The translations under genes and the position numbers were made by a program. DNA of 63,873 nucleotides, counting the filler, from Phoronis australis (taxonomy: Eukaryota; Animalia; Phoronida), in the NCBI GenBank assembly GCA_002633005.1. It is 8 parts of 8 records of this genome, joined end to end, with 100 filler letters (N's around TTAATTAATTAA, not from the genome) between each part and the next. Parts side by side here need not be neighbours in the genome. Positions count along the whole stretch, not along the records: positions 11,569 to 33,352 come from NMRA01000814.1; 7 more parts are not named here. The stretch is one strand, 5' to 3'. How positions within the stretch are numbered: the stretch's first letter is position 1; the number at the start of each line of letters is the position of its first letter. The notes below the pieces were generated by a model. That model did no database searches, was not told the DNA's origin, and was given only the letters and a program-made list of their open reading frames with translations. This document shows positions 1-63,873 of this stretch, one piece after another.

Positions 1-842
1 CAGATGTTTCAGATCTACACTAAACTCATACGATAACAAATCTGGGTTCGAGACTAGATGAAGCATGAGGCATGTTTTTATGGCTTTCCGCTGTACCACC
101 ACCAACACCATCACCAACACCACCTCCACCACCATCACCACCGATATTCCTTTCATATTATCTAACTGAAACCTCAAAAACTAAGAAAATGCATGGTGGG
201 AACTCGTTAAAATCCGAAATATACTGTAGCGGTGGTGTTACATGCAGCGTTGTGTTTTATGTGTGTGGTGGATGTCCGCCGGTGTCGACCTGACGGATAG
301 ATGTGCAAGTGATTCAGATTCTTTACAAAAAATAGGCCTACACAAGTCAGAGGTCGATGCTTAACTTAACTTCAAGCCTGGGGAAATTCCCAAGTCGCTA
401 AAGAAAGTCTATGTTCGCCAAAAGTGACGTCGATATCGTCAACGAAAAATGTCGTGTCGTAATGTTCTAAGAAACTTACTCTTACCCTTCAATTTCTCAC
501 CGTAAAAATATGCATCATTCAATCTCTAACTCATTTCTTCTGTCAACGAAGATAGAACGCAGACGATTGCGTACCCTGGAGCACGTCTTTTACCGATCTT
601 CCACGATTTTTGCCGGACAATTCCGATTTCCGTCTGTTTACTTAGTGTTTGACGTGTGCTGACTGCTAAGGGTGACAAATGTACTGATTTCCCAAAAGAT
701 ACAGCAAATCTAGGAAAACTGTTTGTAATTTGGAAGTCACCACAATCTGAGTAAAGCGCACGATTGTGTCAAATATAAAATTTTCATTTTTTCGCCTACT
801 AAAATGCATGTGTTCTGATGTCTCATTTACTTAACTCCAACT

Positions 843-874
843 CTAACCCTAACCCTAACCCTAACCCTAACCTA
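843..874 (+). repeat. Short interstitial (CCCTAA)n tract
   Basis: About 4.5 telomere-type units. Confidence 0.85.
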
Positions 875-2725
875 AATCTCAGATTATACAATCCTGCGGC
901 TAATAAAGGCACCAAGGCTCATTTATTGGTTTGTACATCTATCATATACATGTGGAACGGTGATAACCTGAAAAAGTATGGGTATGTGGAATGCATGCAT
1001 TAATTTAGTTTGTTCTTGTAGTTGCAGTAAAAGGTTGTCTTGTTCAACGCCTTGTAATCTTGCGTGTGCCAAAACAAAAACATGAACATGTGAGGGATGC
1101 ATCGATTTTGGGTATTCTTGTTGATGCCGCAACCGCAGACCACAATGGCATTTCACAGACATGAAGCAATATATTTATACATTTCTGAACACCAACCATG
1201 TTTGAATACTTAAATGCTATTCCCCAAACAATCGCAATGTCCGAATGTTAAATTATTAGTTCTCTTAACCAAAAAAGTTATATTACATGACACTCTTTCC
1301 ACTTTGGTACAATCCTGCAACTGATGCCTACACATGAAATTCTGTGCGTAGTTTTAATCATTTTAAGGGGGCCACATTTCTATATAGGTGGCGCTGTGAC
1401 TGAGGGTAACTGTCTTCCTGTATAACAGTTTATTACAAATTTGACCTCTTTTTATTACCAGTAATTGCACATATAAACAAATACATATGAAGGAATGCAT
1501 GACGCTTCGAACAAACTACGTGCGCAAGCACATGCATCAGCACGCACGAACACGCAAAGAGACCAGACATCAAATTTAATAATGATTGATATTAAAAGGA
1601 GTCAAAACCAATCGTTTTTGTTGAATTTTTCATATTCACAATTACCGAAATAAAGGCATGTTTCCATCTGAAACTAATAAAATCTCTTGTCTAAAAAGTT
1701 CAATTAAAGGAGTAATATTTTCCGAAAAATATGAAATGTTTCCAAACAAATGAGTAAAGTAATCATACCCGATTCGTGAAATTTAGTAAAGAAAACATTT
1801 TTAACTATAAATTAATAAAATATGATTTTTTTGATTAAAAACTAATGATTAATAACAGACCAAGATCCGTAATCAAATCTTTGTACTCCAAACGGCAATT
1901 TTTCTGCTACTTTTGTGCGATCTCAAGATAAGTAGTTATTAGACTGTGCTTGAATACATTACAGTTTACTCATATGAGTTTCTAGTCCAAGTTTGCACTT
2001 GATGACCCTTATATTCGTGCTACAAACTGAGTAAAAACTCGAAATCTCGAGTTTAAACTCCAACTTTTAGCCTACAATAATAGGCACTTACCGATATCTT
2101 GAGTTCGCACAAAAGTAGAGTTCCATTTCCAGTATAAAGTTTAAAACCCGGGACCATAACGCTTTCGCAAAGATGGGTTATAGTTTTTGGCTCTTTTTTT
2201 ACACAGTATGCAAAGATTTGACTGTTGGATACCACTTTTGAAAAGAAACTCGTTTGTGGCGACAATTCGATGAAGAAAACTTACATTTATTTTGAACCGA
2301 ACCAATCTCGAATCACACGCAAAACTATGGGAGGAAGCATATACTTCCCTCCCCCGTTTGGACGATTCAGAAGCGTTGACTTGTGATTCCCACTTCAGCT
2401 CTTGTTTTGCTTTTTGTAAAGTACACGGAAGTGGGAATATGTACGTTTGTTCGCAATATCTAATAATAGTTTTTGATAGTTTCGAAGGCTCATAGAAAAT
2501 TTGTTAAAATGAAAAATTATGAAAACTAAGTCCATAAAATATAGTAATGGGTTGGGAAGCTGACTGAATGATATAAATTGAAAATCTTCATTCTTCCCAA
2601 CGCCCCAAATTTCGCAAAGTAACCGAACAGTTTCAGACGAAACTAAATTTGTAATTGTCGTACATCGGTAAAACGCATCAGCAATATGTAAAACCTTATG
2701 TCAATGCGCGCAGCGAGTAAAAATT

Positions 2726-2933
2726 CATTCGTGCATCCAGGGGGGGGGAGCTCGGGGCCCCCCATTTGGCGAAGTGGACACCTCAGAGAAACAAAATGTC
2801 CGAGAAAACGAGACAAAATGTTCACTAAAAAGGCGCAAACGCACAATTCGCAGCCCTGCGGCTTTTTTGTCGGTAAATGGTCCACATCTTTGGAAATTCG
2901 AGCCCCCCATAGTAAAGGCTGGGTGCACGCATG
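2726..2933 (+). mobile_element. MITE family 1 copy
   Basis: CATTCGTGCA...TGCACGCATG termini; flanks AAATT/AAATG; internal blocks shared with 41009-41270. Confidence 0.75.
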
Positions 2934-3054
2934 AAATGTGTAACAACATTTCAATGTCATTGATTGAAATAAGTCAGGGTACAGGACGGCTTTAAAGATT
3001 TGATAAAGGATCCAATAATAATCATTTTACAATCTCTACTTGTTTTTTTGTTAC

Positions 3055-3060
3055 TTTATT
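3055..3060 (-). terminator. Candidate polyadenylation signal of the dioxygenase gene
   Basis: AATAAA on the minus strand about 330 nt after the stop codon. Confidence 0.45.
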
Positions 3061-3392
3061 TACCTATATTCTATCATTTAGCTAACTATTAAGCTTAGTC
3101 ACGATCACTAGCAAACATTCAGAGCCGTCCTAAGTCTACGCATTAGTTCTCATCTTAGACCAATTTCATTGAGGGAAATTTAGGAAACCAACAGTTCTTC
3201 TTCTTCTTCTCACAGAAGGCGGACTTTTTGCCTGTAATTCGTGGTTGTTCCACTTCATATCTTAAAACCGCAGAATTTGTCTCGGCAATGTCACAAAAGT
3301 TCTTGAATATAACAGGGAAAGAAGATATAGTGTGTCGTTCTGCCAGTATTCACAACATCATTGGCTCTAAAATGGCACTTGTCCAAAATAAC

Positions 3393-3566
3393 TCAATAAT
3401 GGAATGTAGCACTCAATAAGCTGTCGATGTGTTCTTTGGTAGAAACAGGAGGGTACTTGTTATCGGCACACGTGATTACCGTATCTTCGGAATTTCCAAA
3501 TATGACCAATGACTGGCGACTTTGGGAGCGTTCCTCTTCTGTTTCCGGGATTACCACCCGATGGAT
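3393..3566 (-). CDS. 2OG-Fe(II) dioxygenase, exon 8 (terminal)
   Basis: ttag acceptor; IHRVVIPETEEERSQSRQSLVIFGN...LSATFHY*; distal His (HRV) and 2OG-binding RxS (RQS). The eight exons join in frame to 942 nt. Confidence 0.92.
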   Translation of the reverse strand: MHRVVIPETEEERSQSRQSLVIFGNSEDTVITCADNKYPPVSTKEHIDSLLSATFHY

Positions 3567-4285
3567 CTAAGCCAAACGATACAAAACACTCGGATCATGA
3601 TCAGTTAATAGAACTTTAAATGCGTACTTCTGAGCTATCTTCTTAATCTGTTAAAGCTCAATTTCGCCGTATTATATTTTATTCCATACGCGTTGAATCA
3701 GTCGAGGGGAAATACGGCCATGCAAGAATATTTTGCGTATTCACCTCTCGCACTACTTCAACAGGGACCTCTGACACAGAAAGTTTAAAAGGTAGGTCAG
3801 TGTCCACTCGACGTCGATAGCCAGTTCAATCATCAAACTTTCGGAAAATAGTTAAAAGCAATGCATTTGCAACAGTGTGAGTAACACTCAACACGCAATC
3901 AGGTCTCAATCGTAACACCCGGAACAGGACTGCTAATTAAATGACAGTTCTATCTCAGTTTTCAATTGCTAAATATGTCGTCTGCAACTCAGGCGCCGAT
4001 TCCTCAATAACTACAATTTGAAATATTGTTGTTATTTAACTATTTTCAGGAGATGTTACAGGTTCAATGCACAGTTACCGTTGTTTTCATCTTTGTTATC
4101 TCTTTTCAAGTATTAAATCGTTACATCTAAAACTGTTTCTTTTACTGGAGAAAACTTGCAACCTAACGCGCCAGTACATACATAGAGGACGTGATCCGCC
4201 ACGTGAACAGCTTGAGTGAAGTATTTGAAAAATCTGGCGAAAAAATTAAAGAAACTTCGGAATTTGATGCTTATGGGATAAATAC

Positions 4286-4391
4286 AAAACGTACCTCGAT
4301 TGGCGTAGATGAAGTAATATCTCACTCGACATGATTCGGCGTATCGACCTCATACACGGGATATTACTTCATCCATTCTCGGTACGTTTTG
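4286..4391. repeat. Small palindromic (foldback) element
   Basis: CAAAACGTACC/GGTACGTTTTG and GATGAAGTAATATC/GATATTACTTCATC inverted pairs. Confidence 0.7.
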
Positions 4392-4764
4392 AGTATTATT
4401 AGTTGGTTAGAATTAGACTGGCCTCATTGCATTCCTCACCGTGACAGTATTCTATTTCTATTACCAATAAGAACATTGAAAACGCCAGCGTCTCAAGAAA
4501 ATGATTCAGAGTTTACTGGGGTGGTCAATCCTGAAACTGAGGATTCAAAAATGGCGGCTGTACTCATTGGCTGTGACTTGAGTTGCCGGTTCATTCGGCA
4601 ACCATAATCGAATGAGCTTCGCATTGTTTTCAAATCCCAGTTAAACTTCGGTCTTTAGCAAAGCTCTCCGATACATGAACACTGTAAAGATAAACACAAA
4701 TGTACTAACATACTATTACACGATCCTGGTTTAGTAGTATCTTGGATAAAAAAAACATGCGTAC

Positions 4765-4878
4765 CGTTGAAAGCAATCGATCCGATGTCCAGCGCTCAAG
4801 CAAAAGGCCGACATTGACGACACAAGCTCCGTCAACGGGAAGTGCGGCGATCCATTTGTCAGCTTCCCGATGGTAAAT
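4765..4878 (-). CDS. 2OG-Fe(II) dioxygenase, exon 7
   Basis: ttag acceptor, gtacgc donor; IYHREADKWIAALPVDGACVVNVGLLLERWTSDRLLST. Confidence 0.92.
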
Positions 4879-4927
4879 CTAAATTACAAAGGAATGTTTT
4901 TGACTTTTGCTGACACGACGATATTAA

Positions 4928-5188
4928 CAACCCGTATGGAATTCTAAGCCTGTCAGTTGTTAACGCACACGCGTTGTACAAAGCCAAATCGTCGTACCAA
5001 TGTAAATAGGCTTGAGGATGGTGTAAACAGACCAATAGATTTTGGAAATGATGTTAACATTCATCTTCGCAGCACATTAACATGTTACAAAATAGATTAG
5101 CGCGTTAACGAACCAAGTCTACACGCGTTAACGTGTAAAATCCGTACGTGTTAAGAACTGACTGACTTAATATTCCGGGTTGGGTTGT
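4928..5188. mobile_element. MITE-like element with ~45-bp imperfect inverted ends
   Basis: ACAACCC..GGAAT..TAAG..GTCAGTT.TTAAC at the left mirrors the right end. Confidence 0.6.
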
Positions 5189-5460
5189 ATAAAACTTCAA
5201 AACTTATTTGCCGGAGAAGTTGCATGACGTCAAGTGCGTCATTCAACAAAATCAACTGACGCGTGGCAATGTATTGTTGCTAACTAGAGTATTACTTTGA
5301 TGCAAGTGTTCTTGGTTGCATGAAACAGGGTATCAATTAAACTTCCTTACCTACAGATTGACTTACAATTTTAGAAACTGCTTACTGCTATCTCAAACCA
5401 AACTACTTCTGTGCAAGAAAAGCGAAACTTTGGACTGCAAACAAGCCAAGCCATACTTAC

Positions 5461-5540
5461 CTCCAACCCAGGTCCGTTTTGAAACAAAAACGTTATTATT
5501 CCATAGTCAGAATGTTTTCCAAATCTTACTTCTGATTTAC
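5461..5540 (-). CDS. 2OG-Fe(II) dioxygenase, exon 6 (HxD iron ligands)
   Basis: tttttag acceptor, gtaagt donor; KSEVRFGKHSDYGIITFLFQNGPGLE contains HSD. Confidence 0.92.
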
Positions 5541-5971
5541 CTAAAAATCACGAAATATTATAGAATGTGCAAATGAAACTAACAAATACAAAACATGGAC
5601 TCAAAAACTGGCCTGGCTTTATAAAAAAGTCGACAACTCCTGACTGGATTTTCGTCTTTCATGCAGAGCATAATATTAGGATCAAGTTAAAACAACTGAC
5701 ATAACATGAACAGTGTAACTCTTTCTGCAAAAGCAAAATTCGAGGTACTCAAAATCCAGAAATCTCTTTGCCAGATGTGCTTCTGTTAAAACGGCTATAA
5801 CTGAAAGACAAGTCCGGTGACCCCCAATCTGTAAAGATTTGTAGTAAGCAAAGATCGAAATACAAAATATCAAAAATTTAATAATTGCTTATGACCGAAG
5901 GCAGTTCACAGCAGCTCGTTTGCCTTTATTTATCTCCAAAGTAAATGAGTAGACACACACACAAGACTTAC

Positions 5972-6059
5972 CGTGGACTGGAGGATACCAGTTGGCTCTG
6001 AGGCAATAATAACTATCTATTGCATCAGGACGTCCCAGGTGCTTTGAGAAAAAGTCACG
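5972..6059 (-). CDS. 2OG-Fe(II) dioxygenase, exon 5
   Basis: ttccag acceptor, gtaagt donor; RDFFSKHLGRPDAIDSYYCLRANWYPPVH (LRxxxYPP motif); phase 0 to 1. Confidence 0.9.
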
Positions 6060-7058
6060 CTGGAATGGGAAAGACGTAATGGGAAAAAATAATAAAATAC
6101 GTATTGTCACAGTTAAACATTTATTCCCAAATAATGCTCTCTCAGTATGTCGCGAAGCTGTTCAAGATAATATGAATCAAGTATGGATTATGTTTTTTAT
6201 TTTAAATTTTGGTGGTGCTCCAACAAAATGGCTACCACCAATGTGTGGCACTGGACTTCGTTTTTTTGAGAAAATTCAACAAAAAAATGCAAATACATAC
6301 AGAGTCGCCATTTACAAAATGCTTCTGTTTTAGTAACATCTTTCGATTTGTCACACTGAATCTACGTTCCAGACTGGTAAAAAACAGAAAGCGTATCTGG
6401 ATCTCTGGCTAACACCGACATAATTGATTTCACGAAAGCCTTCAATATCGTTTCTCACGGCCTATATACAGCACATACACCTGTGCCAGATTAAGTCATT
6501 ATACATTGGGGCTCTTTTCTCCATCAGTATCTCAACGACGTCAATAGATGTTGAGTATTTTCATTGAAATGAGGGGTAGGCCTAAAGAATAATCGATGCA
6601 TGGATTATTGTAACGTTTGTTTGTACCGCGGAGCAGAACTGATGGCACAAATACATTTCTTTATTGGAGTTGACCTATATGGGCTATGAAAAGAGATATC
6701 AGTCAGTATGCCTTGCAAGATATCTACTGCGTTGCAGCACACTACAAACAGACGAGACGACCAAAAGATGTCCCCACGGATAACGTCAAGTGCCCAACCC
6801 ATAACCGAAAACGTTAACTGGTATGTAACTCATTGGTTGTGTATGAAAAACTTTCAACATCATGTATCCGCCAGTAAAATGATTTTATGCGGCTAATAGT
6901 TTCCATTTTGTATAAAAATAACATTGTACTCAAAAGGGAAACCAACTTCTTTACCACTCTAGAAAATCCTTTGAAACTGAACCCAACAAGACATTTGGGA
7001 TGATAGGCGTTGGGCATGTTCATTTTGGTCCCTCTGGTTTCATATTGTAAAGAAATAC

Positions 7059-7178
7059 CTCTAATTCCAATCCTAAGGCCAAGACACCTAAGAACCGTTT
7101 GGTGAATTCAGCTCCACGATAAAATAACTCATTCATGTTTGACCTGAAGCCGGGGACGTCTTCTTCAGATGGTGTGAC
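7059..7178 (-). CDS. 2OG-Fe(II) dioxygenase, exon 4
   Basis: cag acceptor, gtattt donor; VTPSEEDVPGFRSNMNELFYRGAEFTKRFLGVLALGLELE; 120 nt. Confidence 0.88.
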
Positions 7179-7250
7179 CTGCAGCGTTAGATGATCGGTG
7201 TTCAGGAGTTTTTAGACCAGTTGAATATAACAACGAGCAACAGTGGACAC

Positions 7251-7397
7251 CAAGGTCGGATTCAGGATGGGGGGGGAGCAGGCCATAGTATTAATCAGGA
7301 TTTTGCCCGTCAGACATTCGCACCCCCGAACTGCCAAATGGAATCTGGGAGAATTTTAAGGGGCATGGCCTCCTTGTCCCCCCTAAATTCGCCACTG
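7251..7397 (+). mobile_element. MITE family 2 (5-bp TSD)
   Basis: CAAGGTCGGATT...AATTCGCCACTG imperfect TIR flanked by a GACAC duplication; inverted relative at about 8025-8147. Confidence 0.75.
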
Positions 7398-8024
7398 GAC
7401 ACAGCCAAATTGTCTTTAATTATAAGAAAACTGTTTGCGTACTCTTATACATGTCATGCATTTCATTTAATGCATAAAACGTAGAAAGCAGATTGCTCGA
7501 GATTTGACGAGACGTCTATCGTAAACGAGACCAAACACAGTATGTACAAAGCGCTTAAAATTGATACAACTTTATATTTTTGATAGAAATGTTGCGCATA
7601 AAAAGCATTTTAGGATTTTTATTTAAGGCTCAGAGATCAGAAAAAGCCAGTTATTTCGCCCAAGCCCAAACGTGATGACCTATCCAAGCAAGAGACGCTC
7701 ACTCTCTAGTTCGGAACAGAAAAATCACCCGACAACATGCGAGTGGCGCACACGTAGACAAGTCATTGACTGCACCCACAAGAACCAATTGAGTGGAGAG
7801 AGCTACTTCATACACAGGTTTTATTATCTGATATGAGTAAGATAATGCAAGCCAGTGTTCACTTACAGTGGATTGTCTATCGTTATCGCAAGGGTTAATC
7901 TGGTAAGCGAGGTAGATATATAGATTCTGTTTTTACTGTGAGTACAAGCGAATAAACAGGTTGAATTGTACAACGACACGAGAGCAGCCACATGAAAACT
8001 AGATGGCGTATCAGTGACAGATGG

Positions 8025-8147
8025 CAAGGGGGCCCCTAAAATTCTCCCACATTCCATTTTGCAGTTCGGGGTGCGAAAGTCTGATGGGCAAAATCTTGGC
8101 TTATACTGTGCCCTGCCCCCCTAACTCAAAATCCTGGATCCGCCCCT
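8025..8147 (-). mobile_element. MITE family 2 copy (inverted, partial)
   Basis: Reverse complement of about 7255-7365; ends GGATCCGCCCCT. Confidence 0.7.
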
Positions 8148-8457
8148 ACGCATGATGTGGTTTATGATAACTGAAGTTTCTGCTATAACGCCAGCACAAC
8201 ATTTTGTCACGTGATATGAGCTAGGTCTTGTTTTTTCACACATCAAAACATTTATTGTTCACGTTTCATTAATTTTTACAACTTGAAATATGATTAATTG
8301 GATAAAACTTCTCGTATACTTCGCACCATTGTTTCTATGTGCATTTGTATAGTTGAAACGAATCAGGCATTCGCAATCAATAACTACAAGAAACAGTGAA
8401 ATAGTTCAACAGGTTAGCAATCCACAATGACTAGGAATAAGGTGCCCAGGTGCTTAC

Positions 8458-8545
8458 CCCCTCCGTTACATCTTTTCCATCTGGTGATTTTTGAATGTTA
8501 TATATATAACCTTCTTTGTCATCAAATGGCTTGGATAAATCAACG
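8458..8545 (-). CDS. 2OG-Fe(II) dioxygenase, exon 3
   Basis: ttcttccag acceptor, gtaagc donor; VDLSKPFDDKEGYIYNIQKSPDGKDVTEG (DxKE motif); phase 2 to 0. Confidence 0.88.
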
Positions 8546-9511
8546 CTGGAAGAAAGAATTCGTGTTCAATGACACATGTACCTTTCAAACGAATGAAAAA
8601 ATAACCATGCAAATGACATTCCAAGCTTCTTTGAATTCATTGTAGCTGACTCACATTATTAAAAAGGCGAGAGACAAAAATACTGTAAAAGCTTTAATAC
8701 TGATTATTAAAGAGCATCCACGTGGATTTAATACGACGTATTCCATCCGTGTGCGTCTACACATCACGCCAATAGACCCACGTATAGGTCTCTATGCGTT
8801 TGTATACTGTACGTACAGTTTAGGTCTACATATCCCACCAGTGGACCTACATGTAGGTTTCTAACCGCTGTATACTGTTCTTACTGTCCAGAGGTATACA
8901 TATCACGGCAATAGACCAGCGCATGGACCCAGTTCGCTTGTGTATGGTACTGTTCGTACTATTTACAAGTTATTCTGCCAATAGAACTTTTGACGTATCG
9001 GTTTTTAGGCGTTTTTGTACTGCTCAACTCGTTCACGTCACGTTGGACTTTATGTAAGTAAATTAAAATGCTTATTACGCAAATCTAACTGCCCCTGGTC
9101 TAATTTTGTGTTTGCTATTCAGAGATCGAGGTCCAATCTTTGTATTCAAAATCGAATTTGATCTAATTGTTGTCATTTTCTGTTCCACTTCTGTAAGAGC
9201 TCAAAAGATAAGAGTCAATAACTCTATGATCGAGTACATAATGCTTAATGCATAAAATCACACTTGATGACCCCTAGATTCGAGCCACAAACTCGAGATT
9301 TCTATTAAAATTTCGAAATTTCAAGCTCACACTTAAAATGTTTCAAAAATAAGACCCCGGGGCCAGGAGAAAATACGTAATGCCGCAATAACGTCAACGT
9401 TAAAATCAAAAACCAACAAACTGTACGCCAATTCAGTAAAGACACTTTAAAATATATGCCACAAAACAAAACAATTTGCATGTTCAGCGTTCTGTTAAAT
9501 GAAGGACTTAC

Positions 9512-9627
9512 TCCTCTTGATCGGGTGCCACCCAGCCGTGCACAAGACCGCTTTTGTATGCATATTTTCTCTTCGTTTCCGTTATTTGTTCGAAGAAGCG
9601 CTTGGTCGAGTCAAAGCAATTCTGGAT
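9512..9627 (-). CDS. 2OG-Fe(II) dioxygenase, exon 2
   Basis: tag acceptor, gtaagt donor; IQNCFDSTKRFFEQITETKRKYAYKSGLVHGWVAPDQE; 116 nt, phase 0 to 2. Confidence 0.9.
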
Positions 9628-10564
9628 CTACGTAAAAATGTTTATGTTCAATATACCTCCCGTAAATTGCTACTCGAGTTCTGTTTCCAGAGACAAAAAG
9701 TATCCTAGATGTAGACGTTATAGGTCAGTTATTATGACTCAGACGATGTACAGTAAGACAAATATAAAATACATATACGTAAAATGTAATATCCAAACAA
9801 ACTTTCCTATCACAAATACTCGGATGTCAGATACGTTCTGACACCCGAAGATTATTTCACCCGTCATTACTCAGAGAGGACGCAAAACCTTTCCGTTTGT
9901 GAAGAATTTCGTTTTTAAAGTGACACGTTGTCATGGAATATTGTTCCTGTAACATAATCCTGTAATAGGAGTAATTTCGATGAATCTCACCCAATCGACG
10001 AAATGAACCCTTTTGCAGGTAATTCAGTCAAAAACGGTTCTGTGTTGCTCAAACGTTGTGTGTGAGTTGACCTACCCTTGGGTTAACAGGGTAACGAAGA
10101 CGACTTTGAGGACACCTTTTGTCTATTATTTCTAATCAGTCTGTGCCAATAATTGCCACGTTTCGACGAAACGACGGTTTTGAAAAAGGGCAACACGTTA
10201 TTGTCAATCATGTTTGGGTCCAGTCGTCATACTCGTTGGTAAACTTTGACTCTAAATAAGCAAAAAGAGCTCACTAACCAGATTTTCGAAAATTATCGAA
10301 ATTATCGTTCACTGCAGCGTATGGTAAAATATTTCTTCATATTACCAGCAAAAATAACAACACGAACTTTTTCAAACTCGCAGCCACTATCGTGAGTTGA
10401 GACCAAATAAAATATGACTTGATCAGGGAATGATTCAAACACAAATTTCGTCGTTTTAGAACGCAAGCACAATTTCAAAATACTGTTTGTTGACTTTCCA
10501 AACGAGGCTGCATGCAAGACCATTTAAAAACGACGCAAATTACTACCAAGCAATTACAACTCAC

Positions 10565-10726
10565 CAGCTGCTGTGGGATTCCATGATTTACGATGTACAT
10601 TGTCGTCGTAGTTTCCAGCGCAATGCGCACCTTGTGTGCAACATCTTTGAGTTCCACGTCAGACACTGAATTCGGGTCCTGGACATCAAGACCGTATGGA
10701 GTAAAATCAACAGTTGCTAACGCCAT
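10565..10726 (-). CDS. 2OG-Fe(II) dioxygenase (IPNS/DIOX-like), exon 1 of 8
   Basis: GCCATG start; MALATVDFTPYGLDV...MYIVNHGIPQQL resembles the DIOX_N domain (VDF...NHGIP); ends at a GTGAGT donor, phase 0. Confidence 0.9.
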
Positions 10727-11399
10727 GTTCGTTTCTCAGTTTTGAAGGTTGTATGTTAGCTGAGGTCAAAAAAAAGAGAAAAGTAATCACTGTTATCGCG
10801 AAAAACCAGGTTAACAACTAGGGTACCAGGCAAAAGCTAGTAGGGACTACCCAGGGTTGAAAGTTAGACTGGTGTGTTTTTGATTGCACAGAAACTGGTT
10901 CCATAAGGGGACGCATTGTTAGAATAGATCCTAGGGGAGCAAACGAAGTGTTGCGCGCAGCGATATATTCAATCCTTTCAGTCCTTTCTAAGGCAACCTT
11001 AGCCTACTTTGCTACATGAGCCTTTCTATGTTTAACGACACTTCTCGTCTTCCCGGTGAGTGGTTCTCCGCGCCGTTTGTGAAAAACAGTTTCTATACGG
11101 CCGTCTGTAGAAGTTGGTTACAATAGATTAGATAATTTTGCTTACATCATTGTCTATCCAATGCATCTTGACGAATACTGAGAGGGAAGCTTTAGCAAAA
11201 CAGCGCGTACGAGTGGGTGTACGAGTACTGAACACGAATTGTGTTATGACTTGACAGATGCTGGGCAGTCAACCGATGAACATTCGAGATAGGCCCATTC
11301 GCCCGAGATACTCGGAACACCTCATGTATTTTAGTATAAACTCAAATTTCCCTTCAGAGGTGAACCGATATAGAGCAAGTCGTGTTATTTTCAAGCAGG

Positions 11400-11468
11400 T
11401 AAATGATTGGCCGCACAAGTGAAGTTCACGCATGCGCAAGCAACGTTCCCCGCTGAGGAGAAATTTGG
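11400..11468. promoter_or_regulatory. Probable promoter region (likely CSNK2B, divergent from the dioxygenase)
   Basis: ATTGG (reverse CCAAT) at 11406-11410 and NRF1-type CGCATGCGCA at 11429-11438, immediately before the gap that probably hides the CSNK2B 5' exons. Confidence 0.45.
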
Positions 11469-11568
11469 NNNNNNNNNNNNNNNNNNNNNNNNNNNNNNNN
11501 NNNNNNNNNNNNTTAATTAATTAANNNNNNNNNNNNNNNNNNNNNNNNNNNNNNNNNNNNNNNNNNNN
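11469..11568. other. Scaffold linker gap (also at 33353-33452, 36455-36554, 45300-45399, 55043-55142, 58976-59075, 62387-62486)
   Basis: Identical N44-TTAATTAATTAA-N44 cassette carrying stops in all six frames; an assembly artefact of unknown true length. Confidence 0.97.
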
Positions 11569-12410
11569 GTACCGTTTTGAGTTCTCTCTTAAAGTTCATT
11601 CATCCTGGTTTACAACTATAATCGGATCACAGGCTGTCGTTCTAGAAGCAGTCCATAGAAATATATTTGCTGCATACTACCGAATACGGCCACGCTCCAC
11701 TCGTGGACTTTGCAAAGTATTTTCACTTGCAACACAGTCTTGGAACAGTGGCAAACTTGTGCAAAGATACGCCAGCCCTTGGTGTATTGCCTCAGCCTCC
11801 AACTAAACAACGGTCAGGCATTCTTCTTCAAATATTTACTCCAGTTTAAATCTAAAAATCCGACTACATTTGAAAAAAGTACTCTTCTTGGCACACAGCA
11901 ATGGACACTGTGGACTCAGTCAGGCTGACACTGCAATGATTAGGTCACGTCCATACTAACTGTAAAATGTTTATGGCAACACACAAGACCTTGTGCATAT
12001 GTGTCACATTTCAGAAAATTAATGGGCAAAAGTTGCATAATAAACCTATTCTAACAAACACAAAGATTCCATTTGTGCCAGATAGTCCCAGCCAAGAGTA
12101 CAAACCTATGGACAGACTCGGCAGTGATCGGGTCAGGAATTCCTGATGTGTTCCGGATGTGACGTGTTTCCGAAGATAGCCGAAGTTCAAAATTTTCTGT
12201 TCTCAAAATTTTGTGGGGAAGTGGGAGCGTGTTTTACACGAATAACTGAAGAATATGGAGTATGAAGTAAAAAGAATTGTGGTTTATAAGCAAACTTTAT
12301 TAACAACCAACACATGTGTATACATTAACTACAACTAAGTAGCTGTGAACCAGTCTCTTTAAATTCTTGCCCCATCACAGGACAGCATGGAGAAGAATCC
12401 CAACCATAGT

Positions 12411-14591
12411 CAGGGCTCGACGCTATTAAAATCGCCAGGTCGCATTTTGCGACCTAGCCAAAATCCCAGGTCGCATTTTCAAAATCCAGCTCGCATTCGT
12501 AAATGCCAGGTCGCAAAATTTTCCCGCCATTTTTACGCGCCAAAATAGATTTTTTAGATCATCGAGAAAATGTTTAGATTATGCTCTTACATGCAGCGTT
12601 AAATACTCACAAATTTCGGATCTTAAAATTGGCGTCATTCATGCAGGTACTGTTCTTCACGACCGCCATTCAAAGACTCTAGAGAGCAAGGCAAGTTGCC
12701 GACGTGAAAGTTGAATCAGTGCTTTCTAACTGACTTGTGCATTCGAATAGCTAAATTTGCGATGTGAAAAGGGAGAAAATGGCCGTTGAAAAAGTATGCG
12801 GGATTTTGTTAGATCTGGCCTGCTACTGGCTCTCATCAAAGTTGTTAATGATTCAAACTAACTGGGGTAATGGCGAGTTTGCTCCGCAATACCTTCCAAG
12901 TACGGGAAAAATAGGTCAGTCACAAAACGACACGCATGTCACTAGTGTTAACTTTCTTTCCGAGGTATAAAACAAAGCCGGGATTTGGTTTTTACATATT
13001 GTGAAAAGATGTTTTTGAAAGTTGTGTAAAATGAAAGTGACACACCATATAAGCTGCGTGACAATTTTAAATAACACTTGGTCGTTTGTAGTGCGCTATG
13101 ATGGGCGCCAGCTTGAACTGTGGGCGCTTCATTGGAAATTCTCAAAATTTAAGGGGGGACTTTTAATAGATCAGTGAGCGCTTATTATGAAACACTTTAA
13201 AGGTAGGGAGTAAGCTTGTGCGTGACCATAGTCGTTAACCTCAGTGTTTGCGGTAATAAGTTATTAAAACGCTGCAATGGCAAGAAACGTTATAATAATA
13301 CGATTTTGCGCGGCAAACTCCATCTAGTAGGGGTGACTTTCTGGATATCGTTACCACCTACATTGTACCCTTTTTAGCCACCCGGAATAATTTTGTTTTT
13401 CACTGCCCGCTTCAGCCGGAACAAGGTTGTTTCTATAGGAGTCTGAACATTTTACGGCGACGGTGCTTCGGGGAGCGAAAAGTTTCCGGGGGAGGGGGTG
13501 TATAAAGAGAATAATGAAAAGTTCCCTAACTTGAACCACAATTTCGTCTCTAGTGCCAGTTTACTTGCAATAGCTGGCTACGGGCATAGAATACAGGGTT
13601 TACAGAACATCGACCTCGGGAAACATCGGAACAGGAAAACGTCAGTTCTGGGTTATATCGGTCCCGGGGCATCGGATCTTTTATAACGGCTAGGAATCGG
13701 AGTTTATTTTCAAATAAGCCAGAGCCAAGCCGGTATACTCTTTCATTTAGGACTGTCACTGCTCTTTGAAGTGGTGCGCAGGCGTGAGTTCACGCACTTG
13801 AATCGCTGGAGTAGGCCTACACTTTAAGTTGGCAACAATGTGTGAAAGACAAATCATATTTCGCGCACGTAGCCCCAGAAACAAGTAAAGGGTTTGAGAA
13901 TTTCAACTGAATTGCAACTGAAAGTAAAGACGTGACCGTCGTTTGGCGATTAATAAGGTTGTCATTTTCACTTTGGCTGTCTTAATATGATAAAAAGGAG
14001 AAGCACATCTCAGTCTAAGTCACGAGTGTCTGCTGGGACCGCTTGCGCGCTAACGGTGCCGCAGTGCGATATCAGGGATATTGTCGTGGATATTTGGTAC
14101 ATGTACATGTAATAATGACATCTTATGTGAAAAATAAACATTTTTGTCCACCACAAAGTTTGGTAAGTTGATCGCTTAAGAATTAGTAGAAACACCGTTG
14201 TTTTGTGAACTTTTATCACGTGTTAAGCAGTGGCCCGAAACTTTCTTCGGCGAATCTGGGAATTTACAAAAAGTGGCCGAAAGTGTTAGCCAATGAAACG
14301 CATCAAAGATCGATTGTGCATATCCCATGTTCACACGACTTGCTTACAAGTCATTGGGAGGGCTGTTCTCGGTTAGTGTTGTTTTGAACTTGGATTTGGC
14401 AACGACCAAATAACGGTCGGATGAACAAGAGCTGCTTTGTATTTGCCAGGAGTCTGTTGAGAAGTGTAAAAACTCAGCTCGCATTCGTTGGAAATTCCAG
14501 GTCGCATTTTGCGACTTGATACGAGCTGACAAAAATCTCAGCTCGCATTTCCAAATTTCAGGCGACCTGCAGCTCGTTATGTCGAGCCCTG
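12411..14591. mobile_element. Non-autonomous TIR DNA transposon with 5-bp TSD (hAT5-like), 2181 bp
   Basis: Perfect 11-bp TIR CAGGGCTCGAC/GTCGAGCCCTG; ATAGT duplicated at 12406-12410 and 14592-14596; CAG(G/C)TCGCA subterminal repeats at both ends; no transposase ORF. Confidence 0.9.
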
Positions 14592-14756
14592 ATAGTGACC
14601 TGATTTGATTCTATCTCCTTCCTTTCTGTCAATCAATCTCACACTGCTGTGCCCCATTAAAGGATGGCGTGGAAAAGAACCCCAACCATAGTGACCTGAT
14701 TTGAGTCTGGCCCAACCCTTTCTGACAATCTCTTTCATAATGCGTTACCCCTTCAG

Positions 14757-14872
14757 AGGATGGCATGGAGGAGAACCCTAATCAAAGTGACCTGATTGAG
14801 CAGGCTGCTGAGATGTTGTATGGTCTGATACATGCCCGCTTCATCATCACCAACCGTGGCATCAGCAAGGTG
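14757..14872 (+). CDS. CSNK2B: Casein kinase II beta, acidic-loop exon variant A (putative mutually exclusive exon)
   Basis: ttcag acceptor, gtaagg donor; 116 nt, phase 1 to 0; [39 protein letters not shown]. Confidence 0.85.
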
Positions 14873-14892
14873 GTAAGGTCACTACCTCCTAT

Positions 14893-14984
14893 CCACTCCA
14901 CGGTGATGCACCACTCTACGGTGATGCACCACTCCACGGTGATGCACCACTCTACGGTGATGCACCACTCCACGGTGATGCACC
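14893..14984. repeat. 18-bp minisatellite x5
   Basis: CCACTC(C/T)ACGGTGATGCA, starting 20 nt after the variant A donor. Confidence 0.95.
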
Positions 14985-15734
14985 AGATGCCAGTCTTTTT
15001 GACTGTTGGCTCTGTGGCCATGTCTCTTCTTCTATTTCGTTGAAGTTTTATTACACAGTTTGGGTTGTGTTACTTCCTTGGCAGAGAGTATTTCTCGATT
15101 TCAAAAGTTTTAATTTTCATGAAAATTTTCAATTTCATTTTGGAGCCCGAGTAGCTTTCGTTTGTGTTGCTGTGGTGTCCTCATTCTGAAGTGTCTGTAT
15201 TTTGCAACAACTTGATCAACAACTTGATCAACAGCTTAATCAATACAGGCAAACTTGGAATGAAAGGCTCACTATTGAGGTTTGTGTGTGAGATAACTCA
15301 CACATGCTGAGACAGACAAGATATTGAATGAATTACAACTCTTAATATAGCCATACATGGCAAAACTTTGATTACTGCAGTCTGAGGTCACCCAGATATT
15401 ACTGTATGTTTGTGAGGGTATTTAAAAGCCCGTTGGTTTAAGTGACTTATTCTTATCAAAATAGCATCTATAACAATTTTGGGTAACTTCCTCAAAGGAA
15501 ACTGAATAATGGGGCTCTGTGTATTAATATACAAAACCCCTCCATAAGGTAGGTAAACAAATGAGGTGAGGGGACTGCCACATTAATATAGACCTACCCT
15601 TACTAGAGTGAACAGCTGGACCCTGTATGTATTTTGATAAGAATTAGTCATGTAGAAGAAAACTGTGTTGTCTAACTGCCCTGTTATCTGACATGTTATG
15701 TTGTGTTACCACTAACCTTCATCACTGTTTACAG

Positions 15735-15850
15735 ATGATGAACTGGAAGATAACCCCAATCAAAGCGACTTGATAGAGCAGGCAGCCGAGATGTTGTATG
15801 GTCTCATTCACGCCCGTTACATTATGACAAATAGGGGCATAGCTCAGATG
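15735..15850 (+). CDS. CSNK2B: Casein kinase II beta, acidic-loop exon variant B (canonical-like)
   Basis: CACTAAC branch site, acag acceptor, gtaagg donor; 116 nt; [39 protein letters not shown]. Confidence 0.95.
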
Positions 15851-16043
15851 GTAAGGGCCTGCATTCTGGTTGGCACAAATGGTGCTTTTATTCCATTATG
15901 ACAATTAGGGGCATAGCTCTGATGGTAAGGGCCCTGCACACTGGTTAGCACAAAATTCCATTGTGACAAGTAAAGTCATGGCTGGTATGGTAAGTGCCTT
16001 GCATGTGAAGTCACATGGATTATTTGGAATGAGTGCAGTATGA

Positions 16044-16325
16044 AGGAGAGCATCAGCCCATTATGTACTGTAGCAGGAGAGCATCAGCCCATTATGTACT
16101 GTAGCAGGAGAGCATCAGCCCATTATGTACTCTAGCAGGAGAGCATCAGCCCATTATGTACTCTAGCAGGAGAGCATCAGCCCATTATGTACACTAGCAG
16201 GAGAGCATCAGCCTATTATGTACACTAGCAGGAGAGCATCAGCCCATTATGCACTGTAGCAGGAGAGCATCAGCCTATTATGTACTTTAGCAGGAGAGCA
16301 TCAGCCCATTATGTACACTAGTAGG
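16044..16325. repeat. 31-32-bp minisatellite, about 9 copies
   Basis: GCAGGAGAGCATCAGCCCATTATGTACTGTA. Confidence 0.95.
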
Positions 16326-16416
16326 AAGGAGTAGATCAAAGCAGTGTTTATTAGTGCAAACTGGACTAAAGCAAGTTAGTGGCTTCAAATCCTTCTAATG
16401 AAGCAATCGGTAAAGT

Positions 16417-16746
16417 ACATACAATCAGTTAACTACATACAATCAGTTAACTACATACAATCGATAACTACATACAATCGGTAAACTACATACAATCGGT
16501 TAACTACATACAATCGGTTAACTACATACAATCGGTTAACCACATACAATCGGTTAACCACATACAATCGGTCAACCACATACAATCGGTCAACCACATA
16601 CAATCGGTCAACCACATACAATCGGTCAACCACATACAATCGGTTAACCACATATCGGTTAACTACATACAATCGGTCAACTACATACATTCGGTCAACT
16701 ACATACAATCGGTCAACTACATACAATCGGTCAACTACATACAATC
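16417..16746. repeat. 18-bp minisatellite, about 18 copies
   Basis: ACATACAATCGGT(T/C)AAC(T/C). Confidence 0.95.
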
Positions 16747-17106
16747 CATAGATTTGTCGTGCATAATTAGCAACACTAACTCCAGATATTAAAGAATCGT
16801 TATAACAGATGGCTCAGCCACAATTTTTTAATCAAAACAATAGTTTACTACGATGATGCTGCTTGACTTGTAATAGATTTCCAAAGGGTGTCTCTGAATT
16901 GTAAGATTTGGGTACAGTCGTTATAAGCAGACAATGTTTGCACAATGAATGAAAAGGAAGTTGGTGTTAATACTTAGGGTTCAATCATGCAATGCATGTT
17001 TATACTTGTAGGTCAATGGTACAATACATGTTTATACTTGTGCAAGTAGGAGAGGTGAACTCTGGATGTTGGAATTAATTTTGCTCGCAATATTCTGTTT
17101 CTATAG

Positions 17107-17182
17107 GTTGAAAAATGGCAACAGGGTGACTTTGGATGTTGCCCCCGTGTGTACTGTGAGAACCAACCCATGCTACCCATAG
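17107..17182 (+). CDS. CSNK2B: Casein kinase II beta exon (first zinc-finger CxxxxC)
   Basis: ctatag acceptor, gtaagg donor; 76 nt; [25 protein letters not shown]. Confidence 0.96.
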
Positions 17183-17452
17183 GTAAGGCTTTTATACTAT
17201 GAGAACCAACCCATGTTACCCATGGGTAAGGCTTTTATACTATGAGAACCAACCCATGTTACCCATGGGTAAGGCTTTTATACTATGAGAACCAACCCAT
17301 GTTACCCATGGGTAAGGCTTTTGTACTATGAGAACCAACCCATGTTACCCATGGGTAAGGCTTTTATACTATGAGAACCAACCCATGTTACCCATGAGTA
17401 AGGCTTTTATACTACGAGAACCAACCGATGCTACCCATAGGTAAGGCTTTTT
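17152..17452 (+). repeat. 43-bp tandem repeat x7 spanning a CSNK2B splice donor
   Basis: TACT(G/A)TGAGAACCAACCCATG(C/T)TACCCAT(A/G)GGTAAGGCTTTTA. Confidence 0.95.
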
Positions 17453-17646
17453 AAGTTGCCAAATCTTGGTTCTTTATTTTTTAAGAATTTTTGCAAAATA
17501 AAAATGTTTTTCACTGAATCGCCAAAAAGGTGAAGAATTACGTTAACTATACTTTATCAATTTTTACTGCTCCCACTAATGTAGCATTGTTGCCATATCA
17601 TTTACCCTACTACCCATGATCCCTCTGTGTCTGTCCTCATCCCCAG

Positions 17647-17836
17647 GTCTGTCGGATGTTCCTGGCGAGGCCATGGTTAAGCTATACTGCCCCAAGTGCC
17701 AGGATGTCTACACACCCAAGTCATCGCGTCACCACCACACAGACGGAGCCTACTTCGGCACTGGCTTCCCTCACATGCTGTTCATGGTGCATCCAGAGTA
17801 CCGACCAAAGAGACCAGCCAACCAGTTTGTACCACG
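17647..17836 (+). CDS. CSNK2B: Casein kinase II beta exon (CPKC zinc ligands)
   Basis: ccccag acceptor, gtaaga donor; 190 nt; [63 protein letters not shown]. Confidence 0.97.
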
Positions 17837-18244
17837 GTAAGATCTACCTCTCACATAAAGGCAAATGTCAACTCTCTCAGACGGTTTTGGTTGATTGGTA
17901 TATTTTACTTACCGTATTTTGTGCCTATTAAAAATAGTGTTTGAATTCAGAACTGATGTAGTGATCAAGATCCAAACATTTCAGTTGATACAAGTAAGCT
18001 AGGTACAGTCAGATATAATGCACACACACACTATTTGCATAGTTTCATTTGCTCACAACTGTGCACACACACTATTTGCATTGTGCCATTTCCTCACAAC
18101 TGGTTTAAAGTATTGGTATTTTATTTGACTCGACTAAAAAGTGTCAAAATGCGTTCAGAAAAGGCAGCATTCCCCTTTATTTTTTGGTTTTTCATTTCGT
18201 GTTTCAACATGCAACTTTTCTTTTGGATGTGTAAATCGTAAACC

Positions 18245-18397
18245 AGTCTTGGAACTGTGACGCCAGCTCTGTGTGAAACACAAGTCTGTTTTTGAACTGT
18301 GACGCCAGCTCTGTGTGAAACACAAGTCTGTTTTTGAACTGTGATGCCAGCTCTGTGTGAAACACAAGTCTGTTTTTGAACTGTGATGCCAGCTCTG
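18245..18397. repeat. 42-bp minisatellite, about 3.5 copies
   Basis: GAACTGTGA(C/T)GCCAGCTCTGTGTGAAACACAAGTCTGTTTTT. Confidence 0.9.
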
Positions 18398-18950
18398 AAT
18401 GTACTGTGATGAGATCTCAACCCCGAATCCTGTATCTGAGCTCGGAGTCAAAAAAATTTTTAGTACTTGACATCATTGTTGCTGGGTTGAACTTTAGGCT
18501 TTATATGAAATCTTCAGATACGCCAACTAGGTTTTTATGCTTGTGTTGAGTTGAATGTCTGCATCTGAAACGGAAGTTCCAATTTCGCTAGTCTGTACAA
18601 AATGAACGATAGTTTCACAATTTATGTTCTAAGCTATGTTAAGACTCTCTTGATCAGTTTAAGTTGTCCGACTATTGGCATTGTCAGCTTATTGACATCT
18701 GGGATCCAAGTCAGTGGTGGTAAATGCTGGCATGTTGTAGCTCTGCATAACTGCTTCAGGGTGACTCCATAGTGTTGACATTAGTTTGGTAGTAAGGCTG
18801 AGCGATGCATGAATGGACACTAAAACTCATAAAAATGTAACTAAGGTTTTCATTCACAAAACAATTTTTAGTATTTGTGCTCCTCTTTCCCATTTTTGTC
18901 TCATTTCTCTCTCAAGTTACTTCTAGGTCCAACATGTGTTTACAATAACG

Positions 18951-19066
18951 TTTGTTTTACAAGGCATGCTTTGTTTTACAAGGCATGCTTTGTTTTACAA
19001 GGCATGCTTTGTTTTACAAGGCATGCTTTGTTTTACAAGGCATGCTTTGTTTTACAAGGCATGCTT
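18951..19066. repeat. 19-bp minisatellite x6
   Basis: TTTGTTTTACAAGGCATGC. Confidence 0.95.
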
Positions 19067-20169
19067 TTCAATAGGATGTTGGCAAAATCCTTTCAGAGTA
19101 CTCAGTTTTGTGGCGGAAGGAGTTTTACTTAGCTTTTTTCTGCTGCAGCAACCCTTTGTCACATTCTTATCACATTTTACCGAAATTGGATCGCATGAAA
19201 GCATAGTTATTTTCACTTCCTAACAGTTATGTTCCTATGGACTCGTCATCCATAATGCAGCATTGGTTTCCTAGCAAAATCCAGGGATAGGACTCGTGAT
19301 TGCATTAAACAAACTGTATTAACACTATGGGCAATTATCAAAGTCCATGCCTGAAACATATCTGTAGGTTGTTGTTATGGTTCATCTGCGATTGTCCTGC
19401 ATGCANCCCGCACACTTCTGCCCACTGCCACGTTGCCGCCTGTTAAGTAATATCTCCATGAAGTGTATTGTAATTGTCCTTAGGTCCCACCTCTGGATTG
19501 TTTCAATACCCTGATTCAATGTGCATCCTTTCCTCCACTGCTTGCTTGATGTAAAGTCTGTCCCCCTGACTAGACTGTACTGTATATATCTGAATTCTGT
19601 CTGCTCTCTGTGCTTATGTGTTATGTGTGTTTGTATTGCTGGTGATGGCTGTGGGAGGGCCTACCTTTGTGTGTATCTCATTTGGATACTTGTGTCACTG
19701 CTCACACCTGAGATCAGTGGGAGCACGATGTATTTACCAACAGATGTCTGCTGAAAGGGTGCTACACGGTTTAAATAAATTACAGGTTTTGGAAATCTTA
19801 TATTCTGCTTGTCTTTCAACATAAAAATTCTCAGTTTTGATCATTTTGTTCTGAGATTAGAAACGTGTTCATTGGGTCAAAACTCAATTGAAATTTTCTT
19901 AAAAAAGACCTCCACCTACTTACGCCAGATAATACAATTCAATGGCAAAAATTCGACCACTTAAGTTATCACAGCAGAATTGATCTCTGTGTCGTTTGTC
20001 AACAAAAGAAGTAAAAAATGTGTCAGATCAGTATAGGAGGCACTAACACCTGCCTCCCTGAAGTCCCGGTCGCACTTTCCTCATGTACAGACCCTCCCAG
20101 CGCCGTCGTGCTAGCGGTTACCGTTGTTTCCCCCTGCACTCAAGTTGCTCCCCCTGTTGTCTGTTGCAG

Positions 20170-20272
20170 GCTTTATGGCTTCAAGATACACCCTTTGGCT
20201 TATCAGTTGCAGTACCAGGCAGTCTCTAATTATAAGTCAGCTAGAGGCTTGTACAATAACACCAAACGATAG
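20170..20272 (+). CDS. CSNK2B: Casein kinase II beta terminal exon variant A (proximal)
   Basis: ttgcag acceptor, phase 2; [33 protein letters not shown]. Confidence 0.93.
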
Positions 20273-23200
20273 CCACGGCCAGATAGCCACGGCCAGATAG
20301 CCACGGCCAAATAGCCGTGGCCACCTTCGCTAATATTCCCTGCGCTTTAGGCAGTCTTCGTTCGCACCGTTTCTCTGAAAACTCTGTCACACAAAGTTCA
20401 TTCTAAAAACGCTCGAGACTATCTTAACGTCTCGCTAAAACTGGCTGCAAATACACGTGTGACACCATTCCGGTTCATATTGTGATCAGGTAGTTCACAA
20501 TCATGTTTTTTCTATTTTCGAGATCACATTGAGATTGGACTTTGTGTGACAGGCTTTGAGATATTTTGGCCTGTATAAACATTATTGTTTGACTCCCCTC
20601 ACATCACTGACAGAATAGTACGTGTGCTACCCAAAACACTTCACTTGTAATCTGGCAAGAGGAACATTAAGCTGTTTAACTTTATGAACAAAGTGCTACA
20701 ACACCATGAACAAAGCAAATAATCATGTTACGTACCTGTACCCAACTCAAAAGGACGAGGACAGAGTGAGGGGAAACAAAAATGTGTTTTTAGGGCAGCC
20801 TAACTGTATATTTCCTTGTCTGAGCTCACTGTATTGTTTCATTGCGGGAAAATTCATGCTGTAGTATCTTAGTATTGAGGAATGTTTTCATAATGAACTG
20901 GACAGACTTAGCTAGAACTCTGCCAAACATGGACAAGCTTTTGACAAGACCTAATTTTCAGTTTAGCCGAATTCTTATGATAAAATATTGTTTTTATAGG
21001 TCTTCAGGCACACTATTGACCCGGCCACTAATTGTTTATTTTTAAATAGACTTGCTGGGAAGTGCATGCAGCACCGCCTATTAAGATTTTGTTGCGATTT
21101 AGCCAAAACTGAAACGAGTTGTAGGTTAGATAATTTAATTTCGAGCGTCCAAGCTTCATCGAATTTCAACATTGTCCAGTTTATTTTGATGACTTCTGTT
21201 TTCTGTAGCTTAATTGGTTGTTCACAAAACTGTGTGTTTTGTAAGTTCTGTAACAGCTAGACGCTGAATGTTTGATTTTGTTTCAACTCAAGACGATTCT
21301 ACTTTCTTATGTTGTGTGCTTGTAAACCTCGTTTTGCTCGTTAGAAACAATTACTCTCCACAATGTGTATGTTGGACTGAGCTCTACTGAGACATCTTTA
21401 GGTCAGTGAAACAATTACTCTCCACAATGTGTATGTTGGACTGAGCTCTACTGAGACATTTTTAGGTGAAAATGACATTGGGTCTAGTCTACACCTTACT
21501 TCATTTACTTCAATGTTTAAAGAGAAAAATTATTTTGTCAGAAGCTACATAAATGTATGTATGGTAAATGTTTTAACAAAGTGGGTTGGCAACTTGGTGA
21601 CAATCATATCTTATGACTCAAGGTTAATGTAGAACCTCAGAACAATGTACAAATTTGGATAACTTGAGAACATGATTTCTCAGAAACAGGTGATTGGATT
21701 CATTTAAGAAACTTTCACACACTGAGTGTGCTTTATACACAGTTCTCTNNNNNNNNNNNNNNNNNNNNNNNNNNNNNNNNNNNNNNNNNNNNNNNNNNNN
21801 NNNNNNNNNNNNNNNNNNNNNNNNNNNNNNNNNNNNNNNNNNNNNNNNNNNNNNNNNNNNNNNNNNNNNNNNNNNNNNNNNNNNNNNNNNNNNNNNNNNN
21901 NNNNNNNNNNNNNNNNNNNNNNNNNNNNNNNNNNNNNNNNNNNNNNNNNNNNNNNNNNNNNNNNNNNNNNNNNNNNNNNNNNNNNNNNNNNNNNNNNNNN
22001 NNNNNNNNNNNNNNNNNNNNNNNNNNNNNNNNNNGGGGTACAGAACATGTCTCACAGGGTTTTGCCTAGCAGAATGCACATTAATGGATTTGTCACCTTT
22101 TCTTCACTCTGTTGAACTCTATTCAAAAAATGAAAAGTTTTGAGTCATTTCTCACCGAATCCCCTGCATATGGACACAGAAATGTTTTTCTATATTTTTG
22201 ACCCTTCCCTACAAAATGAAAGCTTGTTATGACAAGAAAAAGGGCAAAAATACAAAATTGACACTTTTCACCCCAAAACCACCACTTCCCTTTTGATACA
22301 CGTAAGCCAACAGATTTTGAAAGTAAATTTCCTTCATATTCTAAAAATTTCCAACAGTGCAGGTAAGTCACGAGATTTTCTTATTTGTTTGAGGATTGCC
22401 TGAAATCGCAGTTGATTTCTCAGTGGATACTCATCAGAAATGCAACAGGGGGCGCTGGCATATTGATGAAAAGTGCAAACGGGACAAATGATCTTTCACC
22501 ATTCCCAACATGTTGACAAATACAAACGAACCAGATTCAATGAAATTGAATGCAAGTCCTTCTGGGCATACCCCTAGAATGTAATTTTTTTTGTAAGTAC
22601 AAGTTGGTTGCAGCTGCAGCCTAACTACAGTCCCACCTGAGGTCTTGTTTTTAAACCTGTGCATATTAGCATGAGGAGGTATCAAATAATAGGACTTCTA
22701 CGATTTTTATGAAACTTAGAAAACTATTGCAACATTTTTGAGATTTCCTCTTGAGTGTTTATATCAAACAAAATTGAATCGTGTTGTCGATACCGTTGTT
22801 TTGTTATGATTTAGAACATGACAAGTGGCCAGTTCCTACACTGGATTGTAGAAGCTGGGGAAAATGTCGCTTCATCACACCAATTTTTAAAAAAAGATGA
22901 GAACCAGTTTTGCTTTTTTGTTTGGCCTTGTAATAGCGTGTGCAACCTTGACCCCTCTACTTCAAAACTTTGAATTTAAAAGTGACTTCAGTTGACATTG
23001 GCAGTCTAGATTAGCTACAGTAGTGTTTGGTTTGTTTTACTATTGAGTTAAGAGACATCAAAACCTTTTGAGGACGTGACACTTTGAAGTTGCTTTGTGT
23101 AGGCTTCCTACAGCTTGACACACAATGTTTTTTATTCAAACCACTTGGCGCTTTAAAGTTGGGCATATTGCTTTGACGCATGTGTGTCAAACCAACTTAT

Positions 23201-23854
23201 TAAGCCGTGTCTCGAGCAATAATGAATTGTTTACCTTTTTAACCTTAAAATTATTTTTCCCTGTACTATCAACAAGTTGAGCAGCTGCCATCGTGGTAGG
23301 CATGCTGATGAAACAATCGCCTTCTGCTCTTGTCATTTTCATGGTCTTGCGGGATCTCACTTTTCTCGCATGAAAATTGGTCGACTGAATGATACTGTGC
23401 TCTGTTTGCTGGTGGAGACAAATGCCAAATAGATTGGATGAAAGTACATTCTGTTGTGTCTACCGTAATCTTCATTATTTTGTCTTGCTGGTGCATATTG
23501 TAATGGAACAAAGAATAGCCCAATCATAGTCCTATAAATATTTGTACACTTGCAAATCCAATTAAAATCGAGAATTTATTAGCAAATCTTAATATTGTAT
23601 ATAAAAGTAAACAGTTAATGTATTTCATTTTATGACATAGAAAATACAGGGTGACCCAAAAATGACTCAGTAAATTGTAATCCTCCATATTTATCCTTTT
23701 TGGTGACTAAAATGAGAGTATGAATGATCATTCCACAGTTTTAAGGATATAGGTCAGTTTGCTTTGAATTGTATATGCTCCTTCGTAAGGAAAAGTCTTA
23801 CAAATTTTTATGGGTTGAGTTTTTTTGGGGCACCTTTTGAAGTTAAATGCTTCT

Positions 23855-24317
23855 TGGTTTATTTTAAGCAGGGTAACATTTGACCAAGAGGACAGGCTTT
23901 GTATTTAGTTTGAACTGGATAGCATTTTACCAAGAGGCTAGGCTTTGTATTCAGTTTTAAGTGGGTAGCATTTGACCAAGAGGACGGGTTTTGTATTTAG
24001 TTTGAACTGAGTAGTATTTTACCAAGAGGACAGGCTTTGTATTCAGCTTGAAGTGGGTAGCATTTGACCAAAAGGACGGGCTTTGTATTTAGTTTGAACT
24101 GAGTAGCATTTGACCAAGAGGACAGACTTTGTATTTAGTTTTTGAACTGGGTAACATTTGACGAAGAGGACAGGCTTCGTATTTAGTTTGAACTGGATAG
24201 CATTTTACCAAGAGGCTAGGCTTTGTATTCAGTTTTAAGTGGGTAGCATTTGACCAAGAGGACGGGTTTTGTATTCAGTTTGAACTGAATAGCATTTGAC
24301 CAACAGGACAGGCTTTG
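23855..24317. repeat. ~43-bp minisatellite, about 10 copies, with alternating subtypes
   Basis: TAGCATTT(G/T)ACCAAGAGGACAGGCTTTGTATT(T/C)AGTTT core. Confidence 0.9.
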
Positions 24318-24470
24318 AAAGCCTGTCAATAAGGAGTTCCCTGACATTAACTGTGTAGGCCACACCGACACTTACCTGTGTTTATGCTAGGAACGTGGTG
24401 TGTGACAGGTGATGAATGAAATGTTACATTTGTGTTTTGTATTTTATTTAGTGTCCATTTCTGTGATGTA

Positions 24471-24476
24471 AATAAA
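24471..24476 (+). terminator. Candidate polyadenylation signal for the proximal CSNK2B terminal exon
   Basis: AATAAA followed by T/GT-rich sequence, about 480 nt upstream of the distal terminal exon. Confidence 0.35.
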
Positions 24477-24953
24477 TTGTTTGTTACTACTTTAAGTAAT
24501 TTATATTAACTTGTGTCATACTGGTGTGGGATTCATTATCTCTGTTGCTTTATCAAGATAGCAGTTTTACTGGGACTACTTCAATAAGTTCTTGGCTAAA
24601 TGAGCTAAATATCTTTATGGAAATGTCGGACAGAATGAACAAACAGAATTTTCGTGTCGCGGTGCTTTCCATGAGAATCACTGTTTTTGGAAGAAAATAA
24701 GCAGGTTATTTGATTGAAACATTGGGGCTGGTTGTGGTCAAGAATTCTAAAAACATAAGGTAAGTTTCATAATTTTTATTTGAAGAAAGGCAACTCTTAG
24801 TTTTGAAGATAGATAGCTTGAGATGCACAGCAACTGTTCTCAGGTGCCCAAGTATTTAATTTTGATTTTGTCCTTTTCAGACTCTATGGCTTGAGATGCA
24901 CAGCAACTGTTCTCAGGTGCCCAAGTATTTAGTTTTCATTTTGTCCTTTTCAG

Positions 24954-25074
24954 ACTCTATGGCTTCAAAATCCATCCTCTAGCATATCAACTTCAGTATC
25001 AGGCTTCATCTAGAAATCGGACATCCAACATGGCACGACCACGAACCTCGGCTAAATCTCCAGTCTACAAGTAG
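24954..25074 (+). CDS. CSNK2B: Casein kinase II beta terminal exon variant B (distal)
   Basis: ccttttcag acceptor, phase 2; [39 protein letters not shown]. Too short to appear in the ORF track. Confidence 0.88.
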
Positions 25075-25240
25075 AAGCACTTGTTGACTGTGAACAAACA
25101 TGGATTGCTCTGTGCGAGTCATTCTAGCTGCGATTTAAGACACTTGGTTGCTCAGTAACAAGTGATATATGTGCATTGTGAATAACATGTGGTGTACATG
25201 TTCACTACACTCTTATTAATATTGCAGGTTTGAATTGTAA

Positions 25241-25619
25241 AAAGGGATGGATGGAACAACTATTGAGTATTGAGATCTCGTCACTATTAGTTAAAGGGAT
25301 GGATGGAACAACTATTGAGTATTGAGATCTCGTCACTATTAGTTAAAGGGATGGATGGAACAACTATTGAGTATTGAGATCTCGTCACTATTAGTTAAAG
25401 GGATGGATGGAACAACTATTGAGTATTGAGATCTCGTCACTATTAGTTAAAGGGATGGATGGAACAACTATTGAGTATTGAGATCTCGTCACTATTAGTT
25501 AAAGGGATGGATGGAACAACTATTGAGTATTGAGATCTCGTCACTATTAGTTAAAGGGATGGATGGAACAACTATTGAGTATTGAGATCTCGTCACTATT
25601 AGTTAAAGGGATGGATGGA
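25241..25619. repeat. 52-bp perfect minisatellite, about 7 copies
   Basis: AAAGGGATGGATGGAACAACTATTGAGTATTGAGATCTCGTCACTATTAGTT. Confidence 0.95.
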
Positions 25620-25620
25620 N

Positions 25621-26003
25621 AAATTACTCATGACTAGTAGTGCAGCCAAATTACTCATGACTAGTAGTGCAGCCAAATTACTCATGACTAGTAGTGCAGC
25701 CAAATTACTCATGACTAGTAGTGCAGCCAAATTACTCATGACTAGTAGTGCAGCCAAATTACTCATGACTAGTAGTGCAGCCAAATTACTCATGACTAGT
25801 AGTGCAGCCAAATTACTCATGACTAGTAGTGCAGCCAAATTACTCATGACTAGTAGTGCAGCCAAATTACTCATGACTAGTAGTGCAGCCAAATTACTCA
25901 TGACTAGTAGTGCAGCCAAATTACTCATGACTAGTAGTGCAGCCAAATTACTCATGACTAGTAGTGCAGCCAAATTACTCATGACTAGTAGTGCAGCCAA
26001 ATT
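25621..26003. repeat. 27-bp perfect minisatellite x14
   Basis: AAATTACTCATGACTAGTAGTGCAGCC; explains the repetitive ORFs on both strands. Confidence 0.95.
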
Positions 26004-26098
26004 CCAAATACAGAATGGTGGAGCCACTTTAACTTATCTGTCGATTGCCCTTCATTAGAGAAGACTGCATAGAAGCTGTCATATTGAGTTTAAGGTCA

Positions 26099-27952
26099 TT
26101 TTTTATGCGCCCACATATTATATGTGGTCGCATATTGCCGTCATCTCTGTCTGGGCGTCCGGCGTCCTCAGCTGTATCTCCTAAACCTCTCACAGGATCT
26201 TGATGAGATTTGGCAGGTGTGCTCGTACGAAGCTGACGACGGACGACGAATTTCGGACTATAGGTCATTAGCCGTGGAAGTACGTAGTCCAGTCAACAGA
26301 TCAACACGTGCATACTCACAACCTGTTTCGTTTTTCTTTCCTTTGACTTTGGTTCATGCCAAGGCCTAGCTAGCTGTATGATACAACTAGGTACCAGTAG
26401 CATTGTGTGTTGAGCTCCGTTAGACTCCGAAATTTCACATAGCCGGGGTAGTTTTGCTTGTCGTGTGGTCCCGAAACTTATATCAACATGTAGAGCTCTA
26501 AACCGGCAAGGGAGCGTGCAAATATCTGGGTGTCAACCGACACTCATCTTGCCCGCTGGAGCCATTTAAGTGAAAAACAATCTAGTAAACTTTATTTTAT
26601 TTCATAATTCTCAGCCTTTGTAACAAAGAAAACAGTACGCTCAACACACGCTATTTCCTAAAATTTTGCGACGTGTCGGGAAATGATGACTGCTTGGCAG
26701 GAGCAAAATTTTTTATGAAATTCGGTTTCCTGGTATTAAAACTTGTAAGGAAATGAAATCAGCTCTAGTAATTTGTTGTGACATGTACACAACTTTGAAG
26801 AACAGTTTGATCACCTGTTATACTTGGAAGAACAACTCGGGGAATGAAACTGGCCAATAAGGCAACAGGTAAATGCGTCGAAAGCCAACTTTAAAGAGCG
26901 CACCCAAATTTTAGCAGCAGAGTGAATGGCAGAATGCCAATTTTTTCAACACCATTCAATAATTTAGTTTACTCAAGGAACAGTGTAATTTTTGATGACA
27001 CTAATTTTGTGTCAGATTTTATTTGATCACTTTTTACCCACGTCAGTGCAACGGCCGCCGTATATTTACTATGCAGCTTGCACCAAGGCAAGGGGGCCCT
27101 TTCCTGGCCCGTGCCAAGAACGGCATCGTTCCACTAATAGTCAACACTACACGGCAGTAAACTTGTATTATGAACTTTTAAGAGCCGAGATCGCAGACGA
27201 ATTATACACATTAAGCACAGTTCTGTAACCGAGAGGCATTCACCCAATGAGCTATATACATAATAAGATTGATTTATCTTATTGCCGTCGCACACAGTAC
27301 AGCCTCAGTGACGTCAGATGTGCGTTAGCTAATAGGAATTAACATTGGAAGAACGCTTTTTTACAAAAATGTGAAAGAGTAACTAAGATGTGAGTTCTGA
27401 TATAGACTTTATTCATCAATTAAATTGCATTAAAGATGCATGTTATTGTACTTCAGGAACCTTATAAAATTTGGCAGTTCGACATCTATTAGTGAGGTGA
27501 CGCTGTCATTCGGTTTTCGGTAAAATTTAAGGCATTTTGTGCCACGTTGTGGCCATTTTTTCTGTTGTAGAGTCTTGTTATTTGGCATCTGCCCCTCTAA
27601 GGATCGTTGTGGAAATTGGCATTTATGTTCCTAATGTGAAGAGGAAGTCTGACGATGATTTACCGATGACGTTATCTACTTTGGTGCCTCATAGTGGCAG
27701 TTATGTTTTTTGCGCTTAGAACCTTTTAGTGGCAATTTCATTTTTTCGTTTTCCATTTTTCTCAGACGTTCCTTGACGGATTTTTATGAATTTTGGTAAA
27801 TAGCTTTGATGACACATACAAGTTCTTGGATGGATTCGACATATTTTACGCCATCTAGTTGCCATTTTAATGTTCCAAGTAAACACCCCTAGAAGCACAC
27901 CATTAGCGGTGCATTCGTGGGTGCATTTCAACGCTCTGGGTTGCTCTTGTTT
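26099..27952 (-). mobile_element. DINE-1/Helentron-like element, inverted, with nested insertion(s)
   Basis: TTTTTATGCGCCCACATA..TATGTGG at the left, GTGGGTGCAT...CTCTTGTT at the right; homologous to 31725-33002. Confidence 0.6.
26420..27045 (+). repeat. Unclassified dispersed repeat (second copy at about 55255-56025)
   Basis: Shared blocks such as GAAACTTATATCAACATGTAGAG, CCGACACTCA.CTTGCCCG, GCCATTTAAGTGAAAAA and AATTTTGTGTCAGATTTTATTTG. Confidence 0.75.
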
Positions 27953-28444
27953 AAAAGTTTTGTGATTGTTCTGCATCTCCAATGTTTGTTCAGTTTGAGA
28001 ACGTTGTGTCGTAATGCTTGAGATTGTTTAGAGAAAACTACGTTGAAGGGACAGGGCCCTGGAACTAGCATCTTTTAATGTACATGTATGTGAGACTATC
28101 ACATTAACTTGGTAGTCGTCTCAAAAATTTAGTTTTTATAATGTAATGGCATTAAATTATTCAAAACATTTCTCATGGTACTAATTTTAAGATTACACGA
28201 TGCCTGTGTCACTTGTCATTTGTATCTAGAACTATTTAAAACTTGTACATAATATAACCCTTTAGTCTCTATAGCGTGCATTGTCGTATGAGGTACTGCA
28301 GTTGTATGGATTTATTAGTGGTCATCCAAAATATTCACTCTGTCAATGAAAATCTTGTCCCTGTTGGTGATACAAATACATAGCTTATCATGTAAAGACT
28401 CCCAAAATACAAAATACGGGATTGTACAGAATGTTTTTGTCGTG

Positions 28445-28572
28445 TCTTCTGTTGTCTACACTTGATGTACAGCCTTGGATACTGTTGTATCTTCTGTTGT
28501 CTACACTTGATGTACAGCCTTGGATACTGTTGTATCTTCTGTTGTCTACACTTGATGTACAGCCTTGGATAC
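28445..28572. repeat. 45-bp minisatellite, about 3 copies
   Basis: TCTTCTGTTGTCTACACTTGATGTACAGCCTTGGATACTGTTGTA. Confidence 0.9.
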
Positions 28573-29039
28573 AAATATATAGAAGTATTGTTAGTAACGC
28601 TGGAAGTCTTACTTTGTGACTACAGTACGTGACTTAAGTATTCAGACAAAATGTTTGACATTCCCCGTCAATTCATCACCTGACAGGGAATAATTAAAGG
28701 GGAATTGATGGGAAAGTAGCATTGTTTAACCATTCATCAATTAGAATGTTGTCACAATAGTCATTGTCCCTCATGATGGGTAAAGGTGTACTGGACTATG
28801 TGATGTAACATCAAGCTGTGTGTTGCACCACTAGATTGTGTTATGCAACGCTAGATTTTGTGATGTGGCACCAAGCTGTGTGATGTAACCCTAGATTCTT
28901 GCGAATTTGTCCTGAGCAAGCAAGTTTTTGCAAGATACAGCCGTGTATTACACGCTAAGCATATGATCTCATTAGATAGTTCATGACTTTAGGAAATGGG
29001 AAAGTGGTCTAGCTACGACAAGAGATTAGGATTCTCGTA

Positions 29040-29895
29040 CAATTTGGTATATAGGCACCTAGTAGTGAGATGACGCTATCCTCCCGTCTTCAGATGGATT
29101 TTACATGGTTTGCGCCACCTAGTGGCCATTTTTACTGTTTGCAAGTCTGTTATTTTGCATCCACCCCTCTATCAACAAAACCGCTCAAAGGATGATTGTG
29201 AAAATTGGCGGCGTGTATGTTCTTACTATAAAGTGGACGGCTGACGATGATTTTCCGACGACTTCGACTACTGTGGTGCCTCCTAGTGGCAGTTTTGTTT
29301 TTGTAGCGCCTATTGCTGTATCCCCTAAACCATTCGCAGGATCTTTCCTAAATTTAGTAAGTGTATTGATATGTTATTAATGAAGACGACGACTTTCAGA
29401 TGCACGTGACTACTGTTGTGCCACCTAGTGGCCATTTTTACTGCTTTCATGTCTGTTTTTTTGACTTCCACTGACCAAATGGCTTTCAGGATAATTTGCA
29501 TGTATGTTTTTACTATGAAGTGTACGGCTGACGACGATTTTCCGACGAGTTTGACTACACTGTGGCACCTCCTAGTGGCAGTTTTTTTTGTGCTCATGGC
29601 GGCTGTATCCGAACCATTTGCAGGATCTTTACTTAATTTTGCAAGTGTATTTATATGATGTTGACAGATAACGACGACGAACGCTTTCGGATGGATCTGA
29701 CTTCAGGTGTGCCCCCTAGTGGCAATTTTAGTTTTTTACATTTACCAGTCTGTATCTTCTAAGGTCCTCAACAGATTTTCATAAAATTTTGAATATAGGC
29801 ATCTATTGGTGAGATGACTCTATCATCCTGTTTTTGGATGGAATCGATGTATTTTGCATCACCTGGTGGCCATTTTTGCTGTTTTCAAATCTTGA
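29040..29895 (-). mobile_element. Internal fragment of the same Helentron-like family
   Basis: Reverse-complement similarity to 32200-32760. Confidence 0.65.
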
Positions 29896-30655
29896 TCCCA
29901 AGGGAACATTGATTGATTGTGGACTATGAAACTACAGAAACACCTCAACAGATGTGCTAGCCCAACTAGATTGATTGTGGACTATGAAACTATAGACAGA
30001 TTTCAACAGATGTATGAGCCCAACTAGCTTGATTGTGGGCTATGCAACAAAAGAAGCACGCTTAGTAGCTCAATTCAAGATCTCACAAGTCTACATCGGG
30101 ATATGAAGGCACAATTTCCAACCATCTGACAAGAGACTTGCAAAACAATAACGCATTGGTAGAAAACCCTGCACAATGCTACTCAGTGGAAAAACGCCAC
30201 CAGGGGGAGGCACGAATCATTGATCCCAAGGGACCAGCCATTATAAACATTTTGACGACTTGAAGGAGTAGAACAAAAAATATATAACATTGGGGAAGAA
30301 AAATCATTTTTATTACAATTCAATGACATTGCAGGAATAATTTCCGTCTGTTAACTAACCTTTAATGATTAATTGCACAGCAACTTCAGAAGAAAAATGA
30401 CTTCATTAATATGAGAACCATATATTTTTACTAAGAAGATCGCATAGCATGAACAGCACTCATCTAACATCTCACAAAGTCTTCCAGCATGTTACCCATG
30501 CCTTATGGTTACTTATAAGAGAAGTATACAGTTTTACAATTATGCAAACACATGGAACTGAATAAGATACACATCACAGAACCAGAATGCTGTAGCACTA
30601 AAGTTCAACAGCCTCTTCCATGGGATGCCTAAAGAATTTCAAATCTTAGTTAATT

Positions 30656-30876
30656 TTATGCAGTGCGTAAAATGATGTGTATTCCTGAGTCTGTAAAGAT
30701 GGGCTCACTCAGCTGGTTGACCTCCAAGGCGAATGTGGCATCTTCGAAGGGCTTCTGCATTTGCCCGCGACCAAAGAATCCCAAATCCCCACCTTTCTGG
30801 GCTGACCCACAGTCGCTGTTGATTTTGGCCAGATCTGCTAATGTTGCCTCACCCGAGACAATCTTTTGACGAAAAC
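30656..30876 (-). CDS. PIN1: PIN1 terminal exon
   Basis: aacag acceptor; [72 protein letters not shown]; minus-strand AATAAA at 30309-30314. Confidence 0.96.
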
Positions 30877-31419
30877 CTGTTAACGTACATGAAGGATGTA
30901 GAACTTCAACTAAGTCACAAGCTGTACGAACAAAGCAAAGCTGATTTTAAAAAAAACGCTTGAATCTTGGCATGAATGTTTTAATCTCAGCTGCAGATTG
31001 AACAGCTGAAAACGGGACTGTGATAGGAATTTCTGCAAACAATCACCCCTACTTTATGCCTGTTCAGGCATATGTGCAGTACTGTATTGGCGTGCCATTA
31101 GGCCCACAGGCAGAACTGGCTTATATGAGAAACTTAGCCACATGGCCTAATATAGGAACCACATAGTAAAAAAGGACAAAAAAGGCAAGACAAAAGTTTA
31201 GCAAAAATTTCTTGAAAATACACCAAGGAACTCCAGTGATGCAAAAGCAAAAAAAATGTCTTTAGAAGACACAGCAGTAGTCAAAACAGGTGCACTTGTA
31301 TGCAAATAAAATTAATTCATGAGCTTATGCAGGGGACATTGCCTACTTCGGCTTATATACCAAATTTAGGTGCATACACCAAAATGCAAACCACTTAGGT
31401 GTAAAAATGATGTGAAAAA

Positions 31420-31683
31420 AGGTGTTATTGCGGATATAGGCACATGGGCCTGAAAGTGCAGCAATGCGGTATACCTCAGGAAACTAGGTGTTACTGCGGA
31501 TATAGGCACATGGGCCTGAAAGTGCAGCAATGCGGTATACCTCAGGAAACTAGGTGTTACTGTGGATATAGGCACATGGGCCTGAAAGTGCAGCAATGCG
31601 GTATACCTCAGGAAACTAGGTGTTATTGCGGATATAGGCACATGGGCCTGAAAGTGTAGCAATGCGGTATACCTCAGGAAACT
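31420..31683. repeat. 66-bp minisatellite x4
   Basis: AGGTGTTA(T/C)TGCGGATATAGGCACATGGGCC...CTCAGGAAACT. Confidence 0.95.
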
Positions 31684-31724
31684 TTTGGTAACAAACATGA
31701 TCAATTTTTTTAACAGACATTTAA

Positions 31725-33002
31725 AACAAGAGCAACGCGGAGCATTGAAATGCACCCACGAATGCATCGCAAATGGTGTGCTTTTAGGGTTATTTATTTG
31801 TACCATAAAAATGACCACTGGCGCAAAAACTTACAATCCATCCAAAAACGGGAAAATGCCATATTTCATAAAAATCTGTCAAGGAACTTCAGAGAAACAA
31901 AGGAAACCAGAATAAAATGAAATTGCCACTTAAGTGGGCACAGCGCCCGTTGGATCTGCCTGAAAGTCGTCGTCAACTGTTGTTATATTCATTATAAATA
32001 CACTCACTAAATTTATTGAAGATCCTGCAGTTGGCTTAGGAGATACAGCTATGGACGCAAAACAAAACTACCACTACAAGGTGCCACAGTAGTCAGTCGC
32101 CATCATCAAACGTCCCCTTCACGCTGAGAACATATATGCCAATTTTTAAAATCATCCTAAGAATGATTTGGTTGATAGACGGGTGGATGCCAAAAACAAG
32201 ATTCGAAAACAGCAAAAATGGCCACCAGGTATTGCAAAATATCTTGATTCCATCCAAAACCAGGAGGATAGCGTCACCTCACCATTAGATGCCTATATTC
32301 AAAATTTTATGAGCAACTGTTGAGGACCTTTGAACATACAGAGCTAAATGTAAAAACTTAAATTGCCACTAGGGGGTACACCAGAAGTCAGATCTGTCTG
32401 GAAGTCGTCGTCGTTCGTAGTCAACATCATATCAATACACTTGTTAAATTAAGTAAAAATCTTGCGAACAGTTTAGGAGATACAGGCATAGGCGTGAAAA
32501 AAACTACCACTAGGAGGCGTCAAAGTAGTGGAAGCCATCGGATAATCATCATCAGCCGTCCACTTCATAGTAAGCACATACATGCCAATTTTCACAATCA
32601 TTCTTTGAGTGGTTTGGTTGATACAGGGGTGGACGCAAAAAACAGACTCGAAAACAGTAAAAATGGCCACTAGGTGGTGCAAATTACGTCGCATCCATCT
32701 GAAAAAGTGAGGATAGTGTCATCTCACTAATAGGTGCCTACATACGGAATTTTATGAAAATCCGTTGAGGACTTTTGAAGAAACAGAGGTAAATGTAAAA
32801 ACTAAAGTTGCCATTAGGTGACACACTGGTAGTCAAATCCGTCCGAAAGTTTGATCATGCCATCCCATCCACAAAAGGAACGTATGTGCAAAATTTCATG
32901 AACATACGTCAAGGGGTTTTGGAGATAGAGCAGTGGACGTCGGACACCGGACGAAGATGATGGCATAATGCGTCCACATACAAATATGTGGGTGCATAAA
33001 AA
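31725..33002 (+). mobile_element. DINE-1/Helentron-like non-autonomous element (full length) in the PIN1 intron
   Basis: Starts AACAAGAG, ends GCATAAAAA; asymmetric subterminal inverted repeat ATGCACCCAC/GTGGGTGCAT; terminal hairpin CCACATA..TATGTGG; internal tandem blocks. Confidence 0.7.
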
Positions 33003-33259
33003 TTGAATTGACCCAGTAACTGTTAACCACTACAGACTCTGAATCGTAAAAATCTGCGTACTACTAATCAAAACCAAAATAAGCAGAAATAAACACATTC
33101 TCCAACGTCTACAATTTCTGCGAAAAAAAGCATAACCCAGTTTGCAAATTTCACCACAAGTATGAAAACACATTTATCTATAGAATTAGAAACTGAAGGC
33201 CAAGAACAAGAAGAGATATTAAGCCATGCCTCAGCATGTGTCTTTATTATTCTATTCAC

Positions 33260-33352
33260 CTTTTAAGATCTCCAGTGCCTCATCCTTGGTACGCGTAATA
33301 TTAGGCTCCCTCCATGACGCTGGTCGCCGTGAATCCCGGTGCTTGACAAGCA
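33260..33352 (-). CDS. PIN1: Peptidyl-prolyl isomerase PIN1, penultimate exon (5' part lost in gap)
   Basis: [30 protein letters not shown], the parvulin phosphate-binding loop; gtgaat donor, phase 1. Confidence 0.95.
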
Positions 33353-34995
33353 NNNNNNNNNNNNNNNNNNNNNNNNNNNNNNNNNNNNNNNNNNNNTTAA
33401 TTAATTAANNNNNNNNNNNNNNNNNNNNNNNNNNNNNNNNNNNNNNNNNNNNGTAGCCTACAGACTTTTTGACGTCGAATTCTGACTAACATTACGAGGG
33501 TATTGACTGTGCAAGACATGAGATTGAGGGAAAACAAAGGCTCGAATGTCAGGAACATTTATGATAAAGATGGGATTCGTTTTACCAAGACACTTTATTG
33601 CCTTTATTCAGACTGTCGGCTTCGTGGAAAACTGTACGTTCCTTCTGAAATCTTTACCTCCTTGTTAGTTTTTGGACTTAGTCAACATTGTCATCTCTAG
33701 TGTGAATGTCACATTCTTTTTGAGTAAAATGATACCGCTTACTGTTTGAAACACGTCTATTTAGACTTCCATTTAAAGTTATTGAATAAACGAAATGGTC
33801 TTTGTTTTAGCAATGACGCTTTTATTCCACTTCACTGTACTATGTTATGGCATGGGTGGATACACCACTGCAGAAATTAAACTACGCTAATGTTCAGTTT
33901 AAAATTTTTTCTTTGAAACAATTACTTAAAGCGGTGGTAAGTCAGACAGAATTTGCTTCTTTGCACTATTATTCCTATCTATATCATTAGATTTTGCACT
34001 TTCTATTATTTCCATCTGCCGTTACTTGATTTTACGCAAATTTGTAATCAATGTTATTCCAGTCAAAACTATTTTTAATTTTCCACAAATTTCCCGTCTA
34101 TATCATTATTCCCTAGAATTTGCTGTTTTGCATTATTATTCCCTTCTATATCATTATTGGGTTTTACCTAAATTTGTAATCAATATTATTATTCCAGTCT
34201 ATACTATGTTTAAATTTCCACAAATTTGCCGTCTATACCATTATTCCATTCTATACTATTAATTTTTTCCGACAAATTTCCGGTCTATACTATTATTCTA
34301 ATTTTCTAGTGGAAAAATGTTGGGTCTATACTATTATTCTACTTTTCTAGTGGCAAAATNAGTCTATACTATGTTTAAATTTCCACAAATTTGCCGTCTA
34401 TACCATTATTCCATTCTATACTATTATTAATTTTTTCCGAAAAATTTCCGGTCTATACTATTATTCTACTTTTCTAGTGGCAAAAATGTTGGGTCTATAC
34501 TACTATTAGAGTCTCTACTATTATTAAAAATCGTGAAATTTTCCAGTCTATACTACTATTGCTGTCTCTACTACTATTCGGAACTCCAGAGTATTATAAA
34601 TATAACTGGACCCGTTGCGATGGGTCCAGTTATATTTATATAAATAGACCCATCCTGGCGGGTCAAGATATATAATAACTGGAGCCATCACGACGGGTCC
34701 AGTTATATTCATATAGATAGACCCATTCCACATTTGGTGTACCCAGTTACAAACAGAGACTTTGCTGATCAACCTTTACTGACAGGTGTGCCCAGCTATA
34801 ATCATATTTTATGTGGAAACACTATATTTATGTGGGTGTCCCCATTTTTGTCCATGAAAAGCGAACTTTTATTAGATAAGAAAAGTTCAAATTAAATAAG
34901 AAGCTGTTAAAAGTAATCAGACAAACAGATAAACTATCATTTCCGCGGCATGATGGATATAATTCTGTCAACAGCAAAAATGATTCGGTTAATAT

Positions 34996-35138
34996 CCATT
35001 CTGACAGCAAAGTCCAAACCATTCTGACAGCAAAGTCCTAACCATTCTGACAGCAAAGTTCAAACCATTCTGACAGCAAAGTTCAAACCATTCTGACAGC
35101 AAAGTCCAAACCAGTCTGACAGCAGAGTCCAAACCATT
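34996..35138. repeat. 22-bp minisatellite, about 6.5 copies
   Basis: CCATTCTGACAGCAAAGT(C/T)CAAA. Confidence 0.9.
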
Positions 35139-35552
35139 TTACTAATTTCTTGTTAATTCACCTTCACAATGAATTCAACTTCCACCCACTTGTCATGACG
35201 CACAATTACCATTCATTTTCAGGCGCATACTTTACGATGCGGAAAAGTCCAGTGAATCAAAGCCCAACAACTGTTTGATACAAACAATACTAGAAGTAAA
35301 AAACGATGCATTTTTTAAAAGAATTTTGACAAAATTAATTCAACTTGTCCAATACACTGCATGCTAAATTCCAGTAAAGCAACAAAATGTGACCATTCTT
35401 CACTCATTTCACACAAAAATAATAGCCCAAATTAGTGATGAAATAATTGGGAACTTTATAAAACAGCATTTCTTAACATCTGCACGCTATCAAAACATAC
35501 CATGTAATAGGACTACTCTGTTCCATGAGATTACATTACAGTCAAAACATAC

Positions 35553-35643
35553 CATGTAATAGGACTACTCTGTTCCATGAGATTACATTACAGTCAACTT
35601 TCCTGTCAGAGAATAATAACGTCGTCTTCACATACTGTAGCAA
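35553..35643 (-). CDS. TRIP13: TRIP13/PCH2 exon preceding Walker A
   Basis: tttcag acceptor, gtatgt donor; 91 nt; LLQYVKTTLLFSDRKVDCNVISWNRVVLLH(G). Confidence 0.93.
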
Positions 35644-36353
35644 CTGAAATTAGATGGAAACAGAAATGTCTAAATGAGTGACCACCATTAGAATCTTATG
35701 AGCAATTTTCAACAAACATAAACATTTTTTGACCTCAAGCAAAGGCCTCGGGTAATGAGCAGAGGGGTTTTAAAGGGGACAAAGGGGCATCGATGCAAAA
35801 GTTGACCAACAAGGGGCCTGCACCACTTTTCTGGAGATTTTATGCGAGTAAGGCGAAATATGACTTAGCTAAAGGGCAGAGAAAACAAACCATAACAACC
35901 ATTCCATGGAACTTTGTCCAAGTTTAGTGCATTTTGGAAATTTCATATAATGATTATAATGCAGTTCAAAGTTCATTATGTATTATTTAAATTTCAACAT
36001 TTTCTGACATCAAAGAGACATGGACAAACATGCACTTGGTAGTTTAAGATGCGTTGTAAGATGTCAGTTTGTCAACCAAGAGAAAAGTCTGGTAAATCCT
36101 TCAGCAATCAACTTGGAATATTTCTACAGTACTAATAAAAGATGAGAAATAAATATTGACAACTTGCCATTACTTTCCAAAGTACAGGAAAAGCAAAATG
36201 CTACTGAGAGAACTGCCCTTGGGACTTGGTTTCTGAAAGCGCCCACACGCAAACATAACATACGTGAGTGGAAATACTATATGAGTGTTCAAAATGCCCT
36301 CAAAATCAGCACAACGCATTCACTAGTGAATGCAAGAATATACTAACACTTAC

Positions 36354-36454
36354 CTCATGCTTAATATGAGCATCGAACACTAGACTCTCCCAAATCCCCT
36401 CAAACTCTGTACATGGCATCAACCAATGCTGCGCGGCAGACAGGTCATCTTCCT
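36354..36454 (-). CDS. TRIP13: TRIP13/PCH2 AAA+ ATPase exon (5' part lost in gap)
   Basis: EDDLSAAQHWLMPCTEFEGIWESLVFDAHIKHE resembles the TRIP13 segment AANHWVLPAAEFHGLWDSLVYD; gtaagt donor. Confidence 0.9.
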
Positions 36455-36554
36455 NNNNNNNNNNNNNNNNNNNNNNNNNNNNNNNNNNNNNNNNNNNNTT
36501 AATTAATTAANNNNNNNNNNNNNNNNNNNNNNNNNNNNNNNNNNNNNNNNNNNN

Positions 36555-36705
36555 GGAGACAGGAGTATGGGCGGAGACAGGAGTATGTGTGGAGACAAGT
36601 GTATGGGTGGAGACAGGAGTATGGGTGGAGACAGGAGTATGGGCGGAGACTGGAGTATGGGCGGAGACAGTAGTATGGGTGGAGATAGGAGTATGGGTGG
36701 AGACT
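36555..36705. repeat. 18-bp minisatellite at a gap edge
   Basis: GGAGACAGGAGTATGGG(C/T). Confidence 0.9.
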
Positions 36706-37299
36706 GGAACCAACGATGCTTACTGACTTAATTTGTAAGTCTATCAAATATGTTAATTTGATTTTAGCATATCTCAGAATGATTAATCGGATACAACCGA
36801 TGTGAAAAGTTAACGACCAGGATTCCGTTGACACTACTAGATGCAGTGTTGAAGGCGCTGCTAATGAGGCCATGTCACAGTTGTGGGGGAACAGCACCTA
36901 CACAAGATATTAATGAACTCTACTCCACCCCAGGTGCAATGGTATAGAACTAAATATCAGATTGCTAGTTATTAAAATGTTGTTGAATGTCTCCGAGTGG
37001 TTTAAAAACACAAGTGAACGAACCAACAACCACTCACTTGACCAGGTTTAGTGGGGACACTCTAGCCTAATTGTTTGAAGGTTTGTGTTGTCACAGCATT
37101 AGAATGACCCGTTGTTTGACATGTGTAGCAATACAAGTCTCATCACATTTTGTTTTAACACGATTAAACTCGTACTTCTTTGTTCCATTCAACAGTCAAT
37201 GTTGTTAATGGATGGTATTTTGTTCCTTGCGGTGCTGCCTTGATCCAGTAGTCCTTCTTTAGTTTGAAATGTTACCAGGCATACATTCACTAATACAGG

Positions 37300-37870
37300 C
37301 GCATATAAAACATCGATATAATCATTGGCCGAGGGGTGGCGTATGCAAATGTAAAACACTGAGGTAATCGTGGCACGTGTATGTAACAAACACCGAGGTA
37401 ATCGTTGGCTGAGAGATGACGAATGCACATATAAAACACCGAGATAATCACGGCACGTGCACATATAAAACACCGAGATAATCACGGCACGTGCACATAT
37501 AAAACACCGAGATAATCACGGCACGTGCAGATGTAAAGCGTAAAGGCAATCGTTGGCTGAGAGATGACGCATGCACATATAAAATACCGAGGTAATCATG
37601 GCACGTGCGCATATAAAACACCGAGATAATCACGGCACGTGCACATGTAAAGCATAAAGGCAATCGTTGGCTGAGAGATGGCGCGTGCACATATTAAACG
37701 CCGTGGTAATCATGGCACGGGCACCCATAAATCACCAAGGTAATCATTTGGATAAGAGATGGCACGTGCACGTATTAAACACCGAGGTAATCATTGACTT
37801 CATGAGCGACGGCGCGTGAACGAATAAAACACCGAGGTAATCAATGACTTCATGAGCGATGGCGCGTGCT
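37300..37870. repeat. Compound ~32-42-bp minisatellite
   Basis: TAAAACACCGAG(A/G)TAATCA(C/T)GGCACGTGCACATA units with interspersed variants. Confidence 0.85.
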
Positions 37871-39037
37871 CGCATACGCTACTATGCTGCTACGGAGGAG
37901 CGAAGATATGCACACCAAAAACAAAGTTGCAATTTTTATAACTTTCAATCAGAACAATTTATCTAATCAATAAAGCAAACTTTCCAAATGCAATAGACGT
38001 CACTAAATTACAACACCATCTAACATCAATAACATGGATATTGATATTAATAATTGCGCAGACACAAACATATCTTGTAGTAACTCGTAGTACATGTACT
38101 CCGATGGCAGAACCTCAAATATGCAGGGAACCTTAGACTGTCTCCTTACAGTAATTTTATGGGTATTGTGCAGACCGAGAGTGACGGCTCATTTGCTGGA
38201 CCTTTTACAGTCCAAGATGGTCGACAAGATCGGCTGCCACGTGATTCATGACACTCCACTCTATCCTCGTGTCTCATCTAAATACAATAGATTACGGCTT
38301 GAATTCGCATGTTAACAATGCCAAGCAATCAGATTATTTTACCAATGGGGAATAAGTAGAACGATCAACATCCCGGGTAGAACGCAATATTTGTTAAAAA
38401 GTAAAATTTGTTCGTACATATGCCGTAAGTGACCTGATTCACCCATACCAATATGTCATCAAAAATGCAGTTCTACGTATGACTACGACGCCAAAGAAGA
38501 ACCAAAGTATTTGCGATCAAGTCACATTGATACTCCTTTCAAACTCTAGAGTCACCGTTTCTTTTGCAACCATAAATACCTTGTACTTAGTCAGAGGAAT
38601 GCGATTCAAACAAAATAGAAAGAATAAGGAACAGTACCTGCATCCAAGGTTAGAACGGTCGCACTAACTTGAACTGAACCAATGACACGGAGAGAAGCAG
38701 GTAGATTTGTTCATGACCGCAGCTTTGAACCTCCATGCTATTGGTGTTAAAGTATTATCGTAACCACTACGGAACTCAAGACGAGTATCAAAAATTGACA
38801 GAACTACTCATGCCGCTAGTCGCCAGTACGCTGAAAAATCTGATATTCTCCTCGATACAGAGGCAATGTATTATGACAAAAGGTGGTTTTGTTCTTTCAA
38901 GAAAAAAGTCTTCGAAAGGTGCTGATCAGTTGAAACATTGAAAGTGTGCCGTCATAACACGATACATTTTACACTTATATTCCGAAGAGATGCTTACATT
39001 CGCTATTAGAGAAAAAATGTCAAGCAGCAAGAAGTCT

Positions 39038-39198
39038 CACAGAGTTGACACTACACTCCCTTCAATGATACATGAAGCAACAAGAGGTACCACAGAGTTG
39101 ACACTACACTCCCTTCAATGATACATGAAGCAACAAGAGGTACCACAGAGTTGACACTACACTCCCTTCAATAATACAACGTACATCAAGCAACAAGA
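39038..39198. repeat. 53-bp minisatellite x3
   Basis: CACAGAGTTGACACTACACTCCCTTCAATGATACATGAAGCAACAAGAGGTAC. Confidence 0.9.
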
Positions 39199-39430
39199 CA
39201 TGCGCGTGGCCAGACTAAAAATGAGGAGCTCAAAGTTTTGAATATATGGACCGTTTACTAGTATGATTCACGGAGTACGTTCAAAGCTATGAATTGCGCA
39301 TTCGCCGAATTTTGGTAGTTCTTGCCTTTTAGTGGATTTTGTCTTGTTTTCTACTTTATTCTTCGTTTCTCTGAGGCGGATCTGTTTGCCCACTTCGCCA
39401 AACGGGAGGCTCGTTCGAGCCGCCCCTCCA
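39199..39430 (-). mobile_element. MITE family 1 copy (inverted, degenerate)
   Basis: Reverse-complement similarity to 41060-41270. Confidence 0.7.
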
Positions 39431-41008
39431 CGTACGGGCAAGAGGTCCCACAGAGCGGACAGCACAACCCTGTCAATGTTACATGTCGACGGAAGAATGA
39501 TAATAGGTTGTACTGACACCATACTGATTCCGTTTCGAGAATCGCTACTACATGCACACAATCCAAAGATTCCGCGAAGCGTCGTAACGCCATAAGACCA
39601 ACAGTGGGTTGACGTATCAGCAGTTATTAGGACAGTGAATTTTAACCATAAAGACACAACATTTTTCAAAGTGTGTCTGTTGACACAAGTCTGTGCTTGG
39701 ATAGACACTAAGACTATTCACCAAAGAGTATGTCATGTTCAAAATGATCAAACAACCTTCAAGTTGACCAGCCTCAAATGAAGACGATGTCTTACAGGCA
39801 TAACTTAATAATCTGATAGAACAAAACATCTCACCTGGAAAGCATTTCTACTCATCAACATGCATATGTAGTTATCAATCATAAAGACATTCGTTTGGCA
39901 AAAATGATCCAGATTTGTGTTGTTATGTGAAGACCATAAAGTTTTTGTTAAGTTGCTATTGTACCACGACCCAAACGAGAATCTTAATTAGGCCACGATG
40001 GTTGTGCAATAATTGGTTAAAGGTCGATGTTGAATTGACACGTGTATAAAGAGCAATTCCCCGAGACAGGTATACACCAAGCCTAAAGTTTGTCAATGTT
40101 GTTATTGGCTTTGGCACGGTCGTTGCAACATATCGAATTGGCAATGAAAAGGCAATCAGTACTGAAGGACTACACTTAGCGAGAGGAGTTAGGCAAACAA
40201 CGTTAAGCAGACAACAATATTTATGGGAGCTTTCTATGGTATAACACTACCTTTGTCTGGGATCAAGATACACCAACTCTAATGGAACACAAAAGTCAAT
40301 ATTGGCACCAAGCCTCAGCAGCTTACTACCGGCGATTGATGAAACATGCGCAGACCAAATTATCAAGTCACTCACTAGCACAATGTCATGACGTCACAAT
40401 GTCATGACGTCATAATGTCATGACGTCATAATGTCATGACGTCACAATGTATGGGCACATGTATCGTCTCCAAGTTCATCAAAATGTCGGTGGCCAACTG
40501 ACGGATGACTCACTTGCAGGAACATGAAGAATGGAGTGTTTTATGCGCCTTGAGACAATGGCCCCAGCTTGAACTTGACAGGTGCAGCTGCGCAAACATG
40601 GGAAATGCTGTTGTGTGACGTCATTTGTTTGGAACAGTGTTCCGTGGTTGTCAATCCTCTTAGTGAAAGAAGCAATAAAATGTGTTCTGCATGGGTAATG
40701 AAGTCACACACGCTAAGTACAGTAATAGAGTCAGACATGGCTAGTAATAGTCAGACGCGAAAAAGTAAGACTGTCACAGTGGTAGCCGCATTCGACTGGG
40801 ATAATCAATGAACCGTAATTATACTAAAAATGACATGAAAAAGGTTGCCTTCCCCTTTAAGGTCATGAGAAAATTCCACCCAAACCTTTGTGGTTTGATA
40901 CAACAACGCCTAAGCCAGACTGTGATTAGTCCACCCTGTCAATTCATGAATTAAAGCTCCCGGTTGCGACGCGAAGCTGAAGAAAATATTCGCCAATTTC
41001 GCTCGAAA

Positions 41009-41270
41009 CATGCGCGCAAACCAGGGGGGGGGGGGTCGGGGGATCCAACCAGCCCCCCCCCCCTATTTGACGAAGCGGCCAAAAAGGTCCGCCTCCGAGA
41101 AACACAAACACAAAGTAGAAAACGAGGTAAAAGTCCACTAAAAAGGCAGGAATTACCAAAATTGGGCAAATGCCCATTTCATAGCTCTGAACGTACACTG
41201 TGAATCTACTAAATGGTCCACATTCTCAAAAATGCGAGCCCCCTCATTTTTTAGAGTGGGTGCGCGCATG
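41009..41270 (+). mobile_element. MITE family 1 (CATGCGCGCA termini, 5-bp TSD)
   Basis: TIR CATGCGCGCA/TGCGCGCATG flanked by a CGAAA duplication; related copies at 2726-2933 and about 39199-39430. Confidence 0.85.
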
Positions 41271-43190
41271 CGAAAGACGAAGCAAAATTATATGACGATC
41301 CTAAAAAGTGTGGTAGATATTGAGCCATACGCTAAGGCAAAGTTTTCAGTGCACCAATAAATTCGGCCTAATACGGACATCTGTGATAAAACAACTTGGA
41401 TCACGACATGCAACCGTGCAACTCAATCGATAATCAAAATAAAGAATATACATTTATTCAAAATATTGCCATGGGGGCCAGATCTATACTTAAATCAGCA
41501 TTAACAATACAGGCTCTCCTCATTAAGAATATAATGCACAATGTCACATTTCATCAAGATCTTTCAAATAGGTATATAGACATCTCGAATGGTGCAATGA
41601 CAATTTGACCCTGGGGGGCATGACAGTAGCCAGGTCCATAATCCAAACCAGGCTGTTTTCCTTGATAACGACACATTTTGTCAAAACTCCCCATAAAATA
41701 TTAACATTTACAATGCTAAGAAAACCAAAATTGCCGGCATCTCATTAGAACAACACATATCTACTAGCGTTCTTGCCAATTTTAATCAGCTATCAACATT
41801 CTTCAAGTAGTTCCTGAATAGGGATGAAGACACGAAAAATAAAAAATAGAAAAAAATGTCAATAAGAGGTCAAAAAGGCTGAATCAAAGAGAAATTGAAA
41901 GGGTGCCGTCGTGTAAAGAAAGTTACAAGCCAAATTTCTCGAGATTTATGATGATCTTAGAAGAAATTTGAGGCATAGAAAAAAATAAACTGCCACTAGA
42001 TGATAACAACAAATCAAGTGCGCCCTCCTCATGAATAACCATAAGCATTAGTATCCAAACGTGGGTGACAGTCATCGCCAGCTTCAAGTCCACATGAACA
42101 CATTAAAGCTAAACAATTGCTAGACATGTGTAAAATATTGTAAAAATTGCCAATTTTTGTAAATAAGGTTTGAGATATCTTTAAAAGAGAGTTGTATTCC
42201 AGGACAATGTATTGAACCTAATCAAAGCTTGTAACATCTCATGACGTCACTTTGAACCATAACATTTTGCCTTCTAACATTAATTCAGATATTAAGGGAC
42301 CAGAACAGTGTGTTCAAACCTTTTTCACTCTACTGTGCCTGGTTCACAAACATACACTGGTCTTCTTTCACTCCCTTGCTCTCTTATGTTCGTACTGGCA
42401 TCCATTAGGGACTAATTACATTTTCTCATAAAGATCATGTAGCATCAACATTAACTTAATATTCCTGTTCATCTTAACTGTGACATCAAATAATCAAATC
42501 ACTATGGGCATTCCTAAAATACCACGAACCAGTGCTTGAAGAGTACAAGTGACCTCAAGATGAGTCCCTGTGGTACATGTACATGTATGAGCATGCCACG
42601 CTTAGGCTAGTTAATTGTTAAACGTCCTGGGAGCAAATGGTAGCTGTGTCCTGTGTAATTTACCCTTGTGAGCCCCATAATGGTGTTGCTCCACTAGGTG
42701 GAGTAATGCATCCTGCGGCTGAAGAAACCATACAAGTGCTTTGGTGTCTTCATCCAGAAATGTGTGCAGGTCAGGCCAGTCACGGGAGACATTCTGGAAG
42801 AGTTAGGAGTAAGATTTATCCAAGAATGTCTAAAAGCCAGGCCACACTCTCCAGGACACAGTGAGGATGTAACAAGACACGAAGCCCTAAGTGTAGGAAG
42901 TAATAACTAAGCTTATTATCAGCCTAAAATGGCCAGTCCACCCTTAAGTAATACATTTAGTTATTCAGCTCCAGTTGAGTAACATTTTGGCAGAAAACCG
43001 TGGCTGGTTTCAAACCACCTCCACAAGAGTTTCAAGTTGTCGATTTTACCACTGCACCACTCAGCAACTGACGTCAGCAAATGTGAAAAATAGAACACTT
43101 GAATGAGCACCCGTAACAATCGCATGTTCAACAAACGGCATTTTACCGACATTTATACGCTATGCAAAATTAAAGACGAAAAATTTCAAT

Positions 43191-45065
43191 AACAAGAGCA
43201 ATGTGGAGCGTACATGTTGAAAGGCGCCCACGAATGCATGGCAAATGGTGTGCTTTTAGGGTTGTTTACATGTCATAAAAATGGCCACTAGATGGCGCAA
43301 AAACATACAATCCATCCGAAAGCGAGAACATGTCACTGCTTCTTTAATAGAAAGCTATTCACCAAATTTGATAGAAATACGTCACAGAATGAAATTGCCA
43401 CCAGGGGGGACAGTGTTCATTGGATCCCCCTGAAAGTCGTCATATAAATGCAGTTACTAAATTTTATAAAGATCCTGCAGTGGGTTTAGGAGATACGGCT
43501 ATGGGCGCAAAACAAAACAAAACTACCACTAGGAGGTGCCACAGTAGTCAAAGTCGTCATCGTCAATCGTCCTATTCACCCTGAGAACACATATGCCAAT
43601 TTTCAAAACCATCCTTAGAATGATTTGGTAGATAGAAGGGTAGACGTCAAAAACAGACTCGAAACAGCAAAATGGTGTCGAAAAATACCTTGATTCTATT
43701 CGAAAACCGGAGGATAGCATCATCTCACCAATAGATGCCAATATTCAATTTTGAAGATACAGAGATAAACATAAAACTAAAATTGCCACCAGGGGGCACA
43801 CCAGAAGTCAAATCCATCCGAAAATCGTCGTCGTCCGTTATCAACATCATACAAATACACTTGTTGAATTGACTAAAGATCCTGAAAACGGTTTAGGAGA
43901 TACAGCCATGGGCACAAAAAAACAAAACTGCTACTAGGAGGCGCCACAGTAGTCGAAGTCATTGGAAAGTCATCGTCAATTGTCTACTTCATACTAAAAA
44001 CATACAAGCCAATTTTCACAATTTTATCCTGAAAGTAGTTTTGTTGATAGCGGGCCGGACACCAAAACACACTCGAAAACAGGAAAAATGGCCACTAAGT
44101 GGCGCAAACTAGGTCGAATCCCTATGAAAACGGAAAGATAGCGTCATTAAGTTCATTCTGGCATTAATGGTTGGAGGGCATGCGCTCATTTGTTCGATAA
44201 TTGCTATAATCTCCAAACAGATCATATCTAGACTGACTGGGCTGGGCTGATAAAAATGAAAGTTAAGTTATAACACATTTGAGCTTAAACCAATAGCATT
44301 TCTGAATTCTTCGTCAAATGCTGATCATGTTCCGTTTTTGAATCACCAAAATCGCCCAACTACAACACAAATTAAGACAATCTAATCTGTCCAAACGGAC
44401 GCACTGGGTTTGACGGTGTTCATTCGCAGATCGGATAGCGTGCAACCACCATACGTGTCCTTTGAAGCCTGAAAGATAACTGGCCTGCTTGTTATCATAC
44501 GGGACAAAAGACTGAGCTGGGCAGTTAACAAAAGAGCCAGATGTTATCGCACGTTCAGCACCCCTCACGTCTGGATAAGTTACTGAACGACAGAACGCTG
44601 TAATGTGTCAGATCTGTCCGAAACTCGTCGTCGTCCATTGTCAACATCATATAAATCGACTTACTAAATTTAGTAAAGATCCTGCAAACGGTTTAGGAGA
44701 TATAGCCATGGGCGCAAAAAACAAAACTGCCACTAGGAGGCGACACGGTAGTCGAAGACATCGACAATCATCGCCAACCGTCCTCTTCATAGTAAAAACA
44801 TACATGCTCGAAAACAGTAAAAATGGCCACTAGGTAGCGCAAACTACGTCGAATCCATCCGAAAATGGGAGGATACCATCGCCTCACTAATAGATGCCTA
44901 TATACCAAATTTTATGAAAACACGTTGAGGACCTTTGAAGATACAGAGGTAAACGTTAAAAAATTGCCACTAGGGACCACACTGGTAGTCGGATCTGTCC
45001 GGTAGTTCGCTCATTCCGTCCTGCTCATGAAAAGAACACATGTGCAAAATTTCATGAACATACGC
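43191..45065 (+). mobile_element. DINE-1/Helentron-like element, 3'-truncated, interrupted at about 44145-44600
   Basis: AACAAGAGCAA start; collinear with 31725-32910. Confidence 0.7.
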
Positions 45066-45452
45066 ATGTCGTGAACACATCCACTACCACAAGAAACTGT
45101 AGGAACACCACATTTATCCACCTTCACTCTTATCAGGCTTCTATTGTCAGTCAGCATGCGTGAATAATTGGCTGATAAGCCACCTCTAGAACTACTTTTG
45201 GCTGAATGGATGACCAGGCCATAAAATGATAATTAGCCAAGACCAGTTACTAATGCAACAAAGAATAATGTCGTAGCATCACCTAGCCTTGGTGGAAAGN
45301 NNNNNNNNNNNNNNNNNNNNNNNNNNNNNNNNNNNNNNNNNNNTTAATTAATTAANNNNNNNNNNNNNNNNNNNNNNNNNNNNNNNNNNNNNNNNNNNNC
45401 TGCGTCCGCAACAGTAAAGATATTTTTTAGAACTTAATCAATTGTCCAATTA

Positions 45453-45563
45453 AATGAGCAACGCTAGTGTCATGAGCAACGCTAGTGTCATGAACAACGC
45501 TAGTGTCATGAGCAACGCTAGTGTCATGAGCAACGCTAGTGTCATGAGCAACGCTAGTGTCAT
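45453..45563. repeat. 18-bp minisatellite x6
   Basis: ATGAGCAACGCTAGTGTC. Confidence 0.9.
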
Positions 45564-46107
45564 TTGAAACTGTGTCATGTACACTGTGCTTATAAACCTC
45601 ACGTGTCAACTTACTGAAACGACGTCATTTCCAGTCTGTAGGTGTTTTAGTTTAGTTTGATCAAAAGCGATTTGAGCAACGGCTGATTTTGTATGTGCAC
45701 TGGAAATTTGGCCGCAATATCTTAAAAATGGGTAACTATTGAAATTGACACTTCATTTGGAACTGAAATCTCCTTTAGCCTGGTGAAACTGTATAACAAT
45801 ATGAGTGAGGCATGAGGATTTATGTGTACATGTACAAAGAATAATCAATGTCTGGTCACGAATGACTGGTTGTGTTATCATGTTGTTTAAAGAAAATTTC
45901 CCATATAAATAAAAATAATAAACATCTGACCTCCACAAAATGTTTTACAGTAAAAGTAAAAAGTGTTGCATTGGGTTACTTAATCTTTTAGATTCTTATT
46001 CTATTGGATTTTATCAACATTAAGCCAACGATGATCAAAAAATCTTCATTAATATGTAGTGGTGGCACGGATGAGTAGTGTGTATAGTAGGCCTACCTAC
46101 ATGTAGG

Positions 46108-46216
46108 TATGGTTAGGGTACAACACCACGTCATACATCTACATATGGTTAGGGTACAACACCACGTCATACATCTACATATGGTTAGGGTACAGCACCA
46201 CGTCATACATCTACAT
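46108..46216. repeat. 36-bp minisatellite x3
   Basis: TATGGTTAGGGTACAACACCACGTCATACATCTACA. Confidence 0.9.
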
Positions 46217-46539
46217 GTTCACTGGTGTAGTCACGCTGGGACACAAGGGCCCCACCTACTCAGTTTAAAGAAGTTTTTCTCCGCGCGCGTAACCTTGGGT
46301 AACTTGAAATTATTCAACAAACTAGTGTTAGTTAGAGTGTGCATAATTATGAGTGCCCGAGTCAGGGGAGTAACATTGCGGACGTGATCACCTTAATGAA
46401 CAAGTAAAGTAATATCTTCATGTCAGTCTCCATTGGTTTCTTGATCTGTTTCATTTACACCGTTTGGGAAAATACTTCGCTTGCGCAATCAGATCGAACG
46501 ACGATCACGCGACGATATTTCGAAGATTAGAAATGAGTA

Positions 46540-48700
46540 TAAATGCCTGTATTTAAATGTAAGAGTGCTATTCTGAAAAAAAATCGAAGTGGCGAATAGT
46601 TGGATAAATGTAGATGTGATGAAGGAATCGTTCAGAATTTGGAAAGACCAAAAACTGATCTGTAATTACAAAATCAGAGAGTTCGTGTGCAAATGTTGAG
46701 AAGCAATGTCAAGTTGAGGACGAGGAAGTACATTATTTGTTATTCTATTAGAGAAGAGAATTTAGAAACGAGAAGTTGATGAAATATTTTACTCAAGTTA
46801 AATCCGAAATAACTAAATATTACTCCATTATTTTCACAATTTATCAAATTCAAGCGCCAACTCCTTTGCCTACTAGAAAATCCCCAGTGATGTTGAGCAA
46901 TTGCATGACTTTATAACCGTGGGTGAATATTTTGAAGTTTTCAAAATTTGTAAAAACAATAAGTCTCCAGGAAATGACGAGTTAAATTATGAGTTCTAAA
47001 AACGTTTGCGACATGAAATCAAGAACCCTTCACTTGAAGTATTTGAATATTTTCATTGGAGAATTATTTCCACCACGGAAACAAGGACCCATATAGCTCC
47101 CGCTTAAGCTTAACAATGATGCCGATCAACAAGTCTCTAGATATTTGACGACCAATATCATTACAAAACACTGGATAGGAACTATTACAAAAAGTCCTTA
47201 AAGCCCGGGAAACAGGTTATTATTAAATATACAAATATTACTCTTGATCAGGGTCATCCTCTAAAGCATATTATACAATAAAATGAGACTTTATTTTTCA
47301 AACATTAAATGCTCTCAAGTTTGGACAGGTGTTTACACGGCGGGTAGTGTCAATTTATACAAAACCAAAACAGTTCTGTCAGTTATGGTTTCACCGCAAA
47401 TTATTTCTGACAGAAAGGAACGTGAGACAGAGTGGTTCCTTGTCAGGTTCATTACATGTATTTTGGCTAGCTGTTGAAGTCAAACAAAATTGTGAAGGGT
47501 TATGCTACATGTAAGTCGAGAGCAGAGAGTTTCCTGACCCACTTAAAGGCTTCAAGTGGATCGAGAAATCTGAGTCAAGAACTTAAGTGTATCTCACAGT
47601 CATAATAAGAAAAGAAATGATTATTCTTAAATTTTGAACTAACAGTTATATCGCATTAAAAGGTATTTCATTGCCTGCCGGGTAAAGTCACATTATTTCT
47701 TTGCTAGGCAGAATTAGTATAGTAAAAACTTTTGCACTTCTTAGATAGTCTATAAAATGCGTAATTTTGAGATGGATAGTGCAAATAGAACGAAAGTTAC
47801 CGTAACGCTATATAATAAAAATTGTGTTTGGTAAGATAAATCCATTAGAATTAAAAAGGTGAGACTGTTGATTGTCGTGAACATGATGACTATTCTGTCC
47901 GTGGTGTAAATATCATGTTGAAATCCCTTGACGTGGGTTTGTCGCTGATTGGATGGAAACAATGCAGTTTGAAAGTTTCCAAATTGTGCTTTCAAAGCAT
48001 GCGATGCAGTCTGATGTTTAAATCAAGTTAAGGTAAGTTGTAGTCTCTTGTAGCTCTTGATGGCGTCTCGAGTGATTAGGAATAAATTGTTGACTGGTTT
48101 CATGAGGACAAACAATTGAAAACTAAATAATGTGGAACAACAAAAACATATTAATGATTTTATTTTTCAAAAGATTTCATGAGGCTGACATCACTTTTAT
48201 GAAGGATATTTTTGATTTTGAAAACGAATTCTTGACCTGGGATATATTGAAAGAACGATAAAAGTTTTCAACCTGGATAAATTATGCAGCTTTAAAACGT
48301 AAATGTTCAGTAAATGTGCAACCTCCGTAACCTTTTTCCAGTTAGATAAAACAACGACTCTGTTTCCTGGAAACATTTTGTTTTCAAAAATTGTTTCGCC
48401 TTTGGATTTAGGATAAAGCTTGATTGAATAATTTACTCAAGAGAAAAAAGTCAAATTTACTATCTTCCACACAAACTCTTGCCGGTTCTTTATTTTATAA
48501 CTTTCAAAAATTGTTGTATTCATGGAGGGATTTATACAGAAAGTGTTAAGAAAACGATAGGATTAATTAGTGAGGACACACATGCATCTTGTGGACCTTA
48601 ATATCATTTTGTGGAATGTGACATCGTGTAACTTTTATGGTTCGAGATTTGGAAACACATACTTTTCTTAACTGTAAAACATGATTTAATATTAAATAAA
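46540..48700 (+). mobile_element. Highly decayed L1/Tx1-clade LINE ORF2 relic
   Basis: Ordered broken motifs: KSPGND.LNYEF (about 46960), RPISLQN (about 47148), GRISIVKTFAL (about 47707), HFVEC..V...W (about 48605); many stops and frameshifts. Confidence 0.7.
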
Positions 48701-49404
48701 ATGTTGTTTTGAAGGGCTTTAAGTATCTGTCATTATCTCATTGATACAGCAAGTGTGCTAGAGATCAGGCAACCTAGTTACACAGAAATTTTAATGATGT
48801 AGCTATGTCTCATAAAAGGGGGATATTTAAATTTGTAGCAAGTGCCACCTTGTGACTTCCTGGAGAACTGTGTGTACAAGTATAATCAGGAAAAGAAACA
48901 ATTTGTAAAAAAATGCGGTTTCAAAGATAAAATTGCAACTGATACACTTAAAAACAAATATGAACTCAAAGAAACCCTAGTAATTCCAAATGCTAGGCAA
49001 CCATTATTTGAAAGTGAAATGAACAAATAATAAAAATATGCCTTGTTTTATTAATGTAACGATGACATATTAGCATTCTCATTTACATAAATAGTCTCGC
49101 GAGATTGTAATGGTAACTGGTTCTCGGAAGACCCGAGGTTATTTGTTAACTAACACTTCATTTGCATACTCACAATTTAATGAGACATAGCTACTTTAAC
49201 TTTAGTTATACAGGTAGTACTTAAAAGTGTTGCAGGAGCATACGCGGATGGCATCTTGTGCATGTACATGTAATAATTTGCATAACCTGATACGTTGGTC
49301 AGATATCGGGCGATGCTTGTCCGATCCATCTGATTAAGTTCTATGCCGATGCATAGAATGATCGACCGACGTTTTCTCGGATCAGTAACATTGTGTTCCA
49401 ACTA

Positions 49405-49763
49405 AACAGGATACCTGGTGTAAAACAGATATCCCGGGAAAAAGAAACTGGCCAATCGGTCTCGCAAATTTTCACGGCGCTGGAAGCCGACACAAAAATA
49501 GCACTACAAATTTAGCAGCAGAATAACATAGAACGCCTATCTGACGTCATAAGTAGGTGAAATTCTCATGTAATAAAGCAACATATCAAACAATGTTTGA
49601 CCGAACGTGCGGGAGTGTTGCTTCGGTCCCCGGATGTGCTGTCCGATCCCGGTGTTCCTGCTTTAAAGGTCGGGGTTCGTGTTTTTCAGGCTGGTTAGCT
49701 GTTTTGAAGGTGCGGGAGTCCGTTTACAACTCCGGGATATATTGTTTTCACCGGGTTCCTGTT
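49405..49763. mobile_element. MITE-like element
   Basis: AAACAGGATACCTGGTGTAAAACAGATATCCCGG at the left vs CCGGGATATATTGTTTTCACCGGGTTCCTGTTT at the right. Confidence 0.6.
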
Positions 49764-50644
49764 TCGATGAGTAATAACGATGAGCCTATTCCGCGGACAC
49801 ATAAAGTTCCGACACCAATCTGATGAACATCGGCGGTGTTATTCAATATCGGCCTACAGTTCACTGGGCGCTGCTATAATCAATATCCACCTGTAATCAC
49901 CCGATCGTCTGCCATATGCACGTCAACTTCCACTGCTCGGTCGACGTCAGATGTCATCATTCGTGGGGCCGATGACCGAGAAACGCATCGACATCGGATT
50001 AGCATCGCCTTTGCGAACTTTGAGAGAGACCGATACTCCACATCCGACAAAATCCGCGCCCAATCAGCGGTATTGGGTGCTAGTGACCAAAACATCACAT
50101 GAAATCGAAACTAGACCGATGATCAAAGAGTTCTCCTCAAACAACACAATGTGAGAAAATTGGCTGGTTGCCACGAAAAGTTTAGCTTCGCCCGATCATG
50201 CACAGATTGGTACAGTTGTAAGTTATGACAACCACACCCGCTGATAATCTCCAAATAATTGCCTTACGATCTGCAGACATGGACATTTTATTGGAAAACT
50301 CGTCGGTTCGTTGTCGGCAGCTTTACTTGTTTATGACCGGAATTGGACGATGTGCAGTCGGTCAGTTCGAGCGATTATTCGTCCAATTGGAAGTAACATA
50401 CTCCTTCAAAATAACTGTCAACCATATTCTGGTCTCAAAGCAAAAACATAAGCGGATTTGTTTTTCGTCATCATTTCTTAAAGTTGTTTGTATTCAAACT
50501 GGTTGTAACGAATCGCTTGGAATTGCTCTGACAATGGTACCGTGTTGGTGGCTCAGACCCGCCGTGTCAAGTAAGTGAATGGGTGTTGTCGGAAGCTATA
50601 ATGACTCATCTATACTGCTGAAACCTGCAGATCAAAATGTGCCC

Positions 50645-50945
50645 CGTTCTTAGGGGTGCCAGGAAAGGAAAAGAGGAAGGCCATCGGTGTTCTAAGCGAG
50701 CAAGCGGAGAGGGCGTCGCAGTGGATATGGAAGAAGAGGAACAAGCTGTGGTACAAGAAGACCAGGGGAAGTGGGCAGGCTTGTGATGCTGCATCAGTGA
50801 AGTATTAGGAGAGACGAGACGAGCCATACAGTCCTGGACCGAGCCTGATCAACTCGGATGGCGCACCTCCAGAGGTCATTGTAGACAGCGCCGATACGGC
50901 TGAGGACGGAGAATATCCACCTGAAGAGGACTGGCGCCAATGACA
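50645..50945 (+). mobile_element. 5'-truncated 3' end of a Hero-like (RLE) non-LTR retrotransposon
   Basis: LGVPGKEKRKAIGVLSEQAERASQWIWKKRNKLW resembles the recalled C-terminal AE.AS.W.W.KR...W motif, followed by a GC-rich 3' UTR. Confidence 0.55.
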
Positions 50946-51729
50946 TATTAGATCGTTTAAAGGTAAAAGTAAGTTCTAAAAACTTGCTTTTGTTTGGCAG
51001 ACGAAACAGCGGCTCAGTGCTCGACTTGGAATGTTTCAGGCAGTCGTCAGACAGCAAGCATAACCGTTATCGTTTTCTTTATCTGTCATCGGACTACGCC
51101 TGTCAATACGTCATCGGCTGATTAGATGATGCACAATATCAGTTAGCGAGGACGGTGAAGTATTTGATGCGCAAATTATCAAAACACAAAAGTTCTGGAA
51201 ACTGGCTACAATATTTCTCCTGGCCTGAGGCTGTAGAGGTGACTGGCTCCTTTTTCTGGTTATTGACGATTGACTAATTTCAAGGAAAATTTCATAGCCC
51301 CTGGTCTTGTGTTCCCTATTAGCAATTCTGCCATGGTTCTGAATCATGAGTAGGACAACCTAACGTTATACAGGGCCTTATCGACAAGTGCATGCATATG
51401 CATAACGAATAGAAAGTCTACAGACTTTCAGATTCAGAGCAACCAGCCATTAATTCGGTCACGTGACCATGCCTTTTTGGTACAGGTTTAAGTAGATTCT
51501 TCAGAGCAAATCGACGGCATTGATAAGAGGAGCAAAATCCGTTAGTCAAGATATAAACGTTCATGCTGATATCTCAAAAAAATTATAGTCCGGGAGCCAA
51601 ATGCTGTTTTTTACTTAAAATGGATTTGCCGGATAAAGTTTTTTCTTTGCTGTTTCATGTAGCCTATGCATATTTAATCATTATTTAGGGGGTTGACCGT
51701 TCCCAACCCTTGAGTATTTTTTAAAAAAA

Positions 51730-54700
51730 GCAAATTAAGGTCGCCATTATGCAAAATTCTATTTTTGCTGATAATTTCCTCACCAAGCATTGCATTCAGG
51801 TAATTTTGACATTTTTACCCGTGTTTTCATGGTCAACGAATTTAATAGTGCAAGTTTTTTTGGTGATACATTGTCAATTTGCATAATTTATGCAAATTAA
51901 GGCCGTCATTATGCAAAATCCTATTTTTGCCCATAATTTCCTTATCAAGCACTGCAGGCAGGTTATTTGGATGCTTTCACCCATGTTTCCATGTTTTTGG
52001 GTGGATACATCGTCAATTTGCATAATTTATGCAAATTAAGGCCGCCATTATTCAAAATTTTTTCTTGATCTAAAAGCCATGGCACCAATCATCACATCTG
52101 ATTTATCATGATATTTGCACCTATGTTTCTATGGTCAATTAGTTTAATGAAAAATCAGTTTGCATGTTGTTGTGTGATAAATTTGCATAATTAATGCAAA
52201 TTAAGGCCGCCATTACTCAAACTTTTTACTTGATCTAAAAGCCATGGTACCAATCATCACATGTGATTTATCATGATATTTGCACCTATGTTTCTATGGG
52301 CAATTAGTTTAATGAAATCAGTTTACATGTTGTTGTATGATAAATTTGCATAATTAATGAAAATTAAGGCCACCATTATTCAAAATCATGTTTCGCTTAA
52401 ACGCCCTTACCAAACACTTCAGACAGGTTACTTTAATGTTTTCACCCATGCTTCCATGGTCAGTGCATTTAATGGACCTCCTTTGCTGGTAGATACATCG
52501 TGAATTTGCAGATTAATATATGCAAATTAAGGCCGCCATTATTCAGAATTCTACTTTTGCTTACAGCTGGAATATCAGGCATCTCAAGTAAACTATTTCA
52601 ACGTCTTTACCCAATGTTTCTGTGAAATCATTTGGCAAGTTGTTGCATTTTGAATTTTCATAATTTATACAAATAAAGAACATCGGTATTCCAAATATTG
52701 TTTCTGCTCATAATTTCCTTACGGGTATTACATGTAGATTATTTTCGAATTTATCTCATGCTTTCATGGTCATCATGAATTTGCATAATTGATAACTTAC
52801 ACAAATTACAGCTGTCATATTCAAAATTCTACTTGTGCTTATATCTGCTGCATCAGACACAGAGGTTAGTTATAAATATTTGCACCCATGTTTCAGTGGT
52901 TAATGAACTTAATGAAATCTGTTTGCTGGCTGTAGCATAATAAATTTGCAGAATCTCCTTTTTGATGATGACGTACGAAAATATTTGGTGTAGTGTGTGT
53001 TCTGTAGTTTTGAGACCTTAAAAGATGTTGACTACGCTCCCACAGACCATAGAAAAAACGCAGATTAGTTTAATGACTTGGGTGAATGCTGGAATGGGGA
53101 TCGGAGCGATCGCAGTTTATTGGGACTACATTGATGAGATACGAATACAGTAGTGAAGGAATACTAAGGATATGCCTTCAAAGAAGAGACTCTTAAGTTT
53201 TGGGCACAAGTTGCCATTTGCCCGACAAGATTGAAACAGATCTTGGAGAGATGGAGAGCGGTCAACATTAGATCGTGTACTAATACCTATCACAGGGAAG
53301 AAAGTAAGGCACGTCTTGATGCACATGCCCAGGATATTGCACAAATCCGTCAAAAGTAGATACCAGCATCGATCTATTGGATCCCAAGGTCCATTCCAAA
53401 GACGCAGTAGCGAATATTAGCAGTGGCAGGATTGCTACTCCAACAGTTAATGCATATGAAACAATAAGCATTGGACAGGCAATGTTATCATACTTCGAGA
53501 AAGGCTAGCAGTATGTTAGGAACATCAGTAGGTAATCACTGATGAAGATCTTTATTCCTTAATATAGTACAAGGACACTGGAAACATCCCACGAAGAACC
53601 TAGGTCCATTATTGTGCAACAGGACGTTAAATGTGCATATGGTTGTTTCGGATGACAAAAATATATTTGTCCTTCATCTGCATTACTGAGACAAGGAACA
53701 GCTTCAAATACCACAACCATGAAATCACCTAATAAGCGCAGAACAGTCGTAGACATACAGGTAAAGTTAACACTGGAAACATGTAGCGATAGTCTCCTTC
53801 CTGCCCATGCGCTGTAGGGGTGTAACCCGGTGGCTTTCTACTGTGGAGCTGGAAAGGGATCAATCGTTAAAATATTGAAGGCTGGACATGACCTGCCTCC
53901 CATCGGCACATTTAATGCACATTTTTCTGATATCATGAAACAGGCCACTAAATGTATGTGTGCCTGTTATGGAATGAAGAGAAACAGGAAGATGTCAGGA
54001 ACCAGACTACTGGTATGGGCAAGAGAAAAGGCAAGAAATATATATATATATCTGCCCCAAACTGTCATCGACAACAGAGGCATTCTCAGAGAATGTAAAC
54101 GTAAACAGATACCATTACCAGTCAGTCATGTGGTGGAATGTCACTAGATCCATAAGACTACGGATGGAAGAAAGATGCCATAAACAAATCCCTCTCACCA
54201 TCTATAAATCAGCATGATGTCCAACTCGCTCCTATTGCAAACTGGTCTTGAGGTGTGACTGCAAAGATCAGATTCCACGAAATTCAAGTGGAAACAATTT
54301 CAGTGTCAATTTTCTACTCCTTACAATATTTCGGGCATGTTATACTGCAGTGTGCTCACGTTCCAAGTATTGAATTAGCATTTGAAACGTCTTGTGACTG
54401 GTCTCCATTAGATAAGCTGTGTCCTGGGTTTATGCAATAAAACAATTCGGTCATCTACTACATATACCGTGGGTATCAGACAAAACTAGAATTTGTAATG
54501 TTGTGTAATGTTGATGTAATAACAGATTACATTAAATTCATCAGTAAAAATACCAAAATAATTTACATGTAGTGCCCCCGTAAGAAAGTTACTAGCAGAA
54601 ATAGAATTTTTAATAATGGCCTCCTTTATTTTCATAAATTATGCTAATTGCAAACTGATTTCATTAACCTAGTTGACCATAGGAACATAGGTTCAAATAT

Positions 54701-55042
54701 CATGAGAGTTTACCTGTGGTGCTTGGTCCCGCAACCATAAGCACAAGTAGAATTTTGAATAATGGCGCCATTAATGTGCATTAGTTATGAAAAATTGCAT
54801 TAATTATGCAAATTTATCATACAACAATATGCAAACCGATTTCATTAAACTAATTGACCAAAAGAATATAAGTGGAAGTATCATGATTGTTCATCTGTGG
54901 TGCATAAATTATGCAAATTTACAATATATTCACCAAACAACTTGCCCTGTTAAATACGGTGACCATGGAAACATGCGTAAAAACGTCACAATTATCTGTC
55001 TGCAGTGATTGCTAAGGAAATTATATGCAAAATTAGAATTTT
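51730..55042 (+). mobile_element. Decayed, internally deleted Academ-like DNA transposon (XPG-nuclease type)
   Basis: Arrays of TTGCATAATTTATGCAAATTAAGGCCGCCATTAT on the left (51730-52950), inverted on the right (54600-55042); broken coding motifs TSHEE..IIVQQ (about 53585), LLPAHAL*GC.PVA..G.GK (about 53795-53860) and DYGW (about 54155). Termini not located; right end is cut by a gap. Confidence 0.6.
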
Positions 55043-55254
55043 NNNNNNNNNNNNNNNNNNNNNNNNNNNNNNNNNNNNNNNNNNNNTTAATTAATTAANN
55101 NNNNNNNNNNNNNNNNNNNNNNNNNNNNNNNNNNNNNNNNNNTAAGATAAGTTAAAAGCTTAGGCAAGGACAAAGAACAACTAGCCAGCTGGCTGTCTGA
55201 AGACTAACATTAAAATACAGCTGGGAATCGTGTGTTAACTTCATGTAGACATCG

Positions 55255-56025
55255 AAATTTCACACTGCCCAGTTAGTTCTGCTCATCACCTCTTAGTGAA
55301 ACTTATATCAACATGTAGAGGTAGATGAAGACTTTTTTTTTTTTTTAGATGAAGACTTGCATCAAAATGTGAATTAGAACCGCGATGTCTTAATTTCACA
55401 TAGACCTCAAAATTTCACACTGCCCTGGTAGTTCTGCTTGTTAACTCATTGTGAAACTATATCAACATCTAGAGTTAACAACTGACTGGAGTGCATGCAA
55501 AATCTGAGTCGACCGACACTCACCTTGCCCGTTACAGCCATTTAAGTGAAAAAAAACTAATAAACCTTATTTCTTGCAAAGTTCTCTGGCATTTCTATCA
55601 GGAAAAGTGTGTTGTCGACTTAAAATAATATGCTTGTGACACGCTCACAAGCCATTTGGTAATTTTTACAACATTTTTGGGAGATGTTGACAGCTTCGTC
55701 GAAGCAAAAGTTGTTCAGAAATTCAGTTTGTTGGTACTTTAAAACAATAAAAACTTATAACAAAAGGACACTAATTACGATTATGTATGTTACCATGTGG
55801 ATCAAAGAACAGTTGATAAAAGATTTGGTAAAGAAAGAATTTGTCCAATATATGTTATGGCGCTGAAAGCCAATGCGTAAGATTGCCCTACAAATTTTGC
55901 TGTAGAATAGTGTTAGAAAAACACGTTTTGTAGCACTGGCAAGTAAGTTAGTTTACTAAAGGAAAATGTAATTTTTAATAACATCAATTTTGTGTCAGAT
56001 TTTATTTGGCCAGTTTTAGCCACAT
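55255..56025 (+). repeat. Unclassified dispersed repeat (copy of 26420-27045)
   Basis: Collinear shared blocks with 26420-27045. Confidence 0.75.
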
Positions 56026-57179
56026 TGGTCCATGATTTAGAGATCCAGGTAATTACTGAGTCACGGTCCCATCAGTTAATAGAAGAAACTGGTTCTCTTA
56101 ATCAGGGACCACTGTATTTGACCAGTGTCTCCAATTTCTGACCACTGACTGTCGGATGGAGAGGTCTCTGATCTAGAGAAACAAGTCCATTAGTGGATGA
56201 AACTGCATTATTTTCTAAATCGTGGACCACTACATCCAAGCAGTCCTGATACAACCTGTGTCTGAGCCTGACCCAGATTACCTATTGTGTATGGGTTATT
56301 CAAGAGACTTCAAAATACAAGAAAAATACCTCTAGTTTTTTATGAAGGAGTACTTCAGGAAACGTCTACTTACTGTGAAACGTATTTACCAGAGAAACCT
56401 ATTTTGCATGACACCGGGGTACAGTTGGAAATATTTTGCCAATTGATAAATGTTGCTGGGAGCTGACGATAACTTTTGAGTGAAAACATAACCAGAAAGC
56501 CCAACAAGTTCAGATTTGTCTGTCAACAGACTTTGTTATTTTTTTATTTTCCGTGGTCCTTCATGTGTTAAAAGTTGTTCTTTGACCTCCATGTTCCTTA
56601 TGGCCAAGGTCACAGCTTATTTTTGGTCACCTGACCCATAATTTGCAGTCTTGGCAGTGTATGTATATCCAATCTGTTATTCTTAGGTAACTGTTCCCAC
56701 TGTTCATTCTTTTTATTCTACCAATCGCATGTAAATTAGTTGAATATTCCTGTTACAGAATCATTGCATTCAGCGTCCACTGGCAATGTATAGCTTAATA
56801 GTTTTGATGATAGTTTTCGAGACACGAGTGGCTAAAGATAGCTGGGTATGTTAATAGCACAAACTTTGTTAGTGGAAGCTGTAAATTCACAGCGACACAT
56901 TCTGGTATATCATGTATGTTAGGAGATTTAATCTACAAATTGCTCTTTCCCCTGGCTAAATCATCAGTCACATTGCTATAAGAACCATTCTTTAAATGGT
57001 TTCAACGCGAATAAGCAAAGCACTTTGAAATCAAGGTTTCTTTTTGACATTTCATTTATCAATAAAAATGTGAACTAGACATTTGTTGTGACAGCATCAT
57101 TGAGCCTTTCTGTCGTGTGTACATGCTGCACTTCTTATCAGTCTGAGTGAGTGATATGTGCAGAAACTTGTGTGTGCTT

Positions 57180-57484
57180 ATTTGGACATGTGCTGAAGTG
57201 AATGAACACTGTATTGTCATAGATTTGGACATGTGCTGAAGTGAATGAACACTGTATTGTCATAGATTTGGACATGTGCTGAAGTGAATGAACACTGTAT
57301 TGTCATCGATTTGGACATGTGCTGAAGTGAATGAACACTGTATTGTCATAGATTTGGACATGTGCTGAAGTGAATGAACACTGTATTGTCATAGATTTGG
57401 ACTTGTGCTGAAGTGAATGAACATTGTATTGTCATAGATTTGGACATGTGCTGAAGTGAATGAACACTGTTTTGTCATAGATTT
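57180..57484. repeat. 43-bp minisatellite x7
   Basis: ATTTGGACATGTGCTGAAGTGAATGAACACTGTATTGTCATAG. Confidence 0.95.
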
Positions 57485-57556
57485 CTCTTTGACGTTATAT
57501 GTGTTGTAGCTCCCAAGGCTACAATGTTTTAAGTGTAAAGTATTTTTACATTTCAG

Positions 57557-57690
57557 CTTTCTCAGCACATCAACGCCATGTCAGAGTGAAGGAAACTGGC
57601 TGAGCAGGCTGTGGGTTCGCTCAATTGAGCCTGTCAAAGACCCACATTCAAGATTACTGTCTGACCTAGATGATGTCTATGAACTCCAAG
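57557..57690 (+). CDS. NIPSNAP: NIPSNAP1/2 (GBAS)-like mitochondrial protein, internal exon
   Basis: tttcag acceptor, gtgggt donor; FLSTSTPCQSEGNWLSRLWVRSIEPVKDPHSRLLSDLDDVYELQ resembles NIPSNAP EGSW..LFV.K.DPRKDAHS.LL. Confidence 0.85.
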
Positions 57691-57849
57691 GTGGGTTTTT
57701 GTAGTCCCCAAATTGTTAATGTCGAAGGTCCTTTTGTTTTGTGGAGTTCTTGTGTTACATAAGAGATTGCTTTTTTCTTAGGGCAGCAGTTCTTGTTACA
57801 CATTATGTTTGCTTTTGTCTGCAACATGAGGATAAAATTGACGATCAAG

Positions 57850-58240
57850 GTTTCATAAAATTCCATCTTTATTACAAGTACTCGGCGTTTCACAACTTCC
57901 ACTGAGCTGTATTATCAGGAAATGAATACACGCAATATGCAATCTGCTTGGCGGGAAAATTACGGAGACTTTGAGTAACTGGATGTCACATGGTGACGAC
58001 ATTCTGTTGTGTTGGATTTGTGTTCTAAAATTTTGAAACTTTTACAAACAGACGGAATTTAAAAGCATCGTGATCTGTTATTAAAATCTATCTTTTGACC
58101 AATATCTATCAAATGGCTATTACAAGAATTGTTTTTATCCTTAGAATGATCATTAAGTCTAAGTTTTGAAACCGGACAAGTTATGCTGATATATAATGCA
58201 TTACAGTCAATACAGCTCAAACAATGCACTTTATTAGATC
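57850..58240 (-). mobile_element. Penelope-like element relic (GIY-YIG C-terminus plus pseudo-LTR)
   Basis: Minus strand reads LSCIDCNALYISITCPVSKLRLNDHSKDKNNSCNSHLIDIGQKIDFNN, followed by CTGATAA-stem-GAAAC and AATAAA. Confidence 0.6.
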
Positions 58241-58707
58241 ACTTCCATGTCGGTGTCGGGAATATTAGGATCTATTAAGTGATACTGAGGGGGAGTAAAT
58301 ATTGTGTCAGCACTTGTGAAAACTTATTAGGAGCGGGTCCTGTTGTTAGAATAGGGTACTTTTCTCCTTAATTCAACTTGGCAATATGTTGGAAAAGTTG
58401 GACTTTATTATGACAAAATTTTTACCCAAACGAAACACTTAGAAAACATCACCTATTCTAAGTTTGTTTTGGTCGACACAAGACGTGTTAAAAACAAGCT
58501 TTATGACATTTTGATCACTAGAAACAGTTAGACAAATTTGGCAAGTATTTAGTGCAAAATAATAAGAATTGCATTAATCCATCGTATTAATTATGACAAC
58601 TTACGTACTGGTGACTTGTTAACACTTTACCAGCCCTGTTAAACTAACAATGAATGCACACTTTCTTGGCTGTTTGTGTATGTTAATGAGCGCTTTACTA
58701 TTTTCAG

Positions 58708-58753
58708 TGCACTGTGTCAAGCCAGAAAACATGTTGGAATACCTGCAACAATA
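58708..58753 (+). CDS. NIPSNAP: NIPSNAP1/2-like, next exon (46 nt)
   Basis: ttttcag acceptor, gtaagt donor; (V)HCVKPENMLEYLQQ, compare FHNVKPE; phase-compatible with the previous exon. Confidence 0.85.
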
Positions 58754-60399
58754 GTAAGTCAGTGTTGAGTTTTTAGTGCGGTCTGGAAAAGAGGGAAAAT
58801 GAAGTGGTACCCGCAGGGCTTGGAATTCTCCTCTTTTATGTGTTCGATTTCCTCTTAATATTTGACTTCCAATTAACTCTTTTTTGTCTCTTTTTTCATT
58901 ATTTTGACTTTATTCATGTAAAAATATCTATTTCAGTTAAATTTTACAACTCAAAAAATATTTTTATCGTGCAAANNNNNNNNNNNNNNNNNNNNNNNNN
59001 NNNNNNNNNNNNNNNNNNNTTAATTAATTAANNNNNNNNNNNNNNNNNNNNNNNNNNNNNNNNNNNNNNNNNNNNTTTCATTTAGTCTTATATGTCCGTG
59101 AGGAACTGTATGTTATCACCAAGTCCTTTGACGCACAAGGCTCCGATTTATTTAAAATAGTAGCACTAGATTAACACAGTAGGAAAATTAAGACATAGTA
59201 AATACTTAAAAATAAGTAAACAAACTTTGAGTCTGTTTACCCGGTCTAATGTGGAAATGTGCATGTGCAAACAGAATCATTTCACCCGCAGGCAAGGGAA
59301 CAGTGCAAAACTTGCGCAATGGAATTACATGTAAAGCAAATCTTTTATTTATCTCTCGACTCTTGCATCAATATTTATCCAACCATGGAATGTTGGCATT
59401 AACATTGTACACGTATTTTAAAACTTAAATGGCATGGGAGAAAATATGCTACGCATATATTTTCCTTAGGTTCACTCTGCTGAACCGGTTTTATTCTATG
59501 ATTTGGACCCAATGTAAGACTTAATTCTAATTTCAAACACGGAATTGCTCACTAACTGTTACACATAAACCGTGTTCACTGGTTGCTAGTGCTTTCTAAG
59601 AAAAAATGTGCGAGTGCAGCAACTCGTTCTGTGCAACATTTTTTCACAGTACGTTACACCTATTAGTTGGCATAACTTTAAGGTACATATATCCACAAAT
59701 ATTGGCAACGCATCTTTAAATACTGATTAACACTGAAAGAATCTCTGCCTGTGTTTTGTTAAATTGTTTAAATTAACATTTCGCATAAGTTGACATTTCC
59801 ACTTTAATTAACTATGTAACATAGTTTTTTACATGCATCGGTTGTTGTTAGCATTGAAAACACAATTCTTTATTCTTAATAATTTTTACGATCTTGATTT
59901 TATATTAGCGTCGCATGAGAATTTAATATCAATAAAGTGTGTGCCATCTTCGAGTGGGATGCTTTCTATGTTGTTTTTTCAGCATATTGGTTGCGACTCA
60001 AGAAAACTGATTCGATACCACGCTGTACGAAGCTTGTACAGTAAATGTCATGGCGTACAGTGTGTTGATAAAACACCACCGCTAGAGAATCAAAAGCAGA
60101 CGGAACAAAACACAAATAGTAGAGGAAAAGTGACTTAAAATGAATCCACTCTTTCTGTCTCAGCATGATCCAAGGGTATTTTACATGGAATTGTATTGTG
60201 AACGTTATTAAGAAAGCATCAGAAACATTGCTTGAATTAATAATGGCTATGTACGTTCATTGTAGCAAGACATTGTCGTGTCCTAGTATGGACAAATTTG
60301 CGATACTAATTGCATTGTGAAAATGGCGTTGCGTTGATTTTGGTACAGTAATTTGTAGTTTTAAATTTAACTAACGGTATGTAGTATATTATTTCTGTG

Positions 60400-61600
60400 A
60401 GAAGAATAGTGGGATCCAAAATCTGTACAGAAGTGCTTAAATGTAAGCCAGGTAATTTTAGAACTTGTACAGATATGCTGAAATATAAGCGGGTTTTATG
60501 TGACACTTGTGCTTAATTTTAGGTCAGAGTGGGAGCTGACGATTTCAGAACATGTACATATTATATGCTTAAATTTAAGCGGAATTCCATCTTGCTTACA
60601 ATGGTGCTAAATTTTAAGCCAGAGTAGGAGATAGCAATTTTGAAAGTTGTACAGCTATCCTTAAATTTAAGCGGGATTAATGTTACACTTGTGCTTAACT
60701 TTAAGCCAGATTAGGAAATGGCGATTTTGAAACCAGTACAGCTTTTCTTAAGTTTAAGCGGGATTTATGTTACACTTGCGCTTAATATTAAGCCAGACTA
60801 GGAGATGTCGATTCCAGAACTTTTACAGCTATTCTTAAATTTAAGCAGGATTTGTTACTTACACTTGCAAATTTTATGCTTGAGTGGGAGATGGCGGTTT
60901 TAAAACTTGTACATCTATTCTTGATTTTAAGCGGGATTTATGTTACTTACACTTGTGCTTTATTTTAATCCAAAGTAGGAGATAGCGATTTTGAAACATG
61001 TACAGCTATTCTTAAATTTAAGCGGGATTTATGTTACACTTGTGCATAATTTTAAGCCATATTAGGAGATGACAATTTTGAAACTTGTACAGATATTCTT
61101 AAGTTTAAGCGGGATTTATGTTACACTTGCGCTTAAGTTTAAGCCAGACTAGGAAATGGCGATTTTGAAACGTGTACAGCTATTCTTAAGTTTAAGCGGG
61201 ATTTATGTTACACTNTTTAAGCGGCATTTATGTTACACTTGTGCTTAATTTTAAGCCAGATTAGGAGATGACAATTTTGAAACTTGTACAGCTATTCTTA
61301 AGTTTAAGCGGGATTTATGTTACACTTGTGCTTAATATTAAGCCAGACAAGGAAATAGCGATTTTGAAACTTGTGCAGTTCTTCTTAAATTTAAGCAGGT
61401 ATTATGTGGGTGAGACTTGTGCTTAATTTTAAGCCAGAGTAGGAGATGTTGATTTCAGAATTTGTACAGATATGCTTAAATTCAAGCGGGGTTTATGATA
61501 CTTACACTAACCTTGTGCTTAATTTTAGGCTCGAGTAGGAGATGACGCTTTTAAAGATTGCACAGATATTCTTAAACTTAAGCGGTATTGATGTTACTTG
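60400..61600. repeat. ~76-bp satellite array, about 15 diverged copies
   Basis: TTAAGCGGGATTTATGTTACACTTGTGCTTAATTTTAAGCCAGA.TAGGAGATG..GATTTTGAAACTTGTACAGCTATTC. Confidence 0.9.
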
Positions 61601-62486
61601 TTTCATTATTTATCAAAATCTGCCTATAAAATCGTGACTTTGGACCAAAAGAGAAAAGTTTAAATTTTCAGAGGAACCGGTTATATGTGGGCGCATAAAA
61701 ATGAAATTAAATTAATTCTATCATTACACAACAATTATTATTGCTTTCTGCACCATATAGGGCTCATTCAAGTGAGTCCATCGTTTGCATGGCATCCACT
61801 AGTAGTCTATTCTCCTTTTCCACGAGTTTTCTATGACTTTTCCAGGAAAAAATTGCATTTTCTAGGAATTATTTTTCCCGTAGAAACGTAGATATTATCA
61901 AATAGTTACTTTTGTTAACCTTCTTTTAGTTATGGAACGGAAATTTTAGTTATGGAATGGGAATGCTAGTTTTCCGGGCACGGACATTATATTTATCATC
62001 CTGAGGCTCTGCAAGCCATCCACATGATTGAGTGAGCGCCAGGTTATGAAGGACGCTACAACAATGTCAAAATTTTGCTAACTTCAGAACATCATATCTC
62101 TGACATGGTGGATTGAATTCATGTTAAACTTTCGGATACAATGTTACGGATGACTTTCAGTTAGGCGAAAGTTTGCTGACTGTGTAAGCATTGATGATTT
62201 CCACTGGGGGCGCTGTGTTTTTACTGCGTCTCTTCTGACCCTGTGACCGGATTAGGATTAATTTGCCTGCAACTTTAGACACAAACAGATATGCCGTGTT
62301 GCTACAGATATGCTATATAAGTTCTTTACAACTTGAATACTACATATACACAGGTATACACACCCTGACTACCGACCCACATCTCTNNNNNNNNNNNNNN
62401 NNNNNNNNNNNNNNNNNNNNNNNNNNNNNNTTAATTAATTAANNNNNNNNNNNNNNNNNNNNNNNNNNNNNNNNNNNNNNNNNNNN

Positions 62487-62642
62487 GTGGCAATATTGTA
62501 GGTAGGTATAGTGTCTGGCCTTAGGTAACAATGAGTGGCAGTATTGTAGGTAGGTAGTGTCTGGTCTGAGGTAACAATGAGTGGCAGTATTGTAGGTAGG
62601 TAGTGTCTGGTCTGAGGTAACAATGAGTGGGAGTATTGTAGG
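62487..62642. repeat. ~44-bp minisatellite at a gap edge
   Basis: GTGGCAGTATTGTAGGTAGGTAGTGTCTGGTCTGAGGTAACAATGA-type units. Confidence 0.85.
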
Positions 62643-63035
62643 TTTGCAGTCTTGCCTAATGACACGGAATTTTGTGATGTAGTAAATTAATTAGACTGTC
62701 TGCTGTTTGTATCTTTGGCACTTGCTGGTAGTCTACATTGCATGTTTATGAAGTATTCCATGTGTATTTAAACACAAACGATAAACATTGTGTTGGTTCA
62801 AAGCTCTATAAATCAGCCAGGACTCCCGTCTAATCATGCTCTCCGCAACCATAAAAATGAATAGATGTAGTTGCTCGTCTTAAGCTCTCCGTATTGACGG
62901 CCCAAACCACAAGCTTTTCTCTCAAATACCATGCGTGGACATCTGCATATCAATAGATGACATAACAACAGGCGACTGATTTGGCATTTGAACATGAATA
63001 TCTAACATTTCTAACGGGCAGTAGCCTGTTCTGTC

Positions 63036-63873
63036 ATTTTATTTATTTATTATTGTGATATTTAAAATGAGGGTGGCCTCTTCAGTGATAGCACTGCTTT
63101 CCAAGAGGGCCCTCAACAAGAAAAACAGTAATATAATACAATGAAGTAATAAAACAACAATGAAATATACGTAACAAAGATACAATTAAAACAGTTAAGG
63201 TTGAGAATTAAGACAATAACTAAATGACAAATAATGGTAAAAAATTAACTAAGACAGATGAAATAAATTAAGAGGTGACTCTAGACAATGAGAGTATTTA
63301 CGACAATGAAAAATGACATGATTAAGATAGGCAGGGTATAAAAGGTTAAGTAAATTACAGCCACTTTTTAACATTAACTTTAAAGGTAGTAATTGAGTTG
63401 GACCGTTTAATTTCTGGGCTAAAAGAATTCCATAGATAAAAGATCTCTTGCCAGTCTCGGTTTTAATTTTTTTAGAAGAAACTGCCAGCAACAGAAGAAC
63501 GTGTAGAATAAACAGCCTGACTGCTATTGAATTTACTGCTGAGATATGCTGGAGCCAAGCCATTGATACATCTGCATATACAACAGGCAGAGAGATATTT
63601 ATTTCTTTGTCTTACTTTCATAAATCCCAGCTTGGAGTACAAGTCGTCAACCCTAGTGTCCCTAATTTTAGTACCCAGGATAGCCCTGGCGGCTCTATTT
63701 TGGATTACTTGGACTTTGTTTACAAGTGCCACTAGTGTGCCCCCAAACCGGTAAACAATAATCAATATGAGGCTGAATAATACAATGGTAAAGGGTTTTA
63801 AGGGTACGGACATTAAGAAATTTGCCTAGACGTTTAAGTACACCGATTTTCTTTGATAATTTCTTTGTGATAT
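63036..63873 (-). mobile_element. 3' end of an L2/Crack/CR1-group LINE (runs off the window)
   Basis: KVQVIQNRAARAILG...INGLAPAYLSSKF...YSTRS...GKRSF with frameshifts; 3' stem-loop at about 63069-63114 and an (AAT)/(AAAT) tail. Confidence 0.85.

Follow-up and report, generated by a model that had tools for sequence, protein, structure and literature searches.

The window analyzed here (63,873 nucleotides of Phoronis australis DNA, joined from eight records with filler between them) contains, on the contig occupying positions 11569 to 33352, a CK2beta gene from exon 4 onwards. Two exons of this gene are duplicated: exon 4 is present as 4A and 4B (also A and B below), and the last exon as a proximal copy (TA) and a distal one (TB). 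The exon order, sizes, splice sites, and frames given in the first-pass annotation were confirmed after checking the coordinates, AG/GT borders, and phase. All six exons (A, B, 5, 6, TA, and TB) are flanked by AG/GT, A and B are each 116 nt long, with equal phase and their own splice sites, and the sequence from A to TA is gapless apart from one N. The RNA evidence came from three raw-read runs of one study with the same species label (X1, X2, and X3; about 18–19% of each) and from a contig set (X4). Read counts are given in the order X1/X2/X3 and residues are numbered as in the human CK2beta chain. The following features were assigned:

12411–14591, no strand assigned: multi-copy DNA transposon lying in intron 3; it carries terminal inverted repeats, and 5 nt of the target are duplicated (ends; both-strand reads with unlike flanks at either end).
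14592–14756, plus strand: degenerate, frame-broken 96-nt tandem copies of the exon 4A acceptor region (no joints listed).
14757–14872, plus strand: exon 4A of CK2beta, covering residues 59–97, alternative and regulated (AG/GT sites; PF01214 above cut-off; spliced reads from A to exon 5, 10/12/0).
15735–15850, plus strand: exon 4B of CK2beta, canonical, present in all three read sets (spliced reads from B to exon 5, 19/12/6).
17107–17182, plus strand: exon 5, one copy, 76 nt, zinc-finger Cys 1–2 (splice sites, reads, tblastn).
17647–17836, plus strand: exon 6, one copy, 190 nt, zinc-finger Cys 3–4 (splice sites, reads, Pfam, tblastn).
20170–20272, plus strand: TA, proximal last exon, coding part with stop codon (spliced reads from exon 6 to TA, 14/10/0).
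20273–24490, plus strand: 3′ UTR of TA, about 4.2 kb, running across a 286-N gap (read depth; end placed from the AATAAA at 24471).
24954–25074, plus strand: TB, distal last exon, coding part with stop codon and a Ser-Pro motif near its end (spliced reads from exon 6 to TB, 24/27/15).
25075–25600, plus strand: 3′ UTR of TB, reaching at least 25600 (depth 34–73 over 25141–25600).

The transposon in intron 3 lies outside the splicing unit. A further copy of the acceptor region, at about 12340–12411, is separated from the rest by this element.

When two full-length homologues were compared with the window by tblastn, exon 4 was matched twice, exons 5 and 6 once each, and the last exon twice, in agreement with the earlier description of the middle zinc-finger exons as single copy. 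Residues 1–58 (exons 1–3) had no match in the window in the same search. Positions 11469–11568, previously taken for a scaffold gap, are one of seven identical N44-stop-spacer-N44 joiners between separate contigs, so exons 1–3, to which the N-terminal autophosphorylation site belongs, lie off the contig 11569–33352. The Pfam model PF01214 (CK_II_beta) scored 33.5 bits with exon A, 36.7 with exon B, and 72.9 with exon 6 at a cut-off of 27. The zinc-finger cysteines 109, 114, 137, and 140 (positions according to PMC9608649) are all present in exons 5–6, and TA and TB both encode the CK2alpha-binding hairpin with Tyr188 and Phe190, in identical form.

Exons A and B agree in 87 of 116 nucleotides and 30 of 38 amino acids (pS 0.78, pN 0.115), and a core of 22 codons has accumulated ten silent changes and no replacement. 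The first 17 codons of TA and TB encode an identical protein despite about 11 synonymous differences over about 10.5 synonymous sites. The conserved cores and numerous synonymous changes claimed for both pairs are thus borne out, with silent sites saturated, which indicates that the duplications are old and have been under purifying selection. On the same grounds, the exon pairs are neither a product of chance nor an assembly repeat.

The spliced reads tie A, B, TA, and TB to a single exon 5–exon 6 unit (exon 5 to exon 6, 26/37/24), so that the proposal of one gene with two exon duplications, both choices being used, holds. Exon A and TB, the copies whose transcription had been left to be checked, are both represented by junction reads (10/12/0 and 24/27/15). 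Loose read ends at the 5′ edge were found for A (5/15/0) and for B (17/19/16 plus an X4 contig); those preceding A and those preceding B share the identical 30 nt with an agreement of 0.99–1.0, and this sequence can be read as the last part of exon 3 of CK2beta. Since one exon 3 precedes both A and B, a hidden paralogue is unnecessary. We consider a real, expressed, single-gene architecture practically certain.

The first-pass annotation had named the stretches 11469–11568 and 21749–22034 as places where a second CK2beta gene owning the extra exons might hide. The shared exon 3 and the single exon 5–exon 6 unit show that it is not there, and the real gap at 21749–22034 sits in the transcribed 3′ UTR of TA, with reads on either side. 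Two paralogues, partly collapsed or concealed by gaps and owning A+TA and B+TB separately, would nevertheless agree with the off-contig position of exons 1–3 and with the occurrence of A, TA, and the variant at 17157 in X1 and X2 and the absence of all three from X3. Against them, the same 30-nt exon 3 end stands before A and B, and A, B, exon 5, exon 6, and TA occupy that one gapless stretch. Only one variant site per run was seen in exons 5–6 (in exon 5 there is one synonymous polymorphism, at 17157), although the silent sites of A and B are saturated. The fraction of the 17157 variant is heterozygote-like (24/38 and 21/43) and is distinct from the fraction of A in X1 (p 0.027). The two-paralogue explanation is largely refuted and its probability is very small.

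Exons A and B each join exon 3 and exon 5 and do not join each other, as expected of mutually exclusive exons: no A–B joint occurs among the joints with at least three reads in X1–X3, for which the table is complete at that threshold. TA and TB behave as alternative last exons, both spliced from the exon 6 donor and each with its own stop codon and UTR, the poly(A) site of TA being a deduced one. The depth over the TA UTR was about 7–29 across 20461–24204 in X1/X2 vs. 0–2.4 in X3 (binned reads), and it drops within 24205–24672, the bin containing the sole AATAAA (24471). The coverage from TA to about 24.2 kb and the drop in this bin set the UTR length at about 4.2 kb.

As 116 leaves a remainder of 2 on division by three, the inclusion of both exons or of neither shifts the frame, and A joined to B runs into stops in B. 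The A–B intron of 862 nt and its U2-type donors offer no steric or U12 block to joining A with B. In this genome's sequence alone, no arm pair joining both exons to one site, as in docking-site/selector pairing, was found, the best candidate being a 21-nt hairpin within the A–B intron. With the frame shift, no such block, and no such pairing found, exclusivity is likely a matter of regulated choice between splice sites, with nonsense-mediated decay removing errors. Frameshifting pairs are given as the commonest class of mutually exclusive exons in PMC5740500. For the second choice, cleavage at the own poly(A) site of TA, about 4.2 kb downstream, would likely remove TB from the transcript.

The two choices may not be made separately. 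B and TB were found in X1, X2, and X3, and A and TA in X1 and X2 only. X3 differed from X1+X2 in the use of TA (0/15 vs. 24/75, p = 0.009) and of A, as counted upstream (0/16 vs. 20/56, p = 0.004) or downstream (0/6 vs. 22/53, p = 0.075), the same fragments being possibly counted in both. This co-variation comes from three samples of one study carrying no tissue labels, and X3 has a genotype unlike that of X1/X2 at 17157 and 17783, so that individual, sex, and stage are confounded in it. It is likely that A and TA are co-regulated, and one cell-type or stage programme would probably turn them on together. For a strict coupling of A and TA in the same molecule, we see an even chance.

Independent choices, with all four isoforms produced and the joint absence from X3 reflecting no more than that a single tissue activates both events, have a probability just short of even. 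This view and the preferred reading agree on gene structure and age and differ on coupling only. The fractions of A and TA agree in X1 (0.29–0.34 and 0.37) and both variants are gone in X3, which speaks against independence. In its favor, the fractions diverge in X2, where A (0.47–0.50) exceeds TA (0.27; p 0.08–0.10), and the counts fit 2 × 2 and two-state use alike.

At the protein level, exon A differs at residues 59–64 and 87–97, and carries Glu59, Gly61, Met62, Glu64, Phe87, Ile89, Ser95, Lys96, and Val97. Of 407 homologue segments found, the exon 4 survey used the 350 whose spacing is ungapped, many of them near-identical; position 61 was Asp or Glu in 347/350 and Gly in 0/350, and neither Ile89 nor Lys96 occurred in any of them (0/350 each). 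The net charge is −4 for exon A and −6 for exon B. The claim that the acidic loop is diversified was right in part: exon A has Glu59, Gly61, Met62, and Glu64 there. The companion claim, diversification of the CK2alpha-binding C-terminal segment, finds no support. Residues 187–203, which cover the interface assigned to 186–198 with Tyr188/Phe190 (PMC9608649), are identical in TA and TB, and the difference is confined to the tail beyond 203, with 16 residues and a net charge of +4 in TA and 22 residues and +6 in TB. The TB tail only contains a Ser-Pro motif. In human CK2beta, Ser209 is acted on by CDK1. PMC9608649 gives Ser209 and Thr213 of the human protein as phosphosites.

In all products, the dimer formed by the zinc finger and the hairpin that binds CK2alpha would stay unchanged, and the variable parts are likely disordered. 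The review PMC8533506 places the action of polyamines at Glu60/61/63 and the autoinhibitory oligomers at the acidic loop; exon A is therefore predicted to weaken this control. With Gly61 and the smaller negative charge of the exon, the loop would be less effective, and both its autoinhibition and the polyamine response are predicted to be looser. The swap of tails is predicted to change partners, phosphorylation, and higher-order assembly, by analogy with what is thought of the fly tail isoforms.

Variants of exon 4 were also seen in other animals. Exon 4B is identical in 38/38 amino acids to mollusc and nemertean exon 4; together with exon 5, it puts the animal within the lophotrochozoans. 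In the gene models of Pomacea and Nucella, a variant exon 4 stands in tandem just ahead of the canonical one, and in Octopus sinensis the CK2beta isoform X2 of the automated model X1/X2 uses the variant. The alternative exon 4 of the mollusc database models is one codon shorter than the one described here. Two different last exons per urchin occur in isoforms of Diadema and Strongylocentrotus, the second of them being as long as TA and ending in a similar way, while scoring significantly against neither tail type. The fetched mollusc and urchin records never showed both duplications in one species, unlike Phoronis. In the exon 4 tree, two of 26 branches were starred and A grouped weakly (87/79) with exons of ambulacrarians and mites; a common origin of A and the mollusc alternative exons was neither demonstrated nor rejected (AU test, p 0.28). 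An exon with Glu64/Phe87 in ambulacrarians resembles exon A at those positions. The top double-scoring arthropod matches (Timema, Leptosia, Nymphon, and Notodromas) were discarded as exon 4 duplications, being fused or tandem whole-gene models.

Two types of CK2beta tail were distinguished, defined by motifs chosen post hoc, after the data had been seen. In 59 named proteins, about one per species, picked from 432 fetched, 22 tails were TA-type, 21 TB-type, and 16 neither. TA-type tails, beginning Asn-Phe-Lys-x-Pro-x-Arg, belong to chordates, arthropods, molluscs, an annelid, flatworms, and a nematomorph, and were found in 0/16 sponge, placozoan, cnidarian, or acoel rows and 0/11 ambulacrarian rows. 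TB-type tails, rich in Arg/Ser and ending Lys-x-x-Tyr-Lys or similar, belong to sponges, cnidarians, acoels, hemichordates, echinoderms, one nemertean isoform, and one rotifer isoform, with 0/6 chordate, 0/8 arthropod, and 0/7 mollusc/annelid rows. Most lineages are annotated with one last exon only, and absence from annotation is not absence from the genome.

Tail scores were compared with 1000 composition-preserving shuffles. The TB tail of the window reached z 5.3 against sponges and cnidarians (0/1000 shuffles) and 5.7 against ambulacrarians (1/1000), and in the same test did not match arthropods, molluscs, or chordates. The TA tail reached 5.2 against arthropods, 5.8 against molluscs and the annelid, 4.4 against flatworms, and only 1.6 against chordates, so the chordate link goes via arthropods and molluscs, to whose tails those of amphioxus and mammals scored z 4–7. 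In a tree of 57 last-exon peptides (four rows dropped, 38 columns), the types were split at 95/86, with TA and TB of the window on opposite sides and Oikopleura misplaced. A search with TB as a query (20 matches of 22 candidates) was set aside as evidence; the tails inspected, about 13, were mostly TA-type and had matched via the shared 17 residues. Magallana K1PN44 and C. virginica X2 were rejected as TB tails, being fusions to an unrelated gene.

Because TB shares the tail type of sponges, cnidarians, and ambulacrarians and TA that of arthropods, molluscs, and chordates, it is quite likely that the last-exon duplication predates the chordate–protostome split. The simplest reading of these peptides would make TB the ancestral animal exon and TA a tandem duplicate that arose before chordates and protostomes separated. 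Both duplications could instead have taken place within spiralians, the likeness of TB to sponge, cnidarian, and ambulacrarian tails being Arg/Ser-rich convergence. The AU test did not reject TA and TB as sisters, the younger origin (p 0.181; 52 rows, nine dropped), residues 187–203 are identical in the two copies, the tails are short and of low complexity, and tandem copies across exon borders arise readily in this genome. Convergence is nonetheless improbable: the shuffles seldom reached the observed score (0/1000 and 1/1000), the TB tail type is also present in nemertean and rotifer proteins, and, with TB old, the TA type would need two origins since chordate tails match those of arthropods and molluscs at z 4–7. 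Taken as a whole, one CK2beta gene using 4A or 4B and TA or TB, with a last-exon duplication older than the chordate–protostome split, is a fairly likely reading.

The first-pass annotation had drawn a parallel with the testis-type paralogs of Drosophila. The tail isoforms of the main Dm-CK2beta gene are a closer known case. According to PMC5374408, that gene gives five isoforms (VIIa-d and VII-VI) differing in the tail only and non-redundant in vivo (Jauch et al. 2006), and CK2beta isoform diversity was unreported in metazoans beyond Drosophila as of 2016. The likeness lies in one gene with several C-terminal tails and an unchanged core and CK2alpha binding; the fly isoforms vary in the last 15–20 residues only, whereas in Phoronis the whole last exon is duplicated. 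Moreover, the fly CK2beta proteins fetched share the TA-type tail start, while one last-exon copy of Phoronis has the tail type of non-bilaterians. The Phoronis gene, unlike the Drosophila unit, also has a mutually exclusive acidic-loop exon.

In Drosophila, CK2beta′, SSL/CK2beta-Tes, and Stellate are beta-subunit variants whose loop is less acidic, as in exon A, but they are whole-gene paralogs with altered N-termini (PMC5374408), and the Phoronis variants come from one gene. Exons 3, 5, and 6 are shared here, contrary to the separate gene expected of the testis type. The loop, less acidic in the fly testis paralogs and likewise in exon A (same source), would suit A+TA as the counterpart of CK2beta′ or CK2beta-Tes in the germ line or testis; TA, however, is a conserved mainstream protostome tail and not a fast-evolving one, and this identity seems to us doubtful. 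The 4.2-kb UTR also speaks against it, such a length being more typical of neural than of testis isoforms.

Human CK2beta is not known to have such an exon pair. The pair in Phoronis resembles the tandem-duplicate mutually exclusive exons of Hatje et al. 2017 (PMC5740500) in equal length and phase, a length not divisible by three, and one ubiquitous and one regulated copy; the main text of that paper makes no mention of CSNK2B. No description of mutually exclusive exons or of two tail types in CK2beta was found in the literature, with subscription journals thinly covered and supplements excluded. The mechanisms are of known kinds; their combination and the history of the tails appear undescribed. 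Pieces of the pattern are already present in the automated annotations of octopus and urchins.

CK2 is constitutively active and its regulation is a long-standing question, and CK2beta is usually regarded as a single invariant protein, flies excepted. The P. australis gene offers natural matched variants of both flexible regulatory parts, the acidic loop and the tail past the CK2alpha interface, on a constant core, and thereby four defined proteins open to direct comparison. A more far-reaching hypothesis, which we consider rather unlikely, would make this gene a surviving copy of an ancestral bilaterian two-state switch, with TB as the original tail and A+TA as a co-spliced, cell-type-specific, less autoinhibited form; the human tail would come from the younger TA, chordates having later fixed B+TA and ambulacrarians an A-like exon with TB. 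The preferred reading, one gene joining two tail types otherwise found in separate phyla, would explain the difference between the ends of CK2beta in cnidarians, sponges, and echinoderms and those of the human and fly proteins. The monophyly of deuterostomes is under debate (PMC7978419 and bioRxiv 10.1101/2025.01.13.632777). For the study of early bilaterian evolution, the tail type may serve as an inexpensive character scored as present or absent, and if the genomes of echinoderms, hemichordates, and xenacoelomorphs truly lack TA, this exon would be a rare genomic character uniting chordates and protostomes.

The borders of the CK2beta exons were straddled by tandem repeats at four places in the window:

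14592–14797: 96-nt tandem repeat at the acceptor of exon 4A
15851–16000: tandem repeat at the donor of exon 4B
17152–17451: seven copies, 43 nt each, of the exon 5 donor
24816–24965: 73-nt copy of the acceptor of TB, the Arg/Ser-rich alternative last exon

These repeats create decoy splice sites in CK2beta; no joints to such sites were present among the RNA joints listed at a threshold of 3 reads. A degenerate copy of the exon 4A acceptor also served as the insertion site of a transposon, possibly hAT5-like:

12411–14591: DNA transposon of 2.2 kb, with terminal inverted repeats of ~11 nt and a target duplication of 5 nt

Its RNA reads were plentiful, came from both strands and carried many unlike flanks.

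Beyond the exon 4A donor, ~10 reads of the RNA run X1 continued into an 18-nt repeat (14873–15043), the frame staying open up to 15043. Such read-through was almost missing from the run X2. Intron retention or slow splicing possibly accounts for the X1 reads. The same intron, between exons 4A and 4B, contains an inverted repeat that may be the relic of a small mobile element or a splicing hairpin:

15443–15463 and 15630–15650: inverted repeat of 21 nt, 95% complementary

Two other genes were recognized, the first convergent with CK2beta on its contig, the second on the preceding contig part:

30656–30946, minus strand: terminal exon of a prolyl isomerase gene, parvulin/Pin1 type, matching Rotamase at E 9e-19
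10475–10735, minus strand: initial exon of a gene resembling 2-oxoglutarate/Fe(II) dioxygenases (DIOX_N match below the cut-off)

Among the fetched homologues, P0001, P0003, P0004 and P0007 are fused gene models, which point to tandem duplicates of the whole CK2beta gene in several arthropods. Diadema and Strongylocentrotus have two alternative last exons (proteins P0137/P0139 and P0142/P0147), and the holothurian records fetched showed the second type alone. The tardigrade proteins P0125 and P0398, left out of the last-exon peptide tree, end in long tails in which an Arg-rich stretch followed by Lys-Ser-Pro is reminiscent of P. australis TB. If these tails are homologous to TB, this exon would survive in ecdysozoans too.
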